A stretch of DNA of 64,000 nucleotides. Source: an uncultured Gemmatimonadota bacterium (lineage in GTDB: Bacteria > JAAXHH01). Positions 1 to 64,000 of the stretch are shown one piece after another; position 1 is the first letter of the stretch, and every line of letters begins with the position of its first letter. The position numbers were made by a program, and so were the translations under genes. The stretch spans positions 672,001 through 736,000 of the forward strand of contig OX638340.1 of NCBI GenBank assembly GCA_951812955.1, read 5' to 3'. The notes beneath the pieces were generated by a model. It did not search any database. It had not been told where the DNA came from and worked only from the letters and a program-made list of their open reading frames with translations.

Positions 1-1079
1 ACCACTGCCGTAATAGCGTTGACCCCCGAGTCCAGGCTCGACATGGCGGCTGCGAACATGGCGGCTACCACGAATCCGGACACGCCGGGGGGAAGATAGT
101 AGGCAATGTAATGGGGGAACACGTGGTCCGCCCGGCCGGCCAGGTCGGTACTGGCGGGCAGCAGATCGGGCTGGGCCTGGAAGAAGCCCAGGAGCGCGAA
201 ACCGGCCACCCACAGGGTGATCCCGATGCAGAGCCCCACCAGTTGCTGGGTCAGGTACGACCGCCGGGCCGCGCGGGCGTCGGTCGTCGCCATGAAGCGC
301 TGTACCACGGTCTGGTCTCCCCCGGCCGTGGCTATGGCCCACGTCATGGACGCCAACATGGATCCGATCACGGTCAGTCGCACGGACGGGTCCAGACTGA
401 AGACCGGCTGTTCGTCCCAGTGAGGCTGCCAGGAATTCGGAATCCAACCGAATCCGTCGAAATGCATGGTAACCGTGACGATAACCAGGATGGCGCCTCC
501 GAGCATGAGCAGGGTTTGCATCGTATCGGTGATCACCACCGCCCGCAGGCCGCCGAGTGAGGTGTAAACAACCGCGACGAACCCGGTAACCAGCGTGATG
601 GCGGGGATCCAGTCATCTCCCACGCCCAGCATGACCGTCATGGCCTTGGCGGACAGGTAGATCAGGAGGGCCATCCAGACCAGTCGGAGCAGGATGAACA
701 TGACCGCGCCCAGCAGGCGGATGCCCACGCCGAGCCGATCCTCCAGCAGCTCATAGGCGCTCGTAACGCGCGTCCGCATGTAAACCGGGATCAGTACGTA
801 GCCCACCACCACGAAGATGATCGGGATCGTCAGGTAGTTGAGCATCCAGACGGGCCCCTTGCCGATGGCCTCGCCCGGGATGGACAGGTAGGAGATCGTG
901 CTGAGCAGGGTGGCGAACAGTGAGAAGCCGATCAGCGTCGGCGGCATGTTCCCCCCGCCGGTGAAATACTCGCTGACCGTGCTTTGCCTTCGGCTGTAAT
1001 AGTATCCCAGCGAGATGGTCGCGAAGGCGTATCCGACGATGATGGTCCAGTCGACGAGCGTCAGTCCGCCGGAGGGCAT
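1..1079 (-). CDS. Sodium:solute symporter (SSF) family transporter; start ATG at 1079, 3' end beyond the window edge
   Basis: Hand translation of the minus strand gives a continuous, highly hydrophobic reading frame (MPSGGLTLVDWTIIVGYAF...GGLRAVVITDTMQTLLMLGGAILVI...) with the SSF signature. The plus-strand ORFs listed here (111..560 etc.) are arginine-rich antisense artefacts. Confidence 0.7.
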   Translation of the reverse strand, partial: MPSGGLTLVDWTIIVGYAFATISLGYYYSRRQSTVSEYFTGGGNMPPTLIGFSLFATLLSTISYLSIPGEAIGKGPVWMLNYLTIPIIFVVVGYVLIPVYMRTRVTSAYELLEDRLGVGIRLLGAVMFILLRLVWMALLIYLSAKAMTVMLGVGDDWIPAITLVTGFVAVVYTSLGGLRAVVITDTMQTLLMLGGAILVIVTVTMHFDGFGWIPNSWQPHWDEQPVFSLDPSVRLTVIGSMLASMTWAIATAGGDQTVVQRFMATTDARAARRSYLTQQLVGLCIGITLWVAGFALLGFFQAQPDLLPASTDLAGRADHVFPHYIAYYLPPGVSGFVVAAMFAAAMSSLDSGVNAITAV

Positions 1080-1140
1080 GGCGCCTCGCTTCCGTTCGTG
1101 GGCATATGCAGTATATCCAAAGACACCGAAAAAACACAAT

Positions 1141-2565
1141 CTACGGTATGGCGGCGACTCGCAGAAAGTCGGTATGACCAGGGCCCGCCGCGGGCGATCC
1201 GCCGACGATGACTATATGGTCCCCCCGGACCAGGCCACCGGCCTCCCGGGCCGCGTCGATCGACGTGCGAATCATGCCGTCGGTTCCGTCCGGCGAATCG
1301 AACTCTTCGCACTGCACGGGTTTGACGCCCCATACCAGGGCGAGACGTCGGACAGTTTCCTCATCCGGGCTCACCGCGATGACCGGAACGTTGATTCGGT
1401 ACCGGGCGGCCATCCGGGCGGTGTGGCCGGACCGCGTGCAGCAGACGATGGCCTTCGCGCGTGATTCCCGGGCAAGCACGCAGGAAGCGTGGCTGATGGC
1501 ACCGGAAACACCGTGCGTTTCGAATGGTCCAGACATACCGCCGGGCTTACGCTGGAACAGTCTTTCCTCGGCCTGTTCCGCGATGGCCGCCAGTGCGCGC
1601 ACCGCTTCCACCGGATAGGCGCCGATGGCGCTTTCTTCCGATAACATCACGGCATCCGATCCGTCGAGGACGGCATTGGCCACGTCCGCGGCCTCGGCCC
1701 GGGTGGGCCTGGGACTTTCGACCATGGAACGCAGCATCTGCGTCGCGGTGACCACGGGCCGTGCCGCGTGCAGGGCCTTGGTTATGATGTCCTTCTGTAC
1801 CAGCGGGACTTCCTGGTACGGTATTTCCACGCCCAGGTCTCCTCTCGCGACCATGAGCGCATCCACGGCCGGCAGGATGTCGTCGAGCGCATCCACGGCC
1901 TCCGGTTTCTCTATCTTCGCCATCAACGGCAGGCTCGAACCCCGGCTGTCCAGCAATGCGCGTGCGCTCATCACGTCCTTGCGGTTGCGGACGAAGGAAA
2001 GGGCGGCCATGTCCACACCCATGTCGAGCCCTTCCACCAGCAGGTCCCGGTCTTTCTCCGTGAAGGCGGCAATGCCCGACGCGCCGCGTGGTACCGTGAT
2101 GCCCTTGTGATCGGACAATATACCTCCCAGGAGCACCTTGCATCGTATATCGGGAGGTTCCACGGCCTGAATGCGCAACTCGACCAGCCCGTCCGCGAGC
2201 AAAAGGCGTTGCCCGGCTCGCACCTCGTCGGCCAGTTGCGCGTAGTTGACCGGGATGCGGGTCCGGTCTCCGGTCACGCGATCCGTAGTGAGGGTAATCT
2301 CTTCGCCCGCTCCCAGGGTTACGGGGCCGTCCCGGAATGTTCCAATGCGGATCTTGGGGCCGGGCAGGTCCTGAAGAACGGCGACGGGTTTACCGAGATC
2401 GCCCGCGGCGGATCGAATACGACGGACGCAGTCGCTATGTTCGTCGGGCGTGCCATGGGAGAAATTGAGCCGGAAGACATCGACGCCCGCTTCGAGTACC
2501 CGGCGGATCATATCGGATGAACTGATCGCGGGACCCACGGTGCAAACGATTTTGGTGCGTCGCAT
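1141..2565 (-). CDS. pyk: Pyruvate kinase
   Basis: N-terminus MRRTKIVCTVGPA, the FRLNFSHG and MVARGDLGVEIP motifs, and a length of 474 aa. Co-directional with, and 60 bp upstream of, the symporter. Confidence 0.9.
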   Translation of the reverse strand: MRRTKIVCTVGPAISSSDMIRRVLEAGVDVFRLNFSHGTPDEHSDCVRRIRSAAGDLGKPVAVLQDLPGPKIRIGTFRDGPVTLGAGEEITLTTDRVTGDRTRIPVNYAQLADEVRAGQRLLLADGLVELRIQAVEPPDIRCKVLLGGILSDHKGITVPRGASGIAAFTEKDRDLLVEGLDMGVDMAALSFVRNRKDVMSARALLDSRGSSLPLMAKIEKPEAVDALDDILPAVDALMVARGDLGVEIPYQEVPLVQKDIITKALHAARPVVTATQMLRSMVESPRPTRAEAADVANAVLDGSDAVMLSEESAIGAYPVEAVRALAAIAEQAEERLFQRKPGGMSGPFETHGVSGAISHASCVLARESRAKAIVCCTRSGHTARMAARYRINVPVIAVSPDEETVRRLALVWGVKPVQCEEFDSPDGTDGMIRTSIDAAREAGGLVRGDHIVIVGGSPAAGPGHTDFLRVAAIP

Positions 2566-2655
2566 CGGCTGGTCCTTCTGCGTGCCGTTCGCGTATAGGG
2601 GACCGGCCAGGTGCGGGTACGGCGGATGGTCCGGACCGCATCGCGCGTCCGGGGG

Positions 2656-5600
2656 TTACTTCAACACCCCGATGCGCGCGACATGCCCGCCGAGTTTGAG
2701 TTCGCCGGCGTGCACATCCACAGGTACGGGCTCCTCGCGCAGTTCCGTTGAAAGCGTTTCGGTCCTGATGTAGTCCGCGTGGGCGTCTATGGCCTCGGCC
2801 AGATCGCCTTCGGCTTCGTAGAACAGGGTAATCCTGTCGTTCACGTTGAAATCCGCTTCCTTGCGCATATTCTGCACATGACGGACAAAATCCCGCATCA
2901 ATCCCTCGAGGAGGAGATCGCGGGTGACCCTGGTGTCAATGGCGACCGTGCAGCCAAAGTCGGATGTCACCGCGAGCCCGTCCGCATCCACCCGTTCGAC
3001 AACGAGCTCCTCAGGCGTCAGCTCGACCTGTTCGCCGTCCACTTCAAGCGAAAGGGACCCGCCCGCCGCGACACGGGCACCGGTTTCGTGGCCGTCCAGC
3101 ACCTCGAGCGCCTGGCGCACGGCATTCAAACGCTTGCCGAACCGGGGACCCCATTTTGAAAAATCCGGTTTCACGGCGTACCCGCGAAAGGCATCCTCAT
3201 TATCGACCAGGTCCAGGTCCTTCACATTCAGTTCTTCCAGGATCTGAGCGCGCAGCCGCGTCAGGGTGTCTCCCTGCCGGGCGGTCGCGGGTTTCACCAG
3301 CAGGCGCAACGCGGGCTGGCGGACCTTCATCCGGGCTTCGTTGCGAACCGCGCGGCCCAGTTCGATCACCTGCATCAGGTCTTCCATGTCGTCCATGAGG
3401 TCCTGGTCGATCAATTCCTCGGAGACCTCCGGGTATCTGCAGAGATGGACGCTTGATGGCGCTGAAGAATCGATGGGCGGAACCAGGCTCTGATAGAGTT
3501 CCTCCGCGGAGAAAGGCAGAATAGGCGCGATCAGCTTGCTCATCGTGACCAGAACTTCGTAGAGCGTCTGGATGGCCGATTGCTTGTCCGCGTCATCGCC
3601 GCTCTTCCAGAACCGGCGCCTGCTCCGGCGGACGTACCAGGTGGAAAGCACGTCCATGAACCGTTCGGTTTCGCGTACCACGGTCGCCGAATCGAAATTA
3701 TCCAGCCGGTCGTTGCAGAGTCGGACCAGTTGATTGAGCCGGGAAAGCACCCACCTGTCGAGTTCGCTACGGCCCGAAACAGGAGCTGAGGCAGAAATGG
3801 GAGGGCAGTCCGGCAGATTGGCGTAGGTCACGAAGAAAGCGTATACGTTCCACAACCTGAGCATTTTCCGCATGACGTCTTCGGCGGGTCCATAGCCGAA
3901 CCGGAAGACCATGTTCAGCGGCGCGCCAGCGTATTGCCATCTCATCACATCGGCGCCCATACGGGCGGTGGCGTCCTCCACGGCGATCGCGTTATCGCCG
4001 CTCTTGCTGAAGGGTTCCCCGTTCTCGTCCCGCATTTCTTCGAAGGTGAGTACCGCCTTGAACGGGGTCCGGTCGTACAGGGTCACCGACATGAACAACT
4101 GGGAATAGAACCACAGCCTGATCTGTTCGCGCATTTCCGTGATCCAGTCAGCGGGAGACCATGATTCCCAGGCAGTATCCGTGCCGTTGCGGGAAACTCC
4201 GGTCTTGTCCCTTTCGGCCTCGGGCCCCCGTTCCGACCGGATCGTGCCATTGATCCCGCGGTGCTCCGGCAGATAGTTCAATGTTGAAAAAGGGACGATT
4301 CCCGCGTCGAGCCAGCAGTCCCCGACTTCGGTCACCCGCTTTACGGCCTCTCCGCAACGCTCGCAGGAAATCTCGATATCATCGATCCACGGACGATGGA
4401 GTTCGGGCAGCTCTTCGACCAGCGCGGGATTCACGGCCCGCTGCCGCAGTTCGGCCGTGCTGCCGATGACGTTCACGTGATCGCAGTTCCCACAATTGTA
4501 GAAGGGCAGGGGCAACCCCCAGAATCGGCGGCGCGATATGCACCAGTCCCCCATGTTGTCCAGCCAGTCCTGCATCAGGAGGCCGCTGTATTCGGGTACC
4601 CACCGGACCGTCGCGGCGGCCTGCTTCATCGGCGCCCTGATCTCGTCCGCTGAAATGAACCACTCGTCGGCCAGGCGAAAGACCAGCGGAGTCTTGCAAC
4701 GCCAACAGAAGGGATACCGGTGCGTGTAGTCTTCCCAGCGAAACAACACGCCCCTGGATTCCAACTCCCGCCTGACGCCTTCTGCTGATTCCCGTACATG
4801 GGTGGCTGTCAGTGGCCCCATATCGTCTGTGAAATAACCGTTCTCATCAATGGGCACAATGATGGCCAGGCCGAGTTCCTGCCCGAGCTGATAATCCTCG
4901 GCGCCACAGCCCGGTGCGATATGCACGATGCCCGTGCCTTCCTCGTCAGATACCATGTCCCACGGAACGGTGGTGCGGTTGACCTCACGCTGCGCGGGGA
5001 GATCCTCCAGAGGGCCGTGGAAGGGCAGCCCGATCAGATCCTTGCCCTTCACGGTCTCGACCACTACCGCTTCGGGCGGCAGGACGGTCTCGACGAGTGA
5101 CTTCATCAAGTAGTAGTATTCGCCGTCCAGGCTCGCTTTCGCGTATTCGGCTTCAGGATGCAAGGCCAGGGCCGTATTGGCGGTCAGGGTCCACGGCGTA
5201 GTGGTCCAGACCAGGAAATACTCGTCCCTTCGGCCCCCGACCCGGCATCGGAAGAAACAGGATGGATCGGTCTGCTCCTGGTAAGAATCCACCAGCTCGT
5301 GCTGGCTCAGGCTGGTCCCGCACCGCCAGCACCAGGGCATGGAACGGTAACCGCGGTACAGCCATTTCCTGGCGTCGCAGGCCTTCAGAAAATGCCAGAT
5401 ATGCTCGATGTTGTTGTCATCCAGGGTGTAGTAGGAGGCCGGATGGCCGTCGTCGTGGTACCACTGCATCCAGTGTCCCATGCGAATGGACTGCCGCGTT
5501 ATCCGCTCCGCGTACTCGTCCACCCGAGCGCGGCACGCCCGGGAGAACTCGGCGAGACCGAACGACTCGATGTCCCGTTTCGAATCAAAACCAAGCGCCC

Positions 5601-5895
5601 GCTCCACCTCGACTTCCACCCACAAGCCCTGACAGTCGAACCCGTTCTGCCACCGCTGGTTGAATCCCTTCATGGCTTTGTACCGGCAGTACATGTCCTT
5701 GTAGGTCCGGCCCCAGGCGTGATGAACGCCCATGGCGTTATTCGCGGTGATCGGTCCGTCGATAAAGGACCAGGTCGGTCGATCCGCCAATTGTGCTCGC
5801 AGTTTGTCGAAAATCCGATGGTCCTCCCACCATGCGAGGATGCGCTCCTCCATCCGGGGGTATTCCATCTTTCCATCAAAGGGTTTGAATTTCAT
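2656..5895 (-). CDS. ileS: Isoleucine--tRNA ligase
   Basis: 1079 aa class-I aaRS with a HIGH-type region (NNAMGVHHAWGRT), a KMSKS-like FSKSGDN motif, and an editing and anticodon-binding architecture typical of IleS. Confidence 0.92.
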   Translation of the reverse strand: MKFKPFDGKMEYPRMEERILAWWEDHRIFDKLRAQLADRPTWSFIDGPITANNAMGVHHAWGRTYKDMYCRYKAMKGFNQRWQNGFDCQGLWVEVEVERALGFDSKRDIESFGLAEFSRACRARVDEYAERITRQSIRMGHWMQWYHDDGHPASYYTLDDNNIEHIWHFLKACDARKWLYRGYRSMPWCWRCGTSLSQHELVDSYQEQTDPSCFFRCRVGGRRDEYFLVWTTTPWTLTANTALALHPEAEYAKASLDGEYYYLMKSLVETVLPPEAVVVETVKGKDLIGLPFHGPLEDLPAQREVNRTTVPWDMVSDEEGTGIVHIAPGCGAEDYQLGQELGLAIIVPIDENGYFTDDMGPLTATHVRESAEGVRRELESRGVLFRWEDYTHRYPFCWRCKTPLVFRLADEWFISADEIRAPMKQAAATVRWVPEYSGLLMQDWLDNMGDWCISRRRFWGLPLPFYNCGNCDHVNVIGSTAELRQRAVNPALVEELPELHRPWIDDIEISCERCGEAVKRVTEVGDCWLDAGIVPFSTLNYLPEHRGINGTIRSERGPEAERDKTGVSRNGTDTAWESWSPADWITEMREQIRLWFYSQLFMSVTLYDRTPFKAVLTFEEMRDENGEPFSKSGDNAIAVEDATARMGADVMRWQYAGAPLNMVFRFGYGPAEDVMRKMLRLWNVYAFFVTYANLPDCPPISASAPVSGRSELDRWVLSRLNQLVRLCNDRLDNFDSATVVRETERFMDVLSTWYVRRSRRRFWKSGDDADKQSAIQTLYEVLVTMSKLIAPILPFSAEELYQSLVPPIDSSAPSSVHLCRYPEVSEELIDQDLMDDMEDLMQVIELGRAVRNEARMKVRQPALRLLVKPATARQGDTLTRLRAQILEELNVKDLDLVDNEDAFRGYAVKPDFSKWGPRFGKRLNAVRQALEVLDGHETGARVAAGGSLSLEVDGEQVELTPEELVVERVDADGLAVTSDFGCTVAIDTRVTRDLLLEGLMRDFVRHVQNMRKEADFNVNDRITLFYEAEGDLAEAIDAHADYIRTETLSTELREEPVPVDVHAGELKLGGHVARIGVLK

Positions 5896-6103
5896 TCTTC
5901 ACACCTGGCGCTTCGTGATACAGTGACCACAACACGTTCCATGGATCACACGATGCATGACTCAAGCCGGCGTCGTAAATGACCTGCTGCCATCAAGAAG
6001 GGCGATCCGCGACGCCGGTCAGAAAATAGGCGGTAGAGGGCCGGTACACAAGGTAATTCTGGGGTATGGTCGAGCGCGCAGGGACGAGCAGGCCACCTGA
6101 GAT

Positions 6104-6784
6104 TCAGGCCGTAGGATTCCCATCAGGGAACCGGTTCAGTTCTTCTCTGTACGATCGCCAACTCGGCATAAATCTGTCGAGAATGCCCCAAAACCGCCGA
6201 TTGTGCGATGGCTCGATCAGGTGCGCCATTTCGTGGACGATCACGTACTCCAGGCAACGGATGGGTTTCTTGGCCAACTCCAGGTTCAGCCAGATCCGCC
6301 GGGCACGGCAGTTGCAGGTGCCCCAGCGGGTCTTCATGCGCCGGATGCGCCATTCCGCCACCTGGACCTCCATTACCGGCTCCCACGCCGCAATGATCGC
6401 GGGTACCCGGGACCCCAGACGGTGTCGGTACCAACGGGTGAGCAGTTCGCTGCGCTGTCTCAGGTCCGCACCCGGACGGACCCGCATCTCAAGGGTCGAT
6501 TCACCCAGCAGGTAGACGGAAGGGGGGCCATCATAGGTCGTGACGTTGAGCGATACGCTCGATCCCTCTACGTAGTGGTGTTCTCCCGAAACGAGTCGAA
6601 GTTCGGTTTCACGACCGCGACGGCGGTGCTTCTCCTGTTGCCGTCGAATCCACGGCATCCTTTTGGCCACGGCCTGTCGGACCGCCGCTTCGTCGATGTA
6701 CAGCGGGGCGGAAACCCGCACGCGGCCGTCAGGTGGTCCCACCCTGATGTACAGGTGCCGGATCCGCTTGCGGTAGACGTCCAC
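6104..6784 (-). CDS. YgjP-like (DUF45 / M48-like) zinc-dependent hydrolase
   Basis: HEMAHLIEPSHNRRFW zinc-binding motif near the C-terminus. Starts on GTG; the frame stays open about 60 nt upstream without ATG, GTG or TTG. Confidence 0.65.
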   Translation of the reverse strand: MDVYRKRIRHLYIRVGPPDGRVRVSAPLYIDEAAVRQAVAKRMPWIRRQQEKHRRRGRETELRLVSGEHHYVEGSSVSLNVTTYDGPPSVYLLGESTLEMRVRPGADLRQRSELLTRWYRHRLGSRVPAIIAAWEPVMEVQVAEWRIRRMKTRWGTCNCRARRIWLNLELAKKPIRCLEYVIVHEMAHLIEPSHNRRFWGILDRFMPSWRSYREELNRFPDGNPTA

Positions 6785-7097
6785 TTCAACGTCTTCCAGG
6801 AGGAGCGTGTAACTTTTTTTGCCTTTGATGTACAGCCTCTTTCTGCTTCAAACCGACGGCCGTTCGGGGAAGATTGCGCCCTTGCCGGCAAAATCGGCAT
6901 CAACCTTCCTGAACACCCAATATAGTCTCGAGCATGAAGCGACGGTAGTGCTATGGGATATCATGGGACAGGGCCTGACGGGCTTGACATGGACTGGACA
7001 AAACGGCTCTATAAAATACCCCGATGGCGGCGTCTTCGATGGCACCTCGCCTCGGGATGCCACATGAATCGCTCGTAACTATCTCATGCATTCCTGC

Positions 7098-7133
7098 GGG
7101 CGTACCGTCATCAAGGGCGTACCGTCATCAAGG
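7098..7133. repeat. Perfect 18-bp tandem duplication (gggcgtaccgtcatcaag x2) in the divergent intergenic region just upstream of the sulfatase gene
   Basis: Read directly at 7098-7115 and 7116-7133. Confidence 0.8.
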
Positions 7134-7174
7134 GCATACCCCCAGTAACGACGCGAAGAAGGAGTAGATGTAAA

Positions 7175-8577
7175 TTGCATAGCGAAAAACCCAACATCCT
7201 CTTTTTGTTTTCAGATGACCAGCGCTTCGATACGGTGAATTCGCTTGGAAATCCAGGCGTGCATACGCCGTCGATGGATCGGCTTGCGGCACGGGGGACG
7301 GCCTTCACGCACGCGCACATTCCCGGAGGCACGTCCGCCGCGATATGCATGCCGAGCCGTGCCATGCTGCACACCGGGCGCACGCTGTTTCACCTGGACG
7401 GCGCGGGCGAGGACATACCTCGGGACCATGTGCTCATGGGCGAGCATCTGAAAAGTTGCGGATACCGCACCTGGGGCACGGGCAAATGGCACAACGGCGT
7501 CTCGGCTTTCGCACGCAGCTTTTCTGATGGGGCCGAGATATTCTTCGGAGGTATGGACGACCACTGGAACGTGCCCGTCTTCGACTATGATCCGCAAGGC
7601 CGGTATGAAGGGACGTTACCGCAGTGTCCCGACGCGTTTCATTCCAATGCGTTGAAAGTCCGGCGCGGGGACCGCGTGTCGGCGGGAAGGCATTCCAGCG
7701 AGTTGTTCGGCGAATGCGCCGCGGACTGGCTGGAGAGCTACGAAGGCACCGATCCATTTTTCATGTACGTGTCCTTCATGGCGCCCCACGATCCCCGGAC
7801 CGTGCCACAGGCGTACCTGGACCTGTACGATCCGGAACAGATCCCGCTTCCCGGCAATTTCCAGGGCGGCCATCCCTTCGACAACGGCGATCTCAAAGTC
7901 AGGGATGAAGTGTTGGAAGATTTTCCGCGCGACCCGTTTAAAGTACGCCGGCACATCGCCGAATACTACGGAATGATCACCCACCTGGACGCCCAGATGG
8001 GCCGAATCCTGGACGTGCTGGACACCCGGGGCATGACGGACAATACGATCGTGGTCTTTGCCGGCGACAACGGATTGGCCGTGGGGCAGCACGGACTGTT
8101 CGGCAAACAGAACATGTACGAACACAGCGTGCGGATTCCCCTTATGTTCGCCGGACCGGGAATACCCCGGGGGTTTGCCGATCTTCCTACGCTTACCTGC
8201 TGGACATCTTCCCGACGCTGTGCGAACTGGCCGGCATCGATACACCCGAATCCGTCGAAGGAACGAGTCTGGCCTCCGCCATGGCGGATCCCGGCGTGCG
8301 ACCCCGGACATCCCTGTATGCCGCGTACCAACAGTGGCAACGCATGGTCAAGGATGCCCGGTTCAAACTGATCGAATACGTCGTCGACGGCCGTCGAACG
8401 ACCCAGTTGTTCGACCTGGAACGCGATCCGTCGGAGTGTCGCAACCTGGCCGGCGATCCGTCCGAACAGGACCGGCTGCGAGCACTCAGGGACCTGCTTT
8501 TTCAATGGCGCGACGACTGGGACGATGCCCGGAGTCCATGGGGCAAGGCCTTCTGGGACGGTTACGACGCCCATTGA
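7175..8577 (+). pseudogene. Cys-type sulfatase (arylsulfatase family) interrupted by a single -1 frameshift near 8180-8190; either a pseudogene or a 1-nt assembly error
   Basis: Frame A (7175..8371) carries LFLFSDDQRFD and the C-M-P-S-R FGly motif. Frame B (8191..8577) continues with AYLLDIFPTLCELAGI...LERDPSECRNLA, the conserved sulfatase C-terminus. Inserting one nucleotide near 8183 restores ...GIPRGFADxSYAYLLDIFPTL. Confidence 0.6.
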
Positions 8578-8609
8578 GATAGTCAGCCCGGGTCTTGGCT
8601 CAGCTTCCC

Positions 8610-10346
8610 TCAGGCGACGGCCGTCCGGTTCCTGGCAATCCGGTACAGTATCTGGCTCATGGCGCCAAGTCCCAATATGACCAGCAACCCGTTGACAACC
8701 CAGCCGACATAGGGCAGGCTGACCGCGACCAGCACCAGTACCAGTCCAACAGACAACGCCAAAGCCACCGAACGCATGTCCTGCCGCTTCGATCGCAACA
8801 GTGCGGTGCCCAGATAGTGCGCCACGACGATCTTGGACAGGTAAAGTCCCACCGCCCATATAACCACCGTGACCAATCCTACTGGAATACCGATGAGTGT
8901 CACGGCAAACACCGCCGCTGCGACCGGCAGGGTAATGAGGATAACAACCCCGGTGCCGGCGGACACGAGTATCGACCTGAAATCTTCCAGCGGCTGGATT
9001 CTGAAAGCGGGTAGTGCCCAGAACACCAACATGCCCGATATGAATGCCGCGGCCAGCCACAAGACCGAAAACAGGAGCGACCAGAACGACCAGGACGACC
9101 AGAACGACCCGGCCTCCTCCTGGCGCTCTTCGTAAACGTCGATACTTGTCGTGCCCGCCACAGATGAGACGGAGTCCACCAGCAGGTCTTCCTCACTCGG
9201 CAATTCCACGTCGAGGTTGCCGCCGATCGATGCGGACGACTGAATGGCCGCAACACGCCCCGAGAAGGTTACATCCCGCAATACCTTGCCCGATACGGTA
9301 AGCCTGTTGCCGAACACCGTCACATTGCGGCCTACCGAACCGCCCACGTTGATCTGGTCGGCGAAAGCAAAAAGATCGCCTCCGATAGCGGCGTCCCGTC
9401 TCGTTAGAATGGACTTGCCGAACCAGTATACGCTTTGTCCGACCGTATTTCCCATGCGAATCATCTCTCCGAATGCCCCGACTCCGCCTTCGACCTTGCC
9501 TTCAATCTCTATGATCTGCCCGAAAAAGAACGCGTCTCCGTGCACCGAGCCCTGGATATCGATCGATTCCGCGAAGGCGATCAGGTCTCCGGTTACCACC
9601 CCGTCAATACGCACGGTACGACCGAAGGCAACGAAGGTGTCATCGATGACTTCATTGGCTTCAATCGACACACTCTCGCCGGATTTGATCTCGATGGCTT
9701 TCGCCGGCGTGGCTGCTATGAATGCCAGAATCAGGGTGCCAAGTATCACCGGCAACCCAGAGGACCTTTGAAAACTCGCATAAATCAAATAGACAAGCGT
9801 GCCGAGAAGGGCGGTGATTCCGGCGGTTATCATCAGGGATTCCATGATCGATCCTCCTTCGCGAATTAAATAGACACATGAGCTGAACAGCAGGGACAGC
9901 TGACCGGAAACCTGGAGCGGATTGAGCCAGGCCAGTCCCCAGGGCAGCTGAAGTCCGGTAACCAGGTCGAACCCCATCCTCAACAAAAGCGCGGTTCCGA
10001 TGACCAGTCCCATGAGTTGCAGGACCAGTGCCGGGGAAGAGGCCGGGACAGGCACATGAGACGAGGCCGGGACAGGCACATGAGATGAGGCCGGGACAGG
10101 TAACGGAGATGAGGCCGGGACAGGTAACGGCTCAGATTCAGCCAGGAACGCATCTGCGTTACCGATAAACCCGACGAGCGTTTCTCTTTCCACCTGGAAC
10201 GCAAGGACCAGTTCACGGCAACGGGGACAGCGGTCCAGATGTTCGCGCAACAGCTTGGCTTCGGATACGGACAACTCGCCATCGGCGTACATCGCGCAGG
10301 TCAGTTCGGCCGGACAGGACTTGCTACGCACACCTGTATCGGTCAT
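8610..10346 (-). CDS. Anti-sigma factor: N-terminal zf-HC2 zinc finger, PVPASS 8-aa repeats, TM segments, a beta-helical bactofilin/CcmA-like repeat domain and a C-terminal multi-TM region
   Basis: CPxC...CPRCRELV zinc-finger motif. Its start overlaps the stop of the upstream ECF sigma gene (ATGA). Repetitive V-x-G-x-V-x-GD-x-x-FA motifs and hydrophobic stretches are present. Confidence 0.65.
   Translation of the reverse strand: MTDTGVRSKSCPAELTCAMYADGELSVSEAKLLREHLDRCPRCRELVLAFQVERETLVGFIGNADAFLAESEPLPVPASSPLPVPASSHVPVPASSHVPVPASSPALVLQLMGLVIGTALLLRMGFDLVTGLQLPWGLAWLNPLQVSGQLSLLFSSCVYLIREGGSIMESLMITAGITALLGTLVYLIYASFQRSSGLPVILGTLILAFIAATPAKAIEIKSGESVSIEANEVIDDTFVAFGRTVRIDGVVTGDLIAFAESIDIQGSVHGDAFFFGQIIEIEGKVEGGVGAFGEMIRMGNTVGQSVYWFGKSILTRRDAAIGGDLFAFADQINVGGSVGRNVTVFGNRLTVSGKVLRDVTFSGRVAAIQSSASIGGNLDVELPSEEDLLVDSVSSVAGTTSIDVYEERQEEAGSFWSSWSFWSLLFSVLWLAAAFISGMLVFWALPAFRIQPLEDFRSILVSAGTGVVILITLPVAAAVFAVTLIGIPVGLVTVVIWAVGLYLSKIVVAHYLGTALLRSKRQDMRSVALALSVGLVLVLVAVSLPYVGWVVNGLLVILGLGAMSQILYRIARNRTAVA
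10036..10131 (-). repeat. 24-nt in-frame tandem repeat x4 encoding (P/H)(L/V)PVPASS inside the anti-sigma gene
   Basis: ggccgggacagg recurs every 24 nt at 10041, 10065, 10089 and 10113. Confidence 0.75.
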
Positions 10347-10918
10347 AATTCGGCCAGCTCCTTTCTCAATTGCTGCTTGGCGCGGAATAGCAGCGTCGCT
10401 ACCGTATTTCGTTTCAGCCCGAGGGCATTTCCGATTTCGTCGTAGGTAAACTGGTTATAGTAAGCCAGTATGAGCGGCACGCGGTACTTCTCAGGTAGCG
10501 ATTGGACGGCGGACCGCACGCTTTCCCCCTTTTCCGCCTGCACAAGATATTCGAGCGTATCCTCGGACACCCTGGACGGTCCGATCCGATCGAAGCCTGC
10601 GGTTTCGAAGATCCTGGTCTCCGAACTGCTACGCCGCAATCGGTCAAGACAGTGATTGGTCGCTATTTTAAGCAGCCAGTTCAGGCATGACTTCGAGTGA
10701 TCAATCGTCGAACGCTTCTCGTAGGCGCGGACGAAAACTTCATGGGTCGCGTCCTCGGCCTCGTCGGCTGACTTCAACAGATACCTGCAAAGCGCGAGAA
10801 TCCGCCGGGAGTGCTTCCGGTAGCTCTCGTCGAAGTCGTAATCCATCATGGAGGGATTTCCAGCATTCGAATTCACGTCTCTACTACGGATAACCGGACG
10901 AAATAGTTTCATTTCCAT
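10343..10918 (-). CDS. ECF (sigma-70 family, group 4) RNA polymerase sigma factor
   Basis: Region 2 and region 4 features (LLKIATNHCLDRLRR; YDEIGNALGLKRNTVATLLFRAKQQLR) and a 4-nt overlap with the downstream anti-sigma gene. The true start may be the internal MMDYDF. Confidence 0.8.
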   Translation of the reverse strand: MEMKLFRPVIRSRDVNSNAGNPSMMDYDFDESYRKHSRRILALCRYLLKSADEAEDATHEVFVRAYEKRSTIDHSKSCLNWLLKIATNHCLDRLRRSSSETRIFETAGFDRIGPSRVSEDTLEYLVQAEKGESVRSAVQSLPEKYRVPLILAYYNQFTYDEIGNALGLKRNTVATLLFRAKQQLRKELAEL

Positions 10919-11108
10919 GTCCGAAAGGACTGGTACGCCGGCGGCACCGGTGGAATCGAGACATTACAGGTGGGGACCGGACGGGCCGGTGTTGCGCGTT
11001 ACTGCTGATCAGGCAGGGGAGTGGAAGGGAATAAACCGGGTTACAAAAACACATCGTCAGGCCAGGGGAGCCTGGACGTGCAAATACCCTTCAATTACCG
11101 GCTGTTCC

Positions 11109-14010
11109 CTAATCCTCTACAACGACTTTCTCGACCGCCACAGCGCAGTACTTGAACTCGGGGATCTTGCCCTCGGGATCCAGCGCGTCGTTGGTCAGGA
11201 TATTGGCGGCCGCTTCCTTGAAGTGGAAGGGAATGAAAACGTTGCCTTCGGCGACCCGCGTCGAAGCCTTCGACTTCAGCGTGATGGCGCCGCGGCGGGA
11301 GGAGACGACGACCGGTTCGCCGTCGACTACGCCGAGCAGGTCCAGGTCTGCCGGCGTCATCTCGACGAACGCTTCGGGCGCTATGGCATCCAGGGCCTTC
11401 GCCCGGCGGGTCATGGTTCCCGTATGCCAGTGTTGCAGAAGCCGTCCGGTATTCAGGACAAAGGGGAACTCAGCGTCCGGCAGTTCATCGGGCGGCGCGA
11501 AGGATACGGGCATGAATCGCCCCCGTCCGATGGGGAAGGTGTCGCTGAAGAGGATGGGCTCGTCAAGCGGCCATACCACCGTGCTTTGTTCCATCGATTC
11601 ATAGGTGATCCCATTGAATATAGGCGTTAGGCCCACGATCTCCTCCCAGACTTCCTCCGGCCCCCCGTATTCCCATGCGTCTATCGCATCGCCTTGCTCC
11701 ATCCGTATCATCCGGTTGGCCAGATCGATCAGTATATCCCCGTCCAGCCGCGCTTCGCCTGGTGGCTGGATCGCCTGCCTGCCGACCTGGACCATGCGGT
11801 TGGTGTTGACATAGGTGCCTCGTTTCTCGATCGCGGTGGAAGCCGGCAGGACCACGTCGGCGAATTCGGCGGTCTCCGTCAGGAAGATGTCCTGAACGAC
11901 CAGGAAGGACAGGTTCTGCAGGGCTTTTCTTACCTTGTTCATGTTCGGGTCCGACAGGAAGGGATTCTCTCCCATCATGAACATGCCCGCGATGCGTCCA
12001 TCGAGCGCGCCGTGCATGATCTCCACGACGGTCAGTCCATCCGCCGGATCCAGGGCTTTGCCCCATGCGGATTCGAATCGTCTGCGAACTTCCTGGTCCG
12101 TAACAGGCTGATAGCCCGGGTAGTACCGGGGGATCAGTCCCACGTCAGAAGCGCCCTGCACGTTGTTCTGGCCGCGCAGGGGATGCAGCCCGGTGCCGCG
12201 GCGCCCGATATTGCCGGTCATGAGACACAGCGAAATGAGCGCGCGGGCATTGTCGGTGCCCTTGACGTGCTGGCTGATCCCCATGCCCCAGAAGATGATC
12301 GCCCGCTCCGCGCGCCCGTAAACTCGCGCCAGCTCTTCAATCAATTCCGCGGAAACGCCGGTGATCCTGGAGGTCATTTCCGGGTTGTATGAACGCACCG
12401 ATTCGGCGAGTGCTTCGATTTTTTCGGTACGGTCCGCGATGAACGCGTCGTCCTGCAATCCTTCCCGCAGAATTACGTGCATCAATCCGTTGAGTAACGC
12501 GACATCCGTGCCGGGCTTGAACCGCACGTACCGGGTGGCGTGGTCCGCGATGGTGGGCCGACGCGGATCGAGCACGTAGAGCTTGATCCCCTTCTGGGCC
12601 GCCTGTTTCAAGTAGGTGGCGGCAACGGGATGGTTGTCCTCGGTATTGGAGCCGATCACGAAGATCACGTCCGTATCGAGGACTTCCTGGAAGGCGTTCG
12701 ACACGGCCCCGCTTCCGATGGCCTCCGTGAGTGCCGCAACGGAAGACGCGTGGCAGAGACGCGTGCAGTGGTCTACGTTGTTGGTACCGAATACGACACG
12801 GATCAGCTTCTGGAAGAGGTAGGCTTCCTCGTTGGTGACCTTGGCCGAACCGAAGCCGGCCAGGGCGCCCGGTCCGTTCGATTGCTTGATTTCCAGCAGC
12901 TTTCGGGCCGCGAGGTCGAGCGCCTCATCCCATTCGGCTTCCCGGTATACTTCGCGGATGCGGTCGTTCCAGTCCGCGGACCGCAGCGAACGCCTGAATT
13001 CCCGGTAATCCGTAAAATCCGCCGAAAGCGGTTGCTTGGGATAGGCGTCTTCCCTCCTGATGAGCGGTTTCAGGAGCCGCTGCGGATGGTGCGTGTAGTC
13101 GTAGCCATACCTTCCCTTGACACACAGCCTGCCTTCCGTGTGGGTTTCCTCCCGTCCGGTCGCCCTCAGGATCCTGTTGTTTCGAACATGGTACGTGATG
13201 CCACAGCCCACCCCGCAGTAGGGACACAGGGAGTCGATCCGCGTAACGTCCCGTTCATCCCCTTGCGAAACGACATCGCGGGGTACGTGTTGTTCGCGAT
13301 CGGACAGGCAATCCGGGTCTGCGGCCGGTTTCACGGACCCGGGACTGCTCCCGGCCGTATCTACGAGCGGGATGTCGGTCAGAGCCCCGGTGGGACAGGC
13401 GGCCACACATTCACCGCAGGAGACGCAGGAGGACTTCCCCATGGGCAGGTCGTTGTCGAAGGCGATCCGGGTACCGCAGCCCTTGCCGGCACGGCCAATG
13501 ACGTCGTTTACCTGCACGTCGTCGCAGGCGCGGATACAACGGTCGCACAGGATGCAGGCATTGTGCGCCACCGCGATCACCGGCGAGGACACATCCTCAT
13601 GTTGCGTCGGATTCGGCGCCGCCGGGGCAAACCTATCGGGTCGCGCGGCGAGTTGCCTACCCAGACGCGCCAGTTCATCATGCTCGACCGGCTTGCGCCG
13701 TTCCGGCGCCTTCGGCTGTCCGGCCTCCAGCAATTCCACGAGGGTACGGCGGGTGCGCCGGACCCGCTCCGTATCGGTACGCACGACCATGCCCTCTTCC
13801 ACCTGGCGGATGCAAGCCGCCGGCAAGGTCCGGGCGTTTTCCACGTCTACTACGCACACGCGGCATACGGCCACGGGACGCATCCCTGGATCGTGGCAAA
13901 GCGTGGGGATTTCGATACCGGCCGAGCGGGCCGCATCCCAGATCGTGGCGCCTTCCGGCGCGGTTACGCGTCTGCCGTCGAGGGTCAGCGTCACGGAATC
14001 ACTGCGCATC
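11109..14010 (-). CDS. fdhA: Formate dehydrogenase catalytic (alpha) subunit, molybdopterin oxidoreductase with N-terminal 2Fe-2S/4Fe-4S domains; Cys-type with no in-frame TGA
   Basis: N-terminus MRSDSVTLTLDGRRVTAPEGATIWDAA...CHDPG...CRVC followed by multiple Cys clusters and the molybdopterin-binding regions. The longer ORF extending to 14189 reads through the upstream gene's 3' end and is not credible. Confidence 0.8.
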
Positions 14011-15702
14011 GGCACCGCCCGTGGTACGATCGGCCTGGCGATCGGCCTGAGGATCGGCCTGGCGATCCGCCGCTTGCCGACAGAGGATCTCGAACTCTTC
14101 CGGGAAATGCCGGCGGGCGGAGGTAAGCGGAAGTGCCGCAGCCTGGCCGAGCCCGCATATGGACGATAGCTCCATCGCTTCTGCAACATCCTTTACGGGT
14201 GCCAGCATGTCGGGCCGCCCGTTGCCTTCAAGTACCTTTTCCAATAGCTGAACGAGATGCTCCGTACCGGTCCGGCAGGGCACGCACTTTCCGCAGGATT
14301 CGTTGCGAAAGAACGTTACCGCGTTCAAGGCTAGATCCACCATGTTTGTGCCCTCGGCCAGAACGATGACCGCACCGGACCCCAGCATGGACCCGGCGTC
14401 CGCGAGGGGCTTGAAGTCAAGCGGGATATCCGCCATGGAAGCTGGAAGGAAACCCGACGACGTGCCTCCCGGAGAAAAGGCCTTCAGCTTGCGACCGTCG
14501 GAAACGCCGCCCCCCTCGTTATCAATGAGATCGCGAACCCGCGTTCCGAGGGGGATTTCGTACACGCCGGGCCGGTTGACATGCCCGCTGAGGGCGATGT
14601 ACTTGCGTCCCGCCGCGCCGTTTATCCCCTGGCTTCTGAACCATTCGGCGCCGCGACGCAAAATGGCGGGCACCCAGGCGAACGTCTCCACATTGTTGAT
14701 GAGCGTGGGCCTGCCGTGTAGCCCGTGCGTACCCGGGAACGGCGGCTTGTTCCGGGGTTCTGCACGTTTGCCTTCCATTGCTTCCAGCAGAGCCGTCTCC
14801 TCGCCGCAGATATAACCGCCCGGACTGTCGAAGATCTCAAGGTGAAACGAATGTTCCGAATTGAACACGCCGTCGCCCAGGTATCCCGCGGAGTAGAACG
14901 CCCTGATGGTCTTCTCCAGCACTTCCCGTTCCCGTTCGTATTCATGGCGAAGGTAAAGGTATCCCTGATTTGCCCCGACCACGAGACCACCCAGGATCAG
15001 CCCTTCGACGACGAGATGGGGATAGTGGTACAGGATCTCGCGGTCCTTGAACGTGCCGGGTTCGCTCTCGTCCGCATTGCAGATCGCGTACTTGTCCTCG
15101 GATTCGGCCTTTCGGACCAGATCCCACTTCACCCCCGTCGGGAACCCGGCTCCGCCCATGCCGCACAGCCCGCTGTCCTTGATTACCTGCAGAATCCGGT
15201 CCGAGTTGCCGTCCGAAACCCACGCTTTTAACGATTCGGCGGCCAGTGGATGGCCATAGGGATCAATAAGCCCGGGGCTGGCACGCCGCCGGGTGGGCTG
15301 CCGGGCGACCCTTCCGTCCTCGGCCAACCGGGCGACGAAATTGCTAAGACGGTCCGGTGACATGGAACGGTAACTGAGATCGTTGATCGAGACCGCCGGC
15401 GCCCCATCGCACTGTCCAAGGCAGGAAACTCCGGTTACCTCCCAGTTTTCAAGCCCGGCATAATCCACGGTTTCCCGCAGGGTCTCCAGCAGGTCACAGG
15501 CGCCGTGGAGGTGGCACGTGAGGTCGGTACAGACGCGCAGCGTAGCCACCGGGGGAGGCTCAAGTCTGAAGTGAGGGTAGAAGCTGGCCACGCCATGGGC
15601 TTCGTAGAGGGGAATGCCCTTCCGCTCCGACAGGGATTTCAGTTCATCTTCAGGCAGATAGCCGTGGCGCGCCTGTATCTCCTTCAGATCATCTATCAGC
15701 AT
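13999..15702 (-). CDS. NuoE-like thioredoxin-fold 2Fe-2S domain fused to NuoF-like NAD/FMN/4Fe-4S flavoprotein (formate dehydrogenase beta/gamma fusion)
   Basis: N-terminal VCTDLTCHLHGA...CLGQCDGAP (NuoE 2Fe-2S) followed by the GMGGAGFPTG and ESCGKCVPCR motifs of the 51-kDa NuoF family. The 12-nt overlap with fdhA start suggests translational coupling. Confidence 0.8.
   Translation of the reverse strand: MLIDDLKEIQARHGYLPEDELKSLSERKGIPLYEAHGVASFYPHFRLEPPPVATLRVCTDLTCHLHGACDLLETLRETVDYAGLENWEVTGVSCLGQCDGAPAVSINDLSYRSMSPDRLSNFVARLAEDGRVARQPTRRRASPGLIDPYGHPLAAESLKAWVSDGNSDRILQVIKDSGLCGMGGAGFPTGVKWDLVRKAESEDKYAICNADESEPGTFKDREILYHYPHLVVEGLILGGLVVGANQGYLYLRHEYEREREVLEKTIRAFYSAGYLGDGVFNSEHSFHLEIFDSPGGYICGEETALLEAMEGKRAEPRNKPPFPGTHGLHGRPTLINNVETFAWVPAILRRGAEWFRSQGINGAAGRKYIALSGHVNRPGVYEIPLGTRVRDLIDNEGGGVSDGRKLKAFSPGGTSSGFLPASMADIPLDFKPLADAGSMLGSGAVIVLAEGTNMVDLALNAVTFFRNESCGKCVPCRTGTEHLVQLLEKVLEGNGRPDMLAPVKDVAEAMELSSICGLGQAAALPLTSARRHFPEEFEILCRQAADRQADPQADRQADRTTGGADAQ
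14028..14075 (-). repeat. 12-nt tandem repeat (gatcggcctggc/gag, about 3.5 copies) encoding a DRQA/DPQA repeat tail at the C-terminus of the NuoEF-like protein
   Basis: Read directly from the sequence. Confidence 0.7.
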
Positions 15703-15725
15703 GTAACTGGTCCGGTATGATTCGG

Positions 15726-16493
15726 TTACGAGGCGAGTTGGCGTATCGAGGTCGTCCAGCCCGAGTCGTCGATATCGACGATCCGGAACGCGGCCGGTTC
15801 GTCCGTAGCAATGACACGGGTGCCGTCCGCTCTGATTACGGGGTCCTTGCGAAACTGCAGTCCCACGCTCGGTGCGGTCAGGACGGTTGCATGGTCGAGT
15901 TCAATGCAGAAGTCGTGGTGCACGTGACCGCACAGGATCAGTCGTAACGAGGGGTGGGCATTGCATATTCGGAGAAAACGGCCGCTTTCCTGCAGTATCA
16001 ACTCATCCATCCAGGCGACGCCCACGGGTACGGGCGGGTGATGCATGCAGATGACGGCGGGCGGATTGGTAGACAACCCACGCTCCAGCCAGTCCAGCTG
16101 AACGTCGTTCAGCCTGCCCGCCACCTCCCCTTCGTCCTGCGTATCGAGCACGATAACCCGTTGGCCGGCCCGCTCCAGCGCGTAGTAGTAAGGGGCCGAA
16201 TTCGCAACGGACTCTTCCAGCATGATCCGGCGGAAGACCGGTCTGTAATCGTGATTGCCTATAGCCATGTGACAGGGAAAACGAAGGTAAGAAAGAACGT
16301 CCTTGATCGCCCGGTAGGAGTCTTCGGATCCGTCGTTTATTTGATCGCCCGTCATGACGACGAGATCGGGCGAGGGACTCAGCACGTTGACCGCATCAAT
16401 GGCGGCCCGAAGCCGTCCCAGCGTGTCCTGGCCGTGGACGGGCTGCCGGTCCGCCGGCACGATATGGGGATCGGAAAGCTGAACGATGCGCAT
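15726..16493 (-). CDS. Metallophosphoesterase (calcineurin-like; CpdA-type phosphodiesterase)
   Basis: DPH...GDQ...GNHD...GHVH metallophosphatase motifs in order. Confidence 0.75.
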   Translation of the reverse strand: MRIVQLSDPHIVPADRQPVHGQDTLGRLRAAIDAVNVLSPSPDLVVMTGDQINDGSEDSYRAIKDVLSYLRFPCHMAIGNHDYRPVFRRIMLEESVANSAPYYYALERAGQRVIVLDTQDEGEVAGRLNDVQLDWLERGLSTNPPAVICMHHPPVPVGVAWMDELILQESGRFLRICNAHPSLRLILCGHVHHDFCIELDHATVLTAPSVGLQFRKDPVIRADGTRVIATDEPAAFRIVDIDDSGWTTSIRQLAS

Positions 16494-16496
16494 GAA

Positions 16497-17993
16497 TCAG
16501 GGTTTCCAATCTCTAACCAGCTGAACGAGCAGGCGAACCCCCACTCCTGTAGCGCCTTTAGGGCAATAGGACTTGCTCGACTCCGTGTAGGCCGTTCCCG
16601 CGATGTCCAGGTGCACCCAGGGACGCTCGATGAATTTCTCCAGAAAGGCGCCGGCGGTCAGTGCGCCGCCCCATCGACCGCCCGTGTTTTTCACGTCGGC
16701 GATATGGCTCTTGATCTGGTCGTGGTAATCCTTCCAGATTGGCAGGGGCCAGACTCGCTCGCCCGTCGTCTCTCCAGCCTTGCGTACCCGTTCCTGCAAA
16801 GGCTCGTCATTGCCCATCATCCCCGATGCCGCGTGGCCGAGGGCGACCACACATGCGCCGGTCAACGTGGCCAGGTCGATCACCGCCGCCGGACTGAATC
16901 GTTCCGCGTACCCCAGGGCGTCGGCCAGGACGAGGCGCCCCTCGGCGTCGGTGTTGATGACTTCGATCGTCTTCCCCGAAAGGGCCGTGATGATGTCGCC
17001 TGGTTTCAAAGCCTTGCCGTCCGGGAGGTTTTCGGTGGCGGGAACGAGCCCCACCACGTGAAGGGGTGGTTTCAACATGGCGATAGACTGCATGGCGCCG
17101 ATTACGGCCGCCGCGCCCGACATGTCGTGTTTCATTTCTTCCATGCCGCCGCTTGACTTGATGGAAATGCCCCCGCTATCGAAGGTGATGCCCTTCCCAA
17201 CGAAAACCAGGGTATCCCGGTCTTCGGAAGGTTCTCCGTACTCCAGAACAATGAATCGGGGGGGTTCCTCACTGCCCGCATTGACTGCGACCAAAGCGCC
17301 CATGCGTTCTTTTTCAATGTCCTTACGGGTAAGGACTCGGCATTTAAGATCGGAATCAGCGGCCATTTTTCGGGCGGCCGAAGCCAACTTGCGCGGTGGT
17401 AGCGCATTCCCTGGGGCGTTGGAGAGGTCGCGTGCCAGCGCCGTTCCCGCGGCGGTTATCCGCGCGGTTTCGATTCCGTCCCGGACCTCATTGGCTTGTG
17501 CGCGCTGCTGTATCACGACCGTCAGGTTCTCGAGCCTGGTTCGCTCGGGACCGGCGGACTTGTGGCAATCATATCGGTATTCGCCCAGTAACAGTCCTTC
17601 CACGGTGGCTTGTGTGCATTCCTGCAGTTCAAAGTCCGGTACGTCCAGTCCATGCACGGCCGTCGAAAGTTCAGAGACGCCGAGTTTAAGCGCCCGTTTG
17701 ACCGCTATGCCCGATGCGCGCCGGGCCGTTTCCAGACAGAAGTCGTTTCGTGGTCCGAGCCCCAGGAGGATAACCCTTCCGGGCGGCGCCTGGCCGCACG
17801 GATACAGCACCGCGACTTCCTGTTCATCGCCCTTGAAATCACCCAACTTCAGCATGCCATGCAGATAACGGCGCAGGGCGCTCTCCATGACCATGGAATC
17901 GGTCTCCTCGAGCTGATCGCCCTTGAAGAGCCCGATGATTACGTTGGTGTCGATTTCCGATCCGATTCGACCGATTTTCACGTCTATTTGCAT
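16497..17993 (-). CDS. pepA: Leucyl aminopeptidase (M17)
   Basis: NTDAEGRLVLADAL signature; about 500 aa. Confidence 0.9.
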   Translation of the reverse strand: MQIDVKIGRIGSEIDTNVIIGLFKGDQLEETDSMVMESALRRYLHGMLKLGDFKGDEQEVAVLYPCGQAPPGRVILLGLGPRNDFCLETARRASGIAVKRALKLGVSELSTAVHGLDVPDFELQECTQATVEGLLLGEYRYDCHKSAGPERTRLENLTVVIQQRAQANEVRDGIETARITAAGTALARDLSNAPGNALPPRKLASAARKMAADSDLKCRVLTRKDIEKERMGALVAVNAGSEEPPRFIVLEYGEPSEDRDTLVFVGKGITFDSGGISIKSSGGMEEMKHDMSGAAAVIGAMQSIAMLKPPLHVVGLVPATENLPDGKALKPGDIITALSGKTIEVINTDAEGRLVLADALGYAERFSPAAVIDLATLTGACVVALGHAASGMMGNDEPLQERVRKAGETTGERVWPLPIWKDYHDQIKSHIADVKNTGGRWGGALTAGAFLEKFIERPWVHLDIAGTAYTESSKSYCPKGATGVGVRLLVQLVRDWKP

Positions 17994-18092
17994 GCGTTTC
18001 CGTCCGGTTTGCGGCCGGTAGATCGTACTGTACGACTATACGATCACCCTGACCGGGTGAATTGGGGTCTCACCGAATGTGTTTCATCAACA

Positions 18093-18317
18093 TTAATGAT
18101 GGCATCCGCAGGCGGGACCGCATGGCGCGGATGGCACGGGTGCCGGGGCCGCCGAGGTGTCTTTCGCCGAAATCGCCGTGGCGAAGGCGGAGAATTTCTT
18201 GACCACGTCGTTGTCCGAGCACGCGGGGCACGAAACGTTTTCCGACGCGTCCGCGTTCTTTACCAGCAATTCAAAATCTTCACCACAACTGGCGCATTCA
18301 TATTCGAAAACAGGCAT
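18093..18317 (-). CDS. FmdB-family zinc-ribbon protein
   Basis: MPVFEYECASCGEDFE...CPAC plus a second C-terminal Cys cluster; 74 aa. Confidence 0.7.
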   Translation of the reverse strand: MPVFEYECASCGEDFELLVKNADASENVSCPACSDNDVVKKFSAFATAISAKDTSAAPAPVPSAPCGPACGCHH

Positions 18318-18403
18318 AACGATAACACTCCAATGGGATGTTGCGGCGCCGGGCCGAAACCCGGTCGCGATGATGCATGCTAACCGCCGTCAGGTAATTC
18401 CGG

Positions 18404-19711
18404 TTAAACGTTGTTTGCTTCCTCGCGCTTCAGGCGATAGGCCCTGTCCAGCAGTTCCACCGGATGAAGGACATCGATCTCCCTTCCGTCCCGTCGAACG
18501 CCGTGCTGGATCTGAAGGATGCAGCCGGGATTTCCTGTCGCCACCATATCGGGCTCCGCTTGTCTGACATGACCCATCTTGCGGACCAGCAGCCTGTCCG
18601 CCATTTCGGGATGCGTCAGGTTGTATATGCCGGCGCTGCCGCAGCACCAGTCCGATTCCTCCAGTTCGACGAGTTCGAGTCCGGGAATCAGGCTCAGCAG
18701 GTCCCGGGGTTCCTCCCGCACGCGCTGGCCGTGAGCAAGGTGGCAGGCGTCGTGATAGGCGACCCGCGCCCTGATCGTACCCATCTCCTCATTAACGGGT
18801 ATCCCGGCGAGAAACTCGTGAACGTCCTTAACCTTGTTCGAAAAGGCAAAGGCGCGGTCTCGGTAAGCGGGATCCCCTGCCAGCAAATCACCGTACTCTT
18901 TCAGTTGTGCACCGCAGCCCGCGGCGTTTATGATGATGGTGTCCACTTCCGCCTTTTCGAAAGCATCGATGTTCCTGCGGGCAAGCGATTCGGCCACGGT
19001 ACGCTCACCGCTGTGCACCTGAAGCGCGCCGCAGCAGGTCTGTGTCTCGGGTATGACTACGTCGCAACCGTTTTCGTTCAACACCCGGGCGGTGGCGGTG
19101 TTCACATGGGTGAACATTTCGTTCATCACGCAACCCGATATCAGGCCCACGCGGTGGCTGGACTTCCCCCGTGCGGGCATGAACGGTCTCAACTGCCCTT
19201 TCATGGCCCGGTCCGGCATGACAGGGATCATGGATTCCATGTCGCGAATCCGTGACGGGAGCAGTTTCGTCAATCCCAGAATCCGTACGATCTTCTGAAG
19301 ACCCAGTGCCTGGTAGGCGCGCAACGGCAGGAAGGCGACGGAGAGCCTGAAGCGCGAAGGCAGCAGCATTTCGAACACGAGTTTCCGGAGAAACCGGTCA
19401 ATCACGGAACGGGGCCGTTTTTCCGCGATCTCCGCCCGGGCGGCTTCCACGAGACTGCCGTAGTGGACACCCGCGGGACAGGCCGTTTCGCAGGCCCGGC
19501 AGTCCAGGCACCCGTCCATGTGCTTCTCGAAATGATCCGTCAGTTCAATTCGACCATCCGCATAGGCGCGCATGAGGTGGATGCGGCCACGCGGCGAATC
19601 CATTTCCACGCCGAGTTCAGTATAAGTCGGACATGCCGGAAGACACAATCCGCAGTGCACGCAATCCAGAAACTTGTCGTATTCGTGTACCAGTCTATTC
19701 TGCGAGCTCAT
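18404..19711 (-). CDS. (Fe-S)-binding oxidoreductase subunit, GlcF / heterodisulfide-reductase-like (two 4Fe-4S ferredoxin motifs plus two CCG domains)
   Basis: CVHCGLCLPACP and CLDCRACETACP ferredoxin motifs, then CCG-type cysteine-rich repeats (QTCCGA...; WCCGSAG). The likely start is the internal ATG at 19711 (MSSQNRL); the ORF extending to 19807 is less likely. Confidence 0.75.
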   Translation of the reverse strand: MSSQNRLVHEYDKFLDCVHCGLCLPACPTYTELGVEMDSPRGRIHLMRAYADGRIELTDHFEKHMDGCLDCRACETACPAGVHYGSLVEAARAEIAEKRPRSVIDRFLRKLVFEMLLPSRFRLSVAFLPLRAYQALGLQKIVRILGLTKLLPSRIRDMESMIPVMPDRAMKGQLRPFMPARGKSSHRVGLISGCVMNEMFTHVNTATARVLNENGCDVVIPETQTCCGALQVHSGERTVAESLARRNIDAFEKAEVDTIIINAAGCGAQLKEYGDLLAGDPAYRDRAFAFSNKVKDVHEFLAGIPVNEEMGTIRARVAYHDACHLAHGQRVREEPRDLLSLIPGLELVELEESDWCCGSAGIYNLTHPEMADRLLVRKMGHVRQAEPDMVATGNPGCILQIQHGVRRDGREIDVLHPVELLDRAYRLKREEANNV

Positions 19712-19941
19712 GCTATACGGATTCCGATCTTGCGGGAACGGGTGTACCGGCCGGTCGCGCCTGGACGCGCCTGGTCGCACCTGGACCGGCCTGGCCATGG
19801 CGCTCACGAGGGGATTCCACTAAGTGCAACGGCACGATCGGCTGGTTTGCAGGGCGATAGTCGTAGAATAACAGTAGTTTAAACGTATAATGTCAAGCAG
19901 TTTATGGGATGTCCACAGGGCGAAATAAACCTTCCATATTC

Positions 19942-20078
19942 CGTCGATTGACATACTTTCCCCTGAAGACGCCGCCGGCTTGCGTGGCGCGGTAGGGAAC
20001 ATCCGAAATTCACCGTTCGACATACTTTCCCTTGAAGACGCCGCCGGCTTGCGTGGCGCGATAGGGAACATCCGATTC
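19942..20078. repeat. Tandem duplication of about 69 bp (2 copies, about 95% identical) in the 5' region of the DapA-family gene; each copy contains a TTGACA hexamer
   Basis: gacatactttccc(c)tgaagacgccgccggcttgcgtggcgcg(g/a)tagggaacatccga occurs at 19950 and 20019. Confidence 0.75.
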
Positions 20079-20115
20079 GTACGTCATGTCCACCCGACTG
20101 GAAGGAGTTGTACGC

Positions 20116-21000
20116 ATGTCCGCGTTTGAAGGTATCCTGCCTGCCATTATTACCCCGATGAACGGCGACGGAAGTTTCAATGAAGAGGCGTTCCGCCGGG
20201 TCATGGAATTCAACATTGGGTCCGGAGTTCAAGGATTCTGGATCGCAGGCGGCACAGGGGAAAGCATACTGCTAAGCGACGAGGAGAACATGCGGATCGC
20301 TTCGGCGGCGGCGGACCAGTCCCAGGGCCGGGTAAACAATATCATGCACGTCGGCGCCGCAACCACGGACCGTGCGGCCAGGCTGGCGGAACATGCCGCG
20401 GGCGCCGGGGTGGAAGCCATTTGCTGCGTGCCCCCTTTCTTCTACGGCAGGACAGACGACGCGATCGCCGAACACTATCGTATCGTGGCCGCGGCGGCGG
20501 ATCTACCCCTGTTCGTCTATAACCTGCCCCAGTCCACGGGCGTTGAGATCACCACCAGCCTGATGCGGAAGATCCAGGAGCGGGTGCCTCAGCTGGCCGG
20601 ACTCAAACATTCCTCGCAGTTCTTTCCCGCCATGCGGAACTTCTCGGCCATGGGGCTCGACTGCCTGGTAGGCAATCACCAGTTGATGCTCCCCGCCTTG
20701 ACGATCGGCGCTACGGGCTGCGTTGACGGTCCGCCCATCGTAACGCCGGAATACTGGGTTGAAATATGGAATGCCTACCAGGCGGGTGATCTCGAACGCG
20801 CAGAAACCGCGCAGGACCGGGCCAGTGGGGTGTGGGCAGCCCTGGGCGCGTGCGGCGGGGAGTTTCACTCCGTGGCCAAGGCGGCGCTCAGCGAGCGCCT
20901 CGGCATCGAGTGCGGCGCGGCGCGGCCGCCGGGCAGGCCCCTATCGATAGAGCAAAGAGAAAAGCTGCGCGGGACCATGGCGAAACTAGGTCTACTGTAA
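20116..21000 (+). CDS. DapA family protein (dihydrodipicolinate synthase / N-acetylneuraminate lyase family)
   Basis: GILPAIITPM...GSGVQGFWIAGGTGE...YNLP with a conserved Schiff-base lysine region. GAAGGAG RBS at 20101-20107, 9 nt upstream of ATG 20116; an alternative start lies at 20086. Confidence 0.8.
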   Translation: MSAFEGILPAIITPMNGDGSFNEEAFRRVMEFNIGSGVQGFWIAGGTGESILLSDEENMRIASAAADQSQGRVNNIMHVGAATTDRAARLAEHAAGAGVEAICCVPPFFYGRTDDAIAEHYRIVAAAADLPLFVYNLPQSTGVEITTSLMRKIQERVPQLAGLKHSSQFFPAMRNFSAMGLDCLVGNHQLMLPALTIGATGCVDGPPIVTPEYWVEIWNAYQAGDLERAETAQDRASGVWAALGACGGEFHSVAKAALSERLGIECGAARPPGRPLSIEQREKLRGTMAKLGLL

Positions 21001-21030
21001 CAGTCCGTGTATCGAGGATTACAAACAGGA

Positions 21031-22092
21031 CTACCGTTGCGACAGGCGCCGCACGATGTCATCGCCCACATCGACGGTACGCGACGTGCCACCGATATCG
21101 GGCGTGCGGATCCTGGCCTCGCCGAGGTTTTCCGCCACGGCTTTTCGTATGGCCGATCCGGCTTCCGCCTGGCCCAGGAACTCGACCATCATAGCCGCCG
21201 CCAGGATCGTGGCGATGGGGTTGACCTGGCTCTTACCGATCAGTTCGAAGGCCGAACCGTGGACCGGTTCGAACATGGAGGGATGTAAACGTTCGGGGTT
21301 CAGGTTCGCGCTGGGGGCCAGTCCCATGCTGCCAATGGTAATCGCCGAGATATCGGTCAGGATGTCGCCGAAAAGGTTCGAGGCCACCACTACGTCGAAA
21401 TCCTGCGGCCTGCGCACGAAATCCATGGCCGCCGCGTCGATCAGGAGGGATTCGGTCTCGATATCTTCGTATTCCTGCTTCACGTTATCGAACACCTCGT
21501 CCCAGAATACCATGCCGTGACCCTGGGCATTCGACTTCGTAATGGACGTGACCCTGCGCCTTCCTCCGCGCCGCCGCGCTTCTTCGAATGCATACCGGAT
21601 AATCCGTTCCGTGCCGTGCCGGGTGAAAACAGAAGTCTGGACTGCGACCTCCTGGTCGGTCTGGTGATACACGCGGCCCCCAATGTCGGCGTATTCCCCT
21701 TCTGTGTTCTCACGGACGACCACCAGGTCAATGTCCCCGGGTCCCTGGTCCGCCAGGGGGGACCGAACCCCTTCGTACAAATAAGCGGGCCGGACACAGG
21801 CGTACTGGTCGAACCTGCGGCGAATGGGTAGGATCAGGTTGTTCAGGGTAATGTGATCCTGGACTTCCTCATCGCCGACCGCACCGAAGAAAATCGCGTC
21901 GAAAGCAGCCAGTTCATCCAGGCCGTCTTCCGGAATAAACCTGCCCGTACGTTTGTAGCGGTTGGAACTCCAGTCGAACCGGGTAAAACGGAAAGCCGGT
22001 TCGCCCAGCGCTTCGAGCGTCTTTATGCCTTCCTCGATGACTTCGGGGCCTACACCGTCCCCGGCGATCACGGCAATTTCGAAATTTGTCAT
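21031..22092 (-). CDS. Tartrate dehydrogenase / 3-isopropylmalate dehydrogenase family NAD-dependent decarboxylating dehydrogenase
   Basis: MTNFEIAVIAGDGVGPEV N-terminus and NLFGDILTD motif. The upstream 130-codon extension of the listed ORF overlaps the neighbouring gene and is rejected. Confidence 0.8.
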   Translation of the reverse strand: MTNFEIAVIAGDGVGPEVIEEGIKTLEALGEPAFRFTRFDWSSNRYKRTGRFIPEDGLDELAAFDAIFFGAVGDEEVQDHITLNNLILPIRRRFDQYACVRPAYLYEGVRSPLADQGPGDIDLVVVRENTEGEYADIGGRVYHQTDQEVAVQTSVFTRHGTERIIRYAFEEARRRGGRRRVTSITKSNAQGHGMVFWDEVFDNVKQEYEDIETESLLIDAAAMDFVRRPQDFDVVVASNLFGDILTDISAITIGSMGLAPSANLNPERLHPSMFEPVHGSAFELIGKSQVNPIATILAAAMMVEFLGQAEAGSAIRKAVAENLGEARIRTPDIGGTSRTVDVGDDIVRRLSQR

Positions 22093-22637
22093 GTTTTGAT
22101 GGTACAATCGTCGCAGATCCACGCGGCCCGTGTCATCCCACCCACCGGGATTTCCGTATCGTAGTCCTGCATTACCGGCACCCGAGTTCTTCCACAGAAG
22201 TCGCATTTGCCCGTCCGCTTGCCTGGCGGGCTTTCCGCCCGTTTCATGGCGACCACATCGCTTTCCCGGTACGGATCCGCGAAACGTCGTGCGAATCCGA
22301 GCACCTGTCGATCCGTTTCTGTTTGCAACGCTCGCCTGACAATGGGTTCGAAGGCGGGATCGGTGGGACAACCTCCGTCTTCCAGCGTATGCCACGCCCG
22401 GCGGCGGACACGGGCGTCCTCGTCCTCCATCATGCGGTAGATCGCCTTCCAGACTTCTTCGTTGCGGTGACGGACGTGGCACGGACACATGTAGGTCGCC
22501 GCCACGATCCGTTCCTCGGGATCCGTGCTCTGGGACAGGCGCAGGAGTTCGGCGATATCTTCCCTGCTCACGCGTTCCTCGCCCGGTTTTCGCCAGGCCT
22601 TCTGATGTCTGTTAAGGCCGGTGTTTCGTTTTGCCAT
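22089..22637 (-). CDS. HEAT-like repeat (PBS-lyase type) protein with a C-terminal Cys4 zinc-ribbon
   Basis: Repeated Arg/Ala-rich helical repeats (ERIVAATYMCPC...; ARVRRRAWHTLEDGG; PIVRRALQTETDRQ) then CDFCG...CDDC. Its stop overlaps the dehydrogenase start (ATGA). Confidence 0.5.
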   Translation of the reverse strand: MAKRNTGLNRHQKAWRKPGEERVSREDIAELLRLSQSTDPEERIVAATYMCPCHVRHRNEEVWKAIYRMMEDEDARVRRRAWHTLEDGGCPTDPAFEPIVRRALQTETDRQVLGFARRFADPYRESDVVAMKRAESPPGKRTGKCDFCGRTRVPVMQDYDTEIPVGGMTRAAWICDDCTIKT

Positions 22638-22650
22638 GGTTTTAAGCGAC

Positions 22651-23583
22651 CTATAGCTGATGCACGGGATTGGAGAGCACGCCGATCTGGGGAGAGGAAA
22701 TTACTACGATGTCATCCTCCTTCAGTCCCAGGTCGTTCGGTATGATAATGCCCGTCCCCGTGGAAACGACGGTACCCGCCGGAATGAGATTGTCCCGGTA
22801 GAGGTATTCGTTCAACTCGTCGAAGCCGCGCGCCAATTGCGACGTGTTGGCCTCCCCTTCGAACACGACGGCGTCGTCCCGCAGTATCCGGCAGTGAATG
22901 TCGATGTCGTAAGGATCGTCGATCGCATCCGCTGTGACGAGCGTGGGGCCGAGCGCGCAACAGCCCTGGTATATCTTGGACTGGTTCAGATAAAGGGGAT
23001 TCTCCTTCTCGATATCCCAGGCCGAAACGTCGTTGCACAGGGTGTAGCCGATTATCTCGCCTTCTTCGCCCAGTACGTAGGCCAATTCGGGCTCGGTTGC
23101 GGTGAACTTCGAGTCACTGCGCACGCAAATAGGCGCGTTCGGTCCCGAACACCGGGAAGCGGTGGCCTTGAAGAACGATTCCGGCCGGTCGGAATTGTAC
23201 ACCTGGTCATAGATGGTCTGTTGGGCGTCGTCGTCTCTGAACTCTGCGCTCCGTTTGTAGGTAACGCCGAAGCCCCATACCTCGGGCGCGAATACCGGGA
23301 CCATCAGGTGCGGTACGCCTACGTCCGGCGTGACATCGATCGATTCGTAGGTGAACCCGGTCAACTGGCCTTCATAGTCCTGCACGGCGCGATCGACGAG
23401 TTCGGACAGTGAAAGGCGCGCGACTCCGGATACGTGCATGAGGTCGTTGACGGTCTCCACCTCCGGCATAATCTCCGTGAGGTCGATGACATGATCGTCC
23501 TGGACGATACCCAGACCGGAATCCTGGCCGGGTTCATAGAATTGAACCAGTCTCATTCGCTTCTTCCCCGTATTGGTCAGCAA
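22651..23583 (-). CDS. Fumarylacetoacetate hydrolase (FAH) family protein
   Basis: C-terminal FAH-fold features and a length of 310 aa; the weakest motif call in this set. Confidence 0.6.
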   Translation of the reverse strand: MLTNTGKKRMRLVQFYEPGQDSGLGIVQDDHVIDLTEIMPEVETVNDLMHVSGVARLSLSELVDRAVQDYEGQLTGFTYESIDVTPDVGVPHLMVPVFAPEVWGFGVTYKRSAEFRDDDAQQTIYDQVYNSDRPESFFKATASRCSGPNAPICVRSDSKFTATEPELAYVLGEEGEIIGYTLCNDVSAWDIEKENPLYLNQSKIYQGCCALGPTLVTADAIDDPYDIDIHCRILRDDAVVFEGEANTSQLARGFDELNEYLYRDNLIPAGTVVSTGTGIIIPNDLGLKEDDIVVISSPQIGVLSNPVHQL

Positions 23584-23726
23584 CGTTGCATTGGATTCAT
23601 GCCTGTAAATGGCTCAGCTAAAGATAGGATGCAGGCGCCACGTGTAAAGGGGATTTTAAACCAGGTCCCATGAGGATATACGGGGTTAGTGCTTGATCGA
23701 GGAGTCGGCGCGCGTTACTTTTTGCG

Positions 23727-24614
23727 ATGGTGTTATTTGTTGAAGCGGGAAGGGCTGGACGGTGTACATTACTGCGTCCCAGCCGTACCTACAGGTGGCG
23801 CAAACAGCAAACACAGAAAGCGTACCGAGTGACCTACTTGATCCGGACCGCCGTCGTCATGCTCTTGTTGACCGTCATGATCGCCGTGGCTCTGCCAACG
23901 GCCCGTGGACAACGTACGCCCGATTCTCCCGTAACGAGCTGGCGCAAACTCGAAACGCGGATGACAGACAATTGCGCCCTCTGTCACCAGCGCCTGGGCG
24001 AACCCCTCGCCAAACAGGTCGCGCAATGGCAGGGGAGCATCCATGCGTGGCGCGGAGTTTTCTGCGACACGTGCCACGGGGGCGATCCCACCAGCACCAT
24101 CCTCACCGTGGCCATGGGCGAGCAGAATGGGTTCATGGACGCGCCGCTGCCCGAGGCCATACCCGATGACTGCGGACGCTGTCACCCGGAAGCGCTGGAA
24201 AGCTTCTGGGAAAGCGCCCACGGGGACCTGTTCGAGGCCAATGACTTCGAACCCGGATGCGTCACCTGCCACGACAGTCACGACGTGAAGGAAGTGCATA
24301 TCGACATGGTATCGATCACCGCGCCTTGCGGCGAATGCCACGACCAGGACTATATCGACGAGGTCCGCAACCCCCTGGTCGACACGGACGGAAGATTAGA
24401 ACGGCTCTACGGCCAGATCCTGGCGATGCCAGGGGACAACCCCAACGCGCCCTACCTCCGCAACCGTCTCATCCGCGTCCGCAAGCAGTTCCGTGGCCTG
24501 GCCCACTACCTGGCCACCAACACCATTGTCACCAAGCGGCAGGCTATCGACCGGGAACTCGACTACATCGAATTCATGCTGCATTTCGATGACAACACCG
24601 TCGAAGGCAAGTAG
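23727..24614 (+). CDS. Membrane-anchored or secreted pentaheme c-type cytochrome
   Basis: Five CxxCH motifs (CALCH, CDTCH, CGRCH, CVTCH, CGECH) and a signal/anchor-like segment MLLLTVMIAVALPTARG. The probable true start is GTG 23831 or ATG 23859. Confidence 0.75.
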   Translation: MVLFVEAGRAGRCTLLRPSRTYRWRKQQTQKAYRVTYLIRTAVVMLLLTVMIAVALPTARGQRTPDSPVTSWRKLETRMTDNCALCHQRLGEPLAKQVAQWQGSIHAWRGVFCDTCHGGDPTSTILTVAMGEQNGFMDAPLPEAIPDDCGRCHPEALESFWESAHGDLFEANDFEPGCVTCHDSHDVKEVHIDMVSITAPCGECHDQDYIDEVRNPLVDTDGRLERLYGQILAMPGDNPNAPYLRNRLIRVRKQFRGLAHYLATNTIVTKRQAIDRELDYIEFMLHFDDNTVEGK

Positions 24615-24693
24615 CTACAAGACCGCGTATAACCCGCTTTATTACCCCCGTTTACAGCTCTGCCGGGTTTTCCTTCCATACGGGTAATTTTTG

Positions 24694-24722
24694 TTGACAT
24701 CGAACGTGGCCATCGCTAATAT
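24694..24722 (+). promoter_or_regulatory. Consensus sigma70-type promoter for tRNA-Phe: TTGACA-17 nt-TAATAT
   Basis: TTGACA at 24694-24699 and TAATAT at 24717-24722, with a 17-nt spacer; the tRNA 5' end lies 25 nt downstream. Confidence 0.5.
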
Positions 24723-24746
24723 TGACAGGCTTTGCGAGGTAAGGTT

Positions 24747-24819
24747 GCCGAGGTAGCTCAGGCGGTAGAGCAGTGGACTGAAAATCCATGTGTCGACAGT
24801 TCGACTCTGTCCCTCGGCA
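24747..24819 (+). tRNA. tRNA-Phe (anticodon GAA)
   Basis: GCCGAGGTAGCTCAGGCGGTAGAGCAGTGGACTGAAAATCCATGTGTCGACAGTTCGACTCTGTCCCTCGGCA folds as a cloverleaf: a 7-bp acceptor stem GCCGAGG/CCTCGGC, an AGCTCAG D-loop, a CTGAAAA anticodon loop and a GTTCGACTC T-loop. CCA is not encoded. Confidence 0.9.
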
Positions 24820-25302
24820 TTTCATTTCATATTCAAATAGTCGACTGTCGTGGCAATCTTGGCCCGTGTATCCCACGCCGAGGCGCCAGCAGCTTTAGAA
24901 AGCTCAGGCGCGCCACCAAAGCCACCGCTGCCTGGAAATCCTGGGATGGCCCCAGCCACCCCCGATGTGCTGGCACGGATTGCATCCCCATCGTACCTCC
25001 CGTCCGTTCTTCCATACTGCCACTGGTATTTCCGCGGACAACCGCCTGCATGCTGCATCATCCCGCAGACCGGTTACCTCGAAATCACAGCCTGTTTGAC
25101 AACGGCGCCGCCCGGTCGATAGGCGGCAAAAAGCGAGGCGGCCGCGTCGGCTCGAAATGCGAAGCACAATTCTTTCGCAACGTTTCAGGTAAACCAGGGG
25201 TCAAACAACAGATCGCCATAATCAAGCAAATGACAACAGACACAAACCAGTTCATCCGCTGACGCTCCAAGACACCCATTTCCCTGAACCCAAGGCGCAA
25301 TC

Positions 25303-27723
25303 ATGTTCCGAAATTACCTCAAGATCATCCAACGAAACACCCTGCGCCAAAAGGGATACGCCGTGATCAACGTCCTTGGTCTCGCGGTGGGGATGGCCAG
25401 TTGCATCCTGATCATGCTCTATGTACAGGATGAACTCGGTTATGACCGGTACGCGGCGCGGCACGACCGGATCTATAGGCTTGCCATGTCGATAGAGACG
25501 GCGGACAGAGCGGAAACCAGGACCGCGCGGAGCCCGGCAGCCTGGGGATGGATGCTGGCCGACTCCTTCCCGGATGTCGAAGGATACGCCCGGGTAAAAG
25601 CACCGCTGGTCTCCTGGCAGGTCACCTACGTGGAGGGCAACAAACGGTTCAACGAACCGGGATTCTATTTCGCGGATCACGGCATACTGGATATGTTCGA
25701 TTTCGAACTGGTACGCGGCGATGCGAACACGGCCTTGAATGCCCCCAATACGGTGGTGATTACCGAAACCACGGCGGCAAGGTACTTCGGACGGGACGAA
25801 GCACTGGGCAAAGTGATTCGGATCGATAACACGTACGACCTGACCGTTACCGGCGTAATGCAAGACGTACCGCGCAATTCCCATATGACGTTCAGTTTCC
25901 TGGGGTCCTTCGAAACGCTCAACGTGAACCCGATTTACGGTGGGCTGGATTACGGCCGGAATACCCAGAACTTCGCCCCGGACCTGTACACCTATCTGCT
26001 GCTAGCCGACGGTTACACGCCGGATTCCCTCGAACCGAAACTGGCGGAGTTTGTAGAAACGCGCTACGGACCGGCCCTGCGGCAGTTCAACGCGCAAATC
26101 AAGGCCAGTCTTCAGCCACTGACCAGCATTCACCTGCATTCGAACCTCGACGGGGAACTGGGCGCGAACAGCGACATCGCTTACATCTACATCTTCACGG
26201 CCGTTGCTTTCTTTCTACTGTTGATCGCCTGCATCAACTTCATGAACCTCGCGACGGCCCGCTCCGCCGGGCGAGCCAGGGAGGTAGGTATCCGCAAGGT
26301 ATTGGGGGCGTACCGCGTTCAGTTGATCGGTCAGTTCATGGGTGAATCCACGATCATGGCGTTGCTTTCATTGGCCGTGGCCGCGGGACTGGTCCTTGCG
26401 TTTCTGCCGGCGTTCAACACCCTGGCCGGCAAGGAACTGATCTTTGCCTTCGACGATATGCGCACGGTATTCGGCCTGCTCGGAATCGTTGTGCTGGCCG
26501 GTGCACTGGCCGGCAGCTATCCGGCACTGTTCCTGTCTTCATTCCAACCGGTCTCCGTGCTGAAGGGCTCTTCCAGGGCGGGTGCGGTGAATACGAACCT
26601 TCGGAAGATACTGGTCGTACTGCAATTCGTAATATCGGTCATGTTCATCATCGGCACGGGCGTGGTAGCAGACCAGATGCGGTTCGTGCAGGACAAGCAC
26701 CTTGGATTCGAGAAAGAACAACTGGTGGTCATGCCGCTCGGAGACCCCAGGCAACGCGTGATCTACAATGCCTACAAGGACAGGATCGCCGACTATCCCA
26801 ACGTATTGGGCGTTACGGTGGCCAACGAATTGCCGGGCGGCCTGGTGAACGACATCCTGTTTACTCCGGACGGCGCTCCGGAAGAGGAATCGGTCCGCAT
26901 CAACAACATGTGGATCGACCACGACTTCATCCGCACGATGGGCGTTGAACTCGCGGAGGGGCGCGATTTCTCCAGATCCTTCCCCGCGGATACGATGCAG
27001 TCTTTCGTGATTAACGAGGCCGCCGTAAAATGGCTCGGTTGGGTAGACGCTCCGATCAACAAGAGAGTCCGCCTCGGAAACTTCAAAGATGGGCGGGTCA
27101 TCGGTGTTGTGCGAGACTTCCATGTGCGGTCACTGCACAGCGACATCGAACCGATGATGCTGCAGCTGCCGCCCAGTCCGGACCCGTACCATTATCTCGC
27201 CGTGCGGATTGCACCGGATGACGTGGCCGGAACCATGGGATTCCTGGAAGGCAGCTGGCGCGAGATCTATCCGGACGACTCGTTTACCTATTCGTTTCTT
27301 GACGCGGACTTCGACAGTCTGTATCAGAATGAAGCACGGCAGGGACGCATCTTCCGGAGTTTCTCCCTGCTGGCCGTTTTCATCGCGTGCCTTGGTCTGC
27401 TGGGACTTGCCTCCTTCACCGCGGAACAGCGAACCCGGGAAATCGGCGTGCGGAAAGTGCTGGGCGCGACCGCATCCGGCATCGTCGCGCTGGTTTCGAA
27501 AGAATATGTCAAACTGGTCGTGTACGCCAACTTGATCGCCTGGCCTGTTGCCTACTATGTGATGAACGGCTGGCTCGACAGCTTCGCTTACAGTACGGGC
27601 CTTTCACCCTGGGTTTTCGTGCTCGCCGCGGCGCTTGCGATAGCCGTTACGATGCTGACGGTAAGCTACAAGGCCATCAGCGTCGCCCACACCGATCCCG
27701 TGGACGCGTTGCAACACGAATGA
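25303..27723 (+). CDS. FtsX-like ABC transporter permease with two FtsX domains (MacB/YtrF-like); no adjacent ATPase
   Basis: 806 aa. An N-terminal TM is followed by a large extracytoplasmic domain, and two hydrophobic FtsX-type 4-TM bundles are separated by a second loop. Confidence 0.75.
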   Translation: MFRNYLKIIQRNTLRQKGYAVINVLGLAVGMASCILIMLYVQDELGYDRYAARHDRIYRLAMSIETADRAETRTARSPAAWGWMLADSFPDVEGYARVKAPLVSWQVTYVEGNKRFNEPGFYFADHGILDMFDFELVRGDANTALNAPNTVVITETTAARYFGRDEALGKVIRIDNTYDLTVTGVMQDVPRNSHMTFSFLGSFETLNVNPIYGGLDYGRNTQNFAPDLYTYLLLADGYTPDSLEPKLAEFVETRYGPALRQFNAQIKASLQPLTSIHLHSNLDGELGANSDIAYIYIFTAVAFFLLLIACINFMNLATARSAGRAREVGIRKVLGAYRVQLIGQFMGESTIMALLSLAVAAGLVLAFLPAFNTLAGKELIFAFDDMRTVFGLLGIVVLAGALAGSYPALFLSSFQPVSVLKGSSRAGAVNTNLRKILVVLQFVISVMFIIGTGVVADQMRFVQDKHLGFEKEQLVVMPLGDPRQRVIYNAYKDRIADYPNVLGVTVANELPGGLVNDILFTPDGAPEEESVRINNMWIDHDFIRTMGVELAEGRDFSRSFPADTMQSFVINEAAVKWLGWVDAPINKRVRLGNFKDGRVIGVVRDFHVRSLHSDIEPMMLQLPPSPDPYHYLAVRIAPDDVAGTMGFLEGSWREIYPDDSFTYSFLDADFDSLYQNEARQGRIFRSFSLLAVFIACLGLLGLASFTAEQRTREIGVRKVLGATASGIVALVSKEYVKLVVYANLIAWPVAYYVMNGWLDSFAYSTGLSPWVFVLAAALAIAVTMLTVSYKAISVAHTDPVDALQHE

Positions 27724-27902
27724 GCCGTCGGCGCCCCGCTTGGATTTCTGGTTTGACGACCTCCCCTTGCAACTGTAGATTCCATCGTCTCGAAGGTATA
27801 AAGTGCGGGCAAGCATCACCGTAACTTCATGCGACCATTAAGTCGCGCATCGCGGCGCATCGCGCAGATCTGCCGTGCCGCCCGGGAAAGACAGCGCTGA
27901 TC

Positions 27903-29834
27903 GTGGCTACTAAAAACTATGCCTCGCTGCCTTACACCGAACCGGACAACCTCGTCCGGGATTTCGCCAGTCGCGGCATCGTCGCCCTGCCGCCTGAAAG
28001 CCTGGGCATCCCCGAAGAAATCCATCATCGCATATACACCCTGGAAAAGCAGGCCTACCTGGCGAGAAAGCCCGTAACACCGGGCGGCATGCCGGACGTC
28101 CTGAAGGTCATCAACGCCCCGGGCGTGGTTGAAGCCTGCAACCGCATCGTGGGACGAAACTGGGCCATCGTCCCTTTCACACACAACGCCTCATTCGCGA
28201 GCGGCGCGCGGGACCAGCACTGGCACAAGGACGACAACGGCCCCTACAACGGCCGCAAGCAACGCCATCACCAGGCTGTGCAGATCGAAATGCTGTACTA
28301 TCCCCAGGACGTGAGCGAAGTCATGGGGCCGACGGCCACCATCCCCTACTCCCATTACTGGACGTTCAATCACGAAGAGAACCATGATAATTTCGCGGGG
28401 GCCGATCACCTCGATTTCGAGTACCAGATCAGCGGGATGGAAGGCGTCCCGGTCAGCGGTCCCGACTCCGAATACGACTGGGAGGAAGTCGTCCAACGGC
28501 GCACGGCCCACGACGTCCGCATGCGGGAAGCGGTGACCAATACGGGATGGCCCCTCGTGAGACCCTACGAGGCCGCGCCGCTACGGGCGGGAAGCGTGCT
28601 GCTTTACTCCCACAACACGTTCCACAGGGGAAATCACAGGCGCGACGACTGGAAACTGTGGGACAGCCATCCGCGCTTCATGTGGCGATTCTGGATCTAC
28701 CGAACTACCGAACCGGCCATACGCGATGGCGATGATCCCGGGGAAACCGCCTGGCGAAGCCTCGGCGCGGACCCCTTGACCGGTGTTGACCTGCGGTCGG
28801 CCGATGACGACGTGACGGTTGTCTGGCGCTACCACAACTACTGGATGCAGACCGGGAAAACACCCCCGCCGAGACCCGAAGCCGATTCGCAATCCATTGC
28901 GGGACGGAAATCCGAGGCACGGAATCTAAACGCGCAGTTGCACGCCATGGGCGACGAGTCGGAACCTCTCCGTATCGGCGCGGCCTACAAGCTCGCTTCG
29001 ATCGGGGACGACGCACTGGCGGTAAAGCACCTCGGCGAGGCGTTGTACAGTCATAGGGAAAGCGTACGCCGGGCGGCGACTTACGGCCTGATCGCCACTG
29101 GAGAGCAGGCCACGGCGACCTTCATCGAAGCGACGAAGTCACCGGTCAAATGGGTCAGAAAGGCCGGCGTATACGGACTGGGCGACTGCGCGCCGCTCAC
29201 CGACGAAGTACTGGCATCCGCAACTTCGCTCCTCCACGGTGATCCGTCCGTCTACGTCCGTGCTGTAGCCGCCGGAACACTGGGCTGCCTGGGACGGCGC
29301 GCCGCGGGAACGGGTATCGGAACGACCCTGATTCCCCGATGCCTCGCTGCGCTAGTACGCAGCATCGAGCGCGAAGAGAACCGGCTGAGCATGGACCTTG
29401 CGCAGCAGCGTAGCATCAAGTTCGCGCGACCCACCGACGCGTGCGACGTCTGCGAAGGCAACGGAGTCGACATGGGCCTGGACCGGTTCGAACCGGTACG
29501 CTCGGCGGTTCGGGAAAACGCCTTGTGGTCCATGGTCATCCTTTGTTCCCATGGAACTTACCTGGCGGACGATGCCCTGGTTTCCACCATCGAAGCCTTG
29601 AAAATGGTGGTGCGCAACGATAAAAACGTCATCTGCGTAGGATTCGCAATGGACGCCCTCAATCGCCTGGCGAACCTGGAAACCACCGGACCCACGCCGG
29701 CCGCGCTCGACAGACTGCGTGCAGACCTGCTGCAGATTCTCGGCGAATCCCCCATACGGTGCTGGGAAGCGCTCGTTCGGGGCGGACTGAGTACGGAGTT
29801 CCTGGCCGCGTTCTCCGAATCCGAAGCCGGATAG
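27903..29834 (+). CDS. Fusion protein: N-terminal PhyH-family Fe(II)/2-oxoglutarate dioxygenase domain plus C-terminal HEAT-like repeat domain
   Basis: N-terminal domain carries ...ASGARDQHWHKDD... (H-x-D) and ...IPYSHY... (distal His). The C-terminal roughly 300 aa contains repeated helical motifs of the PBS-lyase HEAT type (VRRAATYGLIATGEQA; VRKAGVYGLGDCAP; VRAVAAGTLGCLG). Starts on GTG. Confidence 0.6.
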   Translation: MATKNYASLPYTEPDNLVRDFASRGIVALPPESLGIPEEIHHRIYTLEKQAYLARKPVTPGGMPDVLKVINAPGVVEACNRIVGRNWAIVPFTHNASFASGARDQHWHKDDNGPYNGRKQRHHQAVQIEMLYYPQDVSEVMGPTATIPYSHYWTFNHEENHDNFAGADHLDFEYQISGMEGVPVSGPDSEYDWEEVVQRRTAHDVRMREAVTNTGWPLVRPYEAAPLRAGSVLLYSHNTFHRGNHRRDDWKLWDSHPRFMWRFWIYRTTEPAIRDGDDPGETAWRSLGADPLTGVDLRSADDDVTVVWRYHNYWMQTGKTPPPRPEADSQSIAGRKSEARNLNAQLHAMGDESEPLRIGAAYKLASIGDDALAVKHLGEALYSHRESVRRAATYGLIATGEQATATFIEATKSPVKWVRKAGVYGLGDCAPLTDEVLASATSLLHGDPSVYVRAVAAGTLGCLGRRAAGTGIGTTLIPRCLAALVRSIEREENRLSMDLAQQRSIKFARPTDACDVCEGNGVDMGLDRFEPVRSAVRENALWSMVILCSHGTYLADDALVSTIEALKMVVRNDKNVICVGFAMDALNRLANLETTGPTPAALDRLRADLLQILGESPIRCWEALVRGGLSTEFLAAFSESEAG

Positions 29835-29917
29835 ACTCGCAGACCTCTTTTTCGTTTCACTGTCTACGCGGAGCACCGTACTCCTCGGAACGTACCTGCC
29901 AGATTGATACAAGGGCG

Positions 29918-30910
29918 ATGCCCGTGCCGCATATCCTCGTCGAAAATATCGTCAAAACCTTCCGCATCGCCCAGCGCCGATCCGGGCTCTGGGGGGCCTT
30001 CCAGGGCGTCCTTCGCCGTGAATACAGGACGATCAAGGCCCTGGACCGCGTCTCCTTCGAACTGGCGCAGGGAGAACTGGTCGGTTATATCGGACCCAAC
30101 GGGGCGGGCAAGTCCACGACCGTTAAAGTCCTCTCCGGCATCCTGGTACCTGATTCGGGACGTTGCGAGGTCGATGGGCGCGTCCCATGGCGAAACCGTA
30201 TCGCCAACGCGGCCAACATCGGCGTGGTGTTCGGACAGCGGACCCAGTTGTGGTGGGATCTGCCCGTTATCGAATCTTTCGACCTGCTTCGGGATATCTA
30301 CCGGATCGGAAGCGGCGAATACGAGCGGGCCAGGGACGAGCTCGCGGCGCTCATGGATTTGGAACCGCTGTACGATATCCCGGTGCGTCAACTCAGCCTC
30401 GGACAGCGCATGCGGTGCGACCTGGCCGCGGCCCTGCTTCACGCACCCTCGGTGCTCTTCCTGGACGAGCCCACCATCGGCCTGGACGCCGTGTCAAAAC
30501 TTGCCGTACGGGATTTCATCAAGCGGCTGAACCGGGAACGGGGCGTTACCGTCGTACTGACAACCCACGACATGGACGATATCGAGGCCCTGTGTGAACG
30601 CGTGATGGTGATCGGTCACGGGAGCATTCTGTCCGACAGCACGCTGGACGACCTGCGCGCCCGTGTCACCCGGGAACGTCGTCTCATCATAGATCTGCTC
30701 GACGATGGCCAGGCGATCGAGGACCCGGACGTCGACTTCATCTCGCGAAGCGGAAACCGTGTCCACCTGCAGTTCGATCCGGACCGCGTTCAGACCGCGG
30801 CCCTGATCAGCCGGATTACGGCGAAGTACGCCATCAAGGACTTGTACGTAGAGAACCCGCCGATAGAAGAAATCATTTCCCGGCTGTACGACGAACACGA
30901 ACTCCGCTGA
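29918..30910 (+). CDS. ABC transporter ATP-binding protein (ABC-2 type, uncharacterized-transport-system class)
   Basis: Walker A GPNGAGKST, LSLGQRMRC signature, Walker B LLFLDEPTIGLD, and an H-loop TTHDM. The upstream extension of the listed ORF is rejected. Confidence 0.85.
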   Translation: MPVPHILVENIVKTFRIAQRRSGLWGAFQGVLRREYRTIKALDRVSFELAQGELVGYIGPNGAGKSTTVKVLSGILVPDSGRCEVDGRVPWRNRIANAANIGVVFGQRTQLWWDLPVIESFDLLRDIYRIGSGEYERARDELAALMDLEPLYDIPVRQLSLGQRMRCDLAAALLHAPSVLFLDEPTIGLDAVSKLAVRDFIKRLNRERGVTVVLTTHDMDDIEALCERVMVIGHGSILSDSTLDDLRARVTRERRLIIDLLDDGQAIEDPDVDFISRSGNRVHLQFDPDRVQTAALISRITAKYAIKDLYVENPPIEEIISRLYDEHELR

Positions 30911-30923
30911 AAACCGGCCAGGC

Positions 30924-31730
30924 ATGATACAATCCTTTGTTCTCCCGTATACCGCCGTGCTATCCGCCCGGTTCCGGATGATCCTCCAGTACCGGGCCGC
31001 GGCCATTGCCGGCTTCGTCACGCAGATCGGCTGGGGCGCGATACGTGTCATGGCCATGGAAGCCTTTTACCGGTCCACGAACGCCCCCCAGCCCATGAAC
31101 CTCGAAGACGTAGTGACCTATGTCTGGCTGGGCCAGGCCCTCCTCGGCCTTTTACCGTGGAATCCCGACACGGAAGTCCGCACCATGGTCCGCTCCGGTA
31201 CCGTGGCCTACGAGCTGGTCCGGCCGGTAAACCTCTATGCCTACTGGTTCTCCCGTTCGCTGGCATTCCGTATAGCGCCGACACTGATGAGATCCATCCC
31301 GCTTGCGTTACTTGCGTTGCTGTTTTTCGGGATGCAGCCTCCGGCATCACCGGAGGCACTGGTCGTCTGGCTGGCGGCGACCCTCGGCGCGGTATTGCTA
31401 AGTACGGCGCTTACCGTAATCCTCACGATTACATTAATGTGGACGATTTCGGGGGAAGGCGTGGCCTTGCTTGTCTCGCCGGTCATCTATATTCTGGCGG
31501 GAATGGTCATCCCCCTGCCGCTCTTTCCCGACTGGGCGCAATTCGCGCTCGAAATCCTGCCTTTCCGCGGCATTTGCGACGCTCCGTTCAGGCTGTACAT
31601 GGGCCATATACCAATCACGGAAGCCTGGACCGTCCTGCTACATCAGTTGATCTGGATCATAGTCCTGGTGGCATTCGGCGCATGGTTGCTCTCGAAAGCG
31701 ACCCGCCGCCTGGTCATTCAGGGAGGCTAA
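30924..31730 (+). CDS. ABC-2 family transporter permease
   Basis: Multi-TM hydrophobic protein immediately downstream of the ATPase and 3 bp from the next permease. Confidence 0.65.
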   Translation: MIQSFVLPYTAVLSARFRMILQYRAAAIAGFVTQIGWGAIRVMAMEAFYRSTNAPQPMNLEDVVTYVWLGQALLGLLPWNPDTEVRTMVRSGTVAYELVRPVNLYAYWFSRSLAFRIAPTLMRSIPLALLALLFFGMQPPASPEALVVWLAATLGAVLLSTALTVILTITLMWTISGEGVALLVSPVIYILAGMVIPLPLFPDWAQFALEILPFRGICDAPFRLYMGHIPITEAWTVLLHQLIWIIVLVAFGAWLLSKATRRLVIQGG

Positions 31731-31733
31731 CGG

Positions 31734-32537
31734 ATGGCGAACCCACTTGCGCTGTACACCCACTACGTGAGCATCTCCCTGCGCAGCCAGATGCAGTACC
31801 GGGTCTCCTTCATACTCGGTACGATGGGACAGCTGCTCGGTACGGCGGTGGAATTCATCGGTATCCTTGCCCTGTTCGACCGTTTCGGGAGCCTGAGCCA
31901 GTGGTCGCTCGCCGAGGTCGCATTCTTCTATGGACTGGTCAACGTGGCATTCGCCGTCACCGACATGTTGTCTCGCGGATTCGACCACGTGGGCGACCTG
32001 GTGCGCACGGGCGAGTTCGACCGCATGCTGCTCAGGCCCCGGAGCACCGTGCTCCAGTTGATCGGGCAGGAATTCACACTGAAACGGTTCGGACGGTTTT
32101 TTCAGGGCGGCGGCGTCCTGCTCTGGTCGACGCTCTACCTGGACATCGCGTGGTCTCCGGCAGTCGTGGCCCTAACCGCGGTAACCGTAATCTGCGGCGC
32201 CTGCTTCTTTCTCGGCCTTTTTATCAACATCGGTACGCTGTCCTTCTGGACCACGGAGACCCTGGAACTCATGAACGTGTTGACCTACGGCGGCATTGAG
32301 GCTTCCAAATACCCCCTGGCCATCTATCGGACCTGGTTCCGCAGGTTCTTCACCATGGTGATCCCCATGGGATGCGTGACCTATTTCCCGATCCTCGCCA
32401 TTCTCGGCCGGCCGGACCCGCTCGGTACGTCTCTCGCGTTTCAATACACCGCCCCTTTCTTCGGCCTGCTGTACTTTGTGCTGTCGCTATTCATCTGGCG
32501 ACTGGGCCTGAGGCACTACCGTTCGACCGGAAGCTGA
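31734..32537 (+). CDS. ABC-2 family transporter permease (second subunit)
   Basis: Paralogous multi-TM protein; the operon layout is typical of ATPase plus two ABC-2 permeases. Confidence 0.65.
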   Translation: MANPLALYTHYVSISLRSQMQYRVSFILGTMGQLLGTAVEFIGILALFDRFGSLSQWSLAEVAFFYGLVNVAFAVTDMLSRGFDHVGDLVRTGEFDRMLLRPRSTVLQLIGQEFTLKRFGRFFQGGGVLLWSTLYLDIAWSPAVVALTAVTVICGACFFLGLFINIGTLSFWTTETLELMNVLTYGGIEASKYPLAIYRTWFRRFFTMVIPMGCVTYFPILAILGRPDPLGTSLAFQYTAPFFGLLYFVLSLFIWRLGLRHYRSTGS

Positions 32538-32691
32538 CGCGCACACCCGATCACCGGTACGGAGCACGCGCTTACGGTTGTATTCGGGACGGAGCACGCG
32601 CTCCCGGCGCACCCGAGGGCAAGCCCGCCATACCATCGGGATACACCGTCCTTCTTGACGATACCGCGGGTCCCGTATTAATTGGACCGGT

Positions 32692-33147
32692 ATGGCGAAC
32701 GACAGACAATATCGATCGAATACGCGCTTCGTAGCCACCCGCGGCGTCAAGGAATACCGGGCCAGCATACCCGAGTGGGTGAATGAATCCGATACCGTCC
32801 TCGAAATCGGCTGCGAATGGGGCACGACGACCCGGATCATCTCCGACCACGCCGCGTCGGTCATCGGTACAGATGTCAGTCCGGAAGTAATCGAACGGGC
32901 CCGGGAACGCCACCCCCACATTCGGTTTGAAGCGCTGGACGCATTCGACGTGAGGGCGGCGCTCGAATTGAACGTGGACTTCACCAAGATCTACATCGAC
33001 ATGTCGGGGATATCCGGCTACCGGTCGCTGCTGGACCTGATCGCCCTGCTGAACAGCTATGCCGCCGTGTTGAGACCGGAAGCGATCGTGGTCAAGAGCG
33101 GCGCCTTGAAGCACTTCGCATCCCGTTGCATCCCGTTCAAAGGGTGA
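32692..33147 (+). CDS. Class I SAM-dependent methyltransferase (small, about 150 aa)
   Basis: LEIGCEWG glycine-rich SAM-binding motif and a downstream acidic residue (IGTDVS). Confidence 0.55.
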   Translation: MANDRQYRSNTRFVATRGVKEYRASIPEWVNESDTVLEIGCEWGTTTRIISDHAASVIGTDVSPEVIERARERHPHIRFEALDAFDVRAALELNVDFTKIYIDMSGISGYRSLLDLIALLNSYAAVLRPEAIVVKSGALKHFASRCIPFKG

Positions 33148-33899
33148 TGGAGCCTCCTATGTGCGACCACCTGCCCACCAGTGGATCTGGCGTTCCGTCA
33201 GGTCGAAAGACCGGCATCCTCGTCCATGGCTACAATCTGAATGCCGGCCAGTGGGAGTCCGTGGTCTGGGGAGAACCGCGTGACCGGACCGGCCGCGTGC
33301 CCATGGGCGTGTTCGTCGCCCTGTGTGAACAGGCGGACGTAATGGTCTTTGGTTCCGGCGCGTCCAGAAAGGACGGGCTGCTGGAGTCCGAGTCCACGGC
33401 CCGATTGTTATGGGAACGGTTTGACGAACTCGCCGGATTTTCGGTATTTGGAAACTACCTGCACGAACTGAAGCGTCCTCCTTCAGCCGGCCGGTTCAGG
33501 AAACGGATTGAATCCATTTTGCGCCTGGACACGGATTCGAGGAATACCCGTGATGAAATCGCCCATGCCGGCGAGGTATTCGTCGACCTGGACGTGGAGC
33601 GGGTCATCCTGGTATCGAGCCCGACTCACCTGCCGCGTTGCCTGCGGGACGCCTGCTCAATCTACGGTGAGAACAGAAAAATGTCCCATCTGCGGCAGGA
33701 ACTCTACGCCACGCCCAGCGTCACCGGTTATCCCGGCTACTCGGCGGACGACGTCGCCATTTTCGAACCGCCGCATCGACCGGACCGTCCAGGATCAAAC
33801 CTCAGCAGGTTGGTGGCCCGAGTCCACGACCTCCCGGACAACGCGCGTGAACGGTTTGTCCGTCGCATGGAAGACCTGCTCCGGGAATTCAGGGTGTAA
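33147..33899 (+). CDS. DUF218-like (YdcF/ElyC/SanA family) protein
   Basis: GILVHGY...VMVFGSGASR...ILVSSPTHLPR resembles the DUF218 core. Its start overlaps the methyltransferase stop (TGATG). Low confidence. Confidence 0.4.
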   Translation: MEPPMCDHLPTSGSGVPSGRKTGILVHGYNLNAGQWESVVWGEPRDRTGRVPMGVFVALCEQADVMVFGSGASRKDGLLESESTARLLWERFDELAGFSVFGNYLHELKRPPSAGRFRKRIESILRLDTDSRNTRDEIAHAGEVFVDLDVERVILVSSPTHLPRCLRDACSIYGENRKMSHLRQELYATPSVTGYPGYSADDVAIFEPPHRPDRPGSNLSRLVARVHDLPDNARERFVRRMEDLLREFRV

Positions 33900-33953
33900 G
33901 CATAGATCCAGCGACCGGATCGGGATTCAGCAGGCAATCGCGAGGAGCAAGGC

Positions 33954-34772
33954 ATGATGACCCCGGAACAAAGGTACCTGTTCGATGTTTTTGGATACCT
34001 GCACATTGAAAATGCGCTTTCAAAAGAGGAACTCACGGCCTGCCAGCGAGCTTCGGCCCGATACATGAACACGCCGGAAGACAGGCTCCCGCCCGGATTC
34101 GGATTCGACGGCAAACGCCATCTCCATGGGTTCGCCTTCGACAAGTCGCTGGAAGCCCTGACCCGCCATGCGTCGATCTGGCCCATCGTCCGGGAACTCA
34201 CCAACGACAAGCCACGGTTGATCAGCGGCACCCTCCAGGTGGACCGTCCCGGCGAATCGGCCGTGGGCGGACTCCACTGCGCCAGGGAGGGATTCGGATG
34301 GGAGAGCACCCGGTACGAGACGCATCACGGAAGGGTCTATTGCGACGACATCATCGTGTTTCCCTATCTGGACGACGTATTGCCCGGCGACGGCGGCCTG
34401 ATCGTCCTGCCCGGATCCCACAAGGCCAATTTCCCGCGGCCGGAGCACCTTTTCAACAACGGGCTCATGCACGGTGTGGAGGACCTCGCGCCCGGCGTGG
34501 TCAACATCACGCCCAGGGCGGGTGACATCATCGTGACCTCGGAGCTCATGACCCACGGCATCCTGGAATGGCGGCCCAGGGACCGCATCCGGCGTATCGT
34601 CGTGCTGCGTTACAAACCCCAGCACGCCGGGCTCGCGACGCCGTTTCCCGATGAGATTAAGGCCGTGCTTTCTCCCGAAACTCGGGAACTGATCGAGACG
34701 GCCCACTACAACCATGTCAAGGAAATCGTGAAGGACGACCCGGACGGCAGCCCGAAAAGGGCGATTTCATGA
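33954..34772 (+). CDS. PhyH-family Fe(II)/2-oxoglutarate oxygenase with an atypical first metal-ligand motif H-C-A (His-x-Ala) in place of H-x-D/E
   Basis: ...PGESAVGGLHCAREGFGW... aligns to the PhyH '...G...WHQD' block, and ...GGLIVLPGSHK... matches the distal-His block. I verified the codons directly: cac tgc gcc = H C A. Confidence 0.7.
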   Translation: MMTPEQRYLFDVFGYLHIENALSKEELTACQRASARYMNTPEDRLPPGFGFDGKRHLHGFAFDKSLEALTRHASIWPIVRELTNDKPRLISGTLQVDRPGESAVGGLHCAREGFGWESTRYETHHGRVYCDDIIVFPYLDDVLPGDGGLIVLPGSHKANFPRPEHLFNNGLMHGVEDLAPGVVNITPRAGDIIVTSELMTHGILEWRPRDRIRRIVVLRYKPQHAGLATPFPDEIKAVLSPETRELIETAHYNHVKEIVKDDPDGSPKRAIS

Positions 34773-35929
34773 ACATCAGGGATATCCGCGCCTTCACCGT
34801 GGACCTGTCTCGTGCCAGGAAAGCGGTCAAATCCTCGCTGCAAAGGAAAGGCCGCCAACCTGCCGGCCCCATGGATCGATACCCTGACTACCGGGGCAGT
34901 CGTTCGGCCGCGGGACCCTCCTGGCCAAGCGCGGCGTGCATTGTCGAAGCTGATGACGGATCTTTCGGCCTGGGTATCACCCAGCAGAGCGGCCCGGTCC
35001 TTCCCATCATCAACGATCACTTCCGGTCGCTGCTGGCGGGTCAGCCCGTCATGGCAACGGAGAAGTGCTACGACCTCATGGTCCGCGCGAGCGCCGCGTA
35101 CGGAAGCCAGGGCGCGGCCGGTTTCGCCATCAGCGCGGTGGATCTTGCGCTCTGGGACCTGAAAGGCAAGCTACTCGGCAGGCCGGTGTACGAGTTGCTG
35201 GGCGGTCCACAGAAGAAACACATCGACTGCTACGCCACGGGATTCGATATCGAATGGTACCTCGAGCTGGGGTTCAAGGCGGTTAAACTGCCTATGCCTT
35301 ACGGCCCCGACGACGGGATCGACGGACTGAACCGGGCCGATGAAATGGTTGCCGAAACGCGGGCGACGATCGGCGACGATATCGAATTGATGCTCGATTG
35401 CTGGATGGCGCTTGACGTGGAATACGCCGTTAGGTTGGGCGAGACGCTGAGACCCTATCGGTTGAAGTGGCTGGAGGATTACCTGATGCCCCACGACCTG
35501 GGCGGATTCGCGGCCGTCCGGCGTCGCTTACCTGCACAGGGTCTGGCCACGGGAGAACACTGGTACCTGGCGGAACCGTTCCTGTATGCCGCTGAACACC
35601 GGCTGGTGGATATCTTTCAACCGGATATCAAGTGGTGCGGCGGGATGTCCGCCGCGGTCCGCATCTGCCACATCGCCGAGGCCGCCGGGTTGACCGCCGC
35701 ACCGCATGGCGCCATGAACGATCCCTATGGACAACACCTGGTGTTCGCCATGCCCGCGGCAAGGTGGGGCGAAAGGTCAAGCGGAGTCTCCCCGCCCGGG
35801 GTACCCCTCGCGGAGATGGTTGAACTGCCGGGAACGGCCGTTATCGAAGACGGCTGTTTGACGCCCAGTGACGCTCCGGGTTTCGGGATCGAGGTGGACC
35901 AGGCATGGCTGGACCGCTTTGCCGTATGA
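34769..35929 (+). CDS. Enolase-superfamily enzyme (mandelate racemase / muconate lactonizing enzyme subgroup; dehydratase or epimerase)
   Basis: ...DLALWDLKGK..., metal-ligand acidic residues in ...LMLDCWMALD... / ...KWLEDYL..., and DIKWCGG. Its start overlaps the previous stop (ATGA). Confidence 0.8.
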   Translation: MNIRDIRAFTVDLSRARKAVKSSLQRKGRQPAGPMDRYPDYRGSRSAAGPSWPSAACIVEADDGSFGLGITQQSGPVLPIINDHFRSLLAGQPVMATEKCYDLMVRASAAYGSQGAAGFAISAVDLALWDLKGKLLGRPVYELLGGPQKKHIDCYATGFDIEWYLELGFKAVKLPMPYGPDDGIDGLNRADEMVAETRATIGDDIELMLDCWMALDVEYAVRLGETLRPYRLKWLEDYLMPHDLGGFAAVRRRLPAQGLATGEHWYLAEPFLYAAEHRLVDIFQPDIKWCGGMSAAVRICHIAEAAGLTAAPHGAMNDPYGQHLVFAMPAARWGERSSGVSPPGVPLAEMVELPGTAVIEDGCLTPSDAPGFGIEVDQAWLDRFAV

Positions 35930-35932
35930 CGG

Positions 35933-37084
35933 TTATTCCTCCGGCCCACGGTCTTCAGATTCCTGCGGTAGATGAACCGTCCGGGTCGGAAAGGCCAGAC
36001 TGAGTCCGAGCGATTCGACGATCTCCATGATCTTCAGGTTTACGTCCTCCCTGATCCGCAGGTAGTCCTCCCACACCGTTGTCGCGGTAAAGTAGTAGAC
36101 CATGATGTCGAGGGAGTTCTCGGCAATCTCGTTGAAGCGTACGAGCATGGTCGATTCCTGGCTTACTTCGGGATGGGTACGCAGCAGTTTTTCTATCCTT
36201 GAAACGGTCTCTCTCATCAATTCCGACGGCGTATCGTAGGTGAGTCCCACCGTGATCCATACCCGGCGGAATGGCCGGGAAGAGATATTGTCGATTACGA
36301 ATTCCGCCAGCCGGTTGTTCGGAATAACGACGACGGTCTGTTCAAATGTCCGGATCCTGGTGCTGCGAAATCCGACGCTTTCCACCACGCCTTCGATCTC
36401 CCGGTCGGGCGACACGATCCAGTCCCCGGCGACGAAGGGTCGGTCGACCAGCAGCATGATGGACCCGAACACGTCGGCCAGGGTCTTTTGAGCTGCCAGC
36501 GCCACGGCCAGGCCGCCGATCCCCAGACCGGCCAGCAATCCCGAAACCGAGTAACCCAGATTCTGCAGGATCATGAGCGCCGCCAGGATCCAGACCAGAA
36601 TCTGAAGCGCTCGCTCCACGAGCGGAACCAGGTGGTCGTCCAGGGTCGTGTCCGTTTTGTGGGCCCATTCCTTGAGCATTGACGTGAATACGTTGACGCA
36701 TCTGAAAATCATCCAGGCCGTCAGAAGTGAAAAGGGCACCCAGAATCCCGCTCGTAACACCCCCATGACCAATTCAGGCGGACGAAGCGTATAAATGGCG
36801 AGATACAAACCTAGCACGACGATAACCCATTCGAGGGGTTTCTCGACCGCCATGATCAGCATATCGTCCAGGTGGGTCCTGGTAACGCGGGCCAGCCGTT
36901 TGGCGGCGCGGGTCATCAAATGCTTGAACAGCCATTTAAATACTAGCGTCCCAAGCAGAATCGCAAAGGTTGTACCGATTTCCCTGCCCGTCCACTGCCA
37001 CGACTGTTCAAGCAGGTTGTAAAGGGCGTCCATAGACTGATCCTTCCCGCCGGGGCCGGTTCTCCCGGCATTTTTTTGTCGCAT
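35933..37084 (-). CDS. Small-conductance mechanosensitive channel (MscS family)
   Basis: N-terminal TM helices then the conserved MscS beta-domain (...GDWIVSPDREIEGVVESVGFRSTRIRTFEQTVVVIPNN...). A possible later start lies at 37033. Confidence 0.8.
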   Translation of the reverse strand: MRQKNAGRTGPGGKDQSMDALYNLLEQSWQWTGREIGTTFAILLGTLVFKWLFKHLMTRAAKRLARVTRTHLDDMLIMAVEKPLEWVIVVLGLYLAIYTLRPPELVMGVLRAGFWVPFSLLTAWMIFRCVNVFTSMLKEWAHKTDTTLDDHLVPLVERALQILVWILAALMILQNLGYSVSGLLAGLGIGGLAVALAAQKTLADVFGSIMLLVDRPFVAGDWIVSPDREIEGVVESVGFRSTRIRTFEQTVVVIPNNRLAEFVIDNISSRPFRRVWITVGLTYDTPSELMRETVSRIEKLLRTHPEVSQESTMLVRFNEIAENSLDIMVYYFTATTVWEDYLRIREDVNLKIMEIVESLGLSLAFPTRTVHLPQESEDRGPEE

Positions 37085-37095
37085 CGCCGGCGCCG

Positions 37096-39315
37096 ATGCA
37101 TATATTTCAAGGGCTGTATCTTAACGTAAGGCCGATGGACTGTCAAGTCGAGGTCGACTTGGCAGGATTGCCCGGCAAGGGTACATACCGAAGGAGGAAG
37201 GGTGTGTCGACTCGCGTCAGCGTCCTGATTATCTCGGCTGTGTTTATCAGCTTAACCGCTGTGCTTTGCGATGGTTCTGGTCTGCCGGAACCGCCAAAGT
37301 ACACCGGCGATCTACCGGAACTCCGTGCGCGCGGTGTGATCCGTTTCATAGTTCGTCCGGATGCAATCGACCATATACCCCGCAATGCGGAGCCCGTTGA
37401 GCTCGACCACGACATGGCAAGGGGCATAGCCGAATCGCTTAAGATGGAATTGCGGATGATCACGGTCGACGACCACCGATCCATGGTCGACAAGCTCCTG
37501 CTGGGCGAGGGTGACATTGTCGCCGCGAATCTCACGGATACACCAGAACGGGAGGCGAAAACCGCATTTTCGGTTCCCTATCACTATGTCGATGAGTACC
37601 TGATCGTTCCCGCCGGCGAAAGTGTCCCGGATAGCCTTGGCGATCTGGCCGGCATGGAGATCAGCGTTCGGGAATCCAGCGCATACTACCAGACCCTCCT
37701 GGAGTTGCAGAAGCAGGTGCCCGACCTGAGGATAAACATCGTCCCAGAAACGATGCTGACGGAAAGTATCATCGACGGGGTAGCCCGCGGTGAGTTCGAG
37801 GCAACGGTCTGCGACAACAACCTTTGGTATGCCGTCGAGAAAGCCTACGACGACCTGGCCGCGCCGCTTGTGTTGGCGGAAAACCGTGAGATCATCCTGC
37901 TGATGCGGCCCGGCGACGAGGAACTGAAGAAGAAAGTCGACGAGACCCTGCTGGCGCTGCAGCTATCACGCACCCGCGAAAGCGTTTACACCGATGACCT
38001 GGACGGTTTGAAGAAGCGCGGCCGGCTTCGCATGATCACGAGAAACAACACGCTCACCTATTTCATTCACCGCGGAATGCAGGTCGGTTACGAATACGAA
38101 TTACTGAAAGAATTCGCCAGTCGGCATGATCTCCGCCTGGAAATCGTCATACCGGACAACCACGCCAAACTGCTCGACTACCTGAACGAGGGAAAGGGAG
38201 ACATCGTCGCCGCGGCCATGACGATCAACGAAGAGCGGGAGACGAAAGCGGATTTCACCATATCATACAACGACGTGGATGAACTGGTGGTGGTCCGCTC
38301 GGATGAAACCGACATTTCGAGTTTCGGGGATCTTGCCGGACGCAAGGTGCATGTCCGGGCCAGTTCATCGTTCCGCGCTACGCTCGAGGCGGTCGCCGAT
38401 TCCATCGAAGGGCTGGAGATTGTCGAGCTTCCGGACGATATCGAAACGGAGGACATCCTGGTCGGTATTGACGAGGGTATCTACGATGTGACCATGGCCG
38501 ATTCCAACCTGCTAGAGGTGGAACAGGCCTATGGACGCAACCTGAAGGCCGCGTTTCGTGTCAAGCCGGCTTCGCTGGGATGGGCGGTGCGCAAAAACAA
38601 TACTGCCCTCGGTGCCGCGCTCGACCAGTATATCAAGCAAGAAAAAAGAGGGCTGTTCTTCAACCTGATGCACAAAAAGTACTTCGAGAACCTGCGTACA
38701 ATCGCCAAATCCAGGGATTCTCTGAGGGTTGATCTGAGCGGGCAGCTTTCTCCGTACGACGATCACGTCAAGAAATACTCCGAATATTACGGGCAGGACT
38801 GGCGGCTGGTCACGGCGCAAATGTATCAGGAATCCAAGTTCGATCCGGATGCCGTGAGCTGGGTTGGTGCCCTGGGACTCATGCAGGTGATGCCGGCAAC
38901 GGGAAAGCAGATGGGTTTCACCGAACTGCATGACCCGGAGCAGGGGATCCATGCCGGCGTGAAGTACATGGATCACCTCCTGAACCGATTCGATCCCAAA
39001 CTGCCGATGGAGGTGCGGGTGCACTTCGCCCTCGCTTCCTACAATGCCGGATACGGCCATCTCCTCGACGCAAGGCGCCTGGCCAGGGAACTGGGCCGGG
39101 ACCCCGACCAGTGGTTCGGGCACGTAGAACAAGCCATGCTGCTCCTTTCCAAACCCGCTTACTACAAACGCGCCCGATACGGATTCTGCCGCGGCGGCCA
39201 GCCCGTCCACTACGTCGCGAACATACAGCAGTCCTACGAAGCCTACGTGGAAGCGCTCGCCTCGGACAAACCGGTTTTCTCGGACGACGCGGCTGAACTC
39301 GCCACGCGGAAATAG
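37096..39315 (+). CDS. Membrane-bound lytic murein transglycosylase (MltF-like) with two tandem solute-binding (SBP_bac_3-like) domains and a C-terminal SLT domain
   Basis: Two paralogous domains (...GDIVAANLTDTPERE... and ...GDIVAAAMTINEERE...) followed by ...ESKFDPDAVSWVGALGLMQVMPATG...YNAGYGHL (SLT catalytic motif). The start may be the internal GTG near 37204. Confidence 0.7.
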   Translation: MHIFQGLYLNVRPMDCQVEVDLAGLPGKGTYRRRKGVSTRVSVLIISAVFISLTAVLCDGSGLPEPPKYTGDLPELRARGVIRFIVRPDAIDHIPRNAEPVELDHDMARGIAESLKMELRMITVDDHRSMVDKLLLGEGDIVAANLTDTPEREAKTAFSVPYHYVDEYLIVPAGESVPDSLGDLAGMEISVRESSAYYQTLLELQKQVPDLRINIVPETMLTESIIDGVARGEFEATVCDNNLWYAVEKAYDDLAAPLVLAENREIILLMRPGDEELKKKVDETLLALQLSRTRESVYTDDLDGLKKRGRLRMITRNNTLTYFIHRGMQVGYEYELLKEFASRHDLRLEIVIPDNHAKLLDYLNEGKGDIVAAAMTINEERETKADFTISYNDVDELVVVRSDETDISSFGDLAGRKVHVRASSSFRATLEAVADSIEGLEIVELPDDIETEDILVGIDEGIYDVTMADSNLLEVEQAYGRNLKAAFRVKPASLGWAVRKNNTALGAALDQYIKQEKRGLFFNLMHKKYFENLRTIAKSRDSLRVDLSGQLSPYDDHVKKYSEYYGQDWRLVTAQMYQESKFDPDAVSWVGALGLMQVMPATGKQMGFTELHDPEQGIHAGVKYMDHLLNRFDPKLPMEVRVHFALASYNAGYGHLLDARRLARELGRDPDQWFGHVEQAMLLLSKPAYYKRARYGFCRGGQPVHYVANIQQSYEAYVEALASDKPVFSDDAAELATRK

Positions 39316-39334
39316 CCGAAAATCGGAGCAATCC

Positions 39335-40708
39335 ATGGATTCCGACGTCAGAGACCCCATCCGCCGGGCACCCTGGCAGAACCTCCAGGTACTCATCCAG
39401 GCCGATTCACGGCACGTACTGCCTTCCTATATCGGTTCGCTGACGGCGAGCGAACTCGCCCTGGCCGTCTCGCGCCTGAGCCAGGAAGAGCATACCCGGC
39501 TGCTCAATCTCCTTTCGCCCCAGGACGCGGCCGAGTTGATCGATCAGATCGAAGACGTGCAGGCGGTCGACCTGATCGAGGATCTCCCGGCGTCGGAAGC
39601 CGCGGCGATCGTCGACGAGATGTACAGTGACGCCCAGGCGGACCTGCTCGGCGACTTGAAAGACGAAGAAGCGGAAGCTATTCTCGAGGCGATGCCGGAC
39701 GAAACGGCCGAGGAAGTCCGGCGCCTGATGCAGTATCGGGACGATACGGCCGGCGGCATGATGCTGACCGAGTTTGTATCCTATCCCGCGGATTACTCCG
39801 TTCAGCACGTAATCGACGACCTGCGGAACAGACACGATGAATACGCCGGTTACGATGTACAGTATCTTTATGTTTCGGACGGACCGAAGCTGTCCGGTGT
39901 ACTGAGACTGCGCGACGTGCTCATGGCACTGCCCGGCCAGCCGCTCACGGAGATCATGTCGGCTGACCCGGTGCGCGTCGACGTCCATACGCCGCTTGAA
40001 GAAATGCGCGACCTCTTCGAGACCTATACCTATCTCGGACTGCCGGTTATCAATGAAGAAGGGAAACTGGTCGGCGTAGTACGCGCCGCGGACGTGCAGG
40101 AAAAACTGGCGGAGAAAACCGAAAGCGAGTTCCGAAAGACGAGCGGTATCGTGGGCGGCGAGGAACTGCGCAGCATGCCCGTCCTTACAAGGTCCTCTCG
40201 CCGGCTGTCCTGGCTCAGCGTCAACGTCGTGCTGAACATCCTGGCGGCGAGCGTCATCGTATTATACCAGGATACCATTGAAAAGGCGATCACCCTGGCG
40301 GTATTTCTGCCCATCATTTCAGACATGAGCGGATGCTCGGGCAACCAGGCCGTGGCCGTGAGCATCCGGGAACTGGCCCTGGGCCTCGTACGGCCCCGGG
40401 AGATCCTGCGCGTCCTCTTCAAGGAAGCCTCGGTGGGACTCATGAACGGACTGGCGCTCGGGACGCTCTTGGCCATAGCCACCCAGTTGTGGCAGGGAAA
40501 CCCGTACCTGGGTCTAGTCGTCGGAACCGCTCTGGCTGCAAACACAGTGCTCGCTGCGTGCCTGGGTGGGGTCATTCCCCTTGCGCTCAGGGCACTCAAG
40601 GCCGATCCCGCGCTGGCCTCCGGCCCCATGCTCACGACGGTAACCGACATGTGTGGCTTCTTTCTTCTCCTCAGCCTGGCGCAGTTCGTATTGCCGAAAC
40701 TGGTATGA
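39335..40708 (+). CDS. mgtE: Magnesium transporter MgtE
   Basis: N-terminal MgtE_N acidic domain, tandem CBS domains, and a C-terminal 5-TM domain with ...FLPIISDMSGCSGNQ... Confidence 0.88.
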   Translation: MDSDVRDPIRRAPWQNLQVLIQADSRHVLPSYIGSLTASELALAVSRLSQEEHTRLLNLLSPQDAAELIDQIEDVQAVDLIEDLPASEAAAIVDEMYSDAQADLLGDLKDEEAEAILEAMPDETAEEVRRLMQYRDDTAGGMMLTEFVSYPADYSVQHVIDDLRNRHDEYAGYDVQYLYVSDGPKLSGVLRLRDVLMALPGQPLTEIMSADPVRVDVHTPLEEMRDLFETYTYLGLPVINEEGKLVGVVRAADVQEKLAEKTESEFRKTSGIVGGEELRSMPVLTRSSRRLSWLSVNVVLNILAASVIVLYQDTIEKAITLAVFLPIISDMSGCSGNQAVAVSIRELALGLVRPREILRVLFKEASVGLMNGLALGTLLAIATQLWQGNPYLGLVVGTALAANTVLAACLGGVIPLALRALKADPALASGPMLTTVTDMCGFFLLLSLAQFVLPKLV

Positions 40709-40759
40709 AACAGGTAAATTGGATCAAACCCACGGTCGAACTACCCCGACGTCGGGCAG

Positions 40760-42157
40760 GTGGATCGTGCGACATGCTATTCGGACACAAGGACATTCGC
40801 GGTGCACCCCAGCATATCCAACACCCTCGGTAGTATCCGCAAGGCAAGCCGGTTCATCGGCAGCGAGATCTGGCTCATCAATACCCAGGGATTGTCCCGG
40901 CTGCACGCACTTCTGGTGCGTATTGCCAAGTCCGTAATCTTCCTGTATAACCAGTTCTGGGAAGACCGCCTGCTGACCCGCGCCTCGGCGCTGACCTTCT
41001 CCAGCCTGCTGGCCCTTGTCCCGCTGCTCGCTATCGTCTTTACCCTGTACCAAAGCATGGGCCTGTACGTGGAAATCGAACCTACCCTCCGAGAATGGCT
41101 GAGTCCACTGGGCAGCAACGGAGATGTCGTGGCCACGAATATCATGAATTTCCTGGCCAATGCCCAAACCGGCACGCTGGGATACGTCGGGGTGGTGGTC
41201 CTTCTATTCGCGGTCCTGGGAATCCTGGCGAATATCGAGGAATCCTACAACGACATCTGGCACGTACGGCAGATGCGAAACTGGAAGCAACGACTGGTCA
41301 GCTACCTGGCCCTGTTGCTCATTGGACCGCTGATCATCACCGGCGTAGTTACTTTTACGGGTTCGTCCGACAGCATTGCCATCCTGGCCTACATCGAACG
41401 GATCGCGGGATTCTCGCCCCTGTCCTTATTGCTGATCGGACTCTTTTTTTCACTCATTATCTGGTCGGTGCCCAATACGCGGGTTTGGATCCGTTCCGCC
41501 CTGGTCGGCGGCATGAGTTCCGGGTTCGGCTGGTTGTGGCTCAACTGGGCCTTCGCCCAGTTCATTGCCGATACGACGCAGGCGAGCGCGAGAGAGATCC
41601 TTTTTGCCGGTTTCGCCGCCCTGCCGCTATTCCTGATCTGGCTGTACCTGGGCTGGGTGATCCTGCTGCTGGGAGCGATCCTGGCCTATTCGATTCAGAA
41701 CGTGAACACCATGGAGTGGAGGCAATCGGAGCGGGTCCACGGGACGGCGCTGCGGAATTACATCAACGTCCTCGCGTTCCTCTACATCATCCGCAATTAC
41801 GTGGAAGAAAACCGGCCGACCAGGCTGGATCGGCTTGCCGTACAGACAGGGGCTCCGGAGAACGTACTGGACGAAATGCTGTCTTCCTACGTGGATTCCG
41901 GTCTGCTTTCGAGGAAATCCGGACACCGCGTCACCTACGTTCCTGCCACCTCGCCTGCGGATATTCCCCTGCGTTCCCTGCTGAACGTGCTGTATCATCC
42001 GGAAACGCTGCCGGACCGGTTCGAGGGTGTCGATCCGCTGCATGCCATGGCCCGGGACCTACTGCAGTACTACCGGACGTCCTACCACTATCCCCTCGAT
42101 CAGTCCCTTACGGACACGGTGCTTTCACTCACGCCGCCGAGGAAGAACGCCCAGTGA
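40760..42157 (+). CDS. YihY/BrkB family inner-membrane protein with a C-terminal extension
   Basis: ...ASALTFSSLLALVPLLAIVF... and a multi-TM core typical of YihY; 465 aa. Confidence 0.65.
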   Translation: MDRATCYSDTRTFAVHPSISNTLGSIRKASRFIGSEIWLINTQGLSRLHALLVRIAKSVIFLYNQFWEDRLLTRASALTFSSLLALVPLLAIVFTLYQSMGLYVEIEPTLREWLSPLGSNGDVVATNIMNFLANAQTGTLGYVGVVVLLFAVLGILANIEESYNDIWHVRQMRNWKQRLVSYLALLLIGPLIITGVVTFTGSSDSIAILAYIERIAGFSPLSLLLIGLFFSLIIWSVPNTRVWIRSALVGGMSSGFGWLWLNWAFAQFIADTTQASAREILFAGFAALPLFLIWLYLGWVILLLGAILAYSIQNVNTMEWRQSERVHGTALRNYINVLAFLYIIRNYVEENRPTRLDRLAVQTGAPENVLDEMLSSYVDSGLLSRKSGHRVTYVPATSPADIPLRSLLNVLYHPETLPDRFEGVDPLHAMARDLLQYYRTSYHYPLDQSLTDTVLSLTPPRKNAQ

Positions 42158-42175
42158 TCCGAGGCGGGTAAACGC

Positions 42176-43357
42176 CTAATAACAGGTACCGGAACGCCTC
42201 AATCCCTCCAGGCTGCATCCCCGCGCTAGGTCGTGTTCCTTGACCGTGCGGAAGAATTCTTCCATCCCGAGCAGAAAGGGTTCGATGTATTCCCGCGAAC
42301 CGGCCTTGCCCATGTGACCCACGCGTAGCGAGTCCCTTGCGAATTCACCCATGGCCTGTGCCGCCAGGAAGCCATGGTTGCGCAGCAGGTAGGTCCGCAG
42401 TTCCGCGGCTTCGGAAACGTCCGGGTGGACCCGGAAGGTAGTCACCGTGTAGGACGCGGCCGGATCGGCAACGATGGGGGCGCACCCCACCGCGCGCAGT
42501 CCGGCGCGGACCACGGACTGGGCCCATGCGTACCGGGACCAGTGGCCTTGAAGGGTCTCGCGGTGGATGATCCGCCGCAGGCTGGCGTGAAGGGAGACGA
42601 TCAGGCTGCTGGACTGCGTCGTGGGATAGGGATGTTCTCCCGAAGCTTCGGACGCCCGCTTCCAAACGGCGAGGTCGTAGTACCAGCCCCGGTGAGCGCT
42701 GTCCTTGGCGCGTATGATATCCCACGCCCGGTCGCTGACCGCCAGAATACCCAGGCCCGGTGCGGTTTCAAGGGCCTTGTTTGAAGAAGTCACGGCCACG
42801 TCGATCCCCAGTTCGTCCACGGGAATGTCATAGCCGCCCAGGGCCGAAACGCCGTCAACGAAGAAGGGCAGGTCGAACTCGCGTGCCAGGCCGGCATATT
42901 CCTCCAGGGGATTCCGGACGCCCGTGCCCGTATCGTTGGCGACCACGACCAGGCCGGCTGCCGCCGGATGCCGTTCAAGCGCATCGCGCATTTTGGCCGG
43001 ATCGGCGGGCTCGCCCCATGGGTCATCCACGGCGACGACCTCGCTTCGGAATGCCTTGAGTATTTCGACGAGCCGGTTGGCGAATGGGCCGTTGGTCGCC
43101 ACCACCACCTGTTCACCGGGCCGGAAGAGGCTGCACAGCCCCGCATCGAGCGCGCCGGAACCGGGGGCGGTCATGATGATGATGTCGTTACGGGTCTGGA
43201 AGATGGTCCGGAGCATCGATACGGTTTCTTCGTAGATGGGACCGAAGTCTTCGCCGTAGTGGGGCAGTACCTGCTCGCTCAGGGCCTGCAGGGTTTCCTC
43301 CCAGATATCGATGGGACCGGGCAACAGCAATTTGGGTCGGGCCATGGGTTTACTCAA
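42176..43357 (-). CDS. Class-V aminotransferase (AGXT / serine-pyruvate / PhnW-like)
   Basis: ...VDGVSALGG...VTSSNKAL... PLP-lysine region; about 390 aa. Its start overlaps the upstream aminotransferase stop. Confidence 0.75.
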   Translation of the reverse strand: MSKPMARPKLLLPGPIDIWEETLQALSEQVLPHYGEDFGPIYEETVSMLRTIFQTRNDIIIMTAPGSGALDAGLCSLFRPGEQVVVATNGPFANRLVEILKAFRSEVVAVDDPWGEPADPAKMRDALERHPAAAGLVVVANDTGTGVRNPLEEYAGLAREFDLPFFVDGVSALGGYDIPVDELGIDVAVTSSNKALETAPGLGILAVSDRAWDIIRAKDSAHRGWYYDLAVWKRASEASGEHPYPTTQSSSLIVSLHASLRRIIHRETLQGHWSRYAWAQSVVRAGLRAVGCAPIVADPAASYTVTTFRVHPDVSEAAELRTYLLRNHGFLAAQAMGEFARDSLRVGHMGKAGSREYIEPFLLGMEEFFRTVKEHDLARGCSLEGLRRSGTCY

Positions 43358-44565
43358 TCCAGGTGAACGTCGGGTTGCTTGGCGATTATCTCGTTGATTG
43401 CGCTGATGAAGCGGTCGATGTCTTCGTAGGAATCATAGAAGTGCGTGGAGACCCTGAAGAATGAAAGGTCGTTTGCTCCAATGGCGGTGACCTCGATCTT
43501 GTAGTCTTTCCAAAGGTACTCACAGACTTTGGGAAGATCTATGCCTTCGATCGAGAAACTGGAGATGAACCCGGACATGGATTCGTCCATGGGAATCGTA
43601 AGCCGGGCACCCCGGATCCGTTCGAGCGCCTGCGCCTTCAGGTACCGGGCCAGGCCGAGACAGTAAGGACGGATCCTGCTCTCCCATCCGATGTCGAGCT
43701 GGTAATCGATGGCGTCTCCCAGGCAGGCATGGGGGGTCAGATCGCGCGTTCCGTTCACATCGTAGCGGCTGGCTGCATCCGTTTCACGCATATTGTGGCC
43801 GATTACCACGGGACGGACCTTGTTCTGGTACTTGGCATCCATGTAGAGAAACCCCACGCCCTTGGGCGCCAGCAGCCACTTGTGGGAACTGCTCGCGTAG
43901 AAGTCACACCCGACGTCCGAAAGGTCCAGGGGAACCATGCCGACGGCGTGGGCGCCGTCCACCATGGCCACGGCGCCGTGCGCATGGGCCAGGCGGGTGA
44001 GTTCCTTGATGGGGGCGACGAGTCCGGTCGTGAAGTACACGTGGCTGAAAACGACCACGCTGGTGTTATCGGTGATTCCCGCTTCGTAGGCTTCCACGAT
44101 ATCCCGGGGTGAGGACGGTGGCGTGGGTAACGGAACATAGTTCAGGTTCAGGCCGTCCCGCTCGGCCAGCCACGTCCACAGGGCGCGGACGGCGGGGTAT
44201 TCCTGGTCGCTCAGCAGCACGTCGCTTCCACGTTCCCAGATCAGACCCTGACCGGGTATGTTCATGCCCATGGTCGTGTTCAGCACGAGGGCAATCCGGT
44301 CCGGGGTCGTTCCGACGAACCGGGCGAGCTTCTCCCTGGACTGCTCCACCAGGGGCCTGAGAAGATCGCCGTGCCGACGATGCAGGGGATCCGCCTCGAA
44401 TTCCCGCATCAATTCGATGATCCGTTCGATGACCGGCCTGGCGGACGGCCCGACCGTTCCGCCCTGCAGGTAGGTTACGTCGTCCATCAGGTAGAACTGT
44501 TTCCTGATGTCGGACCAATAGGCGGCTTCTTCGGCGGCGATAGGATGCCTGGATTGAGCGGTCAT
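43354..44565 (-). CDS. Class-V aminotransferase-fold PLP enzyme (cysteine desulfurase / isopenicillin-N-epimerase-like)
   Basis: ...DFYASSSHKWLLAPKGVGFLY... PLP-lysine motif; 403 aa. Confidence 0.75.
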   Translation of the reverse strand: MTAQSRHPIAAEEAAYWSDIRKQFYLMDDVTYLQGGTVGPSARPVIERIIELMREFEADPLHRRHGDLLRPLVEQSREKLARFVGTTPDRIALVLNTTMGMNIPGQGLIWERGSDVLLSDQEYPAVRALWTWLAERDGLNLNYVPLPTPPSSPRDIVEAYEAGITDNTSVVVFSHVYFTTGLVAPIKELTRLAHAHGAVAMVDGAHAVGMVPLDLSDVGCDFYASSSHKWLLAPKGVGFLYMDAKYQNKVRPVVIGHNMRETDAASRYDVNGTRDLTPHACLGDAIDYQLDIGWESRIRPYCLGLARYLKAQALERIRGARLTIPMDESMSGFISSFSIEGIDLPKVCEYLWKDYKIEVTAIGANDLSFFRVSTHFYDSYEDIDRFISAINEIIAKQPDVHLD

Positions 44566-44860
44566 GGTCTGTCCCGGACTAGGGTGAAAAACGGCGAGAA
44601 TCGTTGACGGACATCGCGATTATACTAACCGGACCGCATAGGGGTGTCAAGGCGTTACGAAGCTTTTGAACCGGCGAGGTGAATGTCGGTAAGATCGTCG
44701 AATGGAAAGCGATCCGCACCATGCGTTGAACGTCAGAAATGCCTTGTCAACACGGCCGCGGCATCTACCTTTTGCTGGATTGCCTTCGTTGAAGGAATCA
44801 CGACGATCGAGGTTTTCGTTCGCACGTTTCAAACTGGACCAGAAAAGGAGAAAACAGCCG

Positions 44861-45616
44861 ATGCGAGGAAACAGAGTGCTGGAGAAACTGAGGGCCGGAG
44901 AGACCGCCCACGTGGTCGGCGGCCACAGCCACACGGCGAATTCCATCGATTTCATGGGCCAGTTTGGATTTGACGGCTTCTGGATCGAGGGCGAACACGG
45001 CGACATTACTTTCGACCGGATCGGTGACGTCTCCCGGGCATGCGACCTGTGGAACATGGCGTCTGTCATGCGTGTACACGCCAACGAGACCGGGTTGATC
45101 GGCCGCACGCTGGACTGCGGTGTCAGCGGCCTGGTCGTCCCCCATGTGAGCAGCGCGGAGGCGGCGGACCGCGTGGTGCGCGCCAGCCGGTTCGCGCCGG
45201 CCGGCATGCGCGGCATGTACTTCAACCGACGGGGCTACGGCACCGACAACAGCGAGTTCATCGCGAAGGTGAACGATGAGATCCTCGTCATCGTACTCAT
45301 CGAAGAGATCGAGGCCGTGGAAAACCTGGACGAGATACTCGCCGTGGACCACATCGACGTATTCTTCGTCGCCCCGGGCGACCTCGCCCAGACCATGGGC
45401 CATCCGGGACGGATGTATCACCCGGAAGTGAAGAAAGTGGTTTCCGATACGCTAGGACGGATCGTCGCGGCCGGTCGGAACGCTGGATCACTTGTCGGGG
45501 AGGAGACCTTCGACGCACACGCCGAGATCGGCGTCCGGTTCTTCTTCACCGTGTATGACCACTGGCTCCGGGCTGGCGCCAAGGGCTACTGGGACAGGGT
45601 GGCTTCCCAGGGGTAG
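44861..45616 (+). CDS. HpcH/HpaI family aldolase (2-keto-3-deoxy-acid aldolase / citrate-lyase-beta-like)
   Basis: ...GFDGFWIEGEHG...VLIEEIEAVENLDEIL...VFFVAPGDLA... AAAAGGAG RBS 10 nt upstream of ATG 44861. The longer listed ORF (from 44702) is rejected. Confidence 0.8.
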   Translation: MRGNRVLEKLRAGETAHVVGGHSHTANSIDFMGQFGFDGFWIEGEHGDITFDRIGDVSRACDLWNMASVMRVHANETGLIGRTLDCGVSGLVVPHVSSAEAADRVVRASRFAPAGMRGMYFNRRGYGTDNSEFIAKVNDEILVIVLIEEIEAVENLDEILAVDHIDVFFVAPGDLAQTMGHPGRMYHPEVKKVVSDTLGRIVAAGRNAGSLVGEETFDAHAEIGVRFFFTVYDHWLRAGAKGYWDRVASQG

Positions 45617-45631
45617 ACCGGACGAACGGAT

Positions 45632-46588
45632 TCAATCGGTCCGGCTTCCCGGATCACCCGCGCCTTCGGCCTTTGCCCGTTCGTAGACGACGGCGGCCAC
45701 GGCCACATCTTCCACGGCCAGCCCCTGGGATTCGAAGAGGGTAATTTCATCGGAATCGGTACGGCCTGGCACGTGGCCGGCAACTACGTCGGCCAACTCG
45801 TGGACGCGGTCCCATTGAAGGAGTCCCTTTTCCACCGATTCGAGCAAGTCTCCGCACTCCACCTTCGCCTGCTCCCTGGAATCGACGGTGACCACGCCGG
45901 CTCGACTGACCGTCTCCGCATCGATTTCACTGCGTATGAGCGCGTTGGAACCAGCTGCGTTCACATGGGTGCCCGGTGCGAGCCAGGCGCCTTCCAGCAC
46001 CGGTCGCGCCGCGCTGGTGATCGTGATCGCCACTTCCACTTCTTCAACGCAGGCCCTGGCTGAATCAGCCGGGCGTACCGGCACTCCCAGGGCCTCGCTC
46101 ATCTCGCGGCAATACGCCTCTCTTCGCGTCCGATCCCGTCCATAGGCTTTAACACCCGTCACGTTGCGTACTTCACATACTGCAGCCAACTGGCTTCGGG
46201 CCTGCCATCCCGTTCCGATCACTCCCACGGTAGCCGCGTCATCCCGCGCCATGTACTTCGTCGCCACGCCGCTCGCCGCGCCCGTTCGCATCTGGCCGAG
46301 CCGGTCGGCCTCGATCGCAACCAGCGGTTCGCCCGTGTCGGCTTTGAACAATAAAACCAGGAATCTCGCACCGTGCCGCGTAGTCGTGTACGCTTTCAGT
46401 CCGGTGAGATTCAACTCCGGGATCCCCCCGGACATGACGTGGAGCGTATGGCCCGGAAGCCGTACCCTCGAACGCGGGATGTTGACCGCCGATCCAGCGC
46501 CGAGTCCACGGAACACTTCTTCGACCGCGCGGACTGCCGCGGCCATGGACAGTAAACCTCCTACTTCTTCCTCATTGATGTACAGCAT
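45632..46588 (-). CDS. Ornithine cyclodeaminase / mu-crystallin family protein
   Basis: ...LTGLKAYTTT...VGVIGTGWQARSQL... Rossmann motif and OCD family length. Confidence 0.8.
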   Translation of the reverse strand: MLYINEEEVGGLLSMAAAVRAVEEVFRGLGAGSAVNIPRSRVRLPGHTLHVMSGGIPELNLTGLKAYTTTRHGARFLVLLFKADTGEPLVAIEADRLGQMRTGAASGVATKYMARDDAATVGVIGTGWQARSQLAAVCEVRNVTGVKAYGRDRTRREAYCREMSEALGVPVRPADSARACVEEVEVAITITSAARPVLEGAWLAPGTHVNAAGSNALIRSEIDAETVSRAGVVTVDSREQAKVECGDLLESVEKGLLQWDRVHELADVVAGHVPGRTDSDEITLFESQGLAVEDVAVAAVVYERAKAEGAGDPGSRTD

Positions 46589-46620
46589 GCTTGCGCTCCG
46601 ATCGGTTCGGTTAACGGTTC

Positions 46621-46760
46621 CGGGAACTTCGCTGCCGTCCGGGAACTCCGCTGCCGGACGTGAACTCCGCTGCCGTCCGGGAACTCCGCTGCCGTCCGGG
46701 AACTCCGCTGCCGGACGTGAACTACGCTGCCGTCAGGGCACTCCGCTGCCGGACGGCACT
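46621..46760. repeat. 19-bp tandem repeat, about 7 copies (consensus cgggaactccgctgccgtc), non-coding, in the divergent intergenic region between the OCD-family gene and the MFS transporter gene
   Basis: Units read directly. The period is not a multiple of 3, and copies alternate ...gccgtc / ...gccgga endings. Confidence 0.85.
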
Positions 46761-46941
46761 CCACTGGTGACAGCGCGTGTTCAAACCGGAGCGGCCATGC
46801 CTCGGGCGAACGGGCGGTGATCCCATACAGCAGGCCATGATATCCGGTCCTTCGACGGGGTGTCAAGGCCAATGTTACGGCTTAACCGCAGAGGACGCGC
46901 GTCTTGACAGTACCCGTGGGCGTGGTATCTTCAGCTTCGTC

Positions 46942-48177
46942 ATGCCTCTGCCCTTCCAAGCGTTTCGAGACCGGTTTCCCGCGCTCCGATACCGCGATTT
47001 CCGCCTCCTGTGGTCCGGTCAGATCGTTTCGCTTACCGGATCACGAATGCAGCAGACGGCCGTGCTGTGGCATATGTATTTGTTGACCGAGTCCGCGTAT
47101 GCCCTTGGTGCGATGGCAGTTATAAGACTCATACCCATCGTGATTCTTTCTCCGCTCGCCGGTGTGATCGCCGACACCCATGACCGCAAGCGCGTACTGC
47201 TCATCGCCCAGTGCGGCCTCGCCCTGATCAGTACGACGCTGGCGTGGATCACCTGGTCGAGCCAGGATTCCCCCACCATGTTGTATGTGATCACCGCCAT
47301 AAGCGCTGGGATCGGTTGCTTCAGTAGCCCGGCCAAAAACGCCATGGTGCCGAACCTGGTCGACCGGAGGCACCTGGCCAACGCCATGAGTATCAACATC
47401 ACCGCCTCCCATGTCGCATCGGTGACCGGGCCGGGCATTGCCGGCCTGATCCTGGCATCGGGCTCAATCGCGGCCGTTTACTGGATCAATACGGTTTCAT
47501 TTGTCTTCATGATTGTTCCAATCCTCATGTTGCGTTCCGGGCACCGCAGCATCGGCGGCGTGACACGGGTCAGCTTTGCGGCAGCGCTCGAGGGGCTGCG
47601 GTTCATAAGGCGTTCGTCCATTATACGCTCGGCGATGTTGCTGGACTTCACCGCTACGTTCTTTGCGTCCGCCACATCGTTGCTGCCGATTTTTGCCGTT
47701 GAAGTACTGGACGTCGGGGAACAGGGGTACGGCCTGCTTACGGCGGCCCCGGCGATCGGCGCCGTGCTGACCGGCGCAATCATGTCCACCTTCCCAGTGA
47801 TTTCGGGCCAGGGACGGCTGTTGTTCAAAGCGGTGGCGTGTTACGCGCTGGCCACCGTGGTCTTCGGCATATCATCAAGCTTCTGGCTCACCTTCGCCGC
47901 GCTGTTCCTGACTGGGGCGTTCGATACGGTAAGCATGGTGCTGCGCCATACCGTCATGCAGCTGTCGACCCCGGATGAATTGCGCGGCCGCATGACTTCG
48001 GTGAACATGATTTTCGTCATGGGCGGACCCCGGCTCGGCGAAGCAGAAGCCGGCCTGGTGGCGGGACTCGCGGGAGCCCCCTTCTCCGTAATTACAGGTG
48101 GGATCGGCTGCCTCGTGGCCGTCGCCGTCATAGCCTGGCGGTCTCCCACGTTGAGACGATACGACGGCCAACGATGA
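46942..48177 (+). CDS. MFS transporter
   Basis: 12-TM hydrophobic profile with an N-terminal MFS motif region (...LWSGQIVSLTGSRMQ...). ATG 46942 is chosen over the longer ORF. Confidence 0.75.
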   Translation: MPLPFQAFRDRFPALRYRDFRLLWSGQIVSLTGSRMQQTAVLWHMYLLTESAYALGAMAVIRLIPIVILSPLAGVIADTHDRKRVLLIAQCGLALISTTLAWITWSSQDSPTMLYVITAISAGIGCFSSPAKNAMVPNLVDRRHLANAMSINITASHVASVTGPGIAGLILASGSIAAVYWINTVSFVFMIVPILMLRSGHRSIGGVTRVSFAAALEGLRFIRRSSIIRSAMLLDFTATFFASATSLLPIFAVEVLDVGEQGYGLLTAAPAIGAVLTGAIMSTFPVISGQGRLLFKAVACYALATVVFGISSSFWLTFAALFLTGAFDTVSMVLRHTVMQLSTPDELRGRMTSVNMIFVMGGPRLGEAEAGLVAGLAGAPFSVITGGIGCLVAVAVIAWRSPTLRRYDGQR

Positions 48178-48199
48178 CTCGGTTTCGAAAGGACTAGTT

Positions 48200-49051
48200 A
48201 TGATATACGATGTTCACGCTCACGCATGGCGGTACCCCGATCACTTCAACGATACCTTCCGTAACCAGGCGATCAGAATGCGGGGGTATGAGCTGGACCT
48301 GACTCCGGAATACGCGAGCTACCTGGCTTCCGCGCGGACCGCCGGACAGCCCGTGAAAACTGTGGTCTTCGGTGGTAAGGCAAGGCTGTCGGGACTGTGG
48401 ACGCCGGACAGTTACGTGGCGGCATACTGTGCGGAGTATCCCGACCAGGCGATCCCCTTCATGTCTCTGGACCCCACCCAGGACGGATGGAGAGACGAGA
48501 TGACCGAAGGGCGGGAACACCTGGGCATGCGCGGTATCAAGCTTCTGCCCATGTACGCGGGGTTCTATCCCCAGGACCCCGAACTCGACGACCTGTGGCA
48601 GTACGCTGCCCGAAACGACCTACCGGTGCTTCTGCATACCGGCACGACCTTCGTCGACCAGGCACCCCTGGACTGCACCCTGCCGCGGCACCTCGACGCG
48701 GTCGCCATCAAGTTCCCGGAATGCCGGATCATCCTGGCCCACCTCGGCCACCCCTACGAAGGGGAAACCGTGGCAGTGATCCGCAAGCACCCCAACGTGT
48801 ACGCCGATGTGTCCGCGCTGCACTACCGCCCCTTTCAGCTCTATCACAGTCTCATGCTCGTCCAGGAATACGGGGTATGGAACAAGCTCCTCTTCGGTAC
48901 CGACTACCCGGTCACGACGGTGGACGACACGCTTCGCGACCTGCGCGGACTGAACGGCATGCTCGAAGGCACGGCCCTGCCTCGGCTGGACATAGCGGAA
49001 ATGGAGGAGATGATTCACCGGGACGCGGGGGAGATCCTGGGGATTGACTGA
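48200..49051 (+). CDS. Amidohydrolase-2 family TIM-barrel metal-dependent hydrolase
   Basis: MIYDVHAHAW...LLHTG...ILAHLGHP...GTDYP metal-ligand pattern. Confidence 0.75.
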   Translation: MIYDVHAHAWRYPDHFNDTFRNQAIRMRGYELDLTPEYASYLASARTAGQPVKTVVFGGKARLSGLWTPDSYVAAYCAEYPDQAIPFMSLDPTQDGWRDEMTEGREHLGMRGIKLLPMYAGFYPQDPELDDLWQYAARNDLPVLLHTGTTFVDQAPLDCTLPRHLDAVAIKFPECRIILAHLGHPYEGETVAVIRKHPNVYADVSALHYRPFQLYHSLMLVQEYGVWNKLLFGTDYPVTTVDDTLRDLRGLNGMLEGTALPRLDIAEMEEMIHRDAGEILGID

Positions 49052-49106
49052 TCCCGCCGGGAGGGGCGGGGCAGTCAACGCCAAACCGCACGTTTGACCG
49101 CGCGTC

Positions 49107-50924
49107 CTATCCTTCGCCTGTCAGCCACTGCCAGAATCGGAAGGGTTCCGGTTTCTTTTTAGTGGGATCCTCGAAGACGTCCCTGGTGATATAGAGATTG
49201 GTCTGCAGGTTGGACATCAGTTCGCCGCGCCAGGCCCTGTAGCCCCACTGGTTGGGTTCCAGGGACACTCCCCGGACGAAGGGCTTCCACATCTGGTTGA
49301 TCCGGATGTACCACAGGAAAATCCCGCCGGCTTCGTCGACCAGGATCCGCTCGGCGTCCCGGTACATGGCCATGCGGCCCTCCGGGTCGCCGACGAGTTC
49401 GTTGGCCTGCCTCACGAGTCGCTCGAAACGATCGTTGTGCCAGGCGTGCCGGCCGTTCGAAAGCCAGATGGTAAGCAGGTTTCCCGCGTCGATGAAGTCA
49501 TACTGGTAGGGAACCATCCCCAGGGTCAACTCCCGGTTGCTCATGGCGTCCAGGTAGACCTTCCGTTCCACGTTGCGTACACCGACATTCAGCGCAAGGT
49601 GCTGATTCAACATGGCCTGGACCGCCTCCGCGGCTGTCCGTATGTTTGCGGCCTCTCCGCGCAGCCAGATGTTCACCTCCGGAAAACCGCGTCCGCCGGG
49701 ATAGCCGGCCTCGGCGAGATAGCGACGCGCGAGATCGGGATCGAATTTCTGCAGTGGGGCCAGTTCCTCCGTGTTGGAACCAGGGAACCCGGGCGGCAGC
49801 ATGGAGGAAGCCGGTATGCCGACATCCCGCATGGCCGATTTGATGATGGCATCGACATCGATGGCATGGGCGAAGGCCTTGCGAACGCGCACATCGTCGA
49901 ACGGCGGGTTGAAGGTGTCCAGCATCAGGTAGTACGTTGAGAAGTCCGTATAGGCATTGAGTTGATCGCGCAGGACCCGATCCGCCTTGATCCGGTTGAT
50001 TTCGGCCTGGTTGGTCAGGGGGACGTAGTCTACTTCGCCGGCTTCATAGGCGGAGAGAAACTGCGGGGGAACGGCCAGGTTGTACAACCGGGCCACTACC
50101 CGTTCCAGCATGGGCCTGGTGGGACCCCGGTAGTTCTGATTGATTCCGAGCACGATGCGGTCGCCCTTGATCCATTCGACCAGGCGGTAAGGACCACTGC
50201 CGAAATGGGTTTCGGGCCGCGTCGCCCATTCAGGACCGTATTTATCAAACAAATGTGTCGGCGAAACCCAGCTTTTGGCGAGCAGGAGCGGCAGGTAGGG
50301 CGTCGGATTTTCCGTCGTGAACGCCACGGTGTGATCATCGAGGGCCTTGACGCCCAGGGAGTCGAGCGGAAGGCGTCGGCCAACGACGTCGGTCCAGTTT
50401 TTTATGGACCTGAAGTACCATTCGAAGTCGAAACCCGTCTCCGGATTCGCCCAGCGACGAAAGGTGGCCTCGTAGTCGCGGGCCGTCAGAGGATGGCCGT
50501 CTGCGAAGATCATCCCCTTGCGAATCTGGTAGGTCCAGGTCAGCCCGTCTTTGGACAGTTCCCACGAGGTGGCGCCCGCGGGCAGCAGGTTGAAATCCCG
50601 GTCCACGCGGACGAGCGGCTCGGCTACCAGTCCCACGCCCCACGCCTGCTTGTAGGTGGACGTGCCCCGGTCGAGGTACCGGTTGTCGGGTGAGAACTGA
50701 GTAAGGACCTGGAGTTCCGGCGGAGCGGCATCGGGAGGTAGCGTGACGCCGAATGAGTTTACATATCGTTCCGTCCCGCCGGCTTCGCTGTCGCCGTCAT
50801 CCTGCAGGGCCGGGACGGATAGGCTGGACAGCGCAAGGGCCGCCCCGAGGAAGGTCAGAACGGCCGCCGTGTGCACGCATCGCACGTTACGCAGGATGGA
50901 CACGGCCTGATAAGGTCGGAACAA
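49107..50924 (-). CDS. ABC transporter substrate-binding protein, family 5 (peptide/nickel/oligosaccharide type), orphan
   Basis: A signal-peptide-like N-terminus and a 600-aa SBP_bac_5 pattern (...LVEWIKGDRIVL...). No permease or ATPase genes are adjacent. Confidence 0.8.
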   Translation of the reverse strand: MFRPYQAVSILRNVRCVHTAAVLTFLGAALALSSLSVPALQDDGDSEAGGTERYVNSFGVTLPPDAAPPELQVLTQFSPDNRYLDRGTSTYKQAWGVGLVAEPLVRVDRDFNLLPAGATSWELSKDGLTWTYQIRKGMIFADGHPLTARDYEATFRRWANPETGFDFEWYFRSIKNWTDVVGRRLPLDSLGVKALDDHTVAFTTENPTPYLPLLLAKSWVSPTHLFDKYGPEWATRPETHFGSGPYRLVEWIKGDRIVLGINQNYRGPTRPMLERVVARLYNLAVPPQFLSAYEAGEVDYVPLTNQAEINRIKADRVLRDQLNAYTDFSTYYLMLDTFNPPFDDVRVRKAFAHAIDVDAIIKSAMRDVGIPASSMLPPGFPGSNTEELAPLQKFDPDLARRYLAEAGYPGGRGFPEVNIWLRGEAANIRTAAEAVQAMLNQHLALNVGVRNVERKVYLDAMSNRELTLGMVPYQYDFIDAGNLLTIWLSNGRHAWHNDRFERLVRQANELVGDPEGRMAMYRDAERILVDEAGGIFLWYIRINQMWKPFVRGVSLEPNQWGYRAWRGELMSNLQTNLYITRDVFEDPTKKKPEPFRFWQWLTGEG

Positions 50925-51154
50925 CGTCAGGTGTCCCTCTATCTACAGGTTGGATATTGTCATGGAGTCGATGGTGGATCTTACGGAATTCCAGTTGGAC
51001 TGTCAACGGTTTCGTCCCGTGACAGCGCACATAAAACAGGTGACACGTAACATCAGGGCATTTACTCTATACAGGTTCCGCCAGCGATGTAATCGCCTCC
51101 CGACTCGAGGCAAAGGGGAGTCTGGAGGACGGATTCCACAGAAAGGAAGACAGC

Positions 51155-52174
51155 ATGCCTATCGCCACGAGACAACTGGGAACAACGAACGCCCACGTGA
51201 CCGAACTGGGTTTCGGATCCGCGCCGCTTGGTGACCTGTTCCAGCCCGTCACGGACGCCAAATCCCGCGCCACGCTGCGGGCGGCCTGGAGGGCAGGTAT
51301 ACGCTACTACGACACTTCACCATGGTACGGCTACGGGAAGAGCGAACTGCGACTGGGCGAGTTTCTGCGTCAGAAAAGCCACGGTTCCTACGTGGTGTCC
51401 ACCAAGGTCGGCCGCGTGTTCAAGGCAACCAGGGACCTCAAGAATTTCGACTACGGCTTCTGGTGCGGTGGCCTGCCCTTCGATCACGTCTACGATTACA
51501 GCTACGACGGCCTCATGCGGTCCTACGAAGACAGCCTCATCCGCTTCGGAGTCCACCGGGTCGATCTTCTGTTGATCCACGACCTGGATCCCTTCTATCA
51601 CAACGAGGCCCAGATCCAGGCTTATCTTCATCAACTGTTCACCAGCGGCTGGCGCGCGCTGGCGGAGCTCAAGGCCTCGGGCGATATCAAGGGCGTGGGC
51701 GCGGGACTCAACAAGACCGGCATGATGCTGCGCTTCCTGGAGCTGATGCCCCTGGACTTCTTCATCGTGGCGATGCCTTACACCCTGCTGGACCAGGAGG
51801 CCCTCGACCGGGAGCTTCCCCGGTGCGTGGAAGACGGGATCGGCATCGTGATCGGCGCCGTCTTCGCTTCCGGAATCCTGGTCACCGGTCCCACGGAAAA
51901 CTCGACCTATGGTTACATGCCCGCGACGCCGGAGATCATGGAGAAGACACGGCGCATCCAGGCGGTCTGCGAACGGTACGGCGTGCCGCTGGCCGCTGCC
52001 GCCTTGCAGTTCCCGCTGTTTCACCCGGCGGTCGCGTCCGTCATCCCCGGTGCGATCAGGCCGGAATACGTCGAATCGAACCTGTCAAACTACCAGCACG
52101 AGATTCCCGTGGATCTGTGGGCCGAATTGAAATCGGACGGGTTGATACGTGAAGACGCTCCGACTCCCGGGTAA
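51155..52174 (+). CDS. Aldo/keto reductase
   Basis: ...LGFGSAPLG...YYDTSPWYGYGKSE... AKR catalytic tetrad context. Confidence 0.8.
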   Translation: MPIATRQLGTTNAHVTELGFGSAPLGDLFQPVTDAKSRATLRAAWRAGIRYYDTSPWYGYGKSELRLGEFLRQKSHGSYVVSTKVGRVFKATRDLKNFDYGFWCGGLPFDHVYDYSYDGLMRSYEDSLIRFGVHRVDLLLIHDLDPFYHNEAQIQAYLHQLFTSGWRALAELKASGDIKGVGAGLNKTGMMLRFLELMPLDFFIVAMPYTLLDQEALDRELPRCVEDGIGIVIGAVFASGILVTGPTENSTYGYMPATPEIMEKTRRIQAVCERYGVPLAAAALQFPLFHPAVASVIPGAIRPEYVESNLSNYQHEIPVDLWAELKSDGLIREDAPTPG

Positions 52175-52177
52175 CCG

Positions 52178-52921
52178 TTGATGGAATTCGAACTCTGGCA
52201 ACTGTTCCTGCTCGCCGGCGTGGGTGTTCTTTCAGGCTTCCTGAACGTCATGGCCGGCGGCGGATCTCTGCTGGCCCTCCCCGTCCTCATCTTCATGGGG
52301 CTCCCCGGCAACGTGGCCAACGGCACCAACCGCGTGGCCATCGTCGCCCAGAACGTTTCCGCCTTCACCAGTTTCTTCAGGAAGGGGTATTCGGAGTTAC
52401 GCACGATGCTGACCCTTGCGCTTTGCGCGGTGCCGGGGGCGGCGATGGGGGCGTACCTGGGTACCCAGGTCAGTGGCGAACTGTTCAATCGGATCCTCGG
52501 CGGCCTGATGATCGTGCTGCTGATCCTGATGAGCAGGAAACAGCGTGACGTGGCAGTAGTCGAAAATCCCCGGAGACTGGTGCTGGGACACTTCCTCATG
52601 GTCGCGGTGGGGTTCTACGGCGGATTCATCCAGGCCGGAGTCGGGTTTATACTCATGGCGGTGCTTTACCGTGTCGTCGGACTTGACCTCGTCCGGGTCA
52701 ATGCCTACAAGGTATTCATCATAGGCATATATACCCTGGTGGCGCTGGCCATATTCGCGGACAAGGGACAGGTGCTCTGGCTTGCCGGGGCCAGTCTGGC
52801 CGTTGGCACCACGATCGGTGGATGGATCGGCGCACATTTCACCGTCAAACGGGGCGAGAAACTGATCCGCGTCATCCTAAACGTGGTGCTGGTCGTCATG
52901 GCCGTAAGACTGCTGTTCTAA
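52178..52921 (+). CDS. TauE/SafE family (DUF81) anion exporter
   Basis: ...GVLSGFLNVMAGGGSLLALPVL... duplicated 4-TM repeats; 247 aa. Confidence 0.75.
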   Translation: MMEFELWQLFLLAGVGVLSGFLNVMAGGGSLLALPVLIFMGLPGNVANGTNRVAIVAQNVSAFTSFFRKGYSELRTMLTLALCAVPGAAMGAYLGTQVSGELFNRILGGLMIVLLILMSRKQRDVAVVENPRRLVLGHFLMVAVGFYGGFIQAGVGFILMAVLYRVVGLDLVRVNAYKVFIIGIYTLVALAIFADKGQVLWLAGASLAVGTTIGGWIGAHFTVKRGEKLIRVILNVVLVVMAVRLLF

Positions 52922-52943
52922 ACCCGGATAACCGGAGGTCGGC

Positions 52944-54356
52944 ATGGCTGATAAGGCAGGCGGGTCCAGGCCGAATGTCGTACTTTGTATTTGCGACCAG
53001 CTACGCGCTTTCGAACTGGGATGCTACGGGAACGAGGTCGTCCGGACACCCCACCTGGACCGATTGGCGACGGAAGGCGTCCGTTTCGAAACGGCGGTTA
53101 GCAACAACCCCGTCTGCATGCCCGCGAGATCCTGTCTCATGACCGGCCAGTACAGCCGGACCTGCATGGGCATGCTGGGCAACTACGCGGAGCCGAACGA
53201 GGATGGATCGACGACGATGCCGGAGTATCCCGCGGCGGGCCGTCCCCACCTGCCCGCGCCTACGCTGCCCGAAATGTTTAAAAGCCTTGGTTACGATACG
53301 GCGCTGATCGGTAAATGGCATATCCACACCGCGCCTGGTTCATCCGGATTCGACTACAGCCTCTATCCGCGGGTGCACCACCGTCACAGTGGACAGTCTT
53401 TCGTGGAGAACAACGGAGAGGAATTCCAGTTAGACGGGTTCAGCGTCGGATTCGAGTCGGACCAGGTCGGGGGCTACCTGCGAGACCGGGAAAACATAGA
53501 TAAGCCCTTTTTCCTCTACTACAGCATTTCTCCACCCCACATGCCTCTGATGGATGCGCCCGAAACATACCTGGAAATGTACGATCCCAATGATATCCCC
53601 TTGCGGCCCAATGTCTTCCGGGACGGCGAACTTCCATACGACGAGCACTGGTTCAGGGTCTATCTGTGGGACTTTCTCTTCTACGATAAAAACCTGCCGT
53701 TTACACGCGCGCTGCCCTCCGGATTCGATCTGCGTCGTCTGATCGCACTCTATTACGGCATGACGTCCTGGGTCGACGACATGGTCGGACGCCTCATGCG
53801 TTTTCTCAGGGCATACCGCCACGCGGAAAACACCATCGTCGTTTTCCTCTCCGACCACGGCGACAACCTCGGTAGCCACCATTTGTTCAACAAGGGCCGC
53901 GTGATCGAAGAATCCATCCGCATCCCACTGGTCTTTCACGCGCCGAACCGTTTGCAACCCCTGGTCAACACGACCTCGACGGCCCAGATCATCGACGTCA
54001 TGCCCACCCTCCTATCCCTTTGCGGCGGTTCCACTCCAGCCCACGTCCAGGGGAGAAACCTGGCCGGAACGATTTCGACTGGAGAAGCCCAGGGAGAAGA
54101 TGGCGCATTCATAGAGACGGGTAGAGGGGAAATCGGACTGCGGACGACGACCCACACGTACGGGATTCGTATCGATACGAAGACTGGCCGCGTACTGGAC
54201 GACCGGGCGGGTTTTTACGATTTGCGGACTGACCCTTACCAGTTGACCGACCTGCGGAACCCGGCCCTCGAGGACAATCTGGCAGCCGGCCTACGGGACC
54301 GGGTACTCTCCTGGCACTACGAAACGCCCTGGATGCACAGCGGTTCATTGGTCTGA
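52944..54356 (+). CDS. Cys-type sulfatase (arylsulfatase family)
   Basis: ...VVLCICDQLR...NPVCMPARSCLMTGQY... (C-x-P-x-R FGly motif) and C-terminal sulfatase blocks. Confidence 0.88.
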   Translation: MADKAGGSRPNVVLCICDQLRAFELGCYGNEVVRTPHLDRLATEGVRFETAVSNNPVCMPARSCLMTGQYSRTCMGMLGNYAEPNEDGSTTMPEYPAAGRPHLPAPTLPEMFKSLGYDTALIGKWHIHTAPGSSGFDYSLYPRVHHRHSGQSFVENNGEEFQLDGFSVGFESDQVGGYLRDRENIDKPFFLYYSISPPHMPLMDAPETYLEMYDPNDIPLRPNVFRDGELPYDEHWFRVYLWDFLFYDKNLPFTRALPSGFDLRRLIALYYGMTSWVDDMVGRLMRFLRAYRHAENTIVVFLSDHGDNLGSHHLFNKGRVIEESIRIPLVFHAPNRLQPLVNTTSTAQIIDVMPTLLSLCGGSTPAHVQGRNLAGTISTGEAQGEDGAFIETGRGEIGLRTTTHTYGIRIDTKTGRVLDDRAGFYDLRTDPYQLTDLRNPALEDNLAAGLRDRVLSWHYETPWMHSGSLV

Positions 54357-54378
54357 CTCGAAACAACCGGAAATACCC

Positions 54379-55584
54379 ATGACCGAGACGAGCCGGATTG
54401 GCAATAACCGACTGATTGCGTTGCTGTTCGGCATCATGTTCGTAGCCGTTGCGGACAACCAGATGATCTCCCCGCTCCTGCCCGACCTGATGTCCGCTTT
54501 CGGCATGGACGCGGGACAGGCCGGATTGCTGGTCTCGGTCTATGCGATCGCGGCTGCGGCCGTCTCCTTCGGCCTCGGTCCCCTGTCGGACAGCTGGGGC
54601 CGAAGGAAGATGTTATTCGCCGGGCTGATCGTGTTCACCACGGCGACCCTGATGTGCGGCCTGGCATGGGACTATGCTTCGATGGTAGCCTTCCGAGCCG
54701 TCACGGGTGCGGCCGCGGGGACCCTCTCACTGAACGTAACCGCGAGCATCGGGGACCACTTTCCCTATAAGCGTCGAGGCGCCGCCATGGGCATGGTAAT
54801 GTCGGGGTACTTCACGGCCATGATCCTGGGCGTGCCGGCGGGGGCCTTTATCGCGGAAGCCTGGTCCTGGCGGTGGGCCTTTTGCGCATTTGCGGGTGCC
54901 GGGCTCTTATTATGGTTGCCGGCGCTGGCCGTTTTACCCTCAAGGGCTCAGGTTGTACGCGGTGCCAACATAATCGACCTGGTGAAGCGTTATCGTAGAT
55001 TCCTCGTTCGCACCGGACCCCTGTCGGTCGTTGCGGCGTCGTTTCTCGTATCGGCATCCACGGTCGGTTTCATTACCTTCGTAGGGACCTGGCTGCGGGA
55101 CATTTACGGACTTTCGACCGACTGGATCGGCATGATATTTCTCTTCGCCGGTCTGGGCGCGCTATTGGGCAGTCCATTGGCCGGGCATCTCTCGGACCGG
55201 GTGGGAAAGAAGAGGATTGTCGTGGGCAGCGGGCTGGCGATGGCCGTCCTGCTGGCCGGTATACCGTGGATTACCGATCTGTTGCCGGTGGTATTCGCCG
55301 GGTTCATATTGACCGGCATCGCAGGGGCGTTTCGCCACGCGCCGCTGCAGGCACTGGTCACGGCCATGGCGACGGACGAGGAACGCGGCACCTTGATTGC
55401 GCTTAAGAACACCGTGGCGGAAATCGGCATCGCGACCGGAACGGCGCTGTGCGGCGTGCTTTACGTCGCCTTCGGATACGGCTCCGTCGGCGCGGCCTGC
55501 GGCGTCATGGCCGCTGCCGCGTCCCTCATCATCCTGCGCTGGGTGAGCGAACCGGGCGCTCCGGACGAAACGGGACCGGGTTAG
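54379..55584 (+). CDS. MFS transporter
   Basis: 12-TM profile with a ...GPLSDSWGRRKML... MFS loop motif. Confidence 0.8.
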   Translation: MTETSRIGNNRLIALLFGIMFVAVADNQMISPLLPDLMSAFGMDAGQAGLLVSVYAIAAAAVSFGLGPLSDSWGRRKMLFAGLIVFTTATLMCGLAWDYASMVAFRAVTGAAAGTLSLNVTASIGDHFPYKRRGAAMGMVMSGYFTAMILGVPAGAFIAEAWSWRWAFCAFAGAGLLLWLPALAVLPSRAQVVRGANIIDLVKRYRRFLVRTGPLSVVAASFLVSASTVGFITFVGTWLRDIYGLSTDWIGMIFLFAGLGALLGSPLAGHLSDRVGKKRIVVGSGLAMAVLLAGIPWITDLLPVVFAGFILTGIAGAFRHAPLQALVTAMATDEERGTLIALKNTVAEIGIATGTALCGVLYVAFGYGSVGAACGVMAAAASLIILRWVSEPGAPDETGPG

Positions 55585-55594
55585 ACTCGATGGA

Positions 55595-56323
55595 TCAGGA
55601 TTCGTCGTAGGCGGTCAGGCGCCTGATCCAGATGTTGCGGTACCTGACGGGATTGCCGTGATCCTGCAGCTGCACGGGGCCCGTCACGGCGTGGGGCGAG
55701 TCGTAGTTCGCCAGGTTCCTGTGCCCGGTGGGTCCAACGGCCTTCTGCCTGTGGTGCGCCACGATGCCGTTGTGCAGCACCGTCAGGTGTGTGCCTTTGA
55801 CCAGCCTGTCGCCGTCCCACGACGGCGCTTCGAAGACGATGTCGTAGCTTTGCCATTGCCCGGGTCCCCGGCTCGCGTTGATCAGGGGAGGGTACTGGCC
55901 GTAAATCGACGAGGCGGACCCGTCGGCATATGTCCGGTTGTTGAAACTGTCCAGCACCTGGATTTCATACAGTCCCAGCAGAAATACGCCGCTGTTTCCC
56001 CGGCCCTGGCTGTCTCCCGCGACTTCCTCGGGTGTAGCCCATTCCAGATGCAACTGGCAGTCGCCGAAGTGTGCTCGGGTCGAGATATCTCCCGTGCCGT
56101 TGACCTCCATATAGCCGTTTTCCACCTTCCAGGCGGCGGCGCCATCCCGGCCGGTCCACTGGTCGAGGTCCGATCCGTCGAATAACACGACCGCGTCCGA
56201 GGGCGGGCCACCTGCATCGCCGCCCGGGGTGACGACCCGGGGCTGCGGCCGGTCGCCATCGTGAACGCGCCAGGTGCCGCCCGGAATTACGGGAGTATCG
56301 CTGTAACCTACGGAATCCGCCAT
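55595..56323 (-). CDS. DUF1080 / 3-keto-disaccharide hydrolase family (GH16-like beta-jelly-roll)
   Basis: ...DLDQW...WKVENGYMEVNG...GNSGVFLLGLYEIQVLDS...GQWQSYDIVFEAP...NIWIRRL typical DUF1080 blocks. Confidence 0.7.
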   Translation of the reverse strand: MADSVGYSDTPVIPGGTWRVHDGDRPQPRVVTPGGDAGGPPSDAVVLFDGSDLDQWTGRDGAAAWKVENGYMEVNGTGDISTRAHFGDCQLHLEWATPEEVAGDSQGRGNSGVFLLGLYEIQVLDSFNNRTYADGSASSIYGQYPPLINASRGPGQWQSYDIVFEAPSWDGDRLVKGTHLTVLHNGIVAHHRQKAVGPTGHRNLANYDSPHAVTGPVQLQDHGNPVRYRNIWIRRLTAYDES

Positions 56324-56335
56324 GTATATCGACTC

Positions 56336-57451
56336 CTATAAGCAAACTTCGTGAATCATGCGTGAGTAGATGTCCACTGCTTCGTAAAGCTGCGGAATTT
56401 CCACGTATTCGCCCACCGTGTGGGCACGTTCGATGCTGCCTGGGCCCAGGACTACCATATCCAGCTGCTCTCTGAAATGGGGAGCGTCCGTCCCGTAGGG
56501 CACGGTTTCCGGCCGCTTACCGCCTGTGACTTCGGACGCCAGTTGCACGATGGGACTCGAAGGATCGGCGTAGAAGGGACGGGAAAGGGTGCTCGAAACC
56601 TCGAACCCGTAACTTTCGGCCCGAGAAACCAGTTCTTTCACCAGTACCTCGCTGTGATCGTCCGGCATCGTGCGGAAACAGACGTGACAGGTCGATCGCG
56701 CGGCGGAGACATTCTGCTTCGTGTCGTAGTCGGTGATTACCATGTTGAACCCGTTCGAAGGCGGATTGAACTCCGTGTTCCGGAACCGTTCATCCTCTTT
56801 TATCTGCTCCGACAGTTTGGCCATTTCGGCAAGGAAAGGGGCAATCTTGAAATTGGCGGATTCCCCGAGACCTGTGCTGGTGTGGGCCGCCCGGCCGTGG
56901 GCCGTCACCACGACGTGCGCCGCACCCTTGTGGGCGTACACCGGCGTCAGGCTTGTCGGTTCGGCCACCACGCCGAAGTCCGGTCGAAGGGTGCTCATGA
57001 TACCGGATTCCGTGGCTACCTGGTGCGCTCCGCCGCCACCCACCTCCTCATCGGCCGTCGCCACCACGATCAGCGGCTTCTTCAGACGGTCCGCATCCAC
57101 CTTTGCGGCGGCGATCATGGTGCATGCCAGGGGACCCTTCATGTCGCAGCTGCCCCGGCCCAGCAGCCGGTCGCCGTCGACCACGCCGTGATAGGCATCC
57201 CAGTCCTGTTCCTGCCCCGGGACGGTGTCCGTGTGGGACAGGAAGGCCAGTCCGCCTTCGCCTTCACCTTTGCGTCCGACGAGACTGACTTTCAGTTCGC
57301 CGTTTTCATCTTCGTAGGACAACCGTTCCACTTCAAGCCCGCATGCCTTCATCCGGTCTTCGACCAAATCGGATATGGCGGCGTTGCTCCACCGGCTGAC
57401 GGACTTCACATCCACGAACTCCTTCGTCATTTCAACTGGATCCAGACCCAC
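56336..57451 (-). CDS. M20 family metallopeptidase (ArgE/DapE-type deacylase)
   Basis: ...LSHTDTVPG...GRGSCDMKG...ATADEEVGG... metal-binding motifs. Confidence 0.8.
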   Translation of the reverse strand: MGLDPVEMTKEFVDVKSVSRWSNAAISDLVEDRMKACGLEVERLSYEDENGELKVSLVGRKGEGEGGLAFLSHTDTVPGQEQDWDAYHGVVDGDRLLGRGSCDMKGPLACTMIAAAKVDADRLKKPLIVVATADEEVGGGGAHQVATESGIMSTLRPDFGVVAEPTSLTPVYAHKGAAHVVVTAHGRAAHTSTGLGESANFKIAPFLAEMAKLSEQIKEDERFRNTEFNPPSNGFNMVITDYDTKQNVSAARSTCHVCFRTMPDDHSEVLVKELVSRAESYGFEVSSTLSRPFYADPSSPIVQLASEVTGGKRPETVPYGTDAPHFREQLDMVVLGPGSIERAHTVGEYVEIPQLYEAVDIYSRMIHEVCL

Positions 57452-57499
57452 GGAATCCCCCTCTCAAGATCGTCGTTATCGCACCCGTAATGGTGCTGT

Positions 57500-58489
57500 T
57501 CAGTCCGTCAGCCAGCTCGACATTTCGTCCCGCAATTCCGAGTCCGTCCTCAGGGCGAGGGCTTCGAATGCGTTATCGAGGTGGCCGGTATGCCGGGCGC
57601 CGACGATGACCGACGTGACATCCGGATGCCCCATTGTCCAGGCCATGGCCAGGCGCACCATGGGGAGTCCCCTGGAGTCCGAGAGGGCGCGCAGCCTCTC
57701 CACGTTTCGGAAATTCCGGTCGTTGAAGTAGATGTCCGCGTGACCGGGTATAACGTCGAATCGCGAGCCCCTGGGAAAGTCGTTCCGATCCGGCGTGTAT
57801 TTGCCCGTAAGGAAACCGGCGGCGAGCGGACTGTAGGACGTAACACCTACTTCCTCGCGCCGGCACAGGGGGAAGAGTTCGTCCTGCGCGCCGGGATCGG
57901 CCAGGTTGTAGGGAGGCTGGATCACCTCGAAACGGGCATAACCATGCCGCGCGGAGGCATCCAGGGCTTCCTGGAGTTGTGAAGCATTGAAATTGCTGCA
58001 CCCCACGGTTTTGATTCTGCCGGCTGTCACCGCCTGGTCCAGCACGGCCAGGCTTTCATCGATGGGAACGGATTCGTCGGGGGAATGCAGTTCGTAGATG
58101 TCAATGCAGTCCACCTGCAGCCGGTCGAGACTGACCTGAAGCGCCCGGGCTATGTTCTCCGGCTTGTTTCCGCTGCTCACCTTGGAACAGATCACCACTT
58201 CGTCCCTGCAACCCCGCTCCTTCATCCAATTACCAATGATGATTTCGGAAGAACCCATGACGTCCGAGGTCTCACGCACGTCATCGACCTTCAACACGTC
58301 ACGCCGGTATGTACGGGCGTTGCCGCCCCCGTACGCCTCCGCCGTGTCGAGCCAGTCGAGGCCGTTTTCGACGGCATAATCCAGAATGGCTACCGAATTC
58401 TCCTCGTCTATCTCACGGCCAAAGGTCACGCAACCCAGGCCGATGAAGCTGATCGACATATCGGTACGGCCGAGTTTTCGGTGTTCCAT
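57500..58489 (-). CDS. Aldo/keto reductase
   Basis: MEHRKLGRTDMSISFIGLGCVTFG...; ATG 58489 is chosen over the upstream extension. Confidence 0.8.
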   Translation of the reverse strand: MEHRKLGRTDMSISFIGLGCVTFGREIDEENSVAILDYAVENGLDWLDTAEAYGGGNARTYRRDVLKVDDVRETSDVMGSSEIIIGNWMKERGCRDEVVICSKVSSGNKPENIARALQVSLDRLQVDCIDIYELHSPDESVPIDESLAVLDQAVTAGRIKTVGCSNFNASQLQEALDASARHGYARFEVIQPPYNLADPGAQDELFPLCRREEVGVTSYSPLAAGFLTGKYTPDRNDFPRGSRFDVIPGHADIYFNDRNFRNVERLRALSDSRGLPMVRLAMAWTMGHPDVTSVIVGARHTGHLDNAFEALALRTDSELRDEMSSWLTD

Positions 58490-58650
58490 GCACACTCCCC
58501 GGTTGTATCCAACGGATACGATGGACGTCCTTGGCAAATCGCATCATGCAGCCGGACCGGCTGTGGTGTAAATGTACATCCGGCAGGATCAGGTGGGCAA
58601 GAGATGTTTGTCGTGGAAACCGGTAGGAAAGGGAGACTGAAGGCCGGCGG

Positions 58651-58785
58651 CCCGGACAGTCAGGCCCAAACGGCTGCGAATGACGATCCAGGTGGTCCGG
58701 GCTGTCAGGCCCAAACGGCTGCGAATGACGATCCAGGTGGTCCGGGCTGTCAGGCCCAAACGGCTGCGGCTGGCGATCCAGGCGG
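58651..58785. repeat. 45-bp tandem repeat x3 in the intergenic region downstream of the HtrA-like gene and upstream of the AKR gene
   Basis: ccgggctgtcaggcccaaacggctgcgaatgacgatccaggtggt repeated; the third copy is degenerate. Confidence 0.8.
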
Positions 58786-58813
58786 TTTTAGACAGTCCAG
58801 GCAGTCCAGCAGA

Positions 58814-60118
58814 TTAGAATCCATTATCCCCGGGCAGGACCGCCGACCGCTGACCGATACGCCGCATGCGTTCATCCAGCAGCCTTTTGAGCTGATTCAA
58901 CTTGAGCCGGTGGGCCGCAAGTTCCATTTCGTGTTCCAGGATCATTTGCTGGATTAGATTGGGATCTTCACTGGGCAGGGGATCGTCCGCATCATCTTCG
59001 ACGAGTAAAGGCGAGGCGGGGGCATTCAGCAGTTTCGGCTGAGGCGCGAGAACCGTGTTCACCGTCTTTTCCGTATCTCCCCGCAGGTACGTGATTTCGA
59101 TCCGGGTGCCCACCGGTAGCGCGGTCACGAATTCTGCAAGGACAATGGGATGGTTCATCGGGACACCGTTTACAGCCTGCAGAATATCGCCCTTGCGCAG
59201 ACCGATCTTCATGGCCGGGCTATCGGGATATACATCAGAAACGACCATACCTTCTCCGGCGCCCAGCATGATATTGCGGTCGCCGCCGACATTGATGCTG
59301 TCCCAGATTTTCTCCACGTACACACCCAGCCAGCTCCGGCGGATCTCACCGTATTCGATGAGCTGTCTGGCGAAGGTCTTTACGCGGTTGATGGGAATGA
59401 CCGAAATCAATCCTCCGTCATTTCCTCCACTAAAGTGCTCCGACAGGGAGGTCTGTGCCCCCTGGGAATCGGCCACGAGACCGAGCAGGCGACCGTTCGT
59501 TGAAAACACGGCGCCGCCGGTGTAACCTCCGCCGACCACTGCGCTGACCTGCAACATGACATCTTCTTCCCTTACCCCGTTCACGATTCCCGTCGTCATC
59601 GAGGATGGAAATCCATGGGCGTTATTCAGCACAAGAACCCAGGATCCGGGACGGACGCCATCGGAATCACCGATGCGCGCGGTATGGACCGACACGCTGT
59701 CAACACGGATCACGGCGATATCGGAAAGCCTGTCCACCCCGACGAGTTCGCCGAGGCGGTACTGGCCATCCTGGAAATTCACCAGGATATCGTGGGCATG
59801 ATCCACGACGCCGGCCGTCGTGATGATGAAACCGTCTCTGTGGAGGACAACACCGGTCCCAATGGATCGTTCCCAGTCGGTGAAAGTCTGCCCGTTCACC
59901 GTATTGATGAATTTCCGCTGTACGATCACGCTGGCGATCGTCGGTTCCACGCGTTCAACGAGTCCGACGATCTCTTGTTCCAGGTTATGCAGGTACGGGG
60001 GGGCCTGCGCGTAAGCCCTGGAAGCGGCATAAAGGTGCCCCATACAGCACAGCAGCGCGGCACATATCAGGGGCCGAAAGTGTTCGGTTCCGAGTCGTAT
60101 GGGTTGAGAACCAAGCAT
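58814..60118 (-). CDS. HtrA/DegP-family protein (trypsin-like domain plus PDZ plus C-terminal coiled-coil-like tail) with Thr in place of the catalytic Ser
   Basis: His (VVDHAHDIL) and Asp (LSDIAVIRV) of the triad are present. The oxyanion/nucleophile block reads GGGYTGGAVF (DegP consensus GNSGGAL). Codons verified as ggt tac acc ggc ggc. Confidence 0.75.
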   Translation of the reverse strand: MLGSQPIRLGTEHFRPLICAALLCCMGHLYAASRAYAQAPPYLHNLEQEIVGLVERVEPTIASVIVQRKFINTVNGQTFTDWERSIGTGVVLHRDGFIITTAGVVDHAHDILVNFQDGQYRLGELVGVDRLSDIAVIRVDSVSVHTARIGDSDGVRPGSWVLVLNNAHGFPSSMTTGIVNGVREEDVMLQVSAVVGGGYTGGAVFSTNGRLLGLVADSQGAQTSLSEHFSGGNDGGLISVIPINRVKTFARQLIEYGEIRRSWLGVYVEKIWDSINVGGDRNIMLGAGEGMVVSDVYPDSPAMKIGLRKGDILQAVNGVPMNHPIVLAEFVTALPVGTRIEITYLRGDTEKTVNTVLAPQPKLLNAPASPLLVEDDADDPLPSEDPNLIQQMILEHEMELAAHRLKLNQLKRLLDERMRRIGQRSAVLPGDNGF

Positions 60119-60124
60119 GGTTGG

Positions 60125-61057
60125 TCAGAACGAGATACGGACGCGTCTGAGAGGGGTGGTCGGACCTGACGACCCTTGCGTGTCAGGCGAACCAGGCAAA
60201 CCATATGCTCGCTGTGTTGCGCGAAATTCGGTGGTTCCGACGGGTTGCAGACGTTCCTCCGTCGTCGGTTGATCTATATTGCCGCTGGTATCCAGGCCCC
60301 GGCCGAAGGACTCGCTGAACAGGGATGGATCGAGGCGCATGCCCGTACCTGCCGACACGAATCGGATCCCATGGGTTTTTGGTTCCATGGTCCTGACGGT
60401 CATGATGCCCGGTCTGTTGCCGGTGATTCCGGATGCGTTCAAAGAGAGACTGGATGCAGAAGAAGTGGGGAGAATGGATGCCTGTTCCTGGCTCAGTGCC
60501 GGCTTTACCGCCATGTACGGCGCGAGTTCTCTTTCTAGGGGAAAGGGCGAAATCGGATCGGGGGGTGCAAGTTCGGGTTCAACGGGCGTCGGCAGGGAAA
60601 AGGCCATGGGAGGGGACGGAGACGATTCGGACCGCCCCGTAGGCGCGGACAGTTCCCAGAATCCGCCGATCACGGTTATGGTAAGGATCAGGCTGGTCGC
60701 AAATACCAGTTGAACGGGACGCTGCCGGCTGTGTTCGCCCAGTTCGGCAAAAGCCCCCGATACGCGCCTCCACCAGGAAGCGGCGTACAGTTCACGGGCA
60801 ATTTCCAGGTTCAGCAGATTACCGAGTCGATGATCGAATCCTGGTTGAGGGGATACGGCGGGCAGACTCTTCACGGCCTGTATGGAGCTTTCCATGTCAT
60901 CAATCTTGAGCCGGCACCGTGGACATCCGTTCAGGTGAAACCGTAGTTCGTCTTCGGTTGCCTTCGACAACTGACCGTCCAGGTAGTCGGACATCTTCCG
61001 CTCGTAACCACTACAGTTCAAAATATCCTTCCTCCTCAAAGTATCTCTACCTGCCAC
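60125..61057 (-). CDS. Anti-sigma factor, zf-HC2 type, single-pass
   Basis: ...LNGCPRCRLKIDDMES... zinc-finger, one TM (LVFATSLILTITVIGGFW) and a Pro/Ser-rich periplasmic tail. Its start at 61057 overlaps the ECF gene; an alternative ATG lies at 60994. Confidence 0.65.
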   Translation of the reverse strand: MAGRDTLRRKDILNCSGYERKMSDYLDGQLSKATEDELRFHLNGCPRCRLKIDDMESSIQAVKSLPAVSPQPGFDHRLGNLLNLEIARELYAASWWRRVSGAFAELGEHSRQRPVQLVFATSLILTITVIGGFWELSAPTGRSESSPSPPMAFSLPTPVEPELAPPDPISPFPLERELAPYMAVKPALSQEQASILPTSSASSLSLNASGITGNRPGIMTVRTMEPKTHGIRFVSAGTGMRLDPSLFSESFGRGLDTSGNIDQPTTEERLQPVGTTEFRATQRAYGLPGSPDTQGSSGPTTPLRRVRISF

Positions 61058-61698
61058 TGCCTGAGCATTTCCTGCAGTCTCAGCCGGCCCCGGTTGACCC
61101 GCGACTTGACGGTTCCGGTCGGACAGTGCAGTATCTCGCCGATCTGTTCGTAAGACAGTTCTTCAATATCGCGCAGCACGATCACGGATTTGTATTTCTC
61201 CGGCAGTTGATCGATCGCGTGCTGGATGGCCCTGCCCAGTTCATTCTGCTCCAGGTGATCGCCAGGCCCCGCGTTCTTGTCCGGCAGATCGATTCCTTCC
61301 CTGGTGCTGTTCTCGTGGGGCGACGCGTTCAGGGAGAAGAACTGGCGGCGTTTTCGCTTGCGCAACTCGCTCCGGGCGAGATTGAGCGCGATGGTATAAA
61401 TCCAGGTGGAAAGATTGGAGATCGCCTTGTAGTTGTGGCGGTTCCGGTAGACCCTGAGAAACGTCTCCTGCACCAGGTCTTCCGCGCACTCCATATTGTG
61501 GACCATGCGATAAATGCAATTATACAACCTGGTACGGTATCTTCCGACGATAACTTCGAAAGCGCGCGCATCCTCCCGTTGAACCCGGATGAAAAGCGCT
61601 TCATCCGACAGGGTCAATTCGTCGAGCACCCCTGATTCGATATCGGAGACCTGTACCGCGTTTATATAGGTGTTGTCAGCCATTTTCTTCTCTCCCAT
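61036..61698 (-). CDS. ECF sigma factor (RpoE-like)
   Basis: Region 2 (...AEDLVQETFLRVYRN...) and region 4 (...LSYEQIGEILHCPTGTVKSRVNRGRLRL...). Confidence 0.85.
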   Translation of the reverse strand: MGEKKMADNTYINAVQVSDIESGVLDELTLSDEALFIRVQREDARAFEVIVGRYRTRLYNCIYRMVHNMECAEDLVQETFLRVYRNRHNYKAISNLSTWIYTIALNLARSELRKRKRRQFFSLNASPHENSTREGIDLPDKNAGPGDHLEQNELGRAIQHAIDQLPEKYKSVIVLRDIEELSYEQIGEILHCPTGTVKSRVNRGRLRLQEMLRQWQVEIL

Positions 61699-61802
61699 AC
61701 CACGTTATACGTTGCGCGGAGGGATGGGTTTCAGAAAAAGTGGCCGGTATCCATCACAACCGGATTGATTCCGGCTTGCCGGCCCGCAATGGTCAATTAG
61801 GA

Positions 61803-61831
61803 ATATAGAATACTGCCGGCCGGATGTCAAT
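61803..61831 (-). promoter_or_regulatory. Sigma70-like promoter candidate (TTGACA-17-TATATT on the minus strand) upstream of the ECF sigma operon
   Basis: Reverse complement of 61803-61831 = TTGACAtccggccggcagtattcTATATT. Confidence 0.35.
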
Positions 61832-61838
61832 CGGACCG

Positions 61839-63518
61839 TCATGCCCGCACCTCGCTCACATCGTGTATGGTATACTGATAGCCCTGCTCAGTGAGGAAGA
61901 GCTGACGGTTCACGGCGTAGTCCTGGTCCAGGGTGTTTCGCGTGATGAGCGAGTAGAATATGGCGGCCGAGCCGTCAGCCTTGGGACGGAGGATCCGGCC
62001 CAGACGCTGGGCTTCCTCCTGGCGAGACCCGAAAGTGCCCGATATCTGGATCGCCACGTTGGCGTCCGGCAGGTCGATGGCGAAATTGGCGACTTTGGAC
62101 ACCACGAGGCGTTTGAGTTCACCGTTTCTGAACCGGTTATACAGATCGAGTCGGGCCTGCAGGGGCGTGCTGCCGGTGATCAGGGGGAAATCGAACAACG
62201 CGGCGATCTGCTTGAGCTGTCTCACGTATAGACCGATTATCAGAACCTGGTCCGTCGGATGTTGATCCAGCAGGTTGCGGATGATCTCCGTCTTCCGGCT
62301 GTTTTCCGAGGCGATCCTGAACTTCTCCCTGCGATTGGCCACGGCGTAGGACATGCGCCGTGCTTCGGGCAGGTCTATCCGGATTTCACGGCAGTACGCC
62401 TCCGCGATCCAACCCTGCCGCTCCAGCAGTTTCCAAGGCATGTCGTACCTTCGGGGACCAATGAGGCTGAAGACGTCGTCCTCGCGGCCGTCTTCCCGAA
62501 CCAGCGTAGCGGTCAGCCCGAGGCGCCTTCGGGCCTGGATCTCGGCCGTGAAACGAAAAACCGGGGCCGGCAGCAAGTGAACCTCGTCATAGATGATGAG
62601 GCCCCAGCCCTTCTGGTCGAATAGACCGAAATGCTTGAATTCGTCTCCCCTGCTTTTCCTGTAAGTCAGAATCTGGTATGTGGCCAGTGTTACGGGCCGA
62701 ATCTGTTTCGTTTCACCGGAATACTCACCGATCATATCCTCGGAAAGCGAAGTCTTCCCGATCAGTTCCTCCCGCCACTGCCGCAGTGCCACCGTGTTGG
62801 CCGTAAGTACGAGGGTGTGACATTTCAGGGCGGCCATGGCACCGAGGGCCACGATCGTTTTCCCCGCGCCGCAGGGGAGCACGACGACTCCGTTGCCGCC
62901 CTGCGGTTCGCCGTTCATGTGGAACGCGCCAACGGCGTCCACCTGGTAATCCCTCATGCTGAAGGATTTACGGTCGCCGGGCGTGGTGCGCAAATCGATT
63001 GCCAACGGGGCGCCTTCTACGTAACCCGCCAGATCTTCCACCGGAAATCCGACTTTTATCAGCGCCTGCTTGATGTGGCCGCGGAATCGATCACCCACCC
63101 GGACCCGTCGCTCGTCCAGCGGTTGTGCGAGAAACTGCTTGACCGAGGGCAGCCCGGAAACTTCCGCGATAAGCGCCGCATCGTCGGACTCGAGTATAAG
63201 CTTCCCGTCCTCCTTGCGCAGCCTGAGCTGGCCGTACCGGGCTATGAAATCGACGATCTCGCGGCGGATGTTCTGTGGAATCTCGTACTTGCTCAGGCCT
63301 TCGAGCGACTCGAGCACGCCGTCCGCTTCCATGCCCGCCGAGGCGGCGTTCCACAGTGACAGGGGGCTCAGCCTGTATACGTGGATATGCTCAGGGGACT
63401 TTTCCAGTTCCGCGAATCGCGCCAGCGCATCCCGAGCGTCCTCGTAGCGTGGATGGTCGACTTCGACGAGGATGGTCCGGTCGCTCTGCACGATCAATGG
63501 GTTCTTCAGGTCAGGCAA
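61839..63518 (-). CDS. XPB/Ssl2-like superfamily-2 DNA helicase (bacterial ERCC3 homolog)
   Basis: Walker A ...LPCGAGKT..., DEVH box (...IIYDEVHLLPA...), motif VI (...QEEAQRLGRILR...), and an N-terminal XPB-type damage-recognition-like domain. Confidence 0.85.
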   Translation of the reverse strand: MPDLKNPLIVQSDRTILVEVDHPRYEDARDALARFAELEKSPEHIHVYRLSPLSLWNAASAGMEADGVLESLEGLSKYEIPQNIRREIVDFIARYGQLRLRKEDGKLILESDDAALIAEVSGLPSVKQFLAQPLDERRVRVGDRFRGHIKQALIKVGFPVEDLAGYVEGAPLAIDLRTTPGDRKSFSMRDYQVDAVGAFHMNGEPQGGNGVVVLPCGAGKTIVALGAMAALKCHTLVLTANTVALRQWREELIGKTSLSEDMIGEYSGETKQIRPVTLATYQILTYRKSRGDEFKHFGLFDQKGWGLIIYDEVHLLPAPVFRFTAEIQARRRLGLTATLVREDGREDDVFSLIGPRRYDMPWKLLERQGWIAEAYCREIRIDLPEARRMSYAVANRREKFRIASENSRKTEIIRNLLDQHPTDQVLIIGLYVRQLKQIAALFDFPLITGSTPLQARLDLYNRFRNGELKRLVVSKVANFAIDLPDANVAIQISGTFGSRQEEAQRLGRILRPKADGSAAIFYSLITRNTLDQDYAVNRQLFLTEQGYQYTIHDVSEVRA

Positions 63519-63536
63519 GAATCTCCCCTTTTGGTT

Positions 63537-64000
63537 TCAGCGCTCTGCTGTAGAATCCTGTCCGCCTTTACCGGCCAGAATGCCTGCCAGTTCAGGGCGC
63601 CCAGTCATGAGCCGGCCGCGAACGGTCTCGTATACGTCGTCGACTGCGATGCGCTCCATGCAATCGAAATATGGACAGGCGGTCTCGATACACCGGGGGC
63701 AGGGAGGTACTTCCGGCATCAGGATATCATGATCCCCACCGAAGGGGCCCCAGCGTGCCGGGCTGCATGGTTTTATGGGGCAGAACAACGCAACAGTGGG
63801 CGTTCCCACGGCCGCCGCGACGTGCAGGGGCCCGGTACTGTTCGTGACGCAGAGCGAGGATGCCTGGAGCAACGCCGCCAGTTCCTTGAGGTCGAGTTCT
63901 CCGGCGACACGAATGACCGATTCCGGCAGCGATCCCGCGACCCTTTCGACCAGGTCCCGTTCTCCGGCCGATCCTGTTACAACGACGCGGACGCCGCGCC
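63537..64000 (-). CDS. Glycosyltransferase family 9 (ADP-heptose:LPS heptosyltransferase-like); C-terminal part only, 5' end beyond the window
   Basis: ...VIRVAGELDLKELAALLQASSLCVTNSTGPLHVAAAVGTPTVALF... followed by an unusual Cys-rich tail (PPCPRCIETACPYFDC). The frame is open to the window edge. Confidence 0.7.
   Translation of the reverse strand, partial: RGVRVVVTGSAGERDLVERVAGSLPESVIRVAGELDLKELAALLQASSLCVTNSTGPLHVAAAVGTPTVALFCPIKPCSPARWGPFGGDHDILMPEVPPCPRCIETACPYFDCMERIAVDDVYETVRGRLMTGRPELAGILAGKGGQDSTAER

Follow-up and report, generated by a model that had tools for sequence, protein, structure and literature searches.

A conserved HtrA-like protein without the catalytic histidine is encoded alongside an ECF sigma factor and its zinc-finger anti-sigma factor

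Results

Three co-directional ORFs on the minus strand of the window (the whole 64-kb stretch of DNA that was analysed) encode an ECF sigma factor, a membrane anti-sigma factor with a zf-HC2 domain and a protein of HtrA fold that has a single PDZ domain (Table 1). Coordinates and Pfam domains bear out the initial annotation of an ECF sigma/zf-HC2 anti-sigma/HtrA-like operon, and the likeness that it drew to rpoE-rseA/degS and algU-mucA...mucD stands as an analogy of gene order. Only 6 nt separate the anti-sigma stop codon from the start of the HtrA-fold gene, in the same frame and without an obvious Shine-Dalgarno sequence, an arrangement that points to co-production of the two proteins. The identical gap is present in most of loci L001-L021.

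Table 1 Features of the sigma/anti-sigma/HtrA-fold operon, in positions of the window
Feature	Position	Strand	Basis or remark
ECF sigma factor, longest ORF 220 aa	61036..61698	-	Pfam Sigma70_r2 1e-17, Sigma70_r4_2 5.6e-18
zf-HC2 (ZAS-type) single-pass anti-sigma factor, longest ORF 310 aa	60125..61057	-	Pfam zf-HC2 2.8e-10
H-x3-C-x2-C zinc motif (H41, C45, C48; 310-aa numbering)	60914..60937	-	Sequence FHLNGCPRC
Anti-sigma transmembrane helix, residues 115-137	60647..60715	-	Kyte-Doolittle 19-mer maximum 1.98
Anti-sigma extreme C-terminus PLRRVRISF-COOH, proposed PDZ ligand	60128..60154	-	Conservation
HtrA-fold pseudoprotease, 434 aa	58814..60118	-	Signal peptide, degenerate protease domain, PDZ, C-terminal helix
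Predicted signal peptide, residues 1-37 (...SRAYA/QAPP)	60008..60118	-	Cleavage site by eye
Gly103 codon, catalytic His position	59810..59812	-	Alignment to DegP
Asp133 codon, catalytic Asp position	59720..59722	-	Kept here, not conserved
Thr200 codon (acc), nucleophile position	59519..59521	-	Read from sequence
PDZ domain, about residues 257-356	59051..59350	-	Pfam PDZ_6, PDZ_2, PDZ
C-terminal amphipathic helix, residues 386-422	58853..58963	-	AF2, pLDDT about 80
ECF-type (SigW/RpoE-like) promoter motif TGAAAC-N16-CGTAT	61707..61733	-	About 25-50 nt upstream of sigma start
Sigma70-type promoter-like site TTGACA-N17-TATATT	61802..61830	-	Consensus scan, 11/12 matches

The sigma factor scores 112.5 bits against the NCBIfam sigma70-ECF superfamily model (cutoff 42.9), and its best named matches are SigW and RpoE, each under the equivalog cutoff. 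Translation probably begins at the ATG at 61683, after GGGAGAG, and dN/dS is 0.05-0.09. The ECF-type promoter motif is the sole match to TGAAAC-N16-CGTAT in the 64 kb, where 0.04 would be expected. It is kept as TGAAACC..CGTATAAC in L001-L019 and takes the form GGAAC/TGAAAC..CGT[GC]TAAC in L020, L022, L023 and L025; a GAAC..CGT promoter was sought in the distant branches and found there only in L044/L045. Judged from its sequence, this motif is likely the autoregulatory promoter of the operon, and we infer that it is read by the operon's own sigma factor. The initial annotation had instead offered 61803-61831 as the candidate for ECF control, a site that is of the sigma70 type and not of the ECF type. 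This site sits just downstream of the XPB helicase stop codon and is kept in L001-L019. The ECF-type promoter was absent from that annotation, as were the conserved C-terminal tail of the anti-sigma factor and the membership of the HtrA-fold protein in a larger clade of dead HtrAs, both described below.

Gene callers start the homologs of the anti-sigma factor at MNCSGYE (298 aa), and a TTG at 61021, after AGGAGG, is the probable true start that gives this length. The residues of the zinc motif are invariant in our alignments. The protein has one hydrophobic segment (residues 113-137), which is helical in the AF2 model and conserved as SRQRPVQLVFATSLILTI. AF2 predicts a helical N-terminal domain and the transmembrane helix, followed by a disordered periplasmic part (pLDDT <50, no secondary structure) in which only short islands are conserved.

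One such island is the extreme C-terminus. Loci L001-L021 end in P[IL][RK]R[VI]RISF, with the flanking periplasmic sequence diverging; L022, L023 and L025 end in R[V]SF or RVAF, and L026 and L027 in a non-aromatic FSP. Over the anti-sigma homolog clusters, 45 of 46 carry the R[IV]SF-COOH end. A terminal Tyr or Phe is also found in 44/46 anti-sigma factors of a sister branch and in 6/7 other distant ones. Of the 39 distinct tails in the sister branch, 35 have a [YF]x[LMI]P motif whose Pro is placed exactly 13 residues before the end. The tail motif is branch-dependent, since the YxLP-13-aromatic arrangement is absent from the window's own clade. Peptides with an aromatic C-terminus are known ligands of HtrA PDZ domains, among them those of DegS and AlgW (review PMC8103513).

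The HtrA-fold protein begins with a hydrophobic stretch (residues 14-35) and an A-x-A/Q-like cleavage site that is kept in orthologs; it and the anti-sigma tail are presumably located together in the periplasm. Pfam assigns Trypsin_2 to residues 87-214 and a single PDZ to residues 273-355. The best PDB sequence match is a DegP-like protease (1.9e-36), and the AF2 model (pLDDT 72.8) has DegP, DegQ, AlgW, MucD and DegS as its top Foldseek matches. No NCBIfam HtrA model reaches its cutoff (TIGR02037, for example, gives 177 bits vs 416). The carboxylate-binding loop of the PDZ domain, RRSWLGV, is intact: R261, S262, W263, L264 and G265 are invariant in the A1 alignment, and, as in canonical HtrAs, 88-98% of the wider His-less clade retain L264 and G265. 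The extension noticed earlier after the PDZ domain corresponds to a predicted helix at residues 386-422 with a family pattern, LIQQMIxEHExELxxHRLxLxQLKxL. Distant His-less members also end in similar charged helices, and the modelled helix is possibly an oligomerisation element. A dN/dS of 0.16-0.24 and many invariant family-specific positions indicate that the protein is still functional and under purifying selection.

The initial annotation had credited this protein with the catalytic His and Asp. In HMMER alignments, however, the catalytic His of the DegP structures (TNNHVV) aligns with Gly103 of ITTAGVV, and Asp133, although present here, varies among orthologs. Across 56 homolog clusters the His column holds G, S, A, D or N and never His, and His is equally missing from it in 27 genomic loci (L001-L027); the 9 canonical HtrAs in the same alignment as the clusters read H/D/S. 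In the Asp column, 41 clusters keep D, and the other 15 have N (10), G (4) or S (1). The nucleophile block VVGGGYTGGAVF was read correctly, including its acc codon, and Thr200 aligns with the DegP nucleophile in GNSGG. In this column, 28 clusters have Ser and 20 have Thr; Ala occurs in 6, and Ile and Pro in 1 each. A Ser is indeed found in many orthologs, as the initial annotation had allowed for, but the point error that this was to signal does not follow: the Ser-bearing orthologs also lack the His, so their Ser is no sign of activity. The Ser-type GNSGG of many His-less relatives could be a sign that residual or unconventional chemistry persists in their branches. On the alignments, the Ser-to-Thr change is a variable and secondary feature, and the missing His is the decisive evidence. 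With no catalytic His and with the Asp and nucleophile positions unconstrained, peptide-bond hydrolysis would be impossible. The absence of His from every family member thus supports the PDZ-containing pseudoprotease that had been one of the options considered at the outset.

By an exhaustive profile search, the protein falls within a larger clade of HtrA-like proteins without the His, which comprises sequences from Gemmatimonadota, Zixibacteria and Latescibacterota MAGs and is mostly monophyletic (49 of 58 representatives form one neighbour-joining clade). Over identities of 95% to 30%, all loci whose upstream DNA is long enough show the order sigma, anti-sigma, pseudo-HtrA, and nearly all His-less members with sufficient upstream sequence lie directly 3' of an ECF sigma and a zf-HC2 anti-sigma gene. 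A zf-HC2 anti-sigma gene precedes 6/6 of the distant representatives with readable upstream sequence, a count that leaves out P0217, whose contig is too short; P0204 is preceded by an unannotated 256-aa ORF with H-x3-C-x2-C. The sister branch (triad SNS) has an upstream ORF in 46 of 51 metagenome loci and the H-x3-C-x2-C motif in 43 of these 46, although none of these linkage counts represents independent events, because the loci share a phylogeny. Loci L029-L038, with an H/D/S triad, have no sigma or anti-sigma gene nearby. We are highly confident that the HtrA-fold protein has no catalytic activity and that its function is linked to the sigma/anti-sigma pair.

Discussion

We read the operon as an autoregulated ECF sigma factor, a zinc-finger anti-sigma factor with one membrane pass and an HtrA-fold pseudoprotease in the periplasm that holds the tail of the anti-sigma factor, and give this reading as a whole a probability of about one half. 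The anti-sigma tail resembles an HtrA substrate, so the dead HtrA-like protein probably binds it without cleavage; that the pseudoprotease works in this way is a tentative proposal drawn from sequence. The protein has kept the chymotrypsin-like scaffold, the PDZ site and the C-terminal helix, and would act as a substrate-trap receptor. Its PDZ domain would grip the aromatic C-terminus (RISF-COOH) of the disordered tail, and motifs further up the tail would lie along the dead active-site cleft. The two-site substrate recognition of an ancestral HtrA would thereby be re-used to hold the anti-sigma factor instead of cutting it. Bound in this manner, the tail would be shielded from periplasmic proteases, giving the pseudo-HtrA a role as an RseB-like protein, a co-anti-sigma factor or a stress sensor. 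The conserved aromatic end could, however, be read by another PDZ protease and not by this protein, either a Prc/Ctp-type enzyme or a canonical HtrA.

It is unlikely, although worth weighing, that the protein is an effector of the regulon and nothing else: a protease-dead holdase or chaperone, like DegP S210A, that makes no specific contact with the anti-sigma factor and is co-transcribed with it and the sigma factor merely through membership of a stress regulon. DegP is well known to act as a chaperone when its protease is dead, the protein here still has the HtrA fold and PDZ, the modelled C-terminal helix could build oligomers, and the gene occupies the operon position of mucD and of M. tuberculosis htrA downstream of sigE-rseA. 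Such an effector leaves unexplained why the tail is the most conserved part of the disordered periplasmic region and looks like a PDZ ligand. It also does not account for the near-absolute adjacency of His-less HtrA and zf-HC2 genes over deep divergence, which is absent from canonical neighbours. Furthermore, the protein has a single PDZ domain, whereas chaperone cages of the DegP type need PDZ1-PDZ2 contacts.

Less likely again is an adaptor or activator, a dead subunit that captures the tail, hands it to an active protease (an HtrA or a Prc-type enzyme) from another locus and promotes site-1 cleavage, either in mixed oligomers or by activation like that of MamO on MamE. MamE-dependent proteolysis requires MamO, but not through the triad of MamO itself (PMC4794232). 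An adaptor would account for the tail and PDZ evidence as well as a protector does; HtrAs are obligate trimers, the scaffold residues of the trimer interface are kept, and canonical H/D/S HtrAs such as P0110 are present in Gemmatimonadota. However, no active HtrA is encoded in the window, where G[NDH]SGG[PA] is absent in any frame, and none was found adjoining the module in related loci. The mixed oligomers are hypothetical, and an activator induced by the sigma factor would create positive feedback with no obvious off-switch.

A protease that uses Thr200 (Ser in orthologs) with a non-canonical base, for example His107/His109 or a residue of the substrate or a partner, is very improbable. The oxyanion-loop GG and a Ser or Thr are kept in most members, and His107 is conserved in the closest shell of roughly 55% identity, but both His107 and His109 (VVDHAHD) lie off the catalytic position, and conservation of either is lost in more distant relatives. 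The protease domain of the 58 His-less representatives offers no other conserved His or Lys. The nucleophile column admits Ala, Ile or Pro in 8/56 clusters, the wider clade has Gly, Arg, Asp or Asn at the equivalent position, the Asp column is likewise unconstrained, and the protein falls far under every NCBIfam HtrA cutoff. The rare Thr-nucleophile S1 protease that had been suggested is effectively excluded, having no general base and, in some orthologs, no usable nucleophile column. Atypical residues alone speak for an artefact (an error in sequencing or assembly, or a pseudogene in decay), which we reject with near certainty because the closest relatives in independent assemblies (93-95% identity; P0001, P0002, L001, L002) have the same Gly103 and Thr200, the His is absent clade-wide, and the ORF is intact in >100 assemblies under purifying selection (dN/dS about 0.2).

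The RpoE-RseA-RseB/DegS/RseP system of E. coli likewise joins an ECF sigma factor, a single-pass anti-sigma factor and a one-PDZ HtrA-family protein that controls, or in the window would control, its periplasmic part, with a promoter of GAAC...CGT-like type in both. The role proposed for the pseudo-HtrA would be similar to that of RseB, which protects the anti-sigma factor in the periplasm. In the sigmaE system, the PDZ domain recognises peptides of unassembled OMPs that end in an aromatic residue (YxF type; PMC8103513); in the window, the aromatic C-terminus belongs to the anti-sigma factor itself. Unlike the site-1 protease DegS, whose gene is unlinked, the window protein is dead, with no His and a variable Asp and nucleophile, and is encoded in the operon. 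The anti-sigma factor differs from RseA in its zinc-finger (ZAS) type and disordered periplasmic part, and no RseB homolog is present, the proposed protector being of unrelated fold.

The order sigma, anti-sigma, HtrA-family gene is shared with algU-mucA-mucB-mucC-mucD of P. aeruginosa and rpoE-rseA-mucD of Xanthomonas, in which the downstream HtrA-family gene negatively modulates the sigma factor. MucD (8k2y), which ranks among the top structural matches, is an active protease of the DegP type; it has two PDZ domains and degrades activating peptides, whereas the window protein carries a single PDZ and lacks the catalytic His. To our knowledge, native MucA has no aromatic PDZ-ligand tail. The sigE-rseA-htrA(Rv1223)-tatB cluster of M. 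tuberculosis shares the gene order and the ZAS-type anti-sigma factor, and structures of its HtrA are among the matches (7w4s). The triad of this HtrA is intact and the protease is active and essential, and the corresponding RseA is cytoplasmic, without a TM segment or periplasmic tail; in contrast, the window encodes an anti-sigma factor with both and a dead HtrA-fold protein.

In 2011, Kim, Grant and Sauer reportedly described the use of linked active-site and PDZ1 degrons by DegP. PDZ1 receives the hydrophobic or aromatic residue at the C-terminus, and the active site receives an aliphatic site about a dozen residues before it. The sister-branch tails, Y-x-L-P-V-V-S with the Pro 13 residues before the terminal Y or F, appear analogous in spacing. 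This geometry leads to cleavage in DegP; with a dead active site, the same geometry would give stable binding. A DegP 'molecular ruler' is mentioned in PMC3169616.

Pseudo-HtrAs have arisen repeatedly; one of them, MamO, has a Thr in place of the nucleophile and functions without catalysis (PMC4794232). MamO/LimO-type pseudoproteases of magnetotactic bacteria share with the window protein this Thr and retention under selection. MamO nevertheless still has the His and Asp, carries a fused TauE transporter domain and uses a di-His motif to bind metal; its function is in biomineralisation and does not depend on a PDZ domain. Its gene lies in the magnetosome island and not in an ECF operon, and the NCBIfam MamO model matches the window protein weakly (E = 0.0057, 15 bits vs a cutoff of 800).

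If the pseudo-HtrA shields the anti-sigma tail, envelope stress would supply competing peptides with C-terminal Phe or Tyr from unassembled outer-membrane proteins. Such peptides would displace the tail, the anti-sigma factor would be degraded and the sigma factor released, and the freed sigma factor would re-induce all three genes from TGAAAC-N16-CGTAT, closing a negative feedback loop. As judged by sequence comparison, the window protein is one branch of a widespread and hitherto unrecognised clade of inactive HtrA-like proteins.

A predicted pseudoprotease of the HtrA superfamily

The last gene of the operon (Table) encodes a protein that belongs by homology to the HtrA superfamily and is referred to here as pseudo-HtrA. 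Its Pfam matches are Trypsin_2 (2.6e-20) together with PDZ_6, PDZ_2 and PDZ, and a phmmer search against the PDB aligns it with DegP at 1e-35. The AlphaFold2 (AF2) model adopts an HtrA fold (pLDDT 72.8), for which Foldseek returned DegP, DegQ, AlgW, MucD and DegS as best matches with a probability of 1.00. The architecture of the HtrA/S1C family, in which one or more PDZ domains come after a chymotrypsin-like domain, is thus present. The catalytic triad of that family (TNxHV...D...GNSGG) is not, the corresponding residues being Gly103, Asp133 and Thr200. Scores against curated models are also low, with 177.3 bits for TIGR02037 (Do family, cutoff 416.2) and 117.4 for TIGR02038 (DegS, cutoff 422.95), and all other NCBIfam HtrA models, among them DegP, DegQ and HhoA, likewise scored the protein under their cutoffs. 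Since both the defining catalytic feature and the curated thresholds are missed, the protein is best filed as an HtrA-like pseudoprotease and not as a Do/DegP/DegS protease.

Features of the operon and its surroundings
Feature	Coordinates	Strand	Details
M20-family peptidase/deacylase	56336-57451	-	Downstream neighbor
Aldo/keto reductase	57500-58537	-	Downstream of operon
Tandem repeat	58652-58786		Unit of 45 bp, present 3 times; 93% match; TRF score 228
Operon	58814-61698	-	Three co-directional ORFs
Pseudo-HtrA, 434 aa	58814-60118	-	Trypsin_2 (residues 87-214) and one PDZ (273-355)
Thr200 codon	59521-59519		acc
Gly103 codon	59812-59810	-
Anti-sigma stop to pseudo-HtrA start	60119-60127		TGA CCA ACC ATG
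Anti-sigma	60125-61057	-	Pfam zf-HC2, 40.5 bits (cutoff 22.2)
ECF sigma, 220 aa	61036-61698	-	Sigma70_r2 and Sigma70_r4_2, no r3
Candidate ECF-type promoter	61733-61707		TGAAAC-N16-CGTAT
Sigma70-type promoter motif	61830-61802		TTGACA-N17-TATATT
XPB/ERCC3-type helicase, 559 aa	61839-63518	-	Helicase_C_3, ResIII and ERCC3_RAD25_C; directly upstream of operon

The initial annotation had read a threonine at the nucleophile position next to a preserved histidine and aspartate. The threonine is genuine, as Thr200 aligns with the serine (or engineered alanine) of the DegP GNSGG block. The histidine is not: in the HMMER alignment, t-n-n-H-v-v of the DegP structures faces t-t-a-G-v-v, which places Gly103 at the catalytic position. 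His107 or His109 of the segment VVDHAHD was probably counted instead; we rejected both as a shifted catalytic histidine, neither being kept past the closest shell of relatives.

A database search delimited a family of 56 clusters (E-values 3e-265 to 4e-73, 93% to 39% identity) with a sharp edge, the next matches being canonical HtrAs from 4e-33 onwards. When these clusters were aligned with nine canonical HtrAs, all H/D/S, the histidine column held G, S, A, D or N and in no case H; histidine is also never found there in 27 genomic loci. Asp133 stands in the window protein as claimed, but its column varies among the 56 clusters (D 41, N 10, G 4, S 1). Nor is the threonine conserved among orthologs, the nucleophile column containing T 20, S 28, A 6, I 1 and P 1. 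Pairwise dN/dS against ten orthologs ranges from 0.16 to 0.24 for pseudo-HtrA, compared with 0.05-0.09 for sigma and 0.26-0.41 for the anti-sigma. Taken together, the residue columns, the low curated scores and the dN/dS values argue that pseudo-HtrA is a conserved, selected and, as predicted from its sequence, catalytically dead HtrA homolog. The suggestion of a threonine-nucleophile enzyme was not upheld, given a column that is never histidine and variable aspartate and nucleophile columns, and a point error or decaying pseudogene was rejected on the ortholog columns and the dN/dS of 0.16-0.24.

Organization and regulation of the operon

The sigma factor, with the sigma2/sigma4-only layout of ECF (group 4) sigmas, scores 112.5 bits against TIGR02937 (sigma70-ECF, NCBIfam cutoff 42.9); SigW and RpoE are its best named NCBIfam matches, both under their equivalog cutoffs. 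Directly downstream, adjoining or overlapping the sigma gene, lies the anti-sigma gene, whose product carries the zinc motif H-x3-C-x2-C (FHLNGCPRC), invariant in alignments. A single TM segment at residues 115-137 (hydrophobic segment 113-137) is followed by ~170 residues past the membrane. In its predicted domain order and its gene position the protein fits the class I zf-HC2 (ZAS-type) membrane anti-sigma factors.

The longest-ORF starts of sigma (61683-61698) and anti-sigma (61021-61057) are probably wrong. Likely starts are the ATG at 61683, with GGGAGAG ahead of it, and the TTG at 61021, preceded by AGGAGG and giving an anti-sigma of 298 aa; gene callers place the start of anti-sigma homologs at the same position (MNCSGYE). 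With these revised starts, the apparent 22-nt overlap between the two genes disappears. The pseudo-HtrA gene begins 6 nt after the anti-sigma stop and in frame with it, a gap kept exactly in most of the loci L001-L021, and no Shine-Dalgarno sequence precedes the pseudo-HtrA start. This arrangement suggests that translation of the two genes may be coupled by termination-reinitiation. Read-through of the anti-sigma stop would join anti-sigma and pseudo-HtrA in one protein.

The promoter candidate that the initial annotation had offered for the ECF sigma turned out to be a near-perfect sigma70-type element, conserved in L001-L019. Nearer to the sigma gene lies a SigW/RpoE-type ECF pattern, which is the single match in the 64-kb window against 0.04 expected. 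It is kept as T-rich-TGAAACC...CGTATAAC in L001-L019 and appears as GGAAC/TGAAAC...CGT[GC]TAAC in L020, L022, L023 and L025. A search for GAAC-N15-18-CGT upstream of sigma in the distant branches (L040-L101) found it only in L044/L045, so autoregulation is supported for the window's own clade only; there the operon would be autoregulated from TGAAAC-N16-CGTAT. In three loci (L005, L008 and L013), additional short tandem repeats (units like GCATGACGG / GACGTGACGGTC) that the window lacks are inserted directly upstream of the TTGACA box, in the stretch that runs from the XPB stop codon to the promoter of sigma.

The XPB helicase gene is syntenic across L001-L023 (73-99% identity); bacterial XPB homologs are uncommon and little studied. 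On the other side, the aldo/keto reductase gene, syntenic in L001-L021, shows no sign of being an operon member across a 276-nt gap that holds tandem repeats. The repeat fills the gap from the pseudo-HtrA stop to the aldo/keto reductase start, and each of its units contains a small GGGC...GCCC hairpin. It may be a REP-like element or a terminator substitute, given that a consensus scan detected no intrinsic terminator downstream of the operon and only two weak terminator-like sites (59650 and 60225), both in coding sequence and no more than shuffles give.

Linkage to sigma and anti-sigma genes across genomes

With each species represented by a single genome, a locus scan found 39 loci, in MAGs labelled Gemmatimonadetes, Latescibacterota, Zixibacteria or just 'bacterium', and isolate names (APA_bin, IRC1_bin, Plut) suggest sponge or coral sources. 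The order sigma, anti-sigma, pseudo-HtrA is kept in L001-L023 and L025, sequence being too short for upstream genes in L024 and L028. Within L001-L021, the upstream XPB helicase and the downstream aldo/keto reductase are also kept. Two outliers at 30% identity, L026 and L027, retain the trio with N/N/S at the triad columns; they correspond to CP070758.1 and Gemmatimonadota bin29. The proteins of L029-L038 are canonical H/D/S, with neither sigma nor anti-sigma alongside.

This picture widened when 1.84 billion cluster representatives were searched exhaustively with a profile and the matches aligned with hmmalign. Among the best 150 matches, which were classed by their triad, 80 are canonical H/D/S and 58 lack the histidine. 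These 58 typically show LTT-x-x in place of the canonical TN-x-H (ITTAG in the window protein), with N 20, D 17 and G 14 in the aspartate column and S 40, T 6, A 4 and I 3 in the serine column. No substitute conserved His or Lys was found in their protease domain, and conservation of the scaffold glycines and of L264/G265 in the PDZ loop equals that in active HtrAs. In a rough neighbor-joining tree, 49 of the 58 fall inside one clade of 51.

Genomic context was looked up for eight distant non-canonical representatives. Six of them, all His-less (P0170, P0173, P0176, P0183, P0187 and P0197), lie directly downstream of a zf-HC2 anti-sigma, with an ECF sigma gene ahead of it wherever the contig extends that far. 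P0204 has upstream of it an ORF of 256 aa, which lacks a Pfam record and encodes both H-x3-C-x2-C and a TM segment; the contig of P0217 (H/Q/S) is too short for upstream context. A canonical two-PDZ control, P0193, has no such neighbors within 536 nt of upstream sequence. A metagenome scan with the N-terminal motif LVEx[VIT]KPSLV, taken from a 6-sequence alignment and sampling one sister branch (SNS triad) only, added 51 loci with triads SNS (37), GNS (2) and SNT (1). An upstream ORF is present in 46 of the 51, 43 of which carry H-x3-C-x2-C, and a sigma homolog lies upstream in 48/62 loci L040-L101. Placement of pseudo-HtrA after an anti-sigma was confirmed across L001-L027 (L024 too short), L040-L046, L049-L050 and L051-L101.

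We define here a His-less, sigma/anti-sigma-linked HtrA-like clade by an HtrA fold with one PDZ domain, LTT-x-x at the histidine site and a gene position immediately after a zf-HC2 anti-sigma with an aromatic end; the window protein falls within it, with ITTAG and an anti-sigma ending in RISF-COOH. Source annotations call its members 'serine protease Do' or 'trypsin-like peptidase'. Two M16 peptidase genes lie upstream of the module and tatA/B downstream in L044/L045, and a TamB-like gene lies upstream in L042; these envelope-biogenesis and protease neighbors may hint at a regulon theme.

A conserved anti-sigma tail

The AF2 model of the anti-sigma shows a cytoplasmic domain built of helices, then a TM helix, past which there is no secondary structure (pLDDT <50). 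In alignments this outer region diverges, except for the short islands EPELAP, GIMTVRTMEP and GMRLDPSLF and the extreme C-terminus. The window protein ends in ...GPTTPLRRVRISF-COOH, loci L001-L021 follow P-[IL]-[RK]-R-[VI]-R-I-S-F-COOH, and L022, L023 and L025 end in TRVSF or SRVAF. Counted over related and hence not independent sequences, an R[IV]SF end occurs in 45 of 46 anti-sigma homolog clusters (the remaining one looks truncated), Tyr or Phe ends 44/46 sister-branch anti-sigmas (37/39 distinct tails), and Y or F ends 6/7 other distant ones. The sister branch has a second motif, [YF]-x-[LMI]-P-[VA]-V-S, whose proline is exactly 13 residues from the C-terminus in 35/39 distinct tails, and L022 and L023 combine Y-x-L-P at -16 to -13 with the RV[SA]F end. 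Residues between the tail motifs vary freely, which argues for constraint on the tail end and the spacing. On the pseudo-HtrA side, the family shows no variation in R-S-W-L-G, the carboxylate-binding loop of the PDZ domain. The anti-sigmas of L026 and L027 end in ...TSFSP or ...VTFSP, with the aromatic at -2 and a C-terminal proline, a misfit to the classical PDZ ligand.

Proposed mechanism and alternatives

With a signal peptide judged by eye (...AYA/Q) and an N-in, single-TM anti-sigma, both pseudo-HtrA and the anti-sigma tail are expected to face the periplasm. The PDZ domain would bind the aromatic C-terminus while the upstream tail motifs would lie in the dead active-site cleft, re-using the geometry by which DegP recognizes linked-degron substrates. 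The dead enzyme may in this way shield the disordered tail, stress-exposed OMP C-termini would push it off, and the operon, if autoregulated, would then rebuild the lock. The PDZ domains of DegS and AlgW bind YxF- and WVF-type C-termini (PMC8103513), and a DegP 'molecular ruler' is mentioned in PMC3169616.

We favor a protector or sensor role for pseudo-HtrA. The module would be alike in function to RpoE-RseA-RseB/DegS and AlgU-MucA-MucD. RseB and MucB, however, have a LolA-like fold, whereas pseudo-HtrA contains only Trypsin_2 and PDZ domains, so an RseB-like role would be one of analogy, not homology. The fuller reading, to which we tentatively assign a probability of about 0.35, is that an ancestral site-1 HtrA protease became a non-cleaving receptor, serving as an envelope-stress sensor in the FCB group (Gemmatimonadota, Zixibacteria, Latescibacterota). 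With the two-point substrate grip of its HtrA ancestor, PDZ pocket and active-site cleft ~13 residues apart, it would hold the cognate anti-sigma by the disordered tail; the signal would be competitive displacement by stress-exposed C-terminal peptides and not regulated cleavage; and the pseudoenzyme would act as a widespread ligand-gated lock of a sigma/anti-sigma switch.

That pseudo-HtrA is instead an effector of the response, a pure chaperone, seems unlikely to us, as this would leave the anti-sigma tail and the strict adjacency unexplained. The data fit nearly as well an adaptor that presents the anti-sigma tail to an active protease, and MamO is needed for MamE-dependent proteolysis irrespective of its own triad (PMC4794232); yet the window encodes no active HtrA, all its frames being free of G[NDH]SGG[PA], and we hold such an adaptor to be rather improbable.

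Literature searches returned MamO and its relatives as the only bacterial HtrA pseudoproteases described (PMC4794232). They differ from pseudo-HtrA in architecture, context and function. MamO-type proteins combine a fused TauE transporter domain with a di-His metal site; the TauE fusion is absent from pseudo-HtrA, which scores 15 bits against the NCBIfam MamO model (cutoff 800), and its setting is an ECF operon as opposed to a magnetosome island. In the literature searched, including the 2021 paper that re-classified ECF sigmas (main text), no dead HtrA firmly tied to an ECF/anti-sigma pair was found; the supplementary group descriptions of that paper could contain such an entry.

Implications

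A putatively dead enzyme throughout a clade, combined with strict linkage and a tail that resembles a substrate, is, at the level of sequence comparison, a solid observation that should surprise specialists; binding of the tail by pseudo-HtrA, in organisms that are uncultured, is what we infer from it. With the catalytic histidine missing from the whole clade, the labels 'serine protease Do' and 'trypsin-like peptidase' are systematically misleading. If the sensor reading is true, the clade would give bacteria a clear example of a protease that became a pseudoenzyme, kept its recognition geometry and regulates its former substrate, and it would be a third way to control ECF anti-sigma factors, next to cleavage of the DegS type and protection of the RseB type. 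Consisting of three genes, one promoter and a 9-residue tail, the module is small enough for direct testing in a heterologous host, and could serve synthetic biology as an orthogonal, peptide-gated ECF switch. We know of no experimental work on envelope stress in these uncultured sponge- and sediment-associated phyla, and the module offers a handle on their envelope-stress signalling.
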